Part shown: positions 1 through 64,000 of the stretch, in pieces
Layout of the letters: each line of letters begins with the position of its first letter
How positions within the stretch are numbered: position 1 is the first letter of the stretch
NCBI GenBank assembly: GCA_904063045.1
Contig: CAJFCJ010000011.1
Coordinates: 1,054,001-1,118,000, forward strand
DNA length: 64,000 nt
Origin: Dimorphilus gyrociliatus
Taxonomy: Eukaryota > Animalia > Annelida
Reading direction: 5' to 3'
The notes under the pieces: model-generated
What the model was told of the DNA's origin: nothing
The model's database searches: none
What the model saw: the letters and a program-made list of their open reading frames with translations, nothing else
Program-made: the position numbers and the translations under genes

Positions 1-1076
1 GTGAAAGCATTTCATTTACACATGTAGTTATTTTTCTTGCTTTCAATGTCTTTAAGCATAATCTGCATAAATGTGTGTCGCTTGTTAAGCATATATGCAA
101 TATGCTGATTATCATATAAGATGGGAACATAGTATACAATATATACACATACATGTATGTATGTGTGCAATAGTTTCTATAGTACATAATTAATAGAGCT
201 GATATGCAGAATATCTATATTTAATGCAAGTAGTATATATATATATACATTTATAGATTCATGTATATAAATTTTGGTAATGAGACTTTCTTCATTGTTT
301 TTAATTAAATAAAAATCATATTTTTGTATACCCAAGAACTAAAAGAAGCTACTTTCAAGTATCTATTGTTTTCTTCTTATTTTCATATTCTAAATATATT
401 TTCTTTATAAACAAAACACCTATTTTTCATTACAAACATATCATTTTTTGCTTTGTCATCATCTTCAATTTTATGCTCGTCATTTACTTGTAACTTGATT
501 TAGTTACCTAACGGTTAAATTTAATTTTAAACCCAGTCCTTTTTTCATCATGTTTCTCTTTTCTCATATTCTTCTATTCTGTTTTTTTTATTCATTTAAT
601 ATTCAAGATTTCCAAAATTGAAATAAAAAAGTCATGTGATCATAAAAAATGCAAAATATTCATAATGAATATTTCTTATTAAAGAAACATATAAGCCTTT
701 AATGTTGTCGTTTTATCGCTTCAAAGAATTTTAATCATAAAAATTTGACTTGTTGCGGCACTGTTTAGTTCACTATATTGCTTATGCATGCTAAGCTCAA
801 ACATTCATCTTCGACGCTTTTAATATGCTTACAGTTTTTTCAATTCACAAATTATGTTATTTATTAATTAATGCTTTTCAACTCAAATTGAAAAAAAAGA
901 GAAAATACGAAAACGTTAAAGATAAAAGAGACGTTTGGAAGAAAAGTTTTACAGTTTTCATCAAACGCCTGAGAAAAAATTATTTAACAAAGAAATAAAG
1001 CAAAAAAAATTAATCGGCTACTTAAGTCTCTTTTTTTTTTAAAAAAAAAGCAAGAAATCTCTTTGTAAAAATCATT

Positions 1077-4000
1077 ATGGGCGTTCTACGAGGCAGGAAT
1101 GACAGTGAAGCTCTGGAATTTTCGGGTAAATAAACCTTAAAATCTTAGATTTCCAAATCGATTAAGCGATAAATGTATAGCCTTCAACTACAATTTGTAA
1201 AAGAAAAAAGACATTCATTATTCTTTTAGTTGCTTGAAATTAAGTTTCCATTGCGCTAAAAAGACTATTGTTAAAAGATTGTTTATTTTGGACAATTTGT
1301 AAAAAAAAGAAAAGGAATGTTTAAGCTCAGAAGTTTTAAACTAATGGATATTTCTTGTTGACTCTTTAAGTAATCAGGGAAGAAGGAGACGTTTCCGAAA
1401 TGACACCGATTAATTAGTATAGCAGAAGAAATTACAAAGAGCATGACTATTAAGAAAATGACCATTTGCCATTTTGTTTTCTCTTTCGTAAACGCTAAAT
1501 TATTAATTAATTCTTCTTTATTCAATTTTTTAAATTTTCCATTCGATTTGACTTTTTATTCTAATTGATATTTTCACTTCAAAATATTAGTATTTTTGCT
1601 ATAGATGGCGCCTGTTTCTCTTTATCAAAAACTTGGAAACGTTATCGATTTAAACTCAATTAACTATCGAATTTGGAATGCGTCCCATATATATGAATAT
1701 GAGTTGATTGTTTGTAATTAGAATAGTCGACATTCTCTTTACAATTTAAGTTCTATTATACTCAATAATAGTATCGTTCCTCTTAAATCGTCTATGGAAT
1801 TCTGGGTAAGTTCAATACTGCAAATAATTAAAAAGATACCTATTAGCGACGAATAAATGCAAATAGATAGATGCCACTTAAATAATCGACTACCAATTCT
1901 TTCACAACATGACTAATACAGCTTTCTATTCAGTATGCTTAATAAATATAATGGCGACGTTATATAAGACGTATCATCAAACTATTTATAGTCGAATAAC
2001 AGGTCTAATTTAAAAAAATAAGGTTACTTAAAGCATAATCTTGGTCTGTATCTTCCCCTCTAACATCTATCATATTTAAAAATACAAAAAATTTCATAAA
2101 TCTGCATTGTTTATGGAAAATTTTTACACTATTTCAATACAATATTAATATTGTTCATCAACGTTTACAGTATGAATATTCATAAGAGATCTTCGTCTTT
2201 TAATTACTTTTGTTCTCTCCACGAATATTTCTTTTATTTATTAATGTTTACAATTTTCAGTTTCTATAATTCTCTAACATCGATATAAAGAGCTTTTAAT
2301 TATAAAGCAAGGAATTCGATCTCTAATTTATCAAACGTAAATTACATAATAGACGTAACAGATAAAATTGTTTATAAATTAATCAAAACTATTTATAACA
2401 GAAGTTAAATGCTTTAAATGCATAATTTGAAAAGCTTCTCTGGACGGCCAATGAATATTAATAACCCTAAATATTCATTAATATAAACAAAAATAACGGT
2501 AGAATAATAAACAATCAATACTTACATGCTTTTATAAGCGTGTACAGTTGTATATACAATAACACAGTAGTATTGAATATGCATGTGCATACTAGGGTTA
2601 TTTATGAATTTTTCAAGTACTCATAATTATTAGATATGCAACATTTTATAATCGTTATTTTACGGAAATGTCGGAAACCAATAACACGCGTGTTACACTA
2701 TTTTATTTCTTATGACAGGTGAGACGGTCAGTCCGGCTGTCATGGATCAGGTTTATAAGAAATATAAGGAAACGAAAATGAATCCCCAGAAGTTGATGGA
2801 CGAGCTGGGGATTGACGTTACGTCAATGGACAATAGAGAAACTCTTGGAATGGGTATAGTTAGGAAGGAAACAGAGCTAAATCATGATGAAAAACTATTT
2901 CTTTTGGCTGTGGAGAGAGGAGATTTACCTTCGGTCAGAAGTAGTTTAGAAGAATCATTAACTTATATGAATATTAACATTAACTGCGTTGACCCGCTTG
3001 GAAGGACAGCATTGTTGATTAGCATTGAAAATGAGAATATCGAAATGATTGAATTGCTCTTATCCTTTAATGTCGAAGTCGGAGATTCATTATTACATGC
3101 AATAAATGAGGAAAACGTCGAAGCCGTTGAATTATTGCTAGGTGACAAACATATGTTGCTTAAATACTAATTAATTTGTTAACAATTAGAGAACCAGAAT
3201 AGCTGTAACAAATATAAATTTCTGTTTACTTTTTCGAATAGCATATCAAACAAACAAGAAGGATTTATCGGGCTTGTTGGGTGCAGTGCCTTCTTCTTCT
3301 TTTACACCCGACATAACTCCTATCATACTAGCTGCGCACAGGGATAATTATGAGATTATAAAGATTCTCTTGGATAGAGGAGATAGAATTGGAAAACCCC
3401 ATGACGTACGTTGTTCATGTCTGGAATGTAAAACAAGAGCTGCGGAAGATAGCTTGAATTTATCTAGATCAAGAATTAATGCTTATCGAGCTTTAGCGTC
3501 ACCTTCTTTAATCGCTCTGTCCAGTAAAGATCCAATCTTAACTGCTTTTGAGTTATCTTGGGAACTAAAGCGATTGTCTAGGTTAGAAAATGAATTTCGA
3601 ATTGAGTATGAAACTCTTTCTAAAAGTTCACAAGACTTTGCTGTTGCTCTTTTGGATCAAACTAGAGGTTCGAAGGAATTAGAAGTGATTCTAAATCATA
3701 ATTCAGCAGGACTTAGCAATGATGGAGACAGAGAAAATCTAGATAGACTCCGTTTGGCTATTAAGTACAAACAGAAAAAGTTTGTTGCCCACTCAAATTG
3801 CCAACAATTATTAGCATCATTTTGGTATGAAGGTTTGCCCGGTTTTAGAAGGCGTCACATTATATTTAAGGTTCTATTAACGGTTACTATATGCATCTGC
3901 TACCCAATCCTGTCGATTCTCTATTTGTTATTACCCAAATCCTTTTTGGGAAGGTTTATGCGTCAACCTTTTATCAAGTTCATCTGCCATTCAGCGGCAT

Positions 4001-7000
4001 ATATGAGCTTTCTATGTGAGTAAATTAGCGATTAATTCAAATTGTTTTGTTTTACTTGTAATTAACTTAACATATTGTATTCTTTCATTAAGTCACTTAT
4101 CGTTATTATTATTTTTTAACAGTTTTACTTATTCTGACATCGCAGAGGATTGAGAGTACAATTAAATATGGAAATAACCCGCAAAAGAATATTAGAGAAG
4201 TTCGAGGTGCTAGTCCCACAATAATTGAGTGGATCATTTTGGCATATGTTTTAGGTCTGAACATTGATTACAATGTTAATTAATTATTTAGCAAAAGTTT
4301 ATATTTCTACGTGTAGAAAAATATTTACTTTACTCTTATTAACATCCACAAGTCTCACGGTTAATAAGTTCGGGTGTGGATACAAGTAGTTATAACTAAG
4401 CAAGGTTGAAAATGTGAAGGGCGTGGTTGATATTGGTTAAGTTATTACATTAACATAATTCTATCCGTTTCAAGATAGTAAACGTGAAGGGGTTTATACG
4501 CCCTGTTTATAAAAAATACACTTGTATATTTACCCCGGTATATTATTGATTATCTCGAAACGCGTTTACATTGATAAACTACCTGAACTGCAACCATAGT
4601 AACAAAGTCTTGCTCTCTTGCTGTTGACAATATTGTTCCAATTTCAAAACTTCCTGTAGCTTTACCTGTACAAATAGTTACTGTCCTATAGATTATAATT
4701 ATTAATGTTTAGTTAAAAACAATAAATTTTCTTTTTTCCTACAAATTAGGATTCACATGGATAGAAGTAAAGCAACTGTGGGATGATGGAGCCAAGGCCT
4801 ACGTGCAGGACATGTGGAATATCTTAGATTTTATACCCAATGCTTTATACATCGCTACTTACACCCTGAAATTAGTTGCATATTTAAGAGTTCAAGATGA
4901 AATAGCCCAAGGACATACGGACGTTGCCAATCTACCCAGATCCCAATGGGACGCTTACGATCCAAATTTAATAAGTGAGGGTCTATTTGCTACAGCAAAT
5001 ATATTTTCATCTCTGAAGCTCGTCTATATATTCATCATTAATCCACATCTGGGCCCCCTGCAAATTTCACTTGGTCGAATGGTTATAGATATATTGAAAT
5101 ATGGCTTTATTGCTGTATTGGTTGTTTTCGCCTATTCTTGTGGTGTTAATCAATTATATTGGTTCTACGCCGAAGCTAAACAGCGTGACTGTGACATTTG
5201 CACTGCCGAAGGAGGTTCAGCCTGTGAATGCGACAAATATCTTGCAAAGTAAGTAGTAGCTTCGTTTGGTTAATTACTTATCCCCGTTTCCTTTCCCCCA
5301 AGCATTTCAATTTATCCATTTCTCCCCATTTTTTACTCCTTTCTCTATTACATATTATCCTTACACCCTTTCCCTCAAAATTTATATCATTTCAATTTTC
5401 CGTGGTAACTGATTCAACTTCTCAGGAGTCAAGAGAACTGTCCATGCGATAAATATAGGCTTAGCAAGTGAGTGGCGCATTTCCCGCTGTTAACGCCATC
5501 TCTAAAGCTTTCTATGTGTCATATTCGCTCAAACTGGCATGTTGTACCTTTTTTTGTAAAGAAAAATTATATACATACACCATATGTATTTCTGTAATTT
5601 AACCAAATAACTATTGTTTTAAAAAAAATTGTATAACAAGCCATCACGCACGCATATTATGTGTTCTTCTTTATGTGCAACACTGGCCGGAAAAGCAAAA
5701 ACATTAATTTATTAATATCAATATTTTATGACAAGTATTACTCTACTATTAGCTTTTATTACTTTTACTTTTGTTATGCATAAGTTGTCTAGTCCTCTTC
5801 TTTGTCTATTCTTAACTATCTCTGCTCTTTTAAGTATCTCTCGATCTTAAAATTTGTTTTAGAGTATAAGAGGTTGTATATGTGGATGAATACTTATGTA
5901 AACTAATATATAATTGTATTGTATATAGAGTTAGTATACAGTATACAAATATTCATATTAGTATGTAAAACTGTATACTGTATATCTATCTTTATTTTTA
6001 TCTTTATCTTCTAAACTCCTTTTTTCTATTGGCTATTTGATTATTCTTTCTATTATGTTATTCAATCCAAATCTTCCTTTAAATTATCTGTAATATTAAA
6101 GATATTAATAGATTCTATATAAATTAATATAAAAGATGAGGAAAGTTAAATATTATTAAATATGCATGTATCATATTTTCTCTACATTATTTGTGACGTA
6201 TGATATTGAATCAGAACGCAATGCTTTGAAACGTCATTATGCTTTTGTGCCCTTTGAGCAAGCGACATGTAGTATTACAGCTTCTACAACTTTCTTTTAC
6301 TTTTTTTGCTGACAATATGTAAAATCTATCCTACTTTTTTTTGCTTTTTTATTATACTTCTCTGTTTATCTAAACTATATTTCCGGCTTAATCTTCTATT
6401 TTGTATTCTGAACAGCCTCTTTGAAATCATGCAATCGCTTTATTTTGCTATGTTTGGTTTGATTGAAATTAAGCATTTTGAGTTGAAAGAAAAGCATACG
6501 TTTACTGAATTTGTTGGTAAAACCATGTACGGAACCTACCTTTTTATTGCTGTTGTTGTCTTAATCAACATGTTAATTGCCATGTTGAGTAATTCTTATC
6601 AATATATTCAAAATGATTCGGATGTTGAATGGAAGTTTGCCCGGTCTAAATTATGGTTATCATATTTTGAAGAAGGTGGAACTCTTCCAACACCTTTTAA
6701 TATCATTCCTACGCCCAAAAGTGTTTATTATATATTTCGATGGATCAAAGAGAAGCTATGTGGCTGCCGGGAGGAGCAGAAGAAAAGTAAATGGCAAAGT
6801 ATAAGAAAATTAGTACAAAGGGCTAGTGAAAAAGAAGCTCAGTATCAGTTAGTCATACGAGATCTTATTAAGCGGTATATAATGCAGAAACAAAAGGGTG
6901 CTTCTGATAAGGGAGTAACTGAAGACGACCTTAATGAGATTAAACAAGATATATCATCGTTCAGATATGATTTATTGGAGATTTTAAGAAACAATGGAAT

Positions 7001-7724
7001 GAAAACTCCTACATACTCGCATATGCCTAAGAGTAGTACTAATTCGTTTAATTAATCATTAACGTCATAAGTAACTTTTTTTTATAACTAAACAGGAATT
7101 AAGAGAAAAGGTTCTAGAATGTCAAATCTTGGTCGGCGAATGGGTATGATGACAATGGACTCTCCAAATACGCCTGACGTCCGTCTTCGCCAAATCGTTC
7201 AAAAAACATCCGGAATTACAAGATCAGAGAGTGGTGGAAGTTCAATTGAAAGCCCTAACACACATAGAAAGATAATTCGAGACAACTCGGATGGATCTAT
7301 AGGAAAACAAATGCTTAATGAGCGAACTGCCCCAACACCTCCTGTAGTTAAAAACGATACTATTAAAGAGGAGCATGAAGAAGACGATCAGAAGAGAACT
7401 GCAAATGATACGGCTAAAAGAGATAAAGCGGTGTCGAAAAAAGCTAATGAACTACAGTTAGATTGTAAAAAGCCACCCCTGTCGCCTGACGACGGTACCA
7501 AATATAATAATTTATATTTAAAATCTATTCAATTGAATTCTAACTTTTTTCTCTTTACGAACAGACGGTCTAGTCTAAAAGAGAAGAGAATGACATTTCC
7601 AAATCAGCAAAGAGAGCACATCAGCAGTAGACGTTTTGCAGCAAAAAAAAAAGTAATTGATATTGTCTTGTCAACAAATTACCGCTTGAACAAATCAACT
7701 ATAATTATCGATATAAATAGTTAA
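1077..7724 (+). CDS. TRPC: Canonical TRP (TRPC-family) cation channel, multi-exon
   Basis: Features seen: ankyrin repeats ([17 protein letters not shown]), TRP_2 Zn site ([11 protein letters not shown]), [12 protein letters not shown]1-S6 helices, and the TRP box EWKFAR (about 6625-6645). Inferred phase-consistent exons: 1077-1125, 2719-3141, 3242-4015, 4123-~4255, 4750-~5249, ~6415-~7030, ~7096-end. The first exon and the 3' splicing are less certain. Confidence 0.93.
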
Positions 7725-8491
7725 ATTATTGCTTATATGCACTGCAGAAAAATGCAAAAAGGAATAAAAAGGCTTCAATAATAAAGCTCAATTATTATTT
7801 AAATATTAATTTTACAAATAGACATTAAACTTCAGTCAAAATCCACAATAAAGTTTTATTTTCAATGCTTAATTTCAATGTGTTTTTTAGTGTAAAAAGT
7901 GCTAAACCATAAATCACAGCTTGAATAAGTACTAAACACCTTTAAAAGTAGCTATTTCATTGTTATAAAATACTCATAAATATATTCGGCATGGTATATT
8001 CACTTAAATCATTTGATGAATTAGATATATAAATAATTATTCTTAATATTTAAAGAATTAAAATTTCAAAGCCGACGTCAATATGAGTATCGGTTGTTTT
8101 TTTAAGTGAAAAGGAAAACCAAAACAAAATTAAGAAGTACATAAACAAAAAAGACACGTTTTTTCAAGCCTGACGAAAGTAAAAGTAAGAAGATATGCTT
8201 AGTGAATGAATGTTTTGCTCGTATTCATTTTTTTTTTAAAAGAAAATGAATAGAATTTGAATAAAACATATTCATAATTTCTCGTTTTTTTCTGGATAAA
8301 TTGGAAAATAAGACTAGACGCTACAATATTCAAAACATTTACAAATAATTACATTTTTCTCTATTTTAACATTTTTCGTCCAGTTATTTTCCTAATTATG
8401 TTGATTAACAAAATGTGCAAAATAAATATGTACTACTATTTTTTTACTCAAAACGTCATATAAAAAAATCTAGGTGATTTTTTTTTGCTCC

Positions 8492-11400
8492 TTATGTTGG
8501 ACATGTTCCTGGTAGTAATTGGATATCGTCCAGAGCTATATCTCCCGAATATTCCCCTCCTCTTATACCAGTAAAACCTATTCGAATATTTGGACTCATA
8601 GTTTCAATGTTAACTTGATCGCCTATCCATCTATTTCCTTGTTGTCCAACTTTCTTCCAGATGATTGTGTCTTGAGATCCAATTCTTGTAAAGACATTTA
8701 GTTCGTTTATATGAAATCCGTACATATGATATTTAAATTGGAGACATCCTCTTCCACCAGTATTCAATTGAGGTAAGAGAATTCTACAAAAAGTCACAAG
8801 TACTGTGAAATTATATGTACTAATATCTTACAACTCTTACTTGGCCATATCTCCTCTTCTCCTCGGTTTACTCGCTTCTATAAAAATGTAATACTCGCCA
8901 TTGTACGCCCTGTTTGGTCCTGTCATTTTTGACGGAGTCTCTCCCGACTGAAAATATATTTAGTAACTTTTTAAAATATTTTATATTATTTAAGCTTTTT
9001 ACTAGCAAAGACCAGTCGAATGCATCTCTCTTATCTTGTTCCATTCTACAAAATGTGGCAATGTTGCCACCTATTTCGAATTTGCATTCCCATAGAGTAA
9101 CTTTAAAGTGAATGTATTTATTAACATGTATATCAATTTTTTTAAATTTAAGTATGCTTTTCTCTTATGTCTTACCAGTAGATGAAGCTTGGCAGGGACC
9201 AAATGTAAAAATAACATTATCAATAGCAATGTCGCCGGAGTAATGACCAGAAGTAGCCGCTTCAAATTCAACATTTCCGCCCGAAGACGGTAATGTCAAA
9301 TCAACTGCAGCTTCCTTCCAAAGATTTTTTTGATCGCCAGATATTTCCCAACGTTGAATCCTTTGAAAATTTGTAATTGAATCGCTTTGAAAAACTCTAA
9401 GAGAATTAATATGATAGCCGTTCATGCAATACCAAAATCTTAAGCATCTTGCACCACCACTATTTATAACTTGACCATCTAGTTTTAATCTAGCAACCTG
9501 CCCATCACCAGCCTTTGAAGCCTCTATGTACAAATAACTACTTCCTTGCTGAGCACGAGTTGGACCAGTAACAGGTATTGGAACATTGTTAATCTTTCTA
9601 TCGAAGAGTTTGCCAGATGGAGTTTTTCCTGTACCTTTCAACCACTGTAAATCGTCTGTGTGTATTTGAGAAAGGTAACATTGACTAGACGTAGAAACTC
9701 CAACATTTTCAGCGTCACAACTAAATCTGTCTCCAGAACATGAGTTTGGATTGATAAGAATGGAATCTACAGCTATATCAGATTGAATTCCAGAGCCTCT
9801 TTCGGCAACGAAAACAAGTTGTTCGTCGCGTTTAATTGCATAATCAACCTCAACACTTTGCCAACTTCTAGGTTGCTCATTAGTCCTGTCAAAAATCGGT
9901 TTCATTTCACCTGCAGCTGTTCCGTAAACAAACAATCGCTTTACGTCTCTTCCATACATATAATAGTAAAAACTCAAGCATATGGCTCCGTCATAGTCAA
10001 TCGCAGGCGTATGAATCCTTAGTAAAAGCAACTGATACGTTTAAGAACTCAATAGAAAACTTAACACATACTTAATTCTGTCATTAAAAGAAAACATTCT
10101 GGAATTGAGAAAAATATACCAATTCCCGCTATGTGCCTTATCCGGGCCAGTTGCATCTGATGGTGTTGGTCCATTAATTCGTTGCCAGTCTCCATTATCT
10201 GCTTTGCTTTGTACCATTTGACATAAATCAAATTCAAAAGTACATTGGAATGGTAAACGAACTGTTTAAAGTAAAAATTTCAAAGAAAATATAATAGTTT
10301 TTATCCGATACTTATAAGATAAGTGCTTGAAGTTGTAAATATTTAGCACTAAAATCTGTATCCAAATGAAACCCGGCCACCAACCGTATAAAAATATAAC
10401 AATAGCAAAAACTATGTTAACACTGAACAAGTATTTGAGAGAATAAGCAAGTGAAAAGTTCTCTCAATTTAAACAACTTTACCCAATATAACTGCTGCAA
10501 GAGTCGTAGGCGGAGGGTCTGAGGAAAAGGCAGTTGGCGGATGATCTTGGAAAAATGTAATTTTTGTTTTTTGAATGAAATAATGAACTTATAAATGACG
10601 AAACAGATTGGAGAGAAATTTGACGATATGATGATGACTTTCTCAATAGTAAGAAACTTTGTCATATCTCAAGAGAGTGTATTTTTTTAAAACCTACCTG
10701 TATTAGTGGTACAACTTCCTGCTGTTATGCTTAAACGATCTATGGCTATATCGCCGAATATTCCATTTCCTTTAACAGCTGTAAAACGAATAGAGTTTCC
10801 TGAACTAATTCTAGATTCTATATTTGCTTGTCTCCAACTATTTCCTTGATCACCAGTACTTGACCAAAGATTTTGCAAATTATTTGATACAAATAACTGC
10901 CCCATGTTGATCCCAAACATATGATAGTCCATTCGAATACAGATGTCACCACTATATCGAATGGGCATTGTCGATATTCTAAGTGAAGAGAAGAGGTCTT
11001 ATTAAAAATAATTAATTTGTAGCAATAATAAGAAGCATACATTGCTCTGGCACTGTTCGTGTTGACCGCACTTGCCCTAAAATAGATATAAAACTGTCCA
11101 TCTGAAGATCTATCTGGTCCTGTCTCAGAGGTTGGTGTTGGGCCACTTATCCTTATCCAATTTTGGTCATCTGATGTTGACTGAACAAGCCCACAAAGGT
11201 CGGTATTCTCAAAGCTGCATTGAAAAGGAAGACCGCTCCCACCAGAATTGTCATTGTCAAGACATCGACCTTGTTCTATACGCAAGTCATCTATGGCTAT
11301 ATCCCCTGAAGGACCTGCAAAAACAAATGAACTAATCCTTTTATCTTTTTATATTGAAAAACAAACAAACCCTCGTTTGCTGATGCATCAAAAAGAATTT

Positions 11401-14400
11401 TATCATTTTGAGCCTCAATTCTAATGTCAATTTGAGCTGGTCTCCAAACATTTCCCTGATCTCCGTGCTTACTCCACCAATATGCCCCTGAGGCTCTTTT
11501 TTCAGTATAAATAGTTAAATGACCAACTGTAGAACCATACATCATATAATAAAATGACAAACAAATGTCTCCTATATGATTTATAATCGGTGTCTCTAAA
11601 CTTCAATGGTAGAGAAATGAGGTAAGCTTAAAAGGATAAAAAATAATTCAGTATACTTTGCTCTGTCACCAGCTTTTCTTGCCCTTGAATCAGCTAATAA
11701 ATACCAGTTTCCTGCAAACGCTCGTTGGGGTCCACTATTAGTGGCGGGAGAGGATCCTGTACTTCTTAACCAATCAAAATCATCATTCTTCAACTGTAAC
11801 ATTCCGCATAGCCCAATTGTTTCAAAGCCACAAAGAAGAGGCAGTTGTGCTAAAAGTGTTAAGCAAAACTAATAGTAACTTTTATTGTAATAACTATACA
11901 AATTTACAATTCTGACAGGATCCTGCACGAATGTTCAAATTATCAATTGCAATATCTCCGAAAATACCATTTCCCATTACTGCCTTGAAAATGATTGTAT
12001 CCATGGATGCCAGTACCAAGGTTAAACTCTTCTTTTTCCAGACATTACCTTGATTACCATGACTCTCCCAGGAAGGATTATTTGATCCTTGACTTCGAGT
12101 ATACACAACTAGGGATCCAACGTTGACACCATTCAAATTATAATGAAATGATAGACAAACACTAGTGACGAAATTGAACACGGGTGTCTCTAATAGCGCG
12201 TTATCTCCAGCACTTCTACCGTCAGCTTGAACGTAAAGATACCAGGCACCCGATTGAGCGCGAGTAGGTCCGGTGTTAGCTATAGATGATACCTTATTTG
12301 TTCTTGTCCAATCAAATTGATCTACCCCAGAGTGAATTTTATTTTTCAATTGACACCATCCTTTAAGGGTTTAAAATCAATTAATTTTTTAGGGTTTTTC
12401 ATATTTAATCTTACCATTTTCAACATCGCATGACCATGGTAAAGCTATTGAAGGGCATTCTCTTGGTTCTAAATAAAAGTCATCTATTGCAAAATCAGAC
12501 TGATCCCCATTACCTCGTCTTGCTATCAAACCAACCCTGTCATTACCTGACAGAGATATTTGTACCTGGGCGTTTATCCATATGTTTCCCTGATTTCCAA
12601 CAATTTTCCACCAAGGATCATTCGGGCCGCGATTTTGCGTCCAAAGTGTTAGTTCGCCTACGTTAGCACCGTATGCATGGTAGTAGAAATTAGCGCAAAC
12701 GGGGCCTGTATATGAGAAGGATGGAGACTGCATTCCAGCCCTATCTGGTCCACTATTAGCTTCAAAGTACATAAAATATCTTCCTCCCTTGGCAAATGAT
12801 GGCCCAGTATTTGGAGTAAAAGTTGGCCCAGTGTGCCTTCTCCAGTAGTCATTTCTCTCAAAGGTGTTAAAAGAGCACAGATCATTCTCAAAATTACAAC
12901 TCCAAGGTATCGAACTTCCCGATGTTTGGCAGGCGCCATTTGTTATACGGAGGGAGTCCATAGCTATATCACTAAATCTACCATTTCCCACAGTAGCCAC
13001 AAAACCAATTTTGTCCGAAACCGATAAAGTAGTTGGCACTCTAACTATTTGCCAAATATTATCTTTATTACCTGTTTCTTGCCATATCGGTCTATTTTGA
13101 GTTTTGCTTTGAACATAAACTAAAAAGGAACCCTGGTTTGCTCCGTACATATGGTAGTAAAATTCAATACAAACATCACTTGATCTGGCAATCAATGGTG
13201 TTTCTATTCTGCAAACAAAATTAAGCTTAATAATGTTTAAACTTGCTATTCAAAGGTTTAGAAATATCATAAATGGTATTTACATAGCTTTGTCACCACT
13301 TCTTGTTCCATCAGCTTCAACAAAAGTATACCATTGGCCACTTTCTGCAGCAGACGGACCAGTAGCTGCTGTAGGAGTCGAGCCAATCCATCTTAACCAA
13401 TTCAATGGAGCAATTTCAGTTTTTCTTGCAGTCATACCACAAAAATTTTGCTCGAAATTGCAGGTGAAGGGTAGCGAAATTGATGGAGCTTGAAAGCAAC
13501 TTCCAGAACTTACTTTGATGTTATCGATAGCAATATCTGATCGAAAGTCTGGACCTTTAATACCCTCAAACCCAATTCTTCTTCTTCCATTTACAGAGAT
13601 TTTTTCTTCCTTCCATTCATTCCCTTGGGTTCCTGATCTAGTCCAGACTATGTCCTTAGGGCTATCACGTCCAATAGCCGCTTGAGTTATAATATTTAGA
13701 GTGCCCATATCTGAACCGTTCATGTGATAAGAAAACTCGAGGCATATTTCCTCTTGAAAAGGTAAGGTTGGAAGGAATATTCTAGCCGCATCATTTGATC
13801 GCTGAGGATCACTAGTCTCGATATAGATATAGTATTTACTTTGATTATCTCCAGTAGTTGGACCTGTATTCGATGTTGGCGTTTTTCCAGTATATCGTTG
13901 CCAATCAAAAGAACCTGATTCAAAGAGCGAATTCGTTGCATCTGTCATATCTTGGACCATGTTGCAAAAAGTACTCTCGAAATCGCACGTAAACACTGTT
14001 CAAGTAAACAGATGATACATTTTAAAGAATGAATAGTGCTCTATACATGTTAGATCAATAACTCTTTAGGGTCACTGAATTGTTTGAGATTTTTATTTTT
14101 TTAATGTAATTATAATATAAATGTTGCAATAATTAATTATGACGTTGTTCAAACAAGTAATTAAATCTTGTACTCAGATTTTCTTAATATCAAGTACAAA
14201 CTAATAAATTAATAAACAAAGAAATTTCATGGAGATAAATGTAAACTTCGTTATATAAATCTTTTTATTTAGAAATAGAAATTGAAAAAAACTGCAATTT
14301 ATATTAAAGTACAGAATATGAAATGGTACTATTACGATAATAGGTGTACTTACACAGATCCTGAAGATAAACGTTTGGTACATTTATAAGTACAAGAACA

Positions 14401-14420
14401 AAATTCAGCATTATCTTCAT
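8492..14420 (-). CDS. Secreted protein of nine tandem MAM domains (no LDLa, protease or TM domain seen)
   Basis: Signal-peptide exon 14420-14354 (MKIMLNFVLVLINVPNVYLQDL) splices in phase to the exon at 13995. Nine repeats of the MAM pattern C(D/N/S/G/T)FE...C...FDW...GP...G.(W/Y)Y.Y.(E/Q)A...C(L/I).F.Y.M.G...W...G.QGN.W...DIA(I/L/V)D...C follow. There is a short Pro/Thr linker exon near 10476-10547, and the stop is at 8492. Confidence 0.9.
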
Positions 14421-15686
14421 CTTTGCGGTGGAATAAAAAAAATCGTATTACTTTAAAGAGAGGCCAAAAATGATTGTAAACATCTGCAACGCAAGTAAAT
14501 ATTGATTGTTTTAAATATTTCGGAAGTTTTTTTTTTATCAATTTTTACGAAAGAGATTAAAAAGGAAATAATAATTAGTTGTTTGTTTTTTTTTCATGCA
14601 TAAAGAGATACAGCAAGGATAGACTATACGACTGTTGATGCAGCTTGAATATTCTTCTGGCATGCTTGATTTAATTTTAGTGAAAGTAAAAAAAAGAAAA
14701 AAAAACCCAAATAAAATAGATAAAAATTATTTAAAGTACCTGTTAAAATCTCCGGACGGTTAGTTTATCAATTGTTTTTACGTAATCGAGAATAGAAAAA
14801 AGGTTCTATTTCAAAAATGCTCCAAAAAACATTTTTTACTCTATTAAACCTTTAACAGTTTTAGATGCAACAGCTTGAACGTTCGTCGATCAATTCCAAT
14901 ACTAGAGTCGATTCGTAATTGAAAAAAAAAAAAAAACGCCAAATATCTTTAGGCCTAATTTAGGCTTATATCGATTTCTTTCAATGTTTTTTTTTTAAAT
15001 AATGTATACATTAAAAAACAAAATACAACTGAATGAATGTTAAAACTAATTTTTTTCATACTTATAAAAAAATTGTATACTGAGATTATTGAGTGCAAAG
15101 TACTTAATTATTATTCATAGCTAATAACCTTATGAATATTGATTTATTCGAAATAAAAGAATAATATGCAATGTATATATATATATATATATACATATAT
15201 ATAAATAGTATGTGCATATATTACTAAATTCTCGATAACTAATTTCTTTTTCCTTAGTGTAAGCTTATTTAAAAATAGTATTATACCTTTTTTAGTAGAG
15301 GGAAAAATAACTTTATGAATTTTTAAATGCTTTAATTAAATTAGTTAATTTAAATTTACAACGAACACATCTCTAATCAATAAAGGAATAGGACTGACTA
15401 TTAAAAGTTACTAATTTAAACGAAGATAAAAAATCCAGAATGAAATAGAATCGCCATCTATAGGTAAGAATTTTTAGTTTACTTGCATGTCGCTAGGATT
15501 GATATAAAATGGAAGAAAAGTTGGTTGTCATAGAAATTAAAGTTGATTTTTTATTTTTGCTTTTAATCTTTTGTATTGTACATTAGAAATTCTATTTTTG
15601 TTTAATGCTACAATAAATAAGACGAATGTAAATAGTAAAAAGTCATCGCTCAGTTCACATTGAAAACACCCAAAGCTTTACTAATC

Positions 15687-16985
15687 TCATTGATTAGAGA
15701 CGTAGTAGTTTCCACTTGCTCTTCCATCCCAATTATTATTATTGATGCTTTTGTTTGGTTTATATGTCTGACCACTATAATCTGAATGGGCGTAGTATGT
15801 AGGAGGGCCTCTGGATACTGAATAAATTGACTCATTAAGTATTTCAGCGTAATCATCTTCATTTTTCACTTCTTTAGATATCTGGACATCAACAGCATTA
15901 TCGTAATTTGTATAATGTATGATAAGTAGAGCTAAAATAATGCACAGGAGAATGATTATAACACATACAACTCCAAAGCCTATCATCATTTTTGCAGGCC
16001 AGCTTGCTTCATCCCTTAATTTATCCCAACAACCATCAAGATATGCAGAAGCCTCAGTTGCTTTTAATATGCATTCTTCACCTTTCGTGAAGATAACTTC
16101 TTTTGGATTATCAGGAAATTTATCTGAATCTCTAAGTCGGCAACACGATGCAGGAATTTTTGAATTAACTGTTGTATTACTAATCCTATAAATTTTTTTC
16201 CAAGTTTTGGAGGTTTCAAAATTTTTATAAGATTTTAAACCACAACAGCTTAAACTTTGATGAGTTTCATCCCATTGTCTTGATTCTTTATGTGATGTGA
16301 CATTCATTCGCCCTTGCACATAGACTGAACCGGTGTAGGTATTCATGATAGAATTATTTAGATAGTTATAATAATCTTTTTCCGATTCTTCGATGTCCAC
16401 AAAAAAGTAAAACTTATTTTTATATAGTTTAAAGCCAAAAAAGAATAGCATTATGAGTATTACAATACAAACAACTATAGTTAAGCCTGCGTACTGAAAA
16501 AGATAAGAATGTTATAATTAGTAAGTGTTCTTTTTCAACATTTCCAAAATAATGTAAATTTCTTACTGCTATAGTGAGAATTTTATGTTTTAGGTAGACT
16601 CCAAAGTATCCGCAAACGCAAAAAATTAAAGAAATCGCTCCTAAAGTAGTGATAGCATAGACAATCCTAAAAATATATATTTAAAGAACTATATAGTAAA
16701 GGGAGTTTTTGATAAAAAAAATTAAGAATTGTTACCGAAAAGCAATGGCGTCATCATTTGTAGGAACACCTGGAAAACTACTATTTGGTGCTGCTCTCTT
16801 ATGCCATGCCACAACAATTCCCCATATTAAAGCTGCCAATGATAAAACCTAGATGGAACGATATTAGAAACATTAATTTCATATTTGATAAACAAACGAC
16901 TTTTTATTTATATTTTACTTATTTAACTTACCATCCATAGAGTGTTAAATATATAAAAGGCAATTCGAAACCATTTATTCTTCAT
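15687..16985 (-). CDS. Tetraspanin (divergent), copy 1
   Basis: Four exons starting at ATG 16985 (MKNKWFRIAFYIFNTLWM). It has four hydrophobic helices, a large loop with CCG (LSCCG), PASCC and later C/GC, and a long C-terminal tail. Confidence 0.88.
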
Positions 16986-17789
16986 ACTTTTAAACGTGTA
17001 ACTTTTTTGATTTTTTTATGTGTACTACACAAGGGAAATGTCTATTTCTCCTGTCTGCGTTTGTTTTGCCGATCGTTGCTATGGAAGTAATGGTAGCCGT
17101 TTTTACCACCTCTACTGAGAGGGCGACACTCCTAGGCCTTTTTATTTATCATTATTTAGTTTAGCTGGAAATAAAAAAATCATAAAAGAAGCATTTGATT
17201 ATTGCACATTTCCATAAAAACTTTGAACGATAGAGTAAGTGAGGTTAAATAGTATCGAAGAAATAATATTTATAAATCTAGACCAAACGAAGGTCTATAC
17301 ACATAGAAATATTAGATATATACGTTTTTAACATACATAAAATTAATGGACAAAAATTATTGTATAGAAAAAAAAAGTCTGCTTTTTTAGGGGGGGAAAG
17401 TAGATTGTCCACATTTCTGCTTATTCTTTCAATTAAGTATTTATTCTGCCCACACAATTTACCAAAATGCTTTTCTTTTATTAGAACTTTATTCTATACA
17501 ATTTTCTTTAAGAAAGCGACATCTACCCAGAAAATACAAAGGTAAAAATTCTTTAAGATTAAACTCTAACGTAGGAGGACTGTATTTATCTTTAAACAAG
17601 TTAGAAACGACAAGGGAAGAGTACAACGATTGGTGTTAAAGTAGACAAATTCTATAATTATAGTACAAAAATTTTTTTTTCGACTTTTGATTTTCTAGAG
17701 AAAATAAAAATATGACTTGTTTTTATTTTTCTAATATACTTTTAATAGAAAGATAGTCAGCTAAAAAAGATGTAAATATTTCCGAATAT

Positions 17790-18992
17790 CTAGGCATCAA
17801 ACTGCTCCGTATTATTTGATCCTCGAATCTTTGGTAATTCTTCTTCGCTCTTCTTCTTCTTCTTCTTTTTCTTCTTTTTCTTGTCCTTCTTTCTCTTCTT
17901 TTTCTCCTTGTCGTCTTCTACTGGCTCTTCTCGTTCCGTATCCATCTTTACTGGATTTGTGTATGTTTCGGTAGTTTCGTTTTGAACAAGTATTTTCGAA
18001 CTTTTTCGAACAGTTGCAGAGGGTATAGGAGAAGGAGCTGGGGAAACTTTTGACGTGGATGTTCTTGCCTTGTAAAAAAGGAAAAAGGCACAAAAAAGAG
18101 CCGCTAGAGCTATGAAAATTTCAAATATGCTGAAAATTATCAGTATTAGACTCTCTTTTTTCCGATATTTTTCCATATCTTCCTGACAACCATTCAAATG
18201 AGCATTATCCGAATTCGGATTTGTTAGACAATCCAGAACATTAACAAAGGTTGTATTATGACCCCAAACGTCATTTTTCACTTTACAACATCCGATTGGT
18301 ATTTTACCATAAAGCTGTATTTTATTATTCGTTGAATTCACCGATGAATTTATAAGACGGTAATCGTTATTCCACTTGTTAGACCATTTATAGTTGTCTT
18401 TTTGAAAATCTTTATAGCTGTCAAGTCCACAGCAGCCAAAATTTCGAAAAATCTGTTCCCAATTTAAAGATACATCATCCGTTGCTGGTAGAAGCTTATA
18501 AGTGTAGGCAGACCCTATAAAATCATCCTGAATGCCTACGACCAGCTTCTTATTCATACAATTGGTAATTTTCTTATAGAATAGGGAGTGTGACAAAACT
18601 ATGCCAATAATTAATAATATAATCGCTATAATAACACCAATAACGTACTAAAGGAAAATATAATAAAATTAGCTTTTTAAGTTATTCATTTCTAATAAAA
18701 TACTTACAACTAGTAAATAGAATTTATATTTTATAATTGCAGTGACTACTCCTAATATGGAAATCATAAAAAATAGAGTTCCAGCAGCCGTCAATACCAG
18801 ACAACCAATTTCCAAGTTGTCGTGATGTTCTTTAGCATTATCACATTGTATTTCAATTTTAAAATCATCGTCATCGTGTAAAATTATCAATGAGAAAGTT
18901 GTTAATAATATACCAAATATACATATTAAAACATTGAGTATTATGAAAATCCCAGAAGTTATTTTTTCTGAATCTCCTTTGCAAAGTTTCAT
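17790..18992 (-). CDS. Tetraspanin (divergent), copy 2, with poly-Lys C-terminal tail
   Basis: Two exons (18992-~18706 and ~18649-17790). It has four TM helices, NFGCCG and PIGCC motifs, and a tail containing KKKRKKDKKKKKKKKKK. Confidence 0.88.
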
Positions 18993-20657
18993 ACCGTTTT
19001 GTATCTTTATCTTTATTGTTTTAAATCATTTTCTTTAAAAATATAAATTCTCCTGCAAATAAGAAAATGGTCGTCGTTCAGTTTATAACAGCTATAAATA
19101 TATTCAATAGTCCACATAGATATTTATATTACATATAAAGTAAATCAATTCCGCTTAAAGATCACCTCCTAGGCCTTTATTCGAAAATACTACAGAAAGG
19201 GAGGAGATTTAGGTATTTTTTTATGCATTGGAAAGAAAGAATGCGTTCGTGACTAGTAAAAGAAATGACTTATGAAATTCCTATAGCAAAGAATGTACAT
19301 AATTCCAATAATCAACTATATAGAATATTCTATATATAAATAATTTTAATTAGATAATTTAAATAGTAAAATATTAATATAAGATTTATTTTTATCTCTC
19401 TAAATAAGAACATTGTATTAAATAATGTTAAAAAAATATTGAAAATGTTCGAAGATTCAAGAAGAGAGAATGATTCAACTTGACAACAAAATTTGTCAAG
19501 GATATTTGTAATTTAATCTCATTAATAATTATTTTATTATTTATTTAAATTCTAATAAAGTAAAATTATTTTCCAAACCTGTTTCAAAGTTGTAAAATTT
19601 AGTTAAAATACCCACAAATCTGTGGTGTAACTGTCGTTCCCTTCCACCATTAGGGTAATCGATAATAACCACCTGGTTACCAAAGGCAACCAATGTAAAC
19701 AAATGGCAATGCATGCATAGTATTATTTAATCGATAGTACACATACATTGTCGCAATATGTAAAAGAGGTAAAATTCAACAGTAGATAAAGTAGAAGAGT
19801 TCCCCAGATGATATCTTTCGCTAAAGAAATCTTTTATTATTAATTATTTATCAATTAATTTGTAAAAGGCGTTCAAGACTCCTTTGAACGTTTAAAAATT
19901 GATAACAAATTTTTAAGTAATTACGTTTCACTGGTACGTCTCTTCTTCTCTGTTTTTACTATTTCACTCTTTTTTTAAATTCTCATTAATTATTCATTAA
20001 AACTCTTACGCAGTTATAATAACTTCCCCTTTAGTTTTAACCATTTGCAAAATCCTATGAATTCTACTGTACTCTTTCTGTATTATATCATTAAATTTTC
20101 ACTATATCTTTTAGTTTTTACAAAGAAGAATATTTCTAATAAAACAAACAAAGTGCAAACATTTTTCTTACGAAAGCATAACTATGACTATCCATATTTA
20201 CTTCACTCTTTTTATTATATAGTTTGGAAGGTATCTATCTTGAGATATTTTTAGAAATAGAATACAACTATCCGACAGGGAATAGATAATAAGTAACGCT
20301 TCCATTACCAACAGTTAAAAACTTAATGGTCTTTACTCACCTTCCCTAATTTATCACATTATTTCTATTTGTTTCTTTCGCAGGGGAGAAGATAACTGGA
20401 AAAAAATATTTTCAAAATTTGTTTCGTTTAAGCAGAATTGAAGAAATAAACTTGAACGATTAACCTAGTAAAGATCTTTTAATCCTGTAGGTAGCGTAGC
20501 TGGTAGGTAAACTATTGAACTTGTTATAAATAATTGATAAAAGGTGTATAGCATTTTACGCTGTATTCTATTAATTAATACTGCTACTTTGGTAAAAACG
20601 AATAACAAGACGAGAATGATAACAATATGATTCGTTAAGGACAATAGTAAAATGATA

Positions 20658-22169
20658 CTATTTTCTAATGATACATAAAAATAATAGATCGAAAATTATC
20701 TCAAAAAACTCGAAAAGTGTCAGGATGGAGGCCCCCAGCCATAGGCCTACTGCCCCTCCTAAATCTGAAAGAAACTCCTCCATTTCAACTTTGGGAATTT
20801 GTTCCAGTGTTTCATAATTAAGTGATTCGAAGAAAACTCGAAGTTCTAAGAAATTATCATAAGCTTCTCCGACACCTTTAGTTATAATTTGAGAAGCTCT
20901 AGGGTTCGAAATTTTCAGCTCTTCGAATAGTGTGTCTTCATAAGCCCGAGACGGCCATTTCGATGTTGAAACAGTGGCCGAATAAGCGCTTTCTGAGCAC
21001 AAAATAAGACAATCTGAGCAATCTGTTGTTTTATACTTTTCCTGAGCGCTCTCAATACAGTCTCGATTTTTTGAATCTTTGATTGAGCAAGGTTTCAACT
21101 CACGATTAACTGGAGGATATTTATTATCGAAACAAGAGCACGTTTTCTCTAGTAAAGATTGAAAGCAGGTTCTCTGACACCCAGTAAATGAATATTCAGT
21201 CCAATTGTACTTTGCAATGTAAGAATCTATACTTGAATCACGCGTTCTTGTAGAAATACAGTTACCGTAATTACCCCCCAATCTTGTGTACTTTTTCAAT
21301 CTCAATCCAATAGCAGTCTCTGTACCTGGGGATGCCAATATACCATCTGACTCCGGGAACGGCATGCGTACACTTTCCGTGATAGTAACTCTAACCCCAG
21401 CTCTATGAGCTAATTCTCTGATGTACTCGTCCTGGTCAATATTGATTCTTAACTGCAGACCCGAGTGGAAGCCAGATGTTGTTGAAGGGGTATCTTGGAT
21501 AAATGAATAGCAATTGCCAAATTTATTATTATAAAATCGTTTAAAATCATCCCTGTGACATGGAAAGCCATCAAAATTACATTGCAGTATAAAATCTTGA
21601 AACTTATATCCCCAAGCAACTTTTCTGGATTCTGGAATAGTTGATAGATATTCCTGTATTTCTTGTTCTTTCTGAAAGTTCTTATCTAAACTTTTATTAT
21701 TTTTTACGATATCGTCATTTCCAGAATTTAGTAATACATCTCGAAAATCTTCATTAACTGAACTATTCCTATTGAAATAAGAAGCATGGAATTTGTATTA
21801 CATAACAAATAATTTTAATTACTTATAAATCAACACTGTTTTTTATTACCTTAACGGATTTGCATTACAAATTGTCACTGCAGGAAATTTTAGTTCTTTG
21901 CCTTCTAAAAGTGCTAATTTTGTGTTTGTTTCAAATGTGAAATATTCATTAACTAGTAAATATGAATGATAAGTCCACCATGCAGTAGCCACTATAGTTA
22001 AAATTAACCATAAGCCTCTTTTAATTATACCTCTCTCTTGTAATATTCTAGGCAGTCCATGCAGCGTTGAATAATCTCGAAACCCGTCTAGCAGTAAGGA
22101 TTTTTTTAATTTTGATTGACTAGTTCCATAGTAATCCGGTGTTATAAGGACTTTATAAAATTCAGGCAT
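20658..22169 (-). CDS. DEG/ENaC (amiloride-sensitive sodium channel family) subunit
   Basis: Motifs: STLHG pre-TM1, FPAVTICNANPLR, FGNCYSF, AGVRV..MPFPE, Cys-rich thumb, and TM2 LSDLGGAVGLWLGASILT. Two coding exons (22169-~21850 and ~21772-20658). The second exon is open well upstream of the ORF-track start at 21365. Confidence 0.93.
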
Positions 22170-22998
22170 TCTATTAAGCTACGAAGGGAGAGTTGTTTTT
22201 GAATTTAAAGAGGAATTTTGAATAGGCTTCCTTGTTTGTCGATTTACCTTAGAGACTAAATATTGATTAAAGAGACTGTTTGCTTATTGTTGCTCAGTGC
22301 TGATATTTAGTTTAATAAATACTTTATTTAAATATTAGAATAATTTTTTCATAACTTGTATTTGAAATATTCAAAACTCTCAGAAATAGTTTTCTTTTTT
22401 TGCCAGTAATTTATGTAAATTACATGCAGTTTGCATATTTATGAATTACATAATATTTATTATATCGCTATTTGTTTTTCATTGAAGCAAACAAGGGTTT
22501 TTAAAATGGAAATACTGTAAGAATAACTGTCGTTGAAGATGAAACGCATAATAATAGAATCAATGAACAAAAAACAACTTTACTGGCCTCCATTATTTAT
22601 TTTTATTCACTTCCTTTATACGCTTAAAAAAATCTCGATTCCAAACGGAAATTGATCTTTTATCTACAAAATAGAAGTTACTATAAACTTTTAAAAATAG
22701 ATAGTTTTTACTGCAAAGCTGCAAGCTAAATTCTAATATTGCTTTGCATTTGCTTTTAGGTGAATTTTTGTTCTGCAAACTAATGACAAAATTAACTAAA
22801 GTCGAAAATAAAATGGAGTCTAACTTACATTTTGGAATCAATAGAGGAAATTTGGAAAAAAGAAGACAAACAATAAAATAAAAGAAAATGGCAAACTGGA
22901 CTAAGTTTATTTCAAAGCTTTATAGTTCGATCTAGCTTCGATTTACCCCTTTACTTTGTTGTTTGGCATTTTGAAGCTTTTTTTCGCAAACGAACGAT

Positions 22999-23685
22999 AT
23001 GAGAGCTACGGTGTTCATCTACTTGCTATGCTTTTTCAGTTTCTCAACTGAACACAGACAAAAAAGAGGACTCTAGTAAGTTTATAGACAATTTAATAGT
23101 TTTTAATACAATAAATAGATTTCATGATAAAAATCGCCTTTCCGTTTTTTTTGTGCAATAAATTAGACAGTAATTATTAAAACTGTTTTAATAAAGATCT
23201 AATTGATTTTCCCTTTTGAAACAATTCAAAACATTATTAATACTGAATGGTATAAATTGGCCTGAAAGCGTATAGAGTCGTTAGATGGCGCTCCTAGAGC
23301 TTGAAATCTGCATGAAAACGTAATTGAATGAAAAAGCATTTATATTTTTCTGAGAACGTCTTAAATATTAATAAAATATCTATTAATATCTATTTATATA
23401 TACGTATTCGCTGTATGAAATATAAATGTGATTTGAACAGTGTAACCTACAACGAAAGAGCTGAAACAGTTTGCCTTGGATTATGTTTGTATTACAGAAG
23501 AAATCGTAATTTACAATATTGTCTTCAAAGATGCCGAGTAAACAGGTTCATTATTTGTTCTTATACATGCTAATATCAAAATACATATTCAATATTTAAC
23601 TTGTTATTTATTAATTTAAAAATAAAATAAAAACAGGCCACCGAAAGCAAGGAAACGAGAGAATGAAGCTAATTATCGTATTTGA
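22999..23685 (+). CDS. Small secreted prepropeptide: signal peptide, RQKR site, C-x3-C-x11-C-x3-C peptide
   Basis: Exon 22999-23075 (MRATVFIYLLCFFSFSTEHRQKRGL, donor GTAAGT, phase 2) joins in phase to the exon at 23441 (YVTYNERAETVCLGLCLYYRRNRNLQYCLQRCR). A third exon starts at 23637 and ends at 23666 or 23685, depending on the donor used. Confidence 0.6.
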
Positions 23686-24030
23686 ATCATCTATTCAGTA
23701 AAGTTAAATCTCCAAAGCACCTATCCAGAAAGCTTAAGAACTTTTGCATAGTATGTTGACAAACACATAAGTAGTAGTAAGTTTTACATGATTAATTTAA
23801 CTCTTTGTTTGTTGAAGAAAAGATTAAAAGGGTTGTCCATTCAAATACATTTTGAAAAAGAAAGAAAAAAGTATAAAAAAGTAATGAATAATTAAAGTTA
23901 ATAGATTGTAATTGACAAAAATTTGCTAGTGAAATTCCGGCGGGTAATTACAATATTCCTCAGTATGCTGACCAAACTAACCAAGGATTCCCTGGGAAAT
24001 CTTGCCTGATTGATTATCAATTTTTGGTTG

Positions 24031-26148
24031 TTATTTCTGACCCGATGCAAAAATAGCGGCAAACTCTGTAGGATAATAAATAAAGAGTGATGAAAATAGT
24101 ATGAGAAATTATTCACCCTTTTATCTATTTCACTCTAATCCAATTATGGGAAAGCGTTGAAAAAAGATCAATTAAGCAAGTGGATTAAAGAAGAAAAAAT
24201 GAAAGGGAACCAACAGTTTCAATGACGCATAAATAGTTCGATTTTTTATCCACTTACTGTTACTTACCGAAATTAGGTAGGAACTCTTAAATATGACAGC
24301 CGCTACCCTAACAACACTTAATGAAGGAAATGTCAGTAAGTTACACAACATAAGATCACGTGTTAACTTAACCCGGGTTTGATGTAACGCAACCTGAAAA
24401 GTGCTATCAAAGGAATTTCAATTTTTCCCTTCAAATTCTTTCTATTTAGGCTGCTATTTTATATCAGAAGATGGATGAACGCAATTTGAGTATATCAATC
24501 ATCTTGATAATTGTAAGACGTCTAACGTATTCGCGGTTTCTGTCTTTATCACTTCTTCACCTCCTCTCCCTTTATTATTTTTTTATCATTTCAATTCTGA
24601 ACTCAATTTTTAGCATTTTGTTATTTGGAAAATCCTATTATATGATCAAAAGGGTAAAAAATCCGTAAGTAGATGGTGCAACTTAACTAAAAGCTCATAA
24701 ATTCAAAATTATTATAAAACATGTTGTAAAACAAAATTAACATAAGAATATTTTTTGTGATATTCTCTCTTTTGAAATGAGAAAATGAAAGAATCGATTT
24801 TTTTTACTGGGGATTATGCTTTCAAAATTTTTTAGCCTATATTTCTATTATTTATCATGGAAAAAAACCTTACTGGACTGCCTTATACAAGCTGTTACTC
24901 TTAACTAAACCACGATATCAGTATTATTAACTGTAGAGCCACAATGTATGGATTAAAAAATATTATTAATACCTTCATAAGTGATTTTGTTATCCATATC
25001 CTTATCAACATCCTTTATTATAGCATCTATATCTTCCTGAACGGCATTATCATTATGTAACCACTCCAATACCATACGCAATTCAGTAACGTCGATTGCA
25101 CCATCTTTAACACTGTTAAATACTCTGAATGCTTCTTTAACCTCTTCGTCGCTATCCGATTTGTTCATCTTTTTAGCCATCATATTGACAAACTCGGAAA
25201 AATCAACTGCTCCACTTCCATCAATATCCACTTCATTAATCATTTCCATAAGATCCTAGGTTAGAAAGCATTTTATTTAAATCATTCAAACATCAAATGG
25301 AAATGAGAAAAAAATCAATATTATCTTTTTCATCCCTTCTCCTTTTTTCATCCCTTCTCCCTTTTTCCTCCAAATCCCTTTCCAACAATATTTTTGAAGT
25401 GAACTTACTCATACAGTTATATTTTATATAGGACAGGCACACACTCCCACATCGACATTTATCTACTCTAACTATATATATATACATAAAAACAGCAAAT
25501 ATACAGTGTATATGTGTACATATATATATATAGCGTAGATTTATATACTTAAAATTTATCCTTATAAATATGTATGCATTTTCCCTTTCATACCTGGCTA
25601 CATGTATCTGTATTTATGTATGAATTTATACAACATAAGTACTTATAAATGTATATACAATTACTTTATATATACTGTATAGATAGATTTATATATATAT
25701 ATATATATAGATACAGCATATGTGAATAAACGTGTATAGTTATATTAGTTATACAGTATATATATATATATTTATATACATAAGCGTATATATTAAAAGA
25801 ATCTACTTGCATTTTAATATATAATTATATCGGTATATATTACGATATATAGTGTACATACACCGCGCGTATAGACTATTTTTAATTTTATATCTTCTAT
25901 AACAACTATAATAAAAATGCTTTTATTACTTGTTCGGTTGGGTTTTGACCCAAAGATCGCATGACCATTCCCAACTCCTTAGTAGATATACTTCCATTAC
26001 CATCTTTGTCAAATACTTGAAAAGCTTCCCTAAATTCTGCCGAATATTTACATTCAATCTATAATTCAAGATATTTCAAGTCTTTATATTAACCTGCAAT
26101 TTGTTCATCAGTCAGACTCTCCATAGCGTTTTCTTCTTTTGCGGCCAT
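24031..26148 (-). CDS. Calmodulin-like / troponin C-like 4-EF-hand protein
   Basis: Four exons: 26148-~26094 ([18 protein letters not shown]), ~26040-~25951 ([36 protein letters not shown]), ~25256-~24972, and 24065-24031 ([11 protein letters not shown]). EF1 and EF2 are canonical; EF3 ([12 protein letters not shown]) is degenerate. Confidence 0.92.
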
Positions 26149-26244
26149 AATTCTATTATAAAAGTGTATAAAAGCGTCCGGGAACGGACGAACAACTGTT
26201 TCATAATTTCGTTAAGCGAATAGTGTGCGGCGTCCCTCGTCTGA

Positions 26245-26252
26245 TGACGTCA
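26245..26252. promoter_or_regulatory. Full palindromic CRE (TGACGTCA) in the divergent promoter region
   Basis: Exact CREB/ATF octamer about 100 bp upstream of the calmodulin-like ATG, in a GC-richer patch between two head-to-head genes. Confidence 0.35.
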
Positions 26253-26285
26253 TTTTCAATGGGAATAGTTAATTATCAAGGCGAG

Positions 26286-26726
26286 AGGTGGCGTAATGTG
26301 CGTTGTTTATTGTTTTTCATCCTATTTTAATTTAATCTTCAATACAATGCTAAACTATCAAATTATAATATACTCCTACTGCGACATCATTATGATGGTT
26401 TCAGTATTATTTCAGTCTCTATGGTGTTGTGTATACGAATGCTGTACTTAATTCTCCGCCGAGTCTGAAATCTTAAATGAAAATCTTCGCTTCGGTAAAT
26501 CCCTTCTCAAACTTCAGTAGTGATAAGACAATGAAAACAAAAATAGACGCCCAATTGTCTCATTATGTGGTTACGTTATTTATTCAAAGAACAACTGAAT
26601 AATATATCTCAATCTCTTATCTTATTTATCAATCTTTAAAAAATTAAAAGGGAAAAAAATTTCTCTTTCTCCTGCGCCATCTGTTTGCGCTCTTATTTGT
26701 TGAACGGTAATTTCTGAACGCCACCT
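26286..26726. promoter_or_regulatory. Cluster of three CTCF-like AG(A/G)TGGCG motifs in the bidirectional promoter
   Basis: AGGTGGCG at 26286 (+), CGCCATCT at 26675 and CGCCACCT at 26719 (both -). These match the right half of the CTCF consensus CCASYAGRKGGCRS. Confidence 0.45.
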
Positions 26727-27079
26727 GTCGTTTGGATATCACTTTTTTTACTTGTAGAAAATTATAGCTATTTGCTTACTAAGCGTAAAGCATATATTTG
26801 TATAAATGTATGAAAAATTTTTGAAAACTATCGATTTTTTTCACTCGGGTAAAATTCAATCAATGGAAAAACACATCTTGCGGTTTGTAGAGTTGAACAG
26901 CAGTTTAGTTCTTTTATACGTGTGCCACGTATCTCATGAAGAATTGCCTAAAAGAATGCTTACAAGGGCAAAACTTAATGTAAATAAACAAACGTGAAGA
27001 AGGAAATAGTTTATTGCAAAAGAGACATTTAATATAATACATTTTTCAAACAAATACGTCGATTATTCAAAGAAAAAAA

Positions 27080-28410
27080 ATGGCAACGTCTATGGATAGT
27101 TTGGTTGAAAACGGTCAAGAGATGTCAAATGCTCATTCTGATTCTTTAGACTCTTTCACAAAGATCGAGGAACAGATAAAAATTGAAGACGATGAGGAAA
27201 AGTCTTCTTTACTTGGAAATGAAGGTGGTTCGAAACAAGATAAAGAAGTCTTTCTTTTACATAAGAATGAAGATAAGAAAGCTATGAGTAGTGAAAGTTC
27301 TGTTGACGACTGGGATAGTGTGAAGAAAAACGGTATGGACGAACCAAAGAGAAAAACTCATACAGGTATATAATAAAATAGTAATTCTTGTAAATCTTAT
27401 TTACTATAGTTACGTCTGTGTATCTGTATACGTTTGTTTTCAATCGTGCATAGAAACACCAGCTTATCAGCAACAACAGCAGCCATCACCCATAAGAGAA
27501 AACAAAGGTTCACTCTTACGCCGACAGATGGCGCAACATAAATCATCAACAATGACCTTAAGCGGGGACGATTATATGACTCCAAGTCAAAGGAAGGATG
27601 AATTGATAAAAGAGTTAAGATTACAATTGAAATTATCTCAAAAGAGGGCCGAGGAAAGGGAAGAAGAAATCTTAACAAGTGACAGAAAAAGAGCCGAATC
27701 TATAGCGGAAGTGGAAGACGTTCTCGGAAGAGAAATTGAAACCATAAAAGTTTCTCATACACAATTGCAAGAAAAGTACGATCAATTACTAACTGTCTAT
27801 GAAGAAACTCTTCGGAAAAAAAAAGACATCGAAAAGTTGGTAAAAGAAATGAGAGTATGTAATAATACACTCATTTGATGCTCTAATTAAACGTTTCTTT
27901 CCCTTTTTTTTTTACAAAATGTGCAGATTGCTCAGGAGGAAAATGAAAAATTGCACCAAAAATTATACTATGAAATGTACCGCAAAGGTCAAATGTCAGT
28001 GGAATTTGAGAGACAAGTAGAAGTTAGCATTAGTAATTGAATTCATTAAATTATTACTAATAAGAAAATATGTCTAAATTTCATATTATTAGCTAGAGCA
28101 GTTGGCTCAAAAGGAACCGAATAAGGTTTCTGTGGACGAATTATTGGACAAACTAAAATTAACTGAAAGTGAATTAACGAAATGGCAGTGCTACAAACGA
28201 ACCGAATCATATGCTGAAGGAGAAAAGCCGGATACGGAAGCAGAAGCTCGACTTCGCTTCTTACGGGATTCAATGTATCATTTTTTAACCGACAATGATC
28301 GTAAAGACTCAGAACAACATCTTAAAGCTGTAGTTGGTATTCTGTCGTATACCGATGTTCAAATGAAAAGAATAACTAAAGCCATAAGCGATCGAAAGAA
28401 GGGAAAATGA
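27080..28410 (+). CDS. Coiled-coil protein with C-terminal GRIP-like domain (quick-to-court-like)
   Basis: Four exons (27080-~27365, ~27453-~27853, ~27928-~28023, ~28094-28410). It has a long heptad region, EMYRKGQ, and a C-terminal FLRDSMYHFLT..HLKAVVGILSY resembling GRIP. The qtc assignment is from memory of the family, not a database search. Confidence 0.75.
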
Positions 28411-28753
28411 GAGAACACTTTTTAACGAAAATTGCGAATTTATTACCTAAATTTTATTTCATTTCTCCTTATATTTTTTTAATTTTCTTAACACTTTCTT
28501 ATCCATCTTACTACTCTATTTCCTGTTTCCCCTCTCTCCATCTTTGAATTGCAACAAAGAGAATCTTTATTAATTAAGAAAGTCTTTTCATTCAATCTAT
28601 TCGTATATTTTTGATAAGAAGGAAGAAACTGTTTAATGTTAGTGTTATTGTAAAAAAAAGTTGCGAAATCTATCAACCCCCTGCGTACTTCCACCGGATA
28701 TACAGAATATAATTATATTGAAGCCTATAAATAAAGGAAAAAATATCTGTATT

Positions 28754-29743
28754 CTAATCGTAATTGAAATATGTTAGGCCTAAACAAATGACAAAGACAT
28801 ATATAGACATGATTTGATAACTCGAACTTCTCGATTCGGAACAGGAATCAATGCATTGACCTGACCGGACCTGGCATTGAGTCGAATTAACTCTCTGAAC
28901 CAGCTCTCCGGCAAACTTTTTTGGTGATGCACACTGAGCAATGGTACCTAATGAGATAGCATAAAACAAGTTCGCTGAAAGTACTGAACAATCGCAGTGC
29001 AGAGGATTTCCAGATAAATCTAGCAATCTAACAGACTCTACCAATTTCAATATGCACCCAACTGGTATTTGTCTGATGTGACTATGATCTAATCTTAATA
29101 TGCTCGTTTGAGGATCAATACCACAAAAGGAATCTTTTTCAATCTTTATGTCTTTATTGTTTCCTAAATTCAATATCTCAACCTTAACACCCTTAAAAGC
29201 ATCCCTAGGAATTTTGCTTAGACCTATTTGCCTTAGAGTTAGGGTGCTTAGAGATTCTAGCTTTCTTAAAGCAGGCGTCGGAATAAAACCCAGTTGGTTT
29301 CCTGATAAATCCAAAAATTTAAGATTCGTAAAGCCATCAAACCATTCAGGTAGAAAATTTGTAAAAGAATTAAATTTCAAGAGTAGTGTTGTCAGTTGAC
29401 GTAGAAGCTTCCCGAATCCAATTGGTAGTGTTTGTAGTAAATTATGATTGAGATTGAGAAATTTCAACTTTCTGCTCTTTTCAAACGTTTTAGTATATAA
29501 AATTGCTATATCATTAAAAGATAAATCAATCCTTTCAGCTTGAACATCCTCGAAACTGTTTTCTTTTAGTTCGCCTAGATGATTAAGTGACAAATCCAGC
29601 AATTTAAAAGTTGATGTCATTGTTATAAACATAGGTAAAGCTACAAGTCTTTGTGAGCTGCAGTCGATTGTCACTGAACCTCTACAAACACAGGGGCTTA
29701 CCGCAGGACAAAGTGCATCCTCGTACATTATCATTCGCACTTC
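28754..29743 (-). CDS. Extracellular leucine-rich-repeat protein (LRRNT, ~8 LRR, LRRCT) with hydrophobic C-terminus, probably GPI-anchored; 5' exon unresolved
   Basis: CPAVSPCVC cap, LxxLxLxxNxL repeats, GNPLHCDC...CASP cap, and C-terminal IMSIYVFVICLGLTYF. Acceptor AG at 29745-29744. Confidence 0.88.
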   Translation of the reverse strand, partial: EVRMIMYEDALCPAVSPCVCRGSVTIDCSSQRLVALPMFITMTSTFKLLDLSLNHLGELKENSFEDVQAERIDLSFNDIAILYTKTFEKSRKLKFLNLNHNLLQTLPIGFGKLLRQLTTLLLKFNSFTNFLPEWFDGFTNLKFLDLSGNQLGFIPTPALRKLESLSTLTLRQIGLSKIPRDAFKGVKVEILNLGNNKDIKIEKDSFCGIDPQTSILRLDHSHIRQIPVGCILKLVESVRLLDLSGNPLHCDCSVLSANLFYAISLGTIAQCASPKKFAGELVQRVNSTQCQVRSGQCIDSCSESRSSSYQIMSIYVFVICLGLTYFNYD

Positions 29744-32700
29744 CTGAAGTTAGATAAAGCAATTATGAATAATTGACGTTCCTTCGATATAAGCTGTACA
29801 AGAGGAAAAAATCGAACGTTCCTGTGAGAAGCACCATCAATTGAATAATATAGTTATACCGACTGAAACGACACCTGCACAAGATACGGGCGTCAAACGT
29901 TCTTGACCGTTCGAAGAACGTCCACATATAGACCTTCCTCTCTACAAGTTTCGTTTGTTTAGACTTTTTATCCAATCAAAATACGCTGTTTAAAAGAATA
30001 TAATTGAGTCAAGTATAGATTTTATACAATATGGCTTCTTTTATTGACTTGTCTCCAGTACTACAAGACGCTTAATTAGCTCATTGCTCAATATTTTATT
30101 ACAGATTCCCTCTCTTTAATAGAACTTTTAATACTCTTTTTGTCTGCCAATAAGAAATTACCGTGGTAACTGCATCTATTTCAGAACGACAAACGTAAAA
30201 AATCGAAATTTGTATTCATTTTTCTTTCTATTACTATATCACTTATAAACTGATGGAAGTATAACGCATATGTATTCATCATTTTCTTCCTTCATAAGAA
30301 CCTTTTATATGATTTCTATTACTACTGTCTCTATGTAATTTTCTATTTGTTAATCATCTATGAAGATTTCTGACCTCTTTTATATATCTATTGCAGTCTG
30401 CAAACTGTTACAAAACTTTATTTTCTGTAACATAGCTATTTGCGAAAAAATATAACATCTCTCCCAATTTCGTTACATTGGGCAAATTCAATAGCTTTTT
30501 TAAGGCGATAATATTTTCTGAGACTTGATACAATTTTTTAGTAGATTACGATTTTTTTTCTTATTAACACAGCATCCCTCCAGAGGAAATTTAATTTTGA
30601 AATTCTTTTTGCTGCTGCAGTAGTGACATCTGCAAATTCTCCATCTAACACTATCTTCTAATGGTAGATACCATCTATCGGGAAGTTTATTATAAATACG
30701 TGATGAAAACAAAAAGAAAATCTCTATCTTTTGTATAAGCTTTTTATAGGATGAGGTATACAATTGCGAACAATTACAACGTTGAAAGGAAGTACAGAGT
30801 GAAGGATTTTGTAAAAAGTTAACAAAGCCTATTGAATAATACAATTTGAATTTGTGAAAGTTAAATCCCTTTTGGGATGGAAGAATCAATTAATAAATCT
30901 CTGTTATCAAATAAGAGTAGCCGTTAGAGTAAATTGAGTTTATATATTTGCTTAAACTTGATTATAAAGGAAATAATCTTAGTCCGGCCAAATTCATAAA
31001 GCTTATTTCTTCTAAAGATTGACTGATGTATTTATTAAATTATCTAGTATAAATTTATATATTTAACAAGTCGCCTATGAAAAGAGATAAGACATAAGAA
31101 AATAATTCTTTAGAAGGAGTTACGAGTAATATAATTGTATTTTCTAGTAGAATTATGCGAAATAGCATCAATTTATTTTAGTAATAACCTTCTTGACCTT
31201 TTTTAGTATCCTGTTCCTTGTTTCTAATAATTAGTCGAATCTAATCAGGTAATGGTAATTGACCTAAATAAATCCTGCAACACGAATTTGTTTTATACCT
31301 GACTTCCTTTATTAACACAAAACGTAATTACACGAGGAGAAAAAACAGAGGTAAGTATTTCTTCATGCAAGACACCAATATATAAGATAGTCAAATATTT
31401 TCATATTTCAACAATCACAAGTATCAGATACGACAAATTTTAAGTGAAATATATAGAGTATACAGGATTCTTGCAATTTTTCATGACTTGTTATTGCTGT
31501 GAAAAGCCTCTCTTTAAAATAGACCATAAATGTTTCTAATCTATTACAAGACCGTATGGAATAATACAGAAAGGTTTTTTTATCCTCTTTGTTGTCATCT
31601 ATTTAATAGATTATGCATAAAGTTTTTCTTTCAACTAGACTTTTTCTCAACATTTTATTTTAAGCAACTAAACTGCCAAATCTTCTTAGAGAAAGATAAA
31701 CTAATATTAAAAACATAATAGTGTTAAATACCCTAGTTTCCAAATCGAAAATAGTTTAGATTCTCCTTAGAGTGAAGCTAACCAATGGTTTTAAAGTCTA
31801 CTACATATGAGTATATTATATATAGACTAAATGCAAAGACACTATTCTCATTCGAGAATCTTTTTAATATATTTACTCTCCATTTCGTAATAATGTTTCC
31901 TTGCGGTAATATTTTTGCACATGTATACAAGATTCTAACTACTTTATTATATTTTTATGTTCCATTTGAAAATTAAAATGATACCATAAAATTTCTTCTA
32001 AGACGTCTGTTTTTATGGCAATTTTAGAAGATGGACAATGATTAAATATCTATATTGATATTAAAATTATCTTCAAGTCATATATTATATTTCATCTTTT
32101 TACAACTAAAATATAAAGCTTACTATGGCGAATGTAAAAAGTAAAAATGTTTAGATAATAGATTATTTTTCTAATCAGTTGTATACTGTAGACAAACTTT
32201 AAATTTAGTACTTTACTGCAATCTTTATTACAATATACGTATAATAAAGTTACTCAAATTATAATTGCCTTTTCATTTGATGTAATTTCCATCCTCTGAA
32301 ATTATTTGTATTAGTGCAAAATATAAAGAGTTTTATGTTTAGAGGTTAGCCTAAAATGTTGTTGTTATTGTCAAATAGCTTGTAATAAATATATATATAT
32401 ATATTCTAAAGGTATTATTAAGACTCGTCGTCTTTTCTAAATTTGATCGAATTATAATTCTATCTTCAACAACTTTTATCACAGTATTTTCTTTTGTTTG
32501 GCTGCGTTTATTCAACCTTCCTTCTCTCTGCATTTGTTGCTATAAAATTATGTATCTTCGTAATTTAGAGTAACATATGTCTATATATAAAATATATATA
32601 TATTTTAAAACATCTTTAGATATTACGTTTATATCCCAAACATTGTACGTTAATGCATGCCTATAGGATATTATCCTTTTTGCTGCAGTGGGCAGTATTA

Positions 32701-32980
32701 TGTAATGTCTGCTTTCGCTTATTGTTGGTGACATAAGACCTATATTATATTTAAATATATATTGCATAGGCTGCAATAATAATGGATTTTCAGTATTTCA
32801 AAAGGCTTTTAAAGACGCCGGCGCCACCTAACCAGAATGCGATGTCTATTGGTACCCTTCGCTAACATGGCGTATTACACAAGGAAACGTAAGTGACTTT
32901 GCTTTTCTGATTATCATAGCAACCTTAATGTCAAGATTTTCTATTATTAATAAATAAAATATATGTATTCTCTAGTAAAC

Positions 32981-34934
32981 ATGAACCGATTAATAACTCT
33001 ATTCTGCCTGTTCACCTGTATAACTTCAATAGAAGGTACAGTACATCGATGTTATCCAATATCTATTCTTTTTCAATAAACATAGCAGGGTGACTTTTTT
33101 TAACTAAAATATTCTTAGAATATCATTTCCTTGTATTTCAGTCAGATATCTTCTTAAGCATATTCTTACCAATGACCAAGAAAACATACCTATACCGATA
33201 AAACTTTTTCCAGATATTGCAAATGAAAAAAATATGAAAAATTTTTTATCAAAGTAAATATAAGGCTTAAGAATCTATATCTATTTTTCTAATAGAACTA
33301 CTCTAATCCATTTCGTAGAAATAGATGACTTTATCATATTAATAATTGATTTTTTAAGTTTAACATACCCTTTGCCAAAGGAAAGGTACTACTGTTAATA
33401 ATCTTAAATAGCTTTTTGATGATAATTAAAAGGACGTTCTGAGTACAAGCTAAGAAATGTCAGCTAAGTCACTATTGATTAGACTTCTCTTGTTAATTGC
33501 TTCCGGCATTTAGGTTCTGTAAACATTTTATACAAAAAGAAATGATAAATTCGCCTTTTAAAGATATTATTTTCAAATCGTTTTACTGAAATATTAAGCA
33601 AAGAAGAGTAATTTTTACATTAGAGAGAAGGTTGAATTTTCTAAATATATACTACATATACAATTTCGAATTAGTCTTCTTCGGAATGGAAGAGAAGATA
33701 AACTTTAAATTTAACAAAATCCATTATATAACAAGATAATTCAGGAAAATACGACGATATATGTAAAATTAATAAATTTTTTATGATTAAATAATAATAA
33801 ACTCCATAGATTATTTCTAAAAGATGTTATTTATCATTTATTTTATGAAATTGATTTCTATCTATTTGTAATCGGACAAAAATGTAATGTACCATCTCGT
33901 CTAGATCCTCTTTATCTTCTCAAACATCATTAATTTCTCTTCTATCAAAAATTTTCTACATTACAACTTTCACTCAGTCTTTTTCTATCCTCTTTCCTCA
34001 TCTCTTTTAACGTTTTTTACTCTATCAAATTCATTTACTTTTATTGGCGATAATCACCTTTAAAATTTCTCGCTTTAGCCTTGATTTTACGTATTACTGA
34101 CGAAAATTTTGCTTTCTAGCCCTATTATGTGATGGTAAAGACATAATCTCATCTTGTATACAACCTGCCATAAGTTTTGATGAAAGAAAGTTGCAACAAT
34201 CTTGCTTGTAAGTGATAAATTCATTAAGAAATTTAAATGATCCGTAATTTTGTATATACTGTATGATCGTGTTTTCATTTCTTTTCTTATAACTATTTGA
34301 TAAGTTTCAAAATTCGATTGAACTGTGCAGAATGTATATTTTCTGCCTGGCTATTATATGTTGGATACTTGTATAACTGAATTAATTCACTTTTCTAATA
34401 CGAATTGTAGAGAAAGTTCGAAAAAGAAATGTACATGCTTCAATCGCTTTTGCAATGATAGAGATGCTTTCCTAAATATATCGACCTGTCTTCATAACGA
34501 TCAAACAAAGTTAAATAAATGCAAAAAACAGCTTCGATCGAATTTAAATGATATGAAAAATGCATATAAATCCCTGAGAGAAGTCAACCATAAGATAGGA
34601 GAAATACCTGAAAAGAGTTTCCTATCTTGCTGGTATTGCTATTTTACATATTTTGTATTATACAGTAAATATGTCAATATATTTTAATTTCATTTTTAAT
34701 AGGTCAAGAAAAATAGCATACAAATGTATTAGCAGGGATTTAAGAAAGAAAACTTGTAATCCTAAAACAACGAATTTTCTCAACATTCTGACGTTCTCGG
34801 ATGAGGAAGAGAAAAGTAAATGCAATCAAATCTATGAGCTATCTTCAAAAGATGTTAGCAAAATTAATGCTATAAAAGTGTCTATATTTCTTTTGTTCAT
34901 GAGTTTGTTGTTTGTTTTGGTTTTGTATCATTAA
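32981..34934 (+). CDS. Secreted/GPI-anchored cysteine-rich protein of unknown family (~200 aa)
   Basis: Phase-consistent exons 32981-33035 (signal peptide MNRLITLFCLFTCITSIE), 34120-34207, 34411-34632 and 34703-34934. It has about ten extracellular Cys and a hydrophobic C-terminal tail. An upstream 5' UTR exon is suggested by the donor near 32889 and the acceptor near 32975. Confidence 0.7.
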
Positions 34935-35530
34935 AAAATTTGCATATACAAATTATGCTAATAATATTCCAGTTAATAGATAAAAACATTGATTTTATAT
35001 ACGCTATATAAAATCCAAGTAGTTTAAGCAGGAAGAAGTTTTCTGTTTACATCTAACCATCATTTTTCCATGTCAAACTCTAGTTCTTTTGTAAACAGTC
35101 TTCTCCTATTCTTCTCTTTTGCAACGCCATCTCTTGGTATAAAAATTTTACGTCAAAATATTTTCGTTATGAAAATGATAATAACCTATTTTGAATTGTT
35201 GTTTTGAACTTCCGATAAATGAGTAAATAGAACAGGAGACAATCTATCGAAATATGATTGAACGAGGAAAGATCGTGTAAAGAATGAAAAGGGGATTAAT
35301 TGAAAGCGGCAACGTAAAATAAAAAAAAAATGGTTAAATGTCCGTTGATCCAAGTAAAGAATTTGGCTAAATGTTAACGAATTAAAAAGCGGCACTCGTA
35401 TCATATAGCCGGGCTAACAAGCGAAAATCGATAGCATATATTTATAAAAGTATTCAATCACATTTATTAATCCGTACGCCACCATTTGCCAACGTCGGTT
35501 CTATTTACGAATGGGATTTTCGAGGCTTTT

Positions 35531-37430
35531 ATGGCGCAATTATCGCCGATTTCGTCTGTCTTAATGATGCAGCAAAAGCAAGAGGTCGGACTCCTACCTC
35601 TACCTTTCGTCGGAGGGGATAAGGAAGAGAACGGCTGTAAAATGAAAGGATTTAACAGGAGAGCGGCGACTAAAGCTGTTAAACAAAGGTTATTTTGTAA
35701 AAAATAATTATTAAATATACAAAAAGAGCAAATTTAGATATTTATATAAAGTAAATATATAAAAAACTGGACGTTATATTTGTATTTATACATATATTAT
35801 GTGTGCATAGTTTATTGCATACCTATCTTATATAGTATATATATACATATCTATATATACTATACATATAGAAGAGGAGAGAGGATACTGTTTGACAAAT
35901 ATATAAATAAATATATCTACTATATGCGTATTATGTATAACACATTTGCAGTATAACATTTGGAATATGATACGTGATTTTGATAAATAGTATTTAGAAT
36001 ATATCTGGTCTCCAACAGAATATTCTTTTAATTATATTAAAGAGATAAAAAAAAGCAGTATACCTTAGCAACAGTTACTTTTTATAGATGGCACTTATAC
36101 AGATATATATTTAAAAATATTAAAAAAAAGAAAGGAATCTAATCCCAATCCCTTCTTTACTTTAAAAAATATACACAAAAGAATACTTTCCTGTTTATAC
36201 AAGATCTCATTATTAGGTTGTTATTCCCTTTCTTTTCTCTCTTGCATGTATATACAAAAAGTATAAACGTTCTTCAATATTACATTCGGATTGAAGATAT
36301 AAAATTATTCGATCTTTTTTCTTAGTAAACTAAAGAATGATTACTTAGGAATATTTAAAAAAAATTAAACCTATATTTAATCCATATTTACCTCTTCGTA
36401 ACAGTAGCATAATTGCAGAATAGATCTATCACTTTAAATTCTTCTGTAGAGATTACGTTAGCTCTTTTTGTAACAATTTTCAAATTATGATTATATTTCA
36501 ACTGCTCTACATTTTAGTTTATTAGCCATCAATTATCGTTTAAAGAAAATAGAAATAACGATTAATCACTATTTTATTTAAATAGGCATTAGTAATAATA
36601 ATAATAGTAATTTGTTTGTTTATTGATATAGATTGATTAAAAAGAGGGACAGGGATTTCTTGCCAAATGTACCAAGCTTATCCATAGGATTTTCATTAAG
36701 ATCTCTTCAAGGTCCCAATTTACAAGAAAGAATTGAAAAGTTTAAAAAGTGGCATGAAGGATTTTATATTGAAAAATTAAGTCAATTGATGCCAGAAGAA
36801 GAACCTCTTGAAAAGGAGGAAAAAGCTCAAGTTCAACATTATCGTTATACAACGCATACGCATTTACATCCTATTGCTTATACGTAAGTAGAAATGTCTA
36901 TATTTGGCTATATTCCTAGAAAAGTAGTCTTTGACTATACAAGAAACTTTTATTTAGTTTTGCAATGTAAAAAGTAATATTATATTCTTTATTAGATATT
37001 TCTTTCCAATTTCCTAACTTATCAATATTACAATAATTATGGTTCCCTTTATGTTAACAGCGAACGTCTAGACGAACAAATAATATGGGAGAAAAGTAAG
37101 GCAGAAGTCGAGTCCCCTCATCCCGGTCCAAATATCCGTGAAATTCCGCCACCTAGTGCTGGCACATGGAAAACTTGGCGAGGTGTTGACGATTCCTATG
37201 CTTACACGAATGCTCGAAGTTACATTAGCGAGCAAAACTTAATGCCACCAGAAAAGGAGAAGAGAATTCAGTTCTGGTTAGATAAAGTTGAAGAAAATAG
37301 AGAATTTTTCCAAATATATGACCCAAATGATCGTCCACTTGATACGGAAGAGGAGAAAGATGAAATTGATGAACACGATGAAATCGATAAGAACAGTATT
37401 ACCTACAGGGCGCTCCATAATTTGTTATAA
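35531..37430 (+). CDS. Hypothetical protein, three exons, no recognised domain
   Basis: Exons 35531-35688, 36632-36883 and 37061-37430 join with matching phase-2 GT/AG junctions into one open frame (...AVKQRLIKKRD...; ...HPIAYTERLDEQ...). The C-terminus is acidic. Confidence 0.6.
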
Positions 37431-39914
37431 AGTTATCATTGGAATGGACCCTATCAATCTTTTCCCTCTATTCCTATATTCTTACTCTAATTGACTCTCT
37501 TTTACTTTTCCCAATACTAATCAACGAGCGCTGAGTCAGAGGCAAAAGCGCATTTGCTTCTACCTACTTTCAAGGCTTACCTCGTCAAGGATCTCACCTT
37601 TAATAAATATAATAAAAGGAAATAACTAATAATTTTTGTGATATAAAAATAAAAGTAAAACGGTAAATAACAGCTGTAATCTTTAATGGCACTTATCCAT
37701 TCATAATTAAGCCTAGAGAATGAAAAAAGAAGTACACTAAGACGATAATCCTTTGAGGTTGTGTTCAACAAAAAAACATAAAACAGGGTGAGAAAGGGAG
37801 AGATAGAAATTAGTATAAAAAAACAAGAGAACATTTCATTTTAGCGTACAAGAGAACATGTGTAATGGGTCATTATTTTTTCCCTATTTTTCTAATAGTA
37901 ATCGATCTTCATTAACTACTCATTTGAAGTAAAGCAGAAGGAAGATTTTTCGAAAGACTTTTCCCCTGTCTTCATGTTTATCAATGTAATTTTTCGCCTT
38001 GAAATAGAATATATATAGAAATGGGTTTGATTTCAATGTCATAATTGCTATTTTCACTCTGTGTAATCGAAGATTATTATCAAATTTATACTCATTTCAT
38101 CATTGTGTTAATATTTATCAAATACGATTCTATAGATTTATTACCTATCATCTTTCCTTTTTTATCAGAGTGACAAATTTGGTATAACGTTTACCTATCA
38201 AATTTGCGTGATTTAGATTACAAGATTAAAATCTAGAAAGAGTATTGAAAAATTGCAAAGGAAGAAAAGAGTCTTTTGTCTTCTTTTTCACCAAAGTATC
38301 TCAATATTTAGGGGGGAAAATTGAGTGTGAAGATAAAAGCAACAAATATCTAAAGCTACTTGGGGTTGTTTCTAGGTTTTTATTAGAGGATCGAAGGAGT
38401 TTTTTACTAATCTAATTACTGTAAAATTGAGTCGTTCTGTGTCGATTGTACTCTTTTTATAGACTCTCTTAGGAATATCGAACCAATTGCAGAGTCTTCT
38501 GATAATATTTCAATTAAATGACTAATTAGCCTAATAATTCATATTCAAATGAGATCAGTTTCTAACGATTTTCCATGTCGATTCTCTTTTTTGGTTTTTT
38601 TGATATTTTCCCTTTTAGTTTCCGTTAATAAAAATACACCTATGGAACATCTTTAACGATAACCGATGTGTGTCACTGATAAATAGTCAGATCATAAATA
38701 ATAATTCCAAATGGAATATCCAATAGTAATTTCTCGGTTCCTTTACTATTTTAATTTCACGGTTTTCATCCCGTTCTCCTTTAAACGATTTTTTATTTCT
38801 TTTTTATAACGCCCTTCTTTTTCTTCTTGTTCGTTCCTTACTCATTCGAAATTCTTCAACTACACGTATAAATAGTCTAAGTTTTCCACCCCTCCCTCCA
38901 CACTCTCCTCCTTCTCCTCTATATACCTACTAACGATAGGATTAATTAGCCTGGTAAAAGTAACTGTTTCCTGGTATTCTTTGATATGAAGGGAAAATAT
39001 CTAAGATAAAACTTTAAATGAGATCGTTAATCATATTGAGTTGAGATATTTTAAATGAATTCTCTCTTTGATCAAAGTCAGCATAGCAACATCATATAAT
39101 ATTAGTCGCAATTTTCGATACGAATACCTTTTTTCAAGGTATACTCTCTTACATTTATACATTTATCAATTTTCTCAACAAAAATTTGTCGTTTTCTTGT
39201 GTCACTGCCCTCTTATTAATCCTACTTTTACCAAAAAAAAAAAACAACTCTAGAAACGACGAACCAGTAACGTAGCAATGTCACGCGAAGACGTTTGGCC
39301 GCTCAATGTATATGGGCAGATTTTATTGAGAAAAATAGACGCTTAATATCATGAATAATTTATAGCATAGTTTATTTTGAGGCGTTTATTTTTTGTTGGA
39401 TTTACTATGTATAAAATGAAAAATAGTCTTTGTAAAATATATTTCAGGCTCTTCCGATAGTATTAGTGAAATTGGAACTACATTTCACAATAAGAAAAGA
39501 GCATCAACCTAATTCAAGCATTCTCTTTCAAATTTCTTTGGCAATTCCATTAACAACTTCCGTTAGGCCTACTCAGCCGTAATACCGTACCTTTCAAAGT
39601 TACATATAGAGGGGGGAATGTCAAAGGTATTAGCCCATGCTGCCATCTATTTATATGGAACTTTTGAGGATATTAATGAACATATAATTATAGAGTGGAA
39701 GATATTGTTTTCATTATTCATTCTTTCGATTAATTGAAAAAAAATTATTTATTTTAATTTCCCTATTGATTATTATATCCATCTAACGTAATTATATTCT
39801 ATTGTGAAGCTCACCGCTTGACGGCAGAGTCGAATAGCGTCTCTGCATGAACGATTTTATTTTTTTCGTCAACCCTGTTCCTGTTTTCTTCTCCTTTGTT
39901 TACTGTACTCTATT

Positions 39915-41389
39915 CTACCACAAAACCCATTTACAATTTTGGTATCTAGCTGGTTTGAACGCTCTATTCTTTGCAGGTATATTGATGAGGCAGCAATCTA
40001 CCTGACGAAAATCTCCTTTTCCCAAATTGAACATTATTTTACTCTTTCCCGTTCTAGGATTGAATTTTTCCACAGAATTTACAGATGAAAAATCGTTATT
40101 GTCATTATCATTTACATCCTCAATCTGATATCCTCCAATTATAAATATTTTTGATCGAATTTGTACAATTCCGCAGGAGCACCTTGGTTCTCTCAAATAT
40201 TCATATTTCCTTGAAAGAGCCCTTTTAAATTCCATTGTTTTCATATTCTTTTCTCTTTCTTTTCTATCTTCTGTTGTTTTATTAGAAATATGAAGAATTT
40301 CAATTTCTTATTTGCAAAAGAAAAAAATGAAATAATTAGCGCTCCTTTAATTAGTTTTCGTCTAGTTTTATTAATACAAGAACGCATTTAAAAGGATCTT
40401 GTAATGAGTGGGAACTAATCTTTTGTAACGTATGACAAAGGTTTAATGCTTAAGGATTTCGCAAGCCTATTTCAAAACGGATTAAGAGGTTCTAGAAACT
40501 TACTGTCAGAAGTAACAGGTGAATCTTTACCCTTTAAACCAACAGTCGGCTGAAGGGCGGTTAAACTATCAGCTTCAGTCGTAACTTCGACCTGCTTAGC
40601 CTGACTTATGCCCATAAAAACTCCACCAAAATAATATATTTTACTTTCGAATGCGCAGACGGATAATCTGGTTAAAGAGTTCCATAATCTAACCATCTCC
40701 CCTTTCCAACTGACCAACTTCTTCCAGATATGTACAGAACAGTTTTTCTTCTTTTTACTACTTGATCTCACTTCTGTTTTCTCAAGAACCCAAATACTGT
40801 TGTTACTGTCAAGAAAACCGTGAAAATCACACGTTCCACCTGCACTATACAATACATTATCCATTTCAATTGCACAATGATCAACACAAGGATAGGGTAA
40901 ACGATCTTCCCTTTGCCAGTCGTCTAAAACTGGTTCATATGATTCGCACGAATCTGTCAACTCAGATTCTCCCACTAGTCCCCCAGATACAAATATTTTA
41001 CCATCCAAAATTGAAGCAGTATGCCTATAATGATCACAAGATATTTTATAATTAATTCATTAATTAATACTTTTATTAAATTTCTTCCCTTTTCATTACC
41101 TATGTCTAGCCTTTGTCATGGAAGCCATTTCGGTCCAATTACCATTAATAACATTGTATTTAAAGACTGTATTAACTATTTCACCACTACTGCATTTCTT
41201 ACCACCCGTAACGTAAACGCAATTATCCAATACACAAACTCGGTACCCAGTAAGATCCTTTAAACATTCGCAATCCGTTAAATATGACAATTTAGGCATT
41301 AGTTCATCAGTCTCCTCATCAACTGTTAAATAGCCGATGCTGTCGGATGCTACCGAAGTTGTAAAAATTAGTACGAAAGTACTTGACAT
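39915..41389 (-). CDS. Kelch-repeat beta-propeller protein (no BTB domain seen)
   Basis: Repeated GG..(V/Y)..Y/F.P...W motifs (VYVTGG, IFVSGG, LYSAGG, IYYFGG, IFIIGG). Three exons, about 41389-41100, ~41024-40532 and 40270-39915. Confidence 0.85.
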
Positions 41390-42138
41390 AATCCTTTTTC
41401 CTTCCTCTCACTTTTTGCTCTCTTAATGACGACTCACTTTTTTTATTGTTTATTTTCCGTAACTATTTGCCAATTATCGACGAAAAATAGAGTTAGCCGG
41501 AATAAGGAATCAGAGAGAAAAGTCTAGTGTTCAGTTCTAGAAAATGACTGTTCTTGAATAGTAACAGTTCAGTCAATCTACCGTTAATAATCTTCTATAA
41601 AGCGTTTGGCAAACATTTCCCTTTTTTCATTTCAGATTTGATCGATTGTTCAGACGAGTCTTTTATTCTTTTCTTCTTTTACTTACATTTGTATGTTATT
41701 TTATTACAAGTTAAACCGCCCCTTTCTCAATTTTATTCCTTTTTTCATGTATTTACTATAAAGTCTAACGTCGAGTTCAATAAAAACAGGGCGGTTAACA
41801 GATGGCGTTAATGTTGAATAAACCATTTCCTAAGAGGATTCGACGCCTCTCTTTTCCCTTTTGCGCAGTAATTCCGTAAAAGGTGATTATGAGCCTTTTC
41901 ACCCCCTACCCTGCTCTCTATTCTGATTTACTAATTTTTTGCTCTTAAAACTTTTATAGCCCACAGTTCGATTATTCATATTTCATTCACTGAAATATGT
42001 TCCTTAATCATTTACGCGAAATTTACAAATATTAGTTTTGAAGTTTATTTTGAACAACTCTAAAATAATTAACTTAGATGTAGCCGTCCAAATTCTTGAA
42101 GTGTTTTGAATCTTTCTGTAAGGGAAATGAAATTAAGA

Positions 42139-43164
42139 TTACTGGAATGTCTGCAATGCTAAATTATTAAAGAGAAAGAGAGAGTGGATGTGGGTGTGTG
42201 TGTGTGTGTGTGTTTAAAATACTTACAGCTTCCAAACAACCATATAAAATTTGAACTCTTTCAATATCGATTTCACTGAGAGTTACTCTTTGACCAATTT
42301 GAGCAGTAGGGTCTATGGGCGTAATTGTGTCCTGGGATGGGTCGATTGCGAACCCTCTTCTACCGTAGTGCATTACTGATCCGTAATCGTAGGTTGTACC
42401 CAAATGATCGATGGAAACTCCGTTAGTCAACTTACGAAAGTTATGTTCCCTTCCAGGTAAGATATTATCAAAGTTTACAACGACAAAATCATCACGGTCT
42501 CCTCTGCTATGTTCATGATAAAATCCTAATGCGTGAAGGAATTCATGCATAATAGTTCCATGTCTAGTTACGCAACCAGAGGCCAAAGACATTCTTTGAG
42601 ATCCTCCAAGCATACCGATAAACGAAGAGCAACCAGAACCCTTTTGAACACTAACATAGTTAAATTCGGTAGTTCTTTCTCTCAAATCAACGCATTTTTC
42701 GCCATTTGGCTTCTTCGTCAATTCCATTAAATCGTCAATACCAGCTTGGATTAATTCGAGTTCCAAGGCAGCTTTTTACAAATTAATATATAATTTCATA
42801 AAAACTTGTTATTTATTTAGTTAGTTAATACCATATTTTATGGCACATTCAATAATGTACAAACTTACTGTATTGAGAGGTAACGATAGAGTAGTATAGA
42901 ATTCCATCAGTCCATTTAAGATTTTTATTCCATATCGCATTAGCTGGACCTACAAGTGGTAAACCAGTTTTTGGAATAAGGATGTCACCCTCGAAGTGAT
43001 CTGCAAAATGAAATAAAAAGTGTTTAAGTAAACTTCAGTAAAGAATAAAATATCTTTTTCAACAAATATACAGAAAAAAGATAGATACTTCCTAGTTCTG
43101 GATTGTTGTCAATAGGTTTTGAAAGGGTCACACCCAGTAAGATGCAAACAATTAAACTTCTCAT
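42139..43164 (-). CDS. Astacin-family (M12A) zinc metalloprotease, catalytic domain only
   Basis: Signal peptide MRSLIVCILLGVTLS, propeptide FEGDI, HEFLHALGFYHEHSRGDRD zinc motif and SVMHY Met-turn. Four exons, with the last giving TFQ*. Confidence 0.93.
42194..42213. repeat. (GT)10 microsatellite in the last astacin intron
   Basis: Directly visible dinucleotide run. Confidence 0.9.
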
Positions 43165-44144
43165 CTTTGAATATAAATCCACTTCATTTGTAAGGCGTCT
43201 TTTATATAGCAATGAAGTTATCTTGAAGGGAAATAACAGGTTTTATTTATTATTTCACTTAAAGATAATATTATGAAAATTCTATCTTAATTCAATCTTC
43301 AACGTAAAGCATATGGTATATTTTTGTAGTTGTAATTTTTCGTAACTAAATGTTCACATGAGAAATCCTCCAACTGTTTTTTGTAGTGCCGTGTGCAGAA
43401 CCAAAAAAATGCCGAAAAGTAAAGTTTAACATGTTTAATAGTTATTCTAATACCGTTTCCATATACCTATATTTAATAATAGTGACTGGTTAATAATTAA
43501 TATAGATGTTCACAAAAAAAAACCATTAAGACCTAAAGGTCGAATTTATCATCTTTGCCTTTAATTAACGCTCTTTATGCTTGCAGGCTAAAAAAGAGGA
43601 ATTTGGCATACAATAGTGTTTTTTTTCTATTTTCTATTGTTATCTGTAGCATGTTTGAAATCGTAAAATTATTTCTTACGTAACCAGACTCGTTTTTTTA
43701 TTATTTAAAGCATTTTTTTTCAATTGTTGTAAACAGTTAACAAACAAACAAATGTAAAAACGAGCTATATACAAAATATACAGTCAGTTGTTATAGTTTT
43801 AGTTGAATACATTTGTACATTATATTGAAATATTAGGTATTAATAGTAATATATAATCATCTCTTTTATCATTGTTATAGTTTTCGAAATATTCTAAATA
43901 TTGCAGATATTGCAGATAATGCATATTGTCTCATATAAATAATAATAAAAATTATATTTATATATAACATTTTATTAGAATAAAATATATGCAAAAACAA
44001 TTAAAAAAGAGCAAGTTTTTATTCAAGACAGACTGGACAAATTGTTTGGCATGACATTTTTATTATTATTATTATTTATCATTTTTCATTTCCTTCAAGT
44101 ATCATCGAATCCTTTCAAAAATATCTTCAATTTTCTTTTCTACA

Positions 44145-45087
44145 TTATAGAGCATTGGTCGTCTTCTGAATGATTTTCTTTTGACATTCTTTCCCTAACC
44201 CATATTTTCAACCTATTCAGACTTGACCAACTTAGTTTGCTTGACGTTGATTTATTACTAACCGAGGAGGAAGTCGATTCCGACTTAACAATCTTTTCTG
44301 CTTCTGCAGGCGTAAATTTTAACGCTAGTCATTAATATTTTATTAATTAAGGTATAAAAAAAGGAAACAGAGCCAATAGGATGCAGTAATTAATGCTTTC
44401 ACTATGTCTTGTTGACAAAAACGGGAAAGCAACTTACCAGAAATTATAAAATTTTCAACGTGAGCTGTTCCTCCACATACTGAGCATTGGCGGCATGAAA
44501 TGCAGATGCATCTGCAGCTTCCTTTACACCTTGCAGTACTGCAACACATGCTCTAAAAGGGTAAAGACAAACTTAACTGAAAGAAAAACAGTTGGAAAAC
44601 GTGTCTAACATAGAAAATATATGGTAAATTTCTTTATTAAATAAGATACTCTTTTCCCTGCTAAATCCTTTCATCCCATCGTCGACTTTTAATAGATCCC
44701 AGTCAGGTATACATTCTCCACTCAAAGACTCGTTTTACAAGAGCGGTAGTAGAGAAAATACTCTTTTAGGCCAAAGAGTCAAGGCTATGCCCAGCTTTTA
44801 GTTTCAAAGAAACGTGAAGGAGAGCGAAAAAACGATTAACTGTAAAGAAAGCGGGACTCCCTTCCTTTTCCTCTTCACCTTACTCCCTAGATCGATATTC
44901 TAACCCTTTTTCTACTCACAGCTCTTTTTTAACGAGTAAAATGAATCACTGTCAATTCTGTGAGTCATGTTCTTATCGTCTAATTTGCCAAATATAGAAA
45001 ATAGAAACTATCAATTTCGACTTACAATGAAAGAAGACAGATCTACGCTACTTCCGCTTCGGCTCTTCCCGGTAGGAGGTTTTCCAT
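44145..45087 (-). other. Candidate small spliced gene, reading frame unresolved
   Basis: GC-richer exon-like segments with canonical sites: donor GTAAGT near 45025, exon 44552-44438 (TTTTAG...G|GTAAGT), and exon 44303-44145. Both a Cys-rich frame and an Ala-rich frame are possible. Confidence 0.3.
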
Positions 45088-47910
45088 ACTATTTTTGTAT
45101 TCCTTTTTCTTTTTTTCACACGGTTTTATTTATCTATTCTAAAAAAAGAAGTGACGGTTTAAAAAAAAGTCGAAGAGAAAATAATAAAGAAAAAAAAAGA
45201 TGCCTTAAACAAACTTTCCATGCGTAACTGGCATTTTCGTCAATTTTGACAAGGAATGGAAGGAAAGAGGAAGAGGGGGCGGTGGGTGTTAACGATTTAG
45301 CGAATATTTGTTCTAAATCAATATTTTCAGGCTATTAACCAAATAAAATCTCTTCCCGGAATAAACTGACATCGAAATTTTATCTCCGGGCTTCTCTATC
45401 ATTCCCTATAAATTACGTTCAGTTTGTACAAACAGACAAAGCGTCTCTTTCACTTCCATGACTATTCGTTAAATTATATAAAACTACAAAATTGTTACGA
45501 TATATATATAAATATGAATAAAGAAAAAGAAATCTCTAGATCATTTTTTCTTTTTTCTCTTCACTTTATTATTCTTTTTCTCTTTCTCTTCTTCACTTAC
45601 TTTTCACGTCTTTTTCGTCATCATTGGAAAGGAACTTTTGTCATATTTACTTACTCGCAACGGAAATAATATTTTATCATGGAAATGAGCTTTCTATTTT
45701 TCATTTATAGACTACACTCACTACGCTTATAAAACTATGATATAGAAATCATTTTAGGCCTACTTAATATTTTTCCTTGTGTTCATCCTGAATGAGAACA
45801 ATCGTCGAGTACACATTAAATAATAGATAAGCTAGTAGTAGGAGAATGACGTTTTATTGAGAGGGAAAAAAGCATGAAATGGACGAAAAGTGCAAAAAAG
45901 TTTACGAAGTAAACTTCACACCTACAATCAATGGAACTTGAGGCAGACGCTTTTTCTGTTGCCCTCCGCTATCTCTTATACTTTTTTTTTTGTCAATCTT
46001 CTCTCCATCTGCACTAAATATCACCTAAGGCTGCACCTTTAAAAATATAACCGTTGTAAAATAGGCTAATTATTTGCTTTTTTTGTGTATTTCTTCTTTT
46101 ATTATTAATTATTTAAGTAAATTATTTACAAAAGAATGTACTAATTAGGCATATTTTCATCCGGGCTATTTTTTAAACGACATTACAATTTTATAAAAGA
46201 CGAGCATAAGAAATCAATCAATTGATTTCATTTGAAATCTCTACAGCTATCACGAAACAAGGAAATCGACAGACCGGAAACGGACTCAACTGCTCTTTGC
46301 GTCCAACACGCACTTTTTTCTAGCTTTTTTATCATCTATAGTAATTATCAATGTATTGTAAATTATATGTACATTTAATGCCATTTTTATACGTTTTACG
46401 CATTTCATTCGTGAATAAGTCACATGTGCTGTCACTTTCTTTCATCACATAGCCCTACGTTAAGCCTACATTCTGACCGGAAGCTCAGGATGGTATCGCT
46501 TAATGAAGGAGAGAGAGAGCTGGAGTATAGTAAGTATAAAGAGAACAACAAATTTAGACGGAGAACAGAAACCTTATTAAAGCGGCATTTTTTAAAGAGA
46601 GTTTCTTTATTCTAGGTCTATTTTCAATTAAAATCAAAAAATTTACTTTACTTTTTCCCTATCCTTCCCTTCCTGTCCAACTTTTTAGCTTTTTAACGAA
46701 AAGTAAACAAATAGTAAACACTGTCGTAAGAATAAAAGAGCAACTATAAAATAAATTTTTTGGTGACTTGTAAGAAAATATATACATGAATATTCATGAA
46801 ACAATTTTCGCCTTTCATATATTGCTTTATACAAATAAATGCGTCAACGAACCTTTTTTTTATTAAATGTTGGTAGTAGTCGATCTAGTGCCTAAGCTTT
46901 AGTCGGAATAAATAATGAATTTGAAGGAATGTTGACAACGCCACCTGGTGTTACCACGGGCTACTTATATTGCTTGCTAAGTAAGCAGGAGAGAAAATAC
47001 ACCAATTCCCAATTTGAAAATTACAATTTTGTTAATCAATAAGGAAGAAGAAAGAAGGGAAAGGGAATTCGAATAGAGAAAATTATAAAAGAAGAAAAAA
47101 AAGTCACATTAGGAATTAAGAAGGCGGTAAGAGGAGGGAAAAATGAAAAATTTCTCCCCCGCTAAATTCCTAAGGGACTGTTAAGCTTGTTTTTTTCGAA
47201 ATCGTGCTGGGAATTTTGCAGATGCCTGATATTTTTTCTGTGTTTGGGAATTGGTTAGGAAAATCACTAACTATTTTCCTTTTATTTTGTAATTTCTAAC
47301 CATATTAATTAGAGTATCAAAATAATAAAGATATGTAGGGAAAATATGCGCTCTGAATATTTCCCTCGTCCTTTTTCCCCCATTTCCAGCCACCCATCTT
47401 CGCTATTACGTTAGCGAGTGGGTTTGAAGCACAGCCGTTTATTGTTAGAGCATATTAAATTCTGTTACTATTGTTATTCTAATTGCCAATATTTTTGGGG
47501 CCGTCCTCTATTCTCATTACCATAAAAAACTTTTTTTGTTCTTTAGCCTGGACTGTTACTCTCTCTCTCTCTTCCTCTATCTTTCGCTCTTCCCTTCTTT
47601 TCTCTTTCTCCTATTCTCACAATATTTCTATAATTTTCCATTATATTTTTTCCACGCTTATTGCTCATTCTTTTTCTATGTGTTACAATGTTTTATAATT
47701 ATGCTAGTGTTAAAGTTTATCAATAATTCTGGTGCTTATTAGGTAAACAGAACTAAAATGGTTTTATTTCGGTACCTTTATCATTTTCATTTGATACTCA
47801 ATTTTTAATACAATAAGAAACAGGACCTTTTTTTGTACATTAAAAGTTTATTGTTAAGAGCAATTATATAAAAGAAGAATAATTACAAAAACAGATAATT
47901 GGTTCGAAAA

Positions 47911-50217
47911 TTATTCTTTATTGTTCTTTTCATCTTTTAAATCTGCTTTAATTTGTTTTTCCTCTTTCCAATCTGCATATATTTTCTTAGCAACACTTAA
48001 TAAATCATTTTCGTCCTTTTTCTCGACCAAAGGCTTCCGACGATATTTTACTAAGCTAGGATTACGAAGAATCATATAAGCCACTCTCCATTGATTTCTC
48101 CATCTTTTATTAGGCCGTTGTTGTTGAACTTCTTCCATTTCTCTTTCTTCCCCATCTGCCACTTCATTAGCACGACAACAGGTCATCTAAGGACAAGAAA
48201 ATAGAAACAAAACATTATTGAAGCAAAAAATATTGGCAAGGGGAACATAAATTCTGTATTTAGTTTAATTTACCGTATTTTGTTCCAGGTTCTCCTCCTT
48301 ATCCTTGAACTCTGACCCTGATTGTTGATCGTCACGTAAAATTTGACAGAAGCACCTAAGAATAGGATTATTATGGTTGTGCTCTAGTATTACCATGCCT
48401 AAGTAAGCTTGATAACCTCCATCAAATTTCTCAAAATCTCTCATTAAAATTGCTCGATCTATTCGACCCAGCCAAAATAATCCTATTACTGATCCTTTTA
48501 ATACCCTCATTAAGGCGGAAGCCAGACCCACGTTGACATTGGCCAGAAAGAAGACATAGCTCATCATATGAAAGAGAGATCGTCTTAAAAGTGATAGTGG
48601 TTGATCTTCATCCTCTTCCTTTAATTTCTCTTGCAATATGAATTTCCTAGAAATAACTTGTTGGAATATTTTTAGTCCCAGACCCGTCACCGATGGTAAA
48701 ATTATATATTGTGCAATAAATCTTATAATAGCCCAATTACCATCTGTTATTGGTAATATTATTACGAAGCTAATCAGTAGACAAATACTCCATGAGACGG
48801 AATTAATGATAAAAAATCCCCAAATTGTAAAGGCAATCTGATATCCACAATATCTTAGACAACTAGCTGTTAAAGATCCACTATTTTCTAAACTGCCCTT
48901 TAAAGAGGCACGCCATCTGCCGGACGCAAAATTTGACAAACTTTTTTTATAGCTGATAGCTATATCGAAAATACTATAAACAAAAACTAGTATAACAAGA
49001 CAATTCGTAACCGCAAATGAAACTCTTATTAAATGGTAAGTTATTATTATCCTTCTCCTCTCTGTTGAGTTGCTAGTTAAATTTCTTTCTGTTATTAATT
49101 CCTGGCCTGATTTCCATAGTGATCGAATAATAACAGCTGTTAAATGAAAACTGAATGCTGCCAATTGATAAGTGCACGAGATTGAGGCAACCAAAGCCGA
49201 TAGTACTCTTGTAGAATATTTAAAATTGGGAGAATACCCTATCATTCTCTTTATTACCCACTTCCATGTTTTATTCTCCTCCCTTTCCTTTGGATGTAAC
49301 ATTTCATAAACATAACTAAATTGATGTCTCCAGCAGATTTTATTTGATCTCTTCTCAACAGCTCTTTTCTGAAAAAATGTGCTCATTTAAGTTAAAGTAA
49401 TAGCAGAGATAAAGAGGTAATATAATATTTTGGTACTTTGAAGTAGCATTGAATTAATATTATAAAAAATTTCCAAACAAGAAAAGAAAAGCATAATAGA
49501 GATGGTAACTGAGTTACTACTGTAGAATATTTGATTATTTCGGGAATCGGATCCCAGCATCGACTCATAACCAATAGTTTTACAGCAAGCCAACATCCAG
49601 AGTAAATAAAACCCAATAGACCGCCCACAAGTTTTTGTTCAGTGTATAAGCAGGCAAAAAATGGATAGAAAGCAACACAGATTTCCAAACTTAGCCCAAG
49701 TATGACAAGTACTCTAGCGTAGCCAGGATACGGAAGTAGTGAACTACCTGAACAGCAATGATAACAGTGAAAGATACAATTTATGCTACACCTATAAAGA
49801 GTAATACTTTTTCATTTATATCATTGTTAAATAAGCTATTTCTTAAACTTTTTAAATATTTTAATAAATGATAAAATATAAGTCGTTCATACCGAAGAAG
49901 ATAGAAATAATAAAGTTTGTTGTAGCACCAAAAGCAATTGCAAAACTCCATCGATTATTATAATCGTCAATAAAATTTATTGCTAAAGGTAGCTTTGGCC
50001 TTCCTCCACATATTTTAGGTAAAAATTTCGTCCTTTTTTCGAAAAAACTTAAAATTATTACTATTAAACATGCTGGGGCATTGGCAATATGTAAAAAATA
50101 GAAGAGATTATTTTGATGTCTTTCACATGCAGTATAGTTTGAGGTTATATTATTTTCTGTTACTTCAGGTTGTGAGGGTTGTGATGGAACAACAATATCC
50201 CATAGACTAGCTTTCAT
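47911..50217 (-). CDS. STRA6: STRA6-like (RBP receptor family) multi-pass membrane protein
   Basis: Family motifs RPKLPLAINF...RW.FAIAFGA, YPFFAC, LRYCGYQIAF.IWGF, GLFWLGRIDR...D.GY.AY.G, HNNPILRCFC and C-terminal RWRNQWRVAYMILRNPSL. Exons 50217-~49893, 49747-~49437, ~49369-~48272 and 48186-47911 are phase-consistent. STRA6 versus STRA6L is not resolvable. Confidence 0.88.
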
Positions 50218-50418
50218 AATAAATGTTGTAAGTAATATCGTATCCAATTTTGTAATGTTCTAGTTTCATAGATAATATTGTTTAGCGTTGATTCCATAGC
50301 AAATAAAAGATATGCTGTTATCAATATTGGTACTGAAATTATTCTTAAACGATGAATCATAGAAAAAAGATTATTGCTTTTATTAAAAGAACAGAATAAA
50401 TGGAAAGTTTATATTATA

Positions 50419-51885
50419 TTAGATATTGTATATTTCATTAAATCGCCTTGTATGTTTGTCTTCTATTTCTGTTTGTTTTTTCGGTCCTAATTTATGAATA
50501 AAAAACTTTAAGTTAGAAAGCAAAATTTATCGACCAATACCTTTTCTTCTGGTAAGTCTCATAAATATATGCACTAAACTGAACAAAATGTATAATCCAA
50601 CCCATCCAGCTAAGAGTATGACTAAAATTTCCCAAGGAAAATTACTAGCTCTTAATGCTTTGTATTTGTGAAATTTATCCTATCGGTTAATAAAATATGT
50701 TTGTTTATATTGTCAAATCATGATAGATATTCATAGATTACCAAATTTTTCCTGGTATGATCTTTAATTTTCTTTTCGTATGTATACCGATGTTTAATCA
50801 AACCATCTATAATACAATCGTCGTCAACATCATGAACAAGAATACCGTGGGTTGTACGTTGGACAAGTGACCCCAAAATTGTTATGGTATTCAAATTACT
50901 AGTATTAACCAAATTAACAATTTCAGCAGCGCTGTATTGGTCAACTAATGCAAAATGTATATGTCCTGCCACTAGACTCTCCATCACTCCTTTCAAAGTC
51001 TGAAAATCTGTAGGAAGATTATTTGGTAAATATATTTGATTCCAAAGATATATTTTATAAACCAAAATGGCTTACATATAGGATTTCCAGAATCATCGGT
51101 GATTAGTTGAATTTCAAGGGAACCATTGATAACACCAATGTCTTTCTCTTTTAAACTCAGTCTGTTTATTTCCTTTGCAGTTAGACCCGATGCTATACTT
51201 GCAGTGAATAAAGAAACTATTGCCAAACTATAAACTGCCCAGCATACTGTGATAATTTTACCAAAGATAGCTTTTGGATATTTATCACCGTACCCAACTG
51301 TTGTCATTGTTACACAAGCCCAATAAAATCCTTCAACTATCCCTTTGTAAGGTTTATTAGAAAAATGATCCTTATTTTTCCATTTTTCCTTTTAGTATAT
51401 ATATAATTCGTTAAATGTTAGAAATATAAAATTAAATACCTTACAATTAGCCAAATAATAAGACCAACATAGGCACTTCCAACCAACATGACGAGTAGAT
51501 GCTGCCAATAGCCAATAATTTGATTAATTTCAGCCAAACCAGGGTAGTCTGGCTGATTAGATAAAATAAAAGCTTCTGTTGATTGAAGGATAGGAACAAA
51601 TTTTCGATCCTTTAATTCTGGTTCAACTCCGAAAAAGTCTGTCTTATGAGAGTATGGAAATAACAATTCTTCATTTTCCTGCAGAGTTCTCATCTCCTCT
51701 AAATTATTATATTTGTTATAATAAGCCTTTTCAAGAATATTATTACAGCAATCTTTCAAAGATTTATGTATTAAATTTAAAAAGTTGCCAAAAACTCGAC
51801 CATCTTTTGTTAAGTAGCTGAAAGGCTTAGATGGAAACCATCCCATGTTCAGTAGTTGACTATTATTCGATGAACACTCCTTCAT
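50419..51885 (-). CDS. GluR0/AvGluR1-like ligand-gated channel with K+ filter (TVGYGD), paralogue 3
   Basis: Exons 51885-51445 (S1+M1), 51388-51076 (pore helix [20 protein letters not shown]3 [11 protein letters not shown]), 51007-50742 (S2), 50679-50541 (M4) and 50486-50419. All junctions are GT-AG and phase-consistent. Confidence 0.85.
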
Positions 51886-52581
51886 AATTCCAGATTATAT
51901 AAAATCTGTAGAATACATATACTAGAATGAATAATATACATTATATATATGTCTATTAATTAGAGAGTTTATCTAAATATTATATTGAATTTTAGCTATT
52001 TAGTTATAATAATACACACCTGATTACTTATCTAGCTTACTAAATTTCGAAAACTCCCATCTGTTGCAGCTCAAACTATCAAAAGTATATCGTACATCAA
52101 TTATGTGTAAGTATATGTTATGAATAGTACCATAACCCTGGTATTAATTTACTATCCAAACACTAAAGTATCTCAAGTTATGCAATGTTGTTTAATGTAA
52201 TAAATGAAAACTTGCTTTTTCATTATTCATAAGGTAGGTTTATTATTAAATATTGTATATTTCAAATAAATTAATGGAAATGAATTTAAAAAACAACGAT
52301 TATGTCGAGGTATTTAACTTTTAACTGGTTCACAAATAAATACTCTACAGTACAAACATATAAACATTTTTTATTGCAAAAATGTGTTTTATATTATATT
52401 AATAATCTATATATGACGTTCTTAGTTTACTTACATGAATATTGGATGAATTACATATATAAATAAATAAAAAAGATATATTTTCAAAAATTTATATAGT
52501 TTAAATAGAATACTAAACTACCATTTCTGCTATAAGTCATCTATTTTGAAAACTTTTTCCAGAGATAGACATTTGAAAACT

Positions 52582-53920
52582 CTATATATGCCTTATGCAT
52601 CTAGTATCGTTATTTTTATGTACCCTCTGATATACATAAACTATAAGAACAATAACTAGCCAACAAGACATTGTCACTAGAATTACTGGTAAAATCGTTT
52701 CACCTTGGCTTTTCATCATGCGGTCTTTATTTATGATCCACTTCTAAAAAATAATGATTAATTCACTTAGTTAAGTGTTAACAAAGCATATTCTATCTTA
52801 CTGTTAAATATTTTTCGCTGATGTTGTTAAATAGAGAATATTTTTTCTTTCTACTAGCTATAGTTTCTAGTAAACACTTGTCCGGTCTTCCCATTACTTT
52901 TAAGCCAAATATTTCATCGTACTCATAATTATCTACTATTCCAATTGTTTTATCTTTTAAACCTTTATTTAGAATGTATACTGCTGGATATTGGCCAATT
53001 AAACCATAAGATACTTTCTCACTAGAAACGCTTTGAAGAACTTCTTCCGTAGTATTGTATTCTATGAATTATTCTATTTTTACTATTTTATTAATATAAT
53101 ACAAGAAGAATATTTAAAATTTTCGCACCAATTGGCACACCACCTTTTGACAAGCATACTCTCCGTTCTTCCATATCTTGCACAACTGATACTCTCTTAA
53201 AAAGAAGTGTAGGAGCGTTAAGAGCCCCGTCGAAATTTAATTCAAAAGTAATATTTGCCGTGAACACAGACATCATTATTAAACTGATTAATATCCAAAA
53301 TAAAGTAACAACTTTACTAACAATACGCTTTGGATATCTATCTCCATATCCAACAGTACTCATAGTAACGAAAGCCCACCAGATACCTTCAAAAATTCCA
53401 ACTAATGCGTCTTTTGGAAATTGTTCTTTATTTATTCTCCTTTCCTACAAAAATTCAACTCTAGGAGATAAAACCCTTATTAATAGTTCGTACAAACCAT
53501 AAACCACATTAAGAGTCCGATCCAGGCTGTAGCAGATCCAAGAAGTAAGATGAATTTCCAATATGATAATATCAATATTATATTTTCATTAAAAAAGTTT
53601 GTATGCTCTTTCTTAAATAAAAACCCTCCATTAGATTCTATTACTGGTATGCTATATATATCATAACTATCGTAGCCTGCTACTGGTATCCTCGATTTGG
53701 AAAGGAAGGGATATGGTAGTAGGATATTATCTCTCCCAACGGATAATCTCATATCTTTGATAGATGAATACTTAGAAGAATATATAACACTCTTATTCTT
53801 CCAACAGGTTTTAGCAATTTCGTCAATTAGTTCTACAAAATATCCTTGTACTTTACCTGACTCTGACAAGTATATAAATGGAGGCATTTCAAGCCAGCCA
53901 ATACTTATTGAGCTATTCAT
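52582..53920 (-). CDS. GluR0/AvGluR1-like ligand-gated channel with K+ filter (TVGYGD), paralogue 2
   Basis: Exons 53920-53498, 53444-53129 (ERRINKEQFP...IWWAFVTMSTVGYGDRYPK, M3 SVFTANITFEL), an S2 exon ~53062-52802, and an M4 exon ~52743-52582. Intron positions and phases match paralogues 1 and 3. The C-terminal end is uncertain. Confidence 0.85.
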
Positions 53921-54548
53921 CTTTGAGTTCGTAGTTTCATATAATTATTTCATCTAAATGAAGTAATAATTGCACTATAATTTGAATCAAACAAAAGTAA
54001 CACAATCAATAAGCGTATTCATTAGTTTATACAATTTAACGCTTGTGTAGAGAAACATATTTATATATATATACTTCATTTATTTGAAATTAAAGTAGCA
54101 TTACTGCCAATGAAATTCAAGGACGTGATAAATAATCTATATGTATATTGCTCTATCAAATTACATAATTTCTATAAATCTATAAATGATTTATAGCAAT
54201 TTAAATTTATTTAGAAATATATGGTATTCTTATTCATACGACCTACTTTACTTTATTCTAGTCTAGTAATCTTCCTTTTCTTTTATAGAAAATCTTGAGA
54301 TATCTTTTCTTTCTTTATTCAAGAAAGACACCACGTTCAATTATTCATAAAACTAGCATTTTGTAGTCGTATGTGTTATAGTATAAAATGGATTTCTAAC
54401 GAAACAGATATGAATCTGTTAACTTGAAATAAAACAAAGGTCTTTTCATCTTTTGAAAATACGCATGAAGTAATAACAAACATCAAAGTGCACTGACTTT
54501 TAAAGTTCACAACTTTAATAGCACATGAGGGTAAACAGTTTTCTTTTA

Positions 54549-56049
54549 TTATTTCTCATATAATTTTACAAATTTCAACGAAAAGTAAACTAAAAATATT
54601 GAATAAATATAAATAGTCCTATACAATTTTCGGCACCTAATATCTTTTGATGGAATGCACAAGTGACCTGTATTAGAATTAACAGACACAAGGCAATTTT
54701 TTTTTGAATTTTAATAAACAATTACATTTTTGACATATACCGATAGTAGTAACAATCAAAAGCCAAGAAGATGTTGAATACACAAGAGCTTGCCATGATA
54801 CCGTACCGTACTGACTTACACTGAAATCTTCATTTAGAAGAGTACTCTGTAACAGCATAAATGAATAAAAAGATTATCATAATTTTCTTATCTATTAGCT
54901 TAAAAAACTTATGTTGTATTTACTTCAATATAGGCTACGGTTATATTTCTAATGGCGGAAGAGAATTTTCTTCTTCTACGAGCAATATTCCGTAAGAAAC
55001 ATCTGTCGAGCTTCTTCGTCACTTTAATGCCGTATATTTGTCTATGAGGAAAGCTCTCTACAATTCGAATGGAACTTTTTTCATTGAGATTTCTTTCAAG
55101 AGCGTGAACAGCTGGATAATGGCCGACTAGAGCGTAATTAGTTTCTTCCTTTTCAACACTCTCAAAAATTTCTTTCAAAGTGTTAAATTCTATTTTAAAA
55201 ATGTCGTAATTACGTTCTAATATATTATTTTGAAAATTTTAATCAACTTTACTTACCTCTTGGTCGACCTCCTTTCGCTAAAGTTATACCCACGTCTGAA
55301 GACCCAGTCATAACAGCTACTGTCTTATATAGTATATCATGAGTATACCGAATGCCTTCTAAATTTAGTTCTAATGTTATATTGGCAGTGAACACTGATA
55401 CCAATATTAGACTAATTAATATCCATATGACAGCGAAAAGTTTACCGACAATGCCTTTTGGATACTTGTCGCCAAAACCAACAGTACTCATTGCTACAAA
55501 AGCCCACCAAAATCCTTCAAAAACTCCTCTGAAAGTATCAAGGGGAAAAAATTCTGAATTTTTTTTTCTCTCCTAAAAAGGAGATATAAATGCTGTAATG
55601 CAGGAAATCAAATACTGTATACTTACTAAAATCCACATGAACAAGCCGGCCCATGTAGTTGCCGACATTAAAAGTATCAAAAATTTCCAATAAGACATAA
55701 CCAAACCTATATTTGTGTTAAAAAATCTCCATTTTTCTTTAAAAATCAAAAATGAACCAAAAGACTCGGTAACTGGCAAAAATCTTCCTACAGATGGAGG
55801 AAAGTATACCTCAGACAAAGCTGAATCAGGAATGGACGGATAAGGCAAAAGAATGGTTTCTTTATGCTCTGAAAACTCTAAATCATCAACAGTCATATAT
55901 TTAGAAGTATAGACAATGCTCTCGTTGTTCCAGCATATTTCAGCAACCTCATTTATGAGCTCTATGAAGTAACCTTGTATTTCACCTTTATCTGATAAGT
56001 ACGCTAGAGGTGGAAATTCATGCCAACCAACAGTTATTGAGCTACTCAT
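54549..56049 (-). CDS. GluR0/AvGluR1-like ligand-gated channel with K+ filter (TVGFGD), paralogue 1
   Basis: First in-frame ATG at 56049 (MSSSITVGW). Exons S1+M1 (to ~55628), pore/M3 ~55573-55258 (FWWAFVAMSTVGFGDKYPK, SVFTANITLEL), S2 ~55190-54921, and M4 from ~54846. The N- and C-termini are uncertain. Confidence 0.85.
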
Positions 56050-56490
56050 CCTAAAGCTAAATCCTCCCAACTGAGTAAGTATGTGATTACTGTCTTTTTT
56101 TATCTCATTAAATATTCGACACTCTTGAACATGAATAATAAAATAATGCTCGCGTGCTCGTTTACTCGTATGCACAGCTTTTAAAAATTAAAATTATACA
56201 ATTACTATGCCTCCCTAAAAAATTCACTCAGTGCATACTTAAACAATAACATGAACTTGACATGTGTTTTACGTTTTTAAACAGAATGCTATTGTTAATA
56301 TTTTCATTTCAGGGGTCAAGGTTAGTAAGGACTTAGCAATTGGAGAATATTTTCCCTTCCGGTTACGTAATAATATAATTCTTAAGATAATCAATTTATG
56401 AATTATTCATTAAAATGTATAAATTTATTAGGTTTATAATACGAACTTGTTCATTGTTGTGCAATATAATCATTTATTTTTTTCAATCTC

Positions 56491-59400
56491 CTAGTCTTTA
56501 TCTTTTTTATCGTCTTTTTCTTCTGTGTCATACTCTTCTTTTGATTCAATGTCCTCATCACTTTTAATTTGCCTCTCTTCTTCGGCACTTAAAAAGTCTA
56601 CGTCACTATCAGATTGAATGTTATCTGTTGAATATTGCTCCAAAGGGGGCATACTTGATTCTCGTTCAGTGTGTACATCATCACCTCTATTTCCGTCTTC
56701 GTCTTCATCTTCATCTTCATCTTTGTCTTCATCTTCATCTCCGTCTTTATCAGAATTTTTAGGTGAGGGAGCCTTATATCCTATTGTTTCTTGAACAACA
56801 TCTAATTCAGATTGTAAACTCTCGGCTGTATCAGATAGGTCACCATCTTCATAATGTAACATCTTATAAAATAAGGATGACTCATTTCTGGATAAATTCG
56901 CAGGGTCTCCTTGTTCCATGACCCTACCATCTTCTAAAACAACAACTATGTCAGCATCGAGGGCCATGTGTAATCTCCTTGTAAGTACAATTATAGTAGA
57001 ATATATTAATTGGGACCTTAAAACTCTTTGGATGATGAAATTGGATTCTTCATCAATATTTGCAGTGGCTTCATCAAGTATTAATATCTTTTTTTGTCTT
57101 AGAATTGCTCGAGCGAGACAAAATCTTTGTTTTTCTCCAAGTGACCATTTTCTTTCTATTTCAGATGTTAACTCTGTTTCCATCTCTTTATTGTAAGTTT
57201 TAATAATTTCTTCCATTCGAACTCTATTTAAAACATGCCAGAGAGCTTCATCTTCGTAAATGTCAAAAGGGTCCAAGTTCTTTCTAATAGAAGAACTGAA
57301 CAAGAAAGGACTCCGTGTAAGGGCCGAATAATGAGATCTTGCAAGCTCCAATGGTATATTACTAATATCAACACCATCAATAATAATATTCCCATCCGGC
57401 TCTGTTAATCTAAAAAATGCACTAACCAAAGATGATTTACCAGCATCCTTTTTCCCGACAATGCTAATTTTCTGATGCTTTTTACGGATTTGTAAGAAAA
57501 TATTTATAAGTGAAGGATCCGAGAATTCATCGTATCTGTAGAAACATATAAAGCTTATCTATAAATAGCCTAAAAGGTTCACCATTGTTACCTTAACATA
57601 ACTTGTTGTAGTGCAATATGAGGTAGTTGACCTCCGGTCTTAAGCGAATAAGCAGGTCTGTAGGTATATTTTTCTTCAATATCCAAATGAGTTAGAGTTA
57701 ATAATCGTCTGACAGATATCATTTTTCTTCTTAATTCAAGGCATGCTCGACAAAAGTTTGTTAAATAATCTAAATTAACAGAATTGTGAACCAGGAACAA
57801 GCCAACAAGAATTAAATTCAGATCATTGGCTTTGATTATACATATTAAAATAGCAATAGCAAAACACGTTGTGAAAATAATTTGTAGTCGTATTATTAAC
57901 CACTGATATGCGCTTAAACAGTAAAACTTTACAGTTGTATAGTCGTTTAGGGTAGAATAAAGTTTCTCAAGTAAAACTTTACTCATTTTATATGCTCTTA
58001 AATTCTCATGTCCCGTAAATACGTCATGTAAACAACCAAATAATCGACATAGATTGTTAATTTCTAATTTTTCAAAATCTCTAATAGACGGTATTGGTAT
58101 TCGAATAACGAGAAAAAACCATATAATTATAACAGCAAACGGGATAAGCGTCCAAGGCATGGCTATAAACATTATTATAAGGCTACCAAAGCCATAAGCC
58201 CCATAAGTTATTATTTGATAGGCAATATCATAAATTTCATTATCAATTACTATGGTATCCTTAAAAAATTTCGATAGGATGCCTTCCAAGCTATTCACTT
58301 TAAAAAATTTTAATGGAGCCTCCAAAATATTAGCCACCGCTTGGGAATAAAGTTCATGTGATGCTTTTGGTACAAAGACATTAATAAGAAGATGTAGAAT
58401 CAAGTTTAAAAACCACATTATTCCAAGTAAGATACCAATTAAATGTAGATTTTTCTTATTTATACCATATGTATAATATTTCGTAATTAGATAATCAATA
58501 CCTAAATTTAACCCAACGCAACTTACTAAAGCTATCAAAATAATGAAGAAGAGCCGAACAGCTCCACCCCTTTTAGTGTAGTCGGATAGCGTATTTAGCA
58601 GACTTGTTTCTTCATCAATAATCTCCTCGTATAAGTATGTTGTATTGTCTTGAACAATTTGATCTTCTTCAACAAGAATATCTTTAAATATATTATTCAG
58701 CATTTTCTCTGCAATTTCATTCTTTTCACCTTCATGAACAATTCTACCTTTATTCATAATAATCAAACTATCGACTTTAGACAAAATCTGATGATTTTGA
58801 GTAACGATAACTGCTGTTTTAAACTTTAGGAACTTCTTTATTCCTCTATAAACAGAAAGTCTTTCGTGTTCTGGTAACGTTTGAAAGGGTTCGTCCAATA
58901 AAAAGATGTCAGCGTTCTGATAAAGAGCTCTGGATAAGGAGATTTTTGACTTGTCCGTATCCTTAATTCGAAATCCTCTATTACCAATAATCGTCTGAAT
59001 GCCTGATGGATAATTTACGCATTCCTCTTCCAAATGACATATTTTGATTATCTTCCAAAATCTTTCATAGTCGAATAAGTTTGGGCCTATAATGTTTTCT
59101 CTAACTGTACCATTAAATATCCATGGAGTTTGGGGCAGATAGCTTATTTTGCCTCTTACTATCAGCTCTTCAGCTGATACTGGAATTTCTCCTATTATCG
59201 CTCTTAATAGAGTAGACTATAGTAAATTAAATTTATTACAAAAAATACTTTTGCATAAGTTATTTATGGTGCATATTTAGATAATTACCTTTCCTGAATT
59301 ACAATGGCCAGTGATATAAGCAATTTGTCTTTGTTTAACGTATAAGTTTACATTGAAGATACTACTGCCAACAAAATCATACTCTTCTACGGTAGGAGGA

Positions 59401-61098
59401 CAATCTCCATCCTCTTCAGTAAGTTTACCATGAGAAAATTTTGTTGTATTTAACTCTTCAATAAAGATAGCGAAACGTCGCTTTTTTACAACATCGGTTT
59501 GCGAAGACCTTTCTTCACGTTGAAGATCTTTAGAATTCATTATGTCCTGAAATCCTTTGATACTATTTAAGCAAGATTGAACTTTACTTATTCCCCAAAC
59601 ACCATTAACAAAGATATTCCATTCGATAATATGTAATAATATCATTGTTTTAAATAAAACAGCAAGGTGGAGGTCAGACGTTTGTAGTTTATCATAAATA
59701 CATATTAGTAAAATCAGCAGTATGAGTATTTTGCTTATTGTATCCCTAAAACTAAGATAGAAAATCCTTATTGCTGAAACAATACTCTTATACTTTAATT
59801 CAAATGTTCTCTTTTCTTTAATAATCATCTTAAAAGCTTTTTCCCAGACGTACATTTTAATTACACTTATTCCACATATTATTTGTTTCATTAGTATATT
59901 CCTATCAATAATCAAACTTTTACACTTTTCTCTTGATTTTCCTGTAATAGAATTTGAGAAGAGCATTGAATATATTATTTACAATCAACTACTACCTTCT
60001 AAATAGCTGCTTACAAGAAAAGTTGATTTTATTATTAGGTATATAACCAGGAAATAGTATACATAACTCCCAAAATCAGCTGCTATTATAAAAATAATGA
60101 TAATATTGGCAATGGTTGCTAAGAAGACGTTAAATAATGAAATTATTTCTGTGTAAAGAGTATCGGCTTCGGTATGAAGGAGAAAGATTAAATTGTCTAC
60201 ACATTTCGACTTTAATTCTTTATGAGAAGGCGCAAATATGTTCTGGAATATTGTTTTTTTGTTAAAAGTAACTTAGCGTCTCTTTTAATATTCAAAAATT
60301 GTATCACATACCTTTCTGGCAATATTGAGAGTAATTGTCGAAGAGATTCTTGTAACAACAAGTCGATTTTCGTGTTCAATAGTTGATTTTAAAAAGTTAT
60401 GAATAATAAGAACAAGGAATAATTCCAACGTCAATAAAAGTCCCCACCAAATAGAGTTATAGCTCCCATTTTTTTCCAAAAAATTTATTAATGACTCAAT
60501 AATGTACGCAATGGATACCTTAGATATTTGCTAATTAAGTTAGTTATAAAATTAATATGTATTTTCTCCCAGTATAAATCAATTAGATGTTATGTACTCA
60601 CAGTAATTACAGACAGGATTCCTATTATTAATAAGCTCCTTGGGAACATATGAAAAAGCATCTTCATTAAAAAGATATAAACACTTTTGTCTATTCCTAG
60701 TTTTTCATATTTTCTGTGGGAATAGAAAAGATATACTTGAAAAATTTCTATTATAAATTGATCTCTTATAGCTTTTTATCAGTAAAAAAGAATTTCCCAT
60801 TAACAGCTTACTCTCTAAAACAGGAATCTAAACATTGTGAAGAATATTCTGGAGGCAGAGGTCCTAAATCTTCTTTCTCAAATTTCTTTCTCCATCTCAT
60901 ACTAAAATAACCTTCAATCCACCTAGATAGACAGATACCGTGTGTATGTCTTTATAAGTCGCAATTACATATTTCGTTTACAATTAAAGATATATTTTGT
61001 ACTTACCATACTGTAATCTGCGAAAATATGTTTTTACTGACATAAACCGATTTCTTCTCCTCTTTATCGGCTAGTAATTCATTGTTTTCAACCGACAT
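56491..61098 (-). CDS. ABCC: ABCC-subfamily (MRP4/CFTR-type, no TMD0) full transporter with degenerate ATPase motifs and acidic tail
   Basis: The N-terminus NIFSQITVWWIEGYF resembles the ABCC lasso. Architecture is TMD1-NBD1-TMD2-NBD2. Walker A motifs are GHCNSGKS and GKKDAGKS; Walker B motifs are FLLDE and LILDEATANID; IRKNLDPF is present. About nine exons from ATG 61098. Confidence 0.88.
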
Positions 61099-61328
61099 GT
61101 CAAAGATTGTCGAAGTATATAAGTTTTTGACAGCAATGAAGGAGATTGTATCCGAAAACTATTTATAAAGTAACAAGAATATTTCAATGAATTCTTGTAC
61201 GAATTGGAAGTTTTCTATCTTCTTACCAGAGGTTTTGCCTTGGATATTTAGAAATGTAAATAGATGAACATATAAATATATCAACATAAATATAGAATGG
61301 CTATATCCATCGCCAAAATACGTATAAG

Positions 61329-61354
61329 TATATATATATATATATATATATATA
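61329..61354. repeat. (TA)n microsatellite
   Basis: Directly visible. Similar TA runs occur at ~15174-15202, ~25480-25800 (degenerate, in the calmodulin-like intron), ~32390-32405 and ~61400-61420. Confidence 0.9.
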
Positions 61355-62005
61355 AACCTATAAGTATCTATACTTATAATATATTATTGCTGTTATTTAC
61401 ATATATATATATATATATACTTTTTATCTCTCTTTCGACGATTGCTGATGATTTTAGTTGTTTCAATATTCTGTTTTATGATAGGTTATACTATAGTAAA
61501 GAAACCAGTTTAACATCTTCAATATGATTCTTTTGCATTTTTATTCTATACAACCCAGTATACAATTGAAAATATAAATAGTAAACTCTGTGAACAAAAG
61601 GCCTACAGTGACTATTTTTTACAAAATCATTCATATATATGAGAATTTTTTAGTGTAAGCAGAAAAACTTGTTTTGTCGCAAGAAAAGAACAAGAAATGA
61701 ATATTCTCTTGTTAAAAGTTATTGGTTGATTTAATGAATTCATTTTCTTTTGTCTTAGAATTGATTAAATTAATGTAGAAAGAGAATTATTTCATTTCTA
61801 TTAAGATTAAACAATTTCTCATAAATCAAGATTTGTAATCAGAAATTAAAATCACAAAAGGGTCAGGGTCAATTCTAATTAAAAATCAATACTACTCGGA
61901 AGTGTTTTTTTTTTGGAATAAGTGGATAATGGATGAATTGATGCAGGGAGAAAGAGTTATGTTGAAAATACTGTTTGAGATTCAATTTATTCTTCTCCTC
62001 TACGA

Positions 62006-62029
62006 CTCTCTCTCTCTCTCTCTCTCTCT
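62006..62029. repeat. (CT)12 microsatellite
   Basis: Directly visible dinucleotide run. Confidence 0.9.
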
Positions 62030-62898
62030 GTTCCGTCTTTTGTCTTTAGCCAAGTATCTCTCGCTACTTTCTCTCTTTTTTCTATACTCTCCTTTATTTA
62101 TAACTCTTCCCCTTTCTTTCCAACCAACTTTCATTTAATTTTGAAATGAACTAAAAAGGAGAAAAATGGAATTTTTCTTAATTAAACTTCTAAAATGCAA
62201 GACGAAACTGGTTAAGCGACGAGTGAGAAGAGAAACCTCCCACTGCTAATGTAATAAAACAAATAGGCCTAGTATTCGCTCTACTCGAAAATTATTCAAC
62301 TGCTATTTCTTGATTATATAAATTTTTCGCGTTCACCTTTTTCTAACCATCTGCTAATATATTAAACGACTAAAGCCTACTATTTACATATTTTCCATTA
62401 ACGTTTATAAACCAAAGAAAGCGAAGCTACGGTTAAAAAGAGAATTTGATAGGGGTTAAAGGGTCAGAGAGGATGAGAGCAGGGGAAGGAAAAATGGAGT
62501 TTTCATTGACGAAGTTTGTATTTCTACGTGATACGAAAGAAAAAATTACCATAGACTTGTATTTGAGAAGAAAGTATAATGTTATTTATTCGTTTTATAG
62601 TCAGAACTGTAGTTATAGTAATTTACATTGTGCTAATAATAAACAATAACAGTGAATTGCGTAAAGAAAACGCTAATTAATTGTCCATTTTAGTCAAAGC
62701 ATTAAATAAAAGAGAAACTAATAACAGCTCTTCTTTATTACCATCGAAAGACGAAATAGAAAAACGTCGTTTACAACTCGAGTTTATTGTTTAATGTACA
62801 GGCTGGGCGTCTATTATTCTCTAAATCTATCAGGTGGCGCTGTATTGAACTGAGAGAAAAACAGGATTTTCATTACAGCAGGCAAATATTCGAGAGAG

Positions 62899-64000
62899 AT
62901 GCTGGTGATATTTACTTACATTTTTTGTTTATATAATGCAGTTTTAGCTTTCGATGATCGTGTGGTAAGTAAAATAAAATGAAAATAATAGAAAACTATA
63001 AAAGTTAATAGTTTGCTTAAGAAATAAAAAGTAAAAACGAAAAAGACAGTATTGCAAAGCTTCTTATTATTAATTAATTAATAAAGAATACAAGAATTAT
63101 CCCACAGTTAAACGTAGCTTTATACTTTATTACCTATAATTCTGATAGGGACTTTTACGTAAGTATGAATAGAGAGTAATTTGAAAGGATTCAATGATGC
63201 TTGCATGACTGATAGCTTTTTTTATTTTTTTTTTCATTTCCTTGTCTCTCTCTCTATCTCGCTCTCTCTCTCTCTCTTTCTTTCTTTTTCTCTTTTTCTC
63301 TTTTTCGCTCTTTCTCTTTCCCTCCCGCTCACTATACTTTTATTTAACATCAATTTCTGTAATAAAAGAATGGTAAAAAGAAGATATATAAAGACAGATG
63401 TAAAGGAAAGAGAGAGAGAGAGGGAGAGTAAAGAGATAGAAAGACGCGGTTAAAGACAAATACAAGATAGATGTAGAAATTAAGTTTTTTTAAACAGGAC
63501 TCAATTAGTAAATAAAGTAAAAAAGAAACAAACTAAGATGGAGAAAATTCAATTAAACGTTTTTTTATATGTAAAATAATCAAATGAAATATTTACATCG
63601 CTAAATTTCAAAAGGAAAAGATTGACTACATTTTAGAATATTTGTTTAAGTTAAGCTAAAAATTGGATAGAATTTAACCTGGTCAAAAGTCTATTATATA
63701 TAATGCTACTTGGAATATCCCTAAAGAAATTAGTATGCTTTTAGCAGACCGTTTATTCGACGGATATTCGTTGCTAATGACTTTTACCTAGTTAATTATT
63801 AAAGAATATATAGGAAGGATTAATACGAATACATTGACGGTTGCCGACTGGGTATAATCTTTACATTTTCTTATGTTTCATTTCGCTCAGGTGGCTAAGA
63901 TGATCCCCTATTGTCGTGGCTCAAATTCAGTATGTAGAGGTTTATCAAAATTGCTCGATCTTTCTCAAGTTATCGTTGAACCTGGTTTTTGTAAATGTCC
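62899..64000 (+). CDS. 5' part of a secreted cysteine-containing protein gene, truncated by the window edge
   Basis: Signal-peptide exon 62899-62964 (MLVIFTYIFCLYNAVLAFDDRV|GTAAGT). A downstream exon starts at 63891 (VAKMIPYCRGSNSVCRGLSKLLDLSQVIVEPGFCKC) and is open to the edge. Intervening small exons are unresolved. Confidence 0.5.
63241..63445. repeat. Polypyrimidine (CT/CTTT) tract followed by a complementary polypurine (GA) tract
   Basis: 63241-63330 is almost purely C/T and 63404-63445 almost purely G/A. Together they form an imperfect inverted repeat in an intron. Confidence 0.75.

What the first reader, a model, noticed from the sequence alone, without database searches (positions are those of the whole stretch)
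50419..56049. Three tandem, intron-containing animal genes for GluR0-type ligand-gated channels with an intact K+ selectivity filter
Seen in sequence: each paralogue reads S1 lobe - M1 - ER..N.E.F - pore helix - T-V-G-(Y/F)-G-D (51284-51301, 53340-53357, 55468-55485) - M3 with SxFTAN/SLFTAS - S2 lobe - M4. Four homologous introns (phases 0,1,0, then a C-terminal junction) are shared. Established: TVGYG is the K+ channel signature; SYTANLAAF is the iGluR gate; cyanobacterial GluR0 (S1-M1-P-M2-S2) is K+-selective; rotifer AvGluR1 carries a K+ signature; typical animal iGluRs lack the filter. Inference: these look like an expanded, ATD-less 'missing-link' family that combines a prokaryote-like pore with the eukaryotic M4. 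They are potential inhibitory (hyperpolarising) ligand-gated K+ channels of an animal, for which I know no functional characterisation.
Basis: partly seen in the sequence, partly recalled or inferred. Interest (0 to 1): 0.9.

Follow-up and report, generated by a model that had tools for sequence, protein, structure and literature searches.

The report
Annelid glutamate-receptor-like channels with potassium pore
Three neighbouring, expressed genes of the tiny marine worm Dimorphilus gyrociliatus encode small glutamate-receptor-shaped channels whose pore is that of a potassium channel, and they belong to an old, widespread and apparently unstudied animal family that could be ligand-gated, inhibitory potassium channels.

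Summary
Window 50419-56049 (minus strand) holds three tandem genes of 408, 386 and 390 aa. Each reads S1 - M1 - pore helix - TVG(Y/F)GD - M3 (S-x-FTA-N/S) - S2 - M4. There is no amino-terminal domain and no signal peptide. Spliced, 100%-identical contigs in two public runs remove exactly the predicted GT-AG introns.

The window comes from the annelid Dimorphilus gyrociliatus, where the public model DgyrCDS8581 wrongly fuses genes 3 and 2.

An AlphaFold model of gene 2 (pLDDT 90.6) matches the GluR0 ligand-binding core (Z 17.9) and whole AMPA/NMDA LBD-TMD chains. Pfam calls the pore Ion_trans_2 and Lig_chan.

The genes are a divergent local expansion of a metazoan family found in cnidarians, hemichordates, annelids, a brachiopod and a flatworm. 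Every named member is annotated 'uncharacterized' or only automatically. This family separates cleanly from bacterial GluR0-like proteins. Three or four of its intron positions and phases are shared from Nematostella to this worm, so it is ancient and vertically inherited.

K+ selectivity and ligand gating are not shown. The canonical ligand arginine is missing in most family members, genes 2 and 3 also lack the ligand aspartate, and AvGluR1 is reported to pass Na+ despite the same signature. I found no paper on this family. The scan noted a paralogue (s1-080312) on the same contig.

The parts
50419..51885 (-). Gene g1 CDS (408 aa). Exons 51885-51445, 51388-51076, 51007-50742, 50679-50541, 50486-50419 (stop TAA 50421-50419). 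Order: S1 - M1 - P - M3 - S2 - M4 - short basic tail.
   Evidence: Models. Every intron is skipped in 100%-identical spliced contigs of runs X1 and X3. The junction of the fourth intron was refined by the GT..AG rule from the sequence.
51886..52084 (-). g1 5' UTR: 51886-51905, then a 114-nt intron (51906-52019) and a leader exon of about 65 nt from 52020 upward. An in-frame TAA at 51897-51895 rules out an N-terminal extension.
   Evidence: Joint 51905->52020 in the X1 contig; three-frame translation.
52582..53920 (-). Gene g2 CDS (386 aa). Exons 53920-53498, 53444-53129, 53061-52802, 52743-52582.
   Evidence: Spliced contigs of X1 and X3 skip 53445-53497, 53062-53128 and 52744-52801. The transcript runs unspliced from 52392 to 52743 and from 53497 to 54011. 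Residues 20-333 are identical to residues 354-667 of DgyrCDS8581.
54679..56049 (-). Gene g3 CDS (390 aa). Exons 56049-55627, 55572-55257, 55189-54924, 54846-54679.
   Evidence: Spliced contigs skip 55573-55626, 55190-55256 and 54847-54923. The transcript spans 54526 to beyond 56150. It is 95% identical to residues 1-353 of DgyrCDS8581, which carries a 17-aa gap.
51284..51301 (-). g1 selectivity-filter codons T-V-G-Y-G-D, preceded by pore helix [11 protein letters not shown].
   Evidence: Six-frame motif scan; Ion_trans_2 E 6.2e-14.
53340..53357 (-). g2 selectivity-filter codons T-V-G-Y-G-D, preceded by pore helix EGIWWAFVTMS.
   Evidence: Ion_trans_2 E 1e-13; best PDB sequence matches are KvAP and Kv pores.
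55468..55485 (-). g3 selectivity-filter codons T-V-G-F-G-D.
   Evidence: Ion_trans_2 E 2e-13.
51197..51214 (-). g1 M3 gate motif S-L-F-T-A-S (counterpart of the iGluR SYTANLAAF).
   Evidence: Read from the sequence and the model. T and A of this motif are 91-100% conserved in the family.
53253..53270 (-). g2 M3 gate motif S-V-F-T-A-N.
55381..55398 (-). g3 M3 gate motif S-V-F-T-A-N.

Best explanation
The stretch holds three tandem paralogous genes of the annelid Dimorphilus gyrociliatus. Each encodes one subunit of a small channel of the ionotropic-glutamate-receptor superfamily.

Shown here:
- A bilobed S1/S2 clamshell of the GluR0 / periplasmic-binding-protein type is split by a K+-channel pore module (M1, pore helix, TVG(Y/F)GD filter, M3 with an S-x-F-T-A gate).
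- A eukaryote-type M4 follows.
- There is no amino-terminal domain.
- The genes are transcribed and spliced.
- They are a fast-evolving local expansion of an ancient family shared by cnidarians and bilaterians.

Inferred:
- Four subunits form a channel in iGluR orientation, with the clamshell outside and the pore loop entering from the cytoplasm.
- Closure of the clamshell on a ligand pulls M3 open.
- The canonical filter then passes K+, which would hyperpolarise or shunt the cell.
- The ligand is probably not a classical alpha-amino acid, because the arginine that holds the alpha-carboxylate is not conserved and g2 and g3 also lack the aspartate that holds the alpha-amine.
- Rapid divergence in a tandem array with a degenerate ligand site resembles chemosensory IRs. 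A chemosensory or heteromeric role is therefore plausible: g1 as the ligand-binding partner, g2 and g3 as modulatory subunits.
For: Genes and expression:
- Nine coding introns of 53-77 nt with GT..AG ends.
- All are removed in 100%-identical contigs of runs X1 and X3, which lack the intergenic DNA.

Organism:
- DgyrCDS8581 matches g2 at 100% and g3 at 95%.
- The D. gyrociliatus median intron is 66 bp (PMC7854359).

Pore:
- Ion_trans_2 at E ~1e-13 and Lig_chan at 33-34 bits against a gathering score of 30.8.
- KvAP, Kv and KcsA are the best PDB sequence matches.
- The filter is invariant across 139 aligned family and bacterial sequences, apart from rare Y/F or conservative changes; g3 has F for Y.

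Fold:
- AlphaFold2 model of g2 residues 20-333: pLDDT 90.6, pTM 0.80.
- VIA-align: GluR0 ligand-binding core 1ii5 at Z 17.9, 2.6 A over 191 residues; 2pyy at Z 16.8.
- AMPA/NMDA LBD-TMD chains align over about 290 of 314 residues at Z ~15.
- Foldseek best hits are AMPA/NMDA LBD-TMD at probability 1.00.

Sequence homology beyond the pore:
- The metazoan-only profile hits GluN1 M3-S2-M4 at E 2.5e-11.
- The S2-only profile hits GlnPQ SBD at 2e-12 and GluR0 at 4e-9 and 6e-7.
- With bacterial members added, the profile aligns plant GLR3.4 from S1 to M4 at 2.6e-21.

Family and descent:
- Full-length 25-31% identity to proteins of Saccoglossus, Glandiceps, Ptychodera, Lingula, Owenia and many cnidarians.
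- In the tree, 30 bacterial-like rows split from 43 eukaryotic rows at 100% SH-aLRT, and g1-g3 form one clade at 96%.
- Introns after M1 (phase 0), in S2 (phase 1) and before M4 (phase 0) sit at the same alignment positions in g1, g2, g3, DgyrCDS8531, a Nematostella gene and a Glandiceps gene. The g1 post-M4 intron matches the Glandiceps one.

Orientation:
- K+R counts on the flanks that are cytoplasmic in iGluRs, versus the extracellular flanks, are 14/6, 12/3 and 12/3.
- Relatives carry signal peptides.
Against: - No functional data exist for any member.
- AvGluR1 carries TXVGYG and is reported as Na+-permeable in one review (PMC3483616). Two other papers call it K+-selective (PMC11479355; PMC12226733). 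The motif alone therefore does not settle selectivity.
- Ligand site: the S1 arginine is present in 29 of 30 bacterial GluR0-like proteins but in only 17 of 106 metazoan members. It is absent in g1 and g3 and doubtful in g2. The S2 Asp is Gly in g2 and g3. The clamshells may not bind any ligand.
- None of the three proteins has an N-terminal hydrophobic segment, and upstream in-frame stops or the lack of an upstream ATG exclude a missed signal peptide on the transcripts seen. About 120 residues of S1 would have to cross the membrane without one.
- No close orthologue of g2 was found in other species, so constraint on this particular clade is not demonstrated.
- Runs X1 and X3 are labelled '?' and 'DNA?'. 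That they are cDNA is my inference from splicing and from zero intergenic depth.
Confidence: 0.6

Rival explanations
1. The architecture is the same, but the channels are non-selective cation channels and therefore excitatory, as reported for AvGluR1. The K+ signature would be a retained ancestral sequence that does not enforce selectivity in the inverted iGluR context.
For: PMC3483616 states that AvGluR1 has TXVGYG yet is permeable to Na+. g3 has GFG instead of GYG.
Against: The whole pore helix and filter ([17 protein letters not shown]) is near-invariant across more than 100 metazoan members and is identical in kind to KcsA and Kv pores. That argues for selection on a K+-type filter. GluR0, with the same pore, is K+-selective (Chen et al. 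1999, as cited). GFG filters are K+-selective in several K+ channel families (my own knowledge).
Confidence: 0.2
2. The clamshell no longer binds a ligand. g1-g3 would then be constitutively gated or otherwise regulated K+ leak channels, or silent accessory subunits that only work with signal-peptide-bearing paralogues such as DgyrCDS8531 or DgyrCDS12770.
For: The canonical Arg is lost in g1 and g3 and the Asp is lost in g2 and g3. The branches are long. There is no signal peptide. Other family genes exist in the same genome.
Against: The LBD fold is predicted with high confidence. IRs and delta receptors show that loss of canonical residues is compatible with ligand binding (established knowledge). 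All three genes keep intact ORFs and are expressed.
Confidence: 0.12
3. Because no signal peptide is present, the proteins insert in K+-channel orientation. The N-terminus and S2 would lie in the cytoplasm and the pore loop would enter from outside. They would then sense an intracellular metabolite, or sit in an organelle membrane.
For: No N-terminal hydrophobic segment and no upstream coding exon in the transcripts. S1 and S2 would both end up on the same side, so this topology is self-consistent.
Against: The positive-inside rule favours the iGluR orientation, with K+R counts of 14/6, 12/3 and 12/3. Homologues have signal peptides. The family LBD carries conserved cysteines, which suggests an oxidising compartment.
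Confidence: 0.06
4. The three genes are decaying duplicates (pseudogenes in the making) or a recent horizontal transfer of a bacterial GluR0 gene.
For: They are highly divergent from each other (28-45% identity), and no close orthologues were found.
Against: The ORFs are intact, the pore and gate motifs are conserved, and spliced transcripts are present. The genes fall in the eukaryotic clade, split from the bacterial-like rows at 100% support. They have an M4 that the bacterial proteins lack, and they share intron positions with cnidarian and hemichordate genes.
Confidence: 0.02

Closest known systems
GluR0 (Synechocystis Slr1257) and bacterial GluR0-like channels
   Same: The order S1 - M1 - P (TVGYGD) - M2/M3 - S2 is the same, and there is no ATD. 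The g2 model's LBD is structurally closest to the GluR0 ligand-binding core (Z 17.9). The S2 profile hits GluR0 LBDs by sequence.
   Different: Bacterial proteins lack M4 (their rows are gapped there). They keep the ligand Arg (29/30) and Asp/Glu (30/30). They form a separate clade at 100% support. The window genes have spliceosomal introns.
[quoted passage not shown] 2011; Lomash et al. 2013)
   Same: It is an animal iGluR with the TXVGYG signature and an M4, and it is regarded as transitional between prokaryotic and eukaryotic iGluRs.
   Different: AvGluR1 is described as having the modular architecture of eukaryotic iGluRs and is gated by many amino acids. The window proteins have no ATD and lack the canonical amino-acid-binding residues. 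AvGluR1 LBD structures did not appear among the 60 best matches of the S2 profile or the 50 best VIA entries. I could not place it in a tree because no sequence was available to me.
Canonical animal iGluRs (AMPA, kainate, NMDA, delta, epsilon) and plant GLRs
   Same: The LBD-TMD fold matches: about 290 of 314 residues align to AMPA/NMDA chains. M4 is present and the FTA core of the SYTANLAAF gate is kept. Profile hits reach GluN1 M3-S2-M4 at E 2.5e-11 and GLR3.4 S1-M4.
   Different: The canonical receptors lack the K+ filter and are non-selective cation channels. They carry an ATD and keep the ligand Arg. The two iGluR phylogeny papers I searched do not mention the present family.
Insect and protostome chemosensory IRs
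   Same: Both are iGluR relatives that often lack an ATD, sit in tandem arrays, diverge quickly and have lost the canonical amino-acid-binding residues. This is a resemblance by analogy, from established knowledge (PMC2924276 was listed).
   Different: IRs derive from AKDF-type iGluRs and have cation-non-selective pores without a GYG filter. No homology beyond the superfamily level was tested here.
Two-TM and Kv-type K+ channels (KcsA, KvAP, Lmo2059)
   Same: The pore helix, filter and inner helix match by sequence (E 1e-13 to 1e-15 with the family profile).
   Different: K+ channels have no S1/S2 clamshell and no M4. Their membrane orientation is presumed opposite.

Membership tests
iGluR superfamily (Pfam Lig_chan; S1S2 clamshell split by a pore module) | Channel region matches Lig_chan above the curated threshold | tested here: met
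   33.0-34.3 bits against a gathering score of 30.8 for exon 2 of each gene. Relatives carry a precomputed PF00060 hit.
iGluR superfamily (Pfam Lig_chan; S1S2 clamshell split by a pore module) | S1 and S2 fold together as a bilobed periplasmic-binding-protein-type LBD | tested here: met
   AF2 pLDDT 90.6. GluR0 LBD at Z 17.9, rmsd 2.6 A over 191 aa, followed by Gln/Arg-binding proteins. At sequence level S1 gives only a weak SBP_bac_3 hit (E ~1e-3, below threshold).
iGluR superfamily (Pfam Lig_chan; S1S2 clamshell split by a pore module) | M3 gate motif SYTANLAAF | tested here: inconclusive
   Only the core is kept: SLFTASIAS in g1 and SVFTANIT in g2 and g3. T and A are 91-100% conserved in the family.
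Eukaryotic iGluRs | Third transmembrane helix M4 after S2 | tested here: met
   A hydrophobic segment follows S2 in all three proteins. The paralogue model has an M4 helix at 434-474. The profile aligns to GluN1 through M4.
Eukaryotic iGluRs | Amino-terminal domain (LIVBP-like) before S1 | tested here: not met
   The proteins start 4-14 residues before the first S1 strand. Upstream in-frame stops or the lack of an upstream ATG rule out an extension.
Amino-acid-gated iGluRs, including GluR0 and AvGluR1 | S1 arginine binding the ligand alpha-carboxylate and S2 Asp/Glu binding the alpha-amine | tested here: not met
   Arg: bacteria 29/30, metazoan family 17/106, g1 and g3 none, g2 possible (SKSR). 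Asp/Glu: g1 has D, g2 and g3 have G. This rests on sequence alignment only; the loops may be misaligned.
Prokaryotic GluR0 type | Two transmembrane helices plus a pore loop, with no M4 | tested here: not met
   M4 is present. The genes fall outside the bacterial clade.
K+ channel superfamily (Pfam Ion_trans_2) | Pore helix plus T-x-G-Y/F-G-D signature | tested here: met
   Ion_trans_2 at E 6e-14 to 2e-13. Motifs at 51284-51301, 53340-53357 and 55468-55485.
K+ channel superfamily (Pfam Ion_trans_2) | Measured K+ selectivity | not testable with these tools
   This needs electrophysiology. The AvGluR1 precedent is contradictory in the literature.
iGluR membrane topology | LBD extracellular, pore loop entering from the cytoplasm | tested here: inconclusive
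   The positive-inside count favours it (14/6, 12/3, 12/3) and relatives have signal peptides. g1-g3 have none.

The most novel reading that the evidence does not exclude
Animals from cnidarians to hemichordates and annelids have kept an ancient, so far overlooked class of ionotropic receptor. It is an ATD-less relative of the glutamate receptors with a true K+-selective pore, that is, a directly ligand-gated inhibitory K+ channel. Its ligand would not be a classical alpha-amino acid, because the carboxylate-binding arginine is absent. In Dimorphilus this class has spawned a fast-evolving tandem cluster without signal peptides.
Probability: 0.35. Interest if true: 0.9.

Novelty: new variant of a known kind. 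Interest (0 to 1): 0.72.

Why it matters
Fast inhibition in animals is known to run through Cl- channels (the Cys-loop family) or through indirect, G-protein-gated K+ channels. A receptor that opens a K+ pore directly on ligand binding is known from bacteria (GluR0). The single rotifer case, AvGluR1, is disputed.

This work shows that a whole metazoan family with this design exists, that it is old (introns shared between cnidarians and bilaterians), and that it is expressed. The iGluR phylogeny papers I could search do not mention it.

If these channels are K+-selective and ligand-gated, three things follow:
- They add a new class of inhibitory ionotropic receptor.
- They bear on how iGluRs arose from a binding protein plus a K+ channel, and on when M4 was added.
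- They offer small natural scaffolds (about 390 aa) for chemogenetic silencing.

The finding also corrects a mis-fused public gene model.

Tried and rejected
- Full-length window proteins could not be handed to the database, AlphaFold or PDB tools, because a spliced protein has no reference. I used exon pieces and parts of the public fused model (P0168:354-667 equals g2 residues 20-333). As a result the M4 of the window proteins themselves was not modelled, only the M4 of paralogue P0169.
- A search for close relatives of g2 found only two bacterial proteins. No orthologue from another species was found.
- An exact look-up of the Lingula protein gave no locus.
- I read the X1 contig that continues from g1 into the STRA6-like gene as overlap or read-through in a compact genome, not as a fusion protein. 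g1 ends at TAA 50421-50419 and the genome paper reports no operons.
- Recent HGT from bacteria is rejected. Pseudogenes are rejected.
- Placing AvGluR1 and canonical iGluRs in the tree was not possible, because no tool gave me their sequences.
- Eight literature searches found no description of an ATD-less, K+-filter metazoan family. Subscription journals are largely outside the library, so this is absence of evidence only.
- dN/dS between the paralogues was not attempted, because synonymous sites are saturated at 28-45% protein identity.

Full report
**Observation.** The minus strand of window 50419-56049 carries three head-to-tail genes. Three-frame translation and a search for GT..AG boundaries give these models, exons listed high to low:
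- g1: 51885-51445 / 51388-51076 / 51007-50742 / 50679-50541 / 50486-50419, 408 aa
- g2: 53920-53498 / 53444-53129 / 53061-52802 / 52743-52582, 386 aa
- g3: 56049-55627 / 55572-55257 / 55189-54924 / 54846-54679, 390 aa

Introns are 53-77 nt long. The first three lie at homologous positions with phases 0, 1, 0. There is no further copy in the window. g2 and g3 are 45% identical, and g1 is 28% identical to either.

**Expression and splicing.** Contigs of two public runs (X1, X3) match at 100% and skip precisely every predicted coding intron. They also skip a 114-nt 5'-UTR intron of g1, and their depth falls to zero in the intergenic DNA. Run X2, probably the source of the genome, holds the unspliced stretch. 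The tool guessed the kinds of X1 and X3 as '?' and 'DNA?'. That they are cDNA is my inference from these features.

The transcripts settle two points:
- The fourth, C-terminal intron (50487-50540, phase 1) is used only in g1. The g2 and g3 transcripts run unspliced through their stop codons.
- No transcript adds an upstream coding exon. g1 and g2 have in-frame stops just upstream of the ATG, and g3 has no upstream ATG. None of the three proteins has an N-terminal hydrophobic segment.

**Organism and annotation.** A profile search returned DgyrCDS8581 of Dimorphilus gyrociliatus (669 aa). Residues 354-667 equal g2 residues 20-333, and residues 1-353 equal g3 apart from a 17-aa gap in M3. The window is therefore from this miniature annelid. 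Its reported median intron of 66 bp and its lack of operons (PMC7854359) fit what is seen. The public model is a mis-fusion of two genes that the RNA contigs show to be separate.

**What the proteins are: pore.** Pfam on exon 2 of each gene gives Ion_trans_2 (E 6e-14 to 2e-13), Ion_trans, and Lig_chan above its gathering score. The best PDB sequence matches are KvAP, Kv and KcsA pores.

**What the proteins are: fold.** Exon 1 gives only a sub-threshold SBP_bac_3 hit and exon 3 gives nothing, so the clamshell had to be tested by fold.
- AlphaFold2 on g2 residues 20-333 with a 127-sequence alignment gave pLDDT 90.6 and pTM 0.80.
- VIA-align ranks the GluR0 ligand-binding cores first (1ii5 at Z 17.9, 2.6 A over 191 residues; 2pyy at Z 16.8), followed by glutamine- and arginine-binding proteins.
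- It aligns about 290 of the 314 residues to AMPA and NMDA LBD-TMD chains at Z ~15.
- Foldseek's best hits are the same LBD-TMD chains.
- The full-length paralogue DgyrCDS8531 (pLDDT 82) adds a signal-peptide helix and an M4 helix, and gives the same hits.

**What the proteins are: sequence homology outside the pore.**
- A metazoan-only family profile reaches GluN1 across M3-S2-M4 at E 2.5e-11.
- An S2-only metazoan profile hits GlnPQ SBD (2e-12) and GluR0 LBDs (4e-9, 6e-7). No eukaryotic iGluR LBD is among the 60 best.
- With bacterial members added, plant GLR3.4 aligns from S1 to M4 at 2.6e-21.

**The family.** An exhaustive HMMER search with the exon-2 profile found 1,657 cluster representatives at E <= 1e-10. 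These include bacterial GluR0-like proteins of about 350-370 aa and eukaryotic proteins of 440-570 aa.

Named eukaryotic members come from:
- Cnidarians: Nematostella, Acropora, Stylophora, Pocillopora, Actinia, Exaiptasia, Dendronephthya, Hydractinia, Rhopilema
- Hemichordates: Saccoglossus, Ptychodera, Glandiceps
- The brachiopod Lingula
- The annelids Owenia and Capitella
- The flatworm Macrostomum

Nearly all named members are called 'uncharacterized' or 'Potassium channel domain-containing protein'; a few carry other automatic names such as 'Cubilin'. D. gyrociliatus has at least two further members with signal peptides, DgyrCDS8531 and DgyrCDS12770. The first of these is the object of the scan's note s1-080312.

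In a maximum-likelihood tree of 73 sequences, the 30 bacterial-like proteins separate from the 43 eukaryotic ones at 100% SH-aLRT. g1-g3 form one long-branched clade at 96%.

Mapping three relatives onto their genomic loci shows the following:
- The intron after M1 (phase 0), the intron in S2 (phase 1) and the intron before M4 (phase 0) sit at the same alignment positions in g1, g2, g3, DgyrCDS8531, a Nematostella gene and a Glandiceps gene.
- The post-M4 intron of g1 ('RRK|G', phase 1) matches that of Glandiceps.

The family therefore predates the split between cnidarians and bilaterians and was inherited vertically. The window cluster is a local, divergent expansion of it, not a recent bacterial import.

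**Mechanism and its weak points.** The pore helix and filter ([17 protein letters not shown]) are nearly invariant in the family. The T-A core of the M3 gate motif is conserved. Basic residues cluster on the loops that are cytoplasmic in iGluRs: K+R counts are 14/6, 12/3 and 12/3.

The best reading is a tetrameric, clamshell-gated channel in iGluR orientation with a K+-type filter. Three things remain open.
- Selectivity. One review reports AvGluR1 as Na+-permeable despite TXVGYG (PMC3483616), while two other papers call it K+-selective (PMC11479355 and PMC12226733).
- Ligand. The arginine that binds the alpha-carboxylate is present in 29 of 30 bacterial proteins but in only 17 of 106 metazoan members. 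It is absent in g1 and g3. The aspartate or glutamate that binds the alpha-amine is kept in 97 of 106 members and in g1, but is glycine in g2 and g3. The family is thus unlikely to be classical amino-acid receptors, and g2 and g3 may be non-binding partners.
- Targeting. g1-g3 lack signal peptides, so either M1 acts as a reverse signal anchor or these copies behave differently from their relatives.

**Novelty.** Eight full-text searches and targeted reading found no mention of an ATD-less, K+-filter metazoan family. The reading covered the metazoan iGluR phylogeny (PMC6307864), the 2025 eukaryote-wide iGluR phylogeny (PMC12226733), a 2026 ligand-selectivity paper, a 2026 preprint on the glutamatergic system, and the D. 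gyrociliatus genome paper. The library lacks most subscription journals, so prior description cannot be excluded. I rate the finding as a new variant of a known kind: the iGluR superfamily with a GluR0-like LBD, a K+ pore and a eukaryotic M4.

**Verdict.** The functional claim, a ligand-gated inhibitory K+ channel, is plausible but unproven. It is weakened by the degenerate ligand site and the missing signal peptides in these three copies. It is strengthened by the antiquity of the family and the near-invariance of its pore.

Noticed in passing
window 52582-56049 (public model DgyrCDS8581, P0168): The deposited gene model fuses g3 and g2 into one 669-aa protein. It drops 17 residues of g3's M3, the end of g3's M4, the first 19 residues of g2 and g2's M4 exon. 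RNA contigs show two separate transcripts.
   Followed up: yes
window 50360-50540: g1 ends at TAA 50421-50419, only 58 nt upstream of the ATG (50360) of the next minus-strand ORF, the STRA6-like gene. A 3491-nt X1 contig runs from g1 into that gene, while the X3 contig stops about 123 nt past the last g1 junction. This looks like overlapping UTRs or read-through, not an in-frame fusion.
   Followed up: partly
relatives P0180-P0183, P0086, P0191, P0194, P0196-P0197, P0200-P0203, P0206-P0207, P0209-P0210; AFDB hits: A cnidarian subfamily of about 730 aa carries CUB and Ig domains in front of the clamshell, where iGluRs have the ATD. Some Pocillopora and Actinia entries carry FN3 or sidekick-like arrays instead. 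CUB domains otherwise occur in the iGluR auxiliary protein Neto.
   Followed up: no
L002 (Nematostella) and L003 (Glandiceps): Both genes have two further introns that all Dimorphilus copies lack. One splits the filter codons (TTV|GYGD, phase 2) and one lies at the start of S2. This fits the intron loss reported for D. gyrociliatus.
   Followed up: partly
L001:3001-4952 (contig CAJFCJ010000011.1; about 125 kb before the window start): Paralogue DgyrCDS8531 (510 aa, seven introns, signal peptide) lies on the same contig. Its 1952-nt length matches the scan's note s1-080312.
   Followed up: partly
window 50424-50438 and 52249-52263: A 15-nt identical stretch (atattgtatatttca) lies just downstream of the g1 CDS and again upstream of the g1 leader exon. 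It caused spurious 'joints' when the reads were laid. It is probably chance in AT-rich DNA.
   Followed up: no
window 56491-61098: An ABCC-type transporter gene lies directly upstream on the same strand. Its C-terminal ORF has a long acidic tail. It is the subject of another first-stage note and was not examined here.
   Followed up: no
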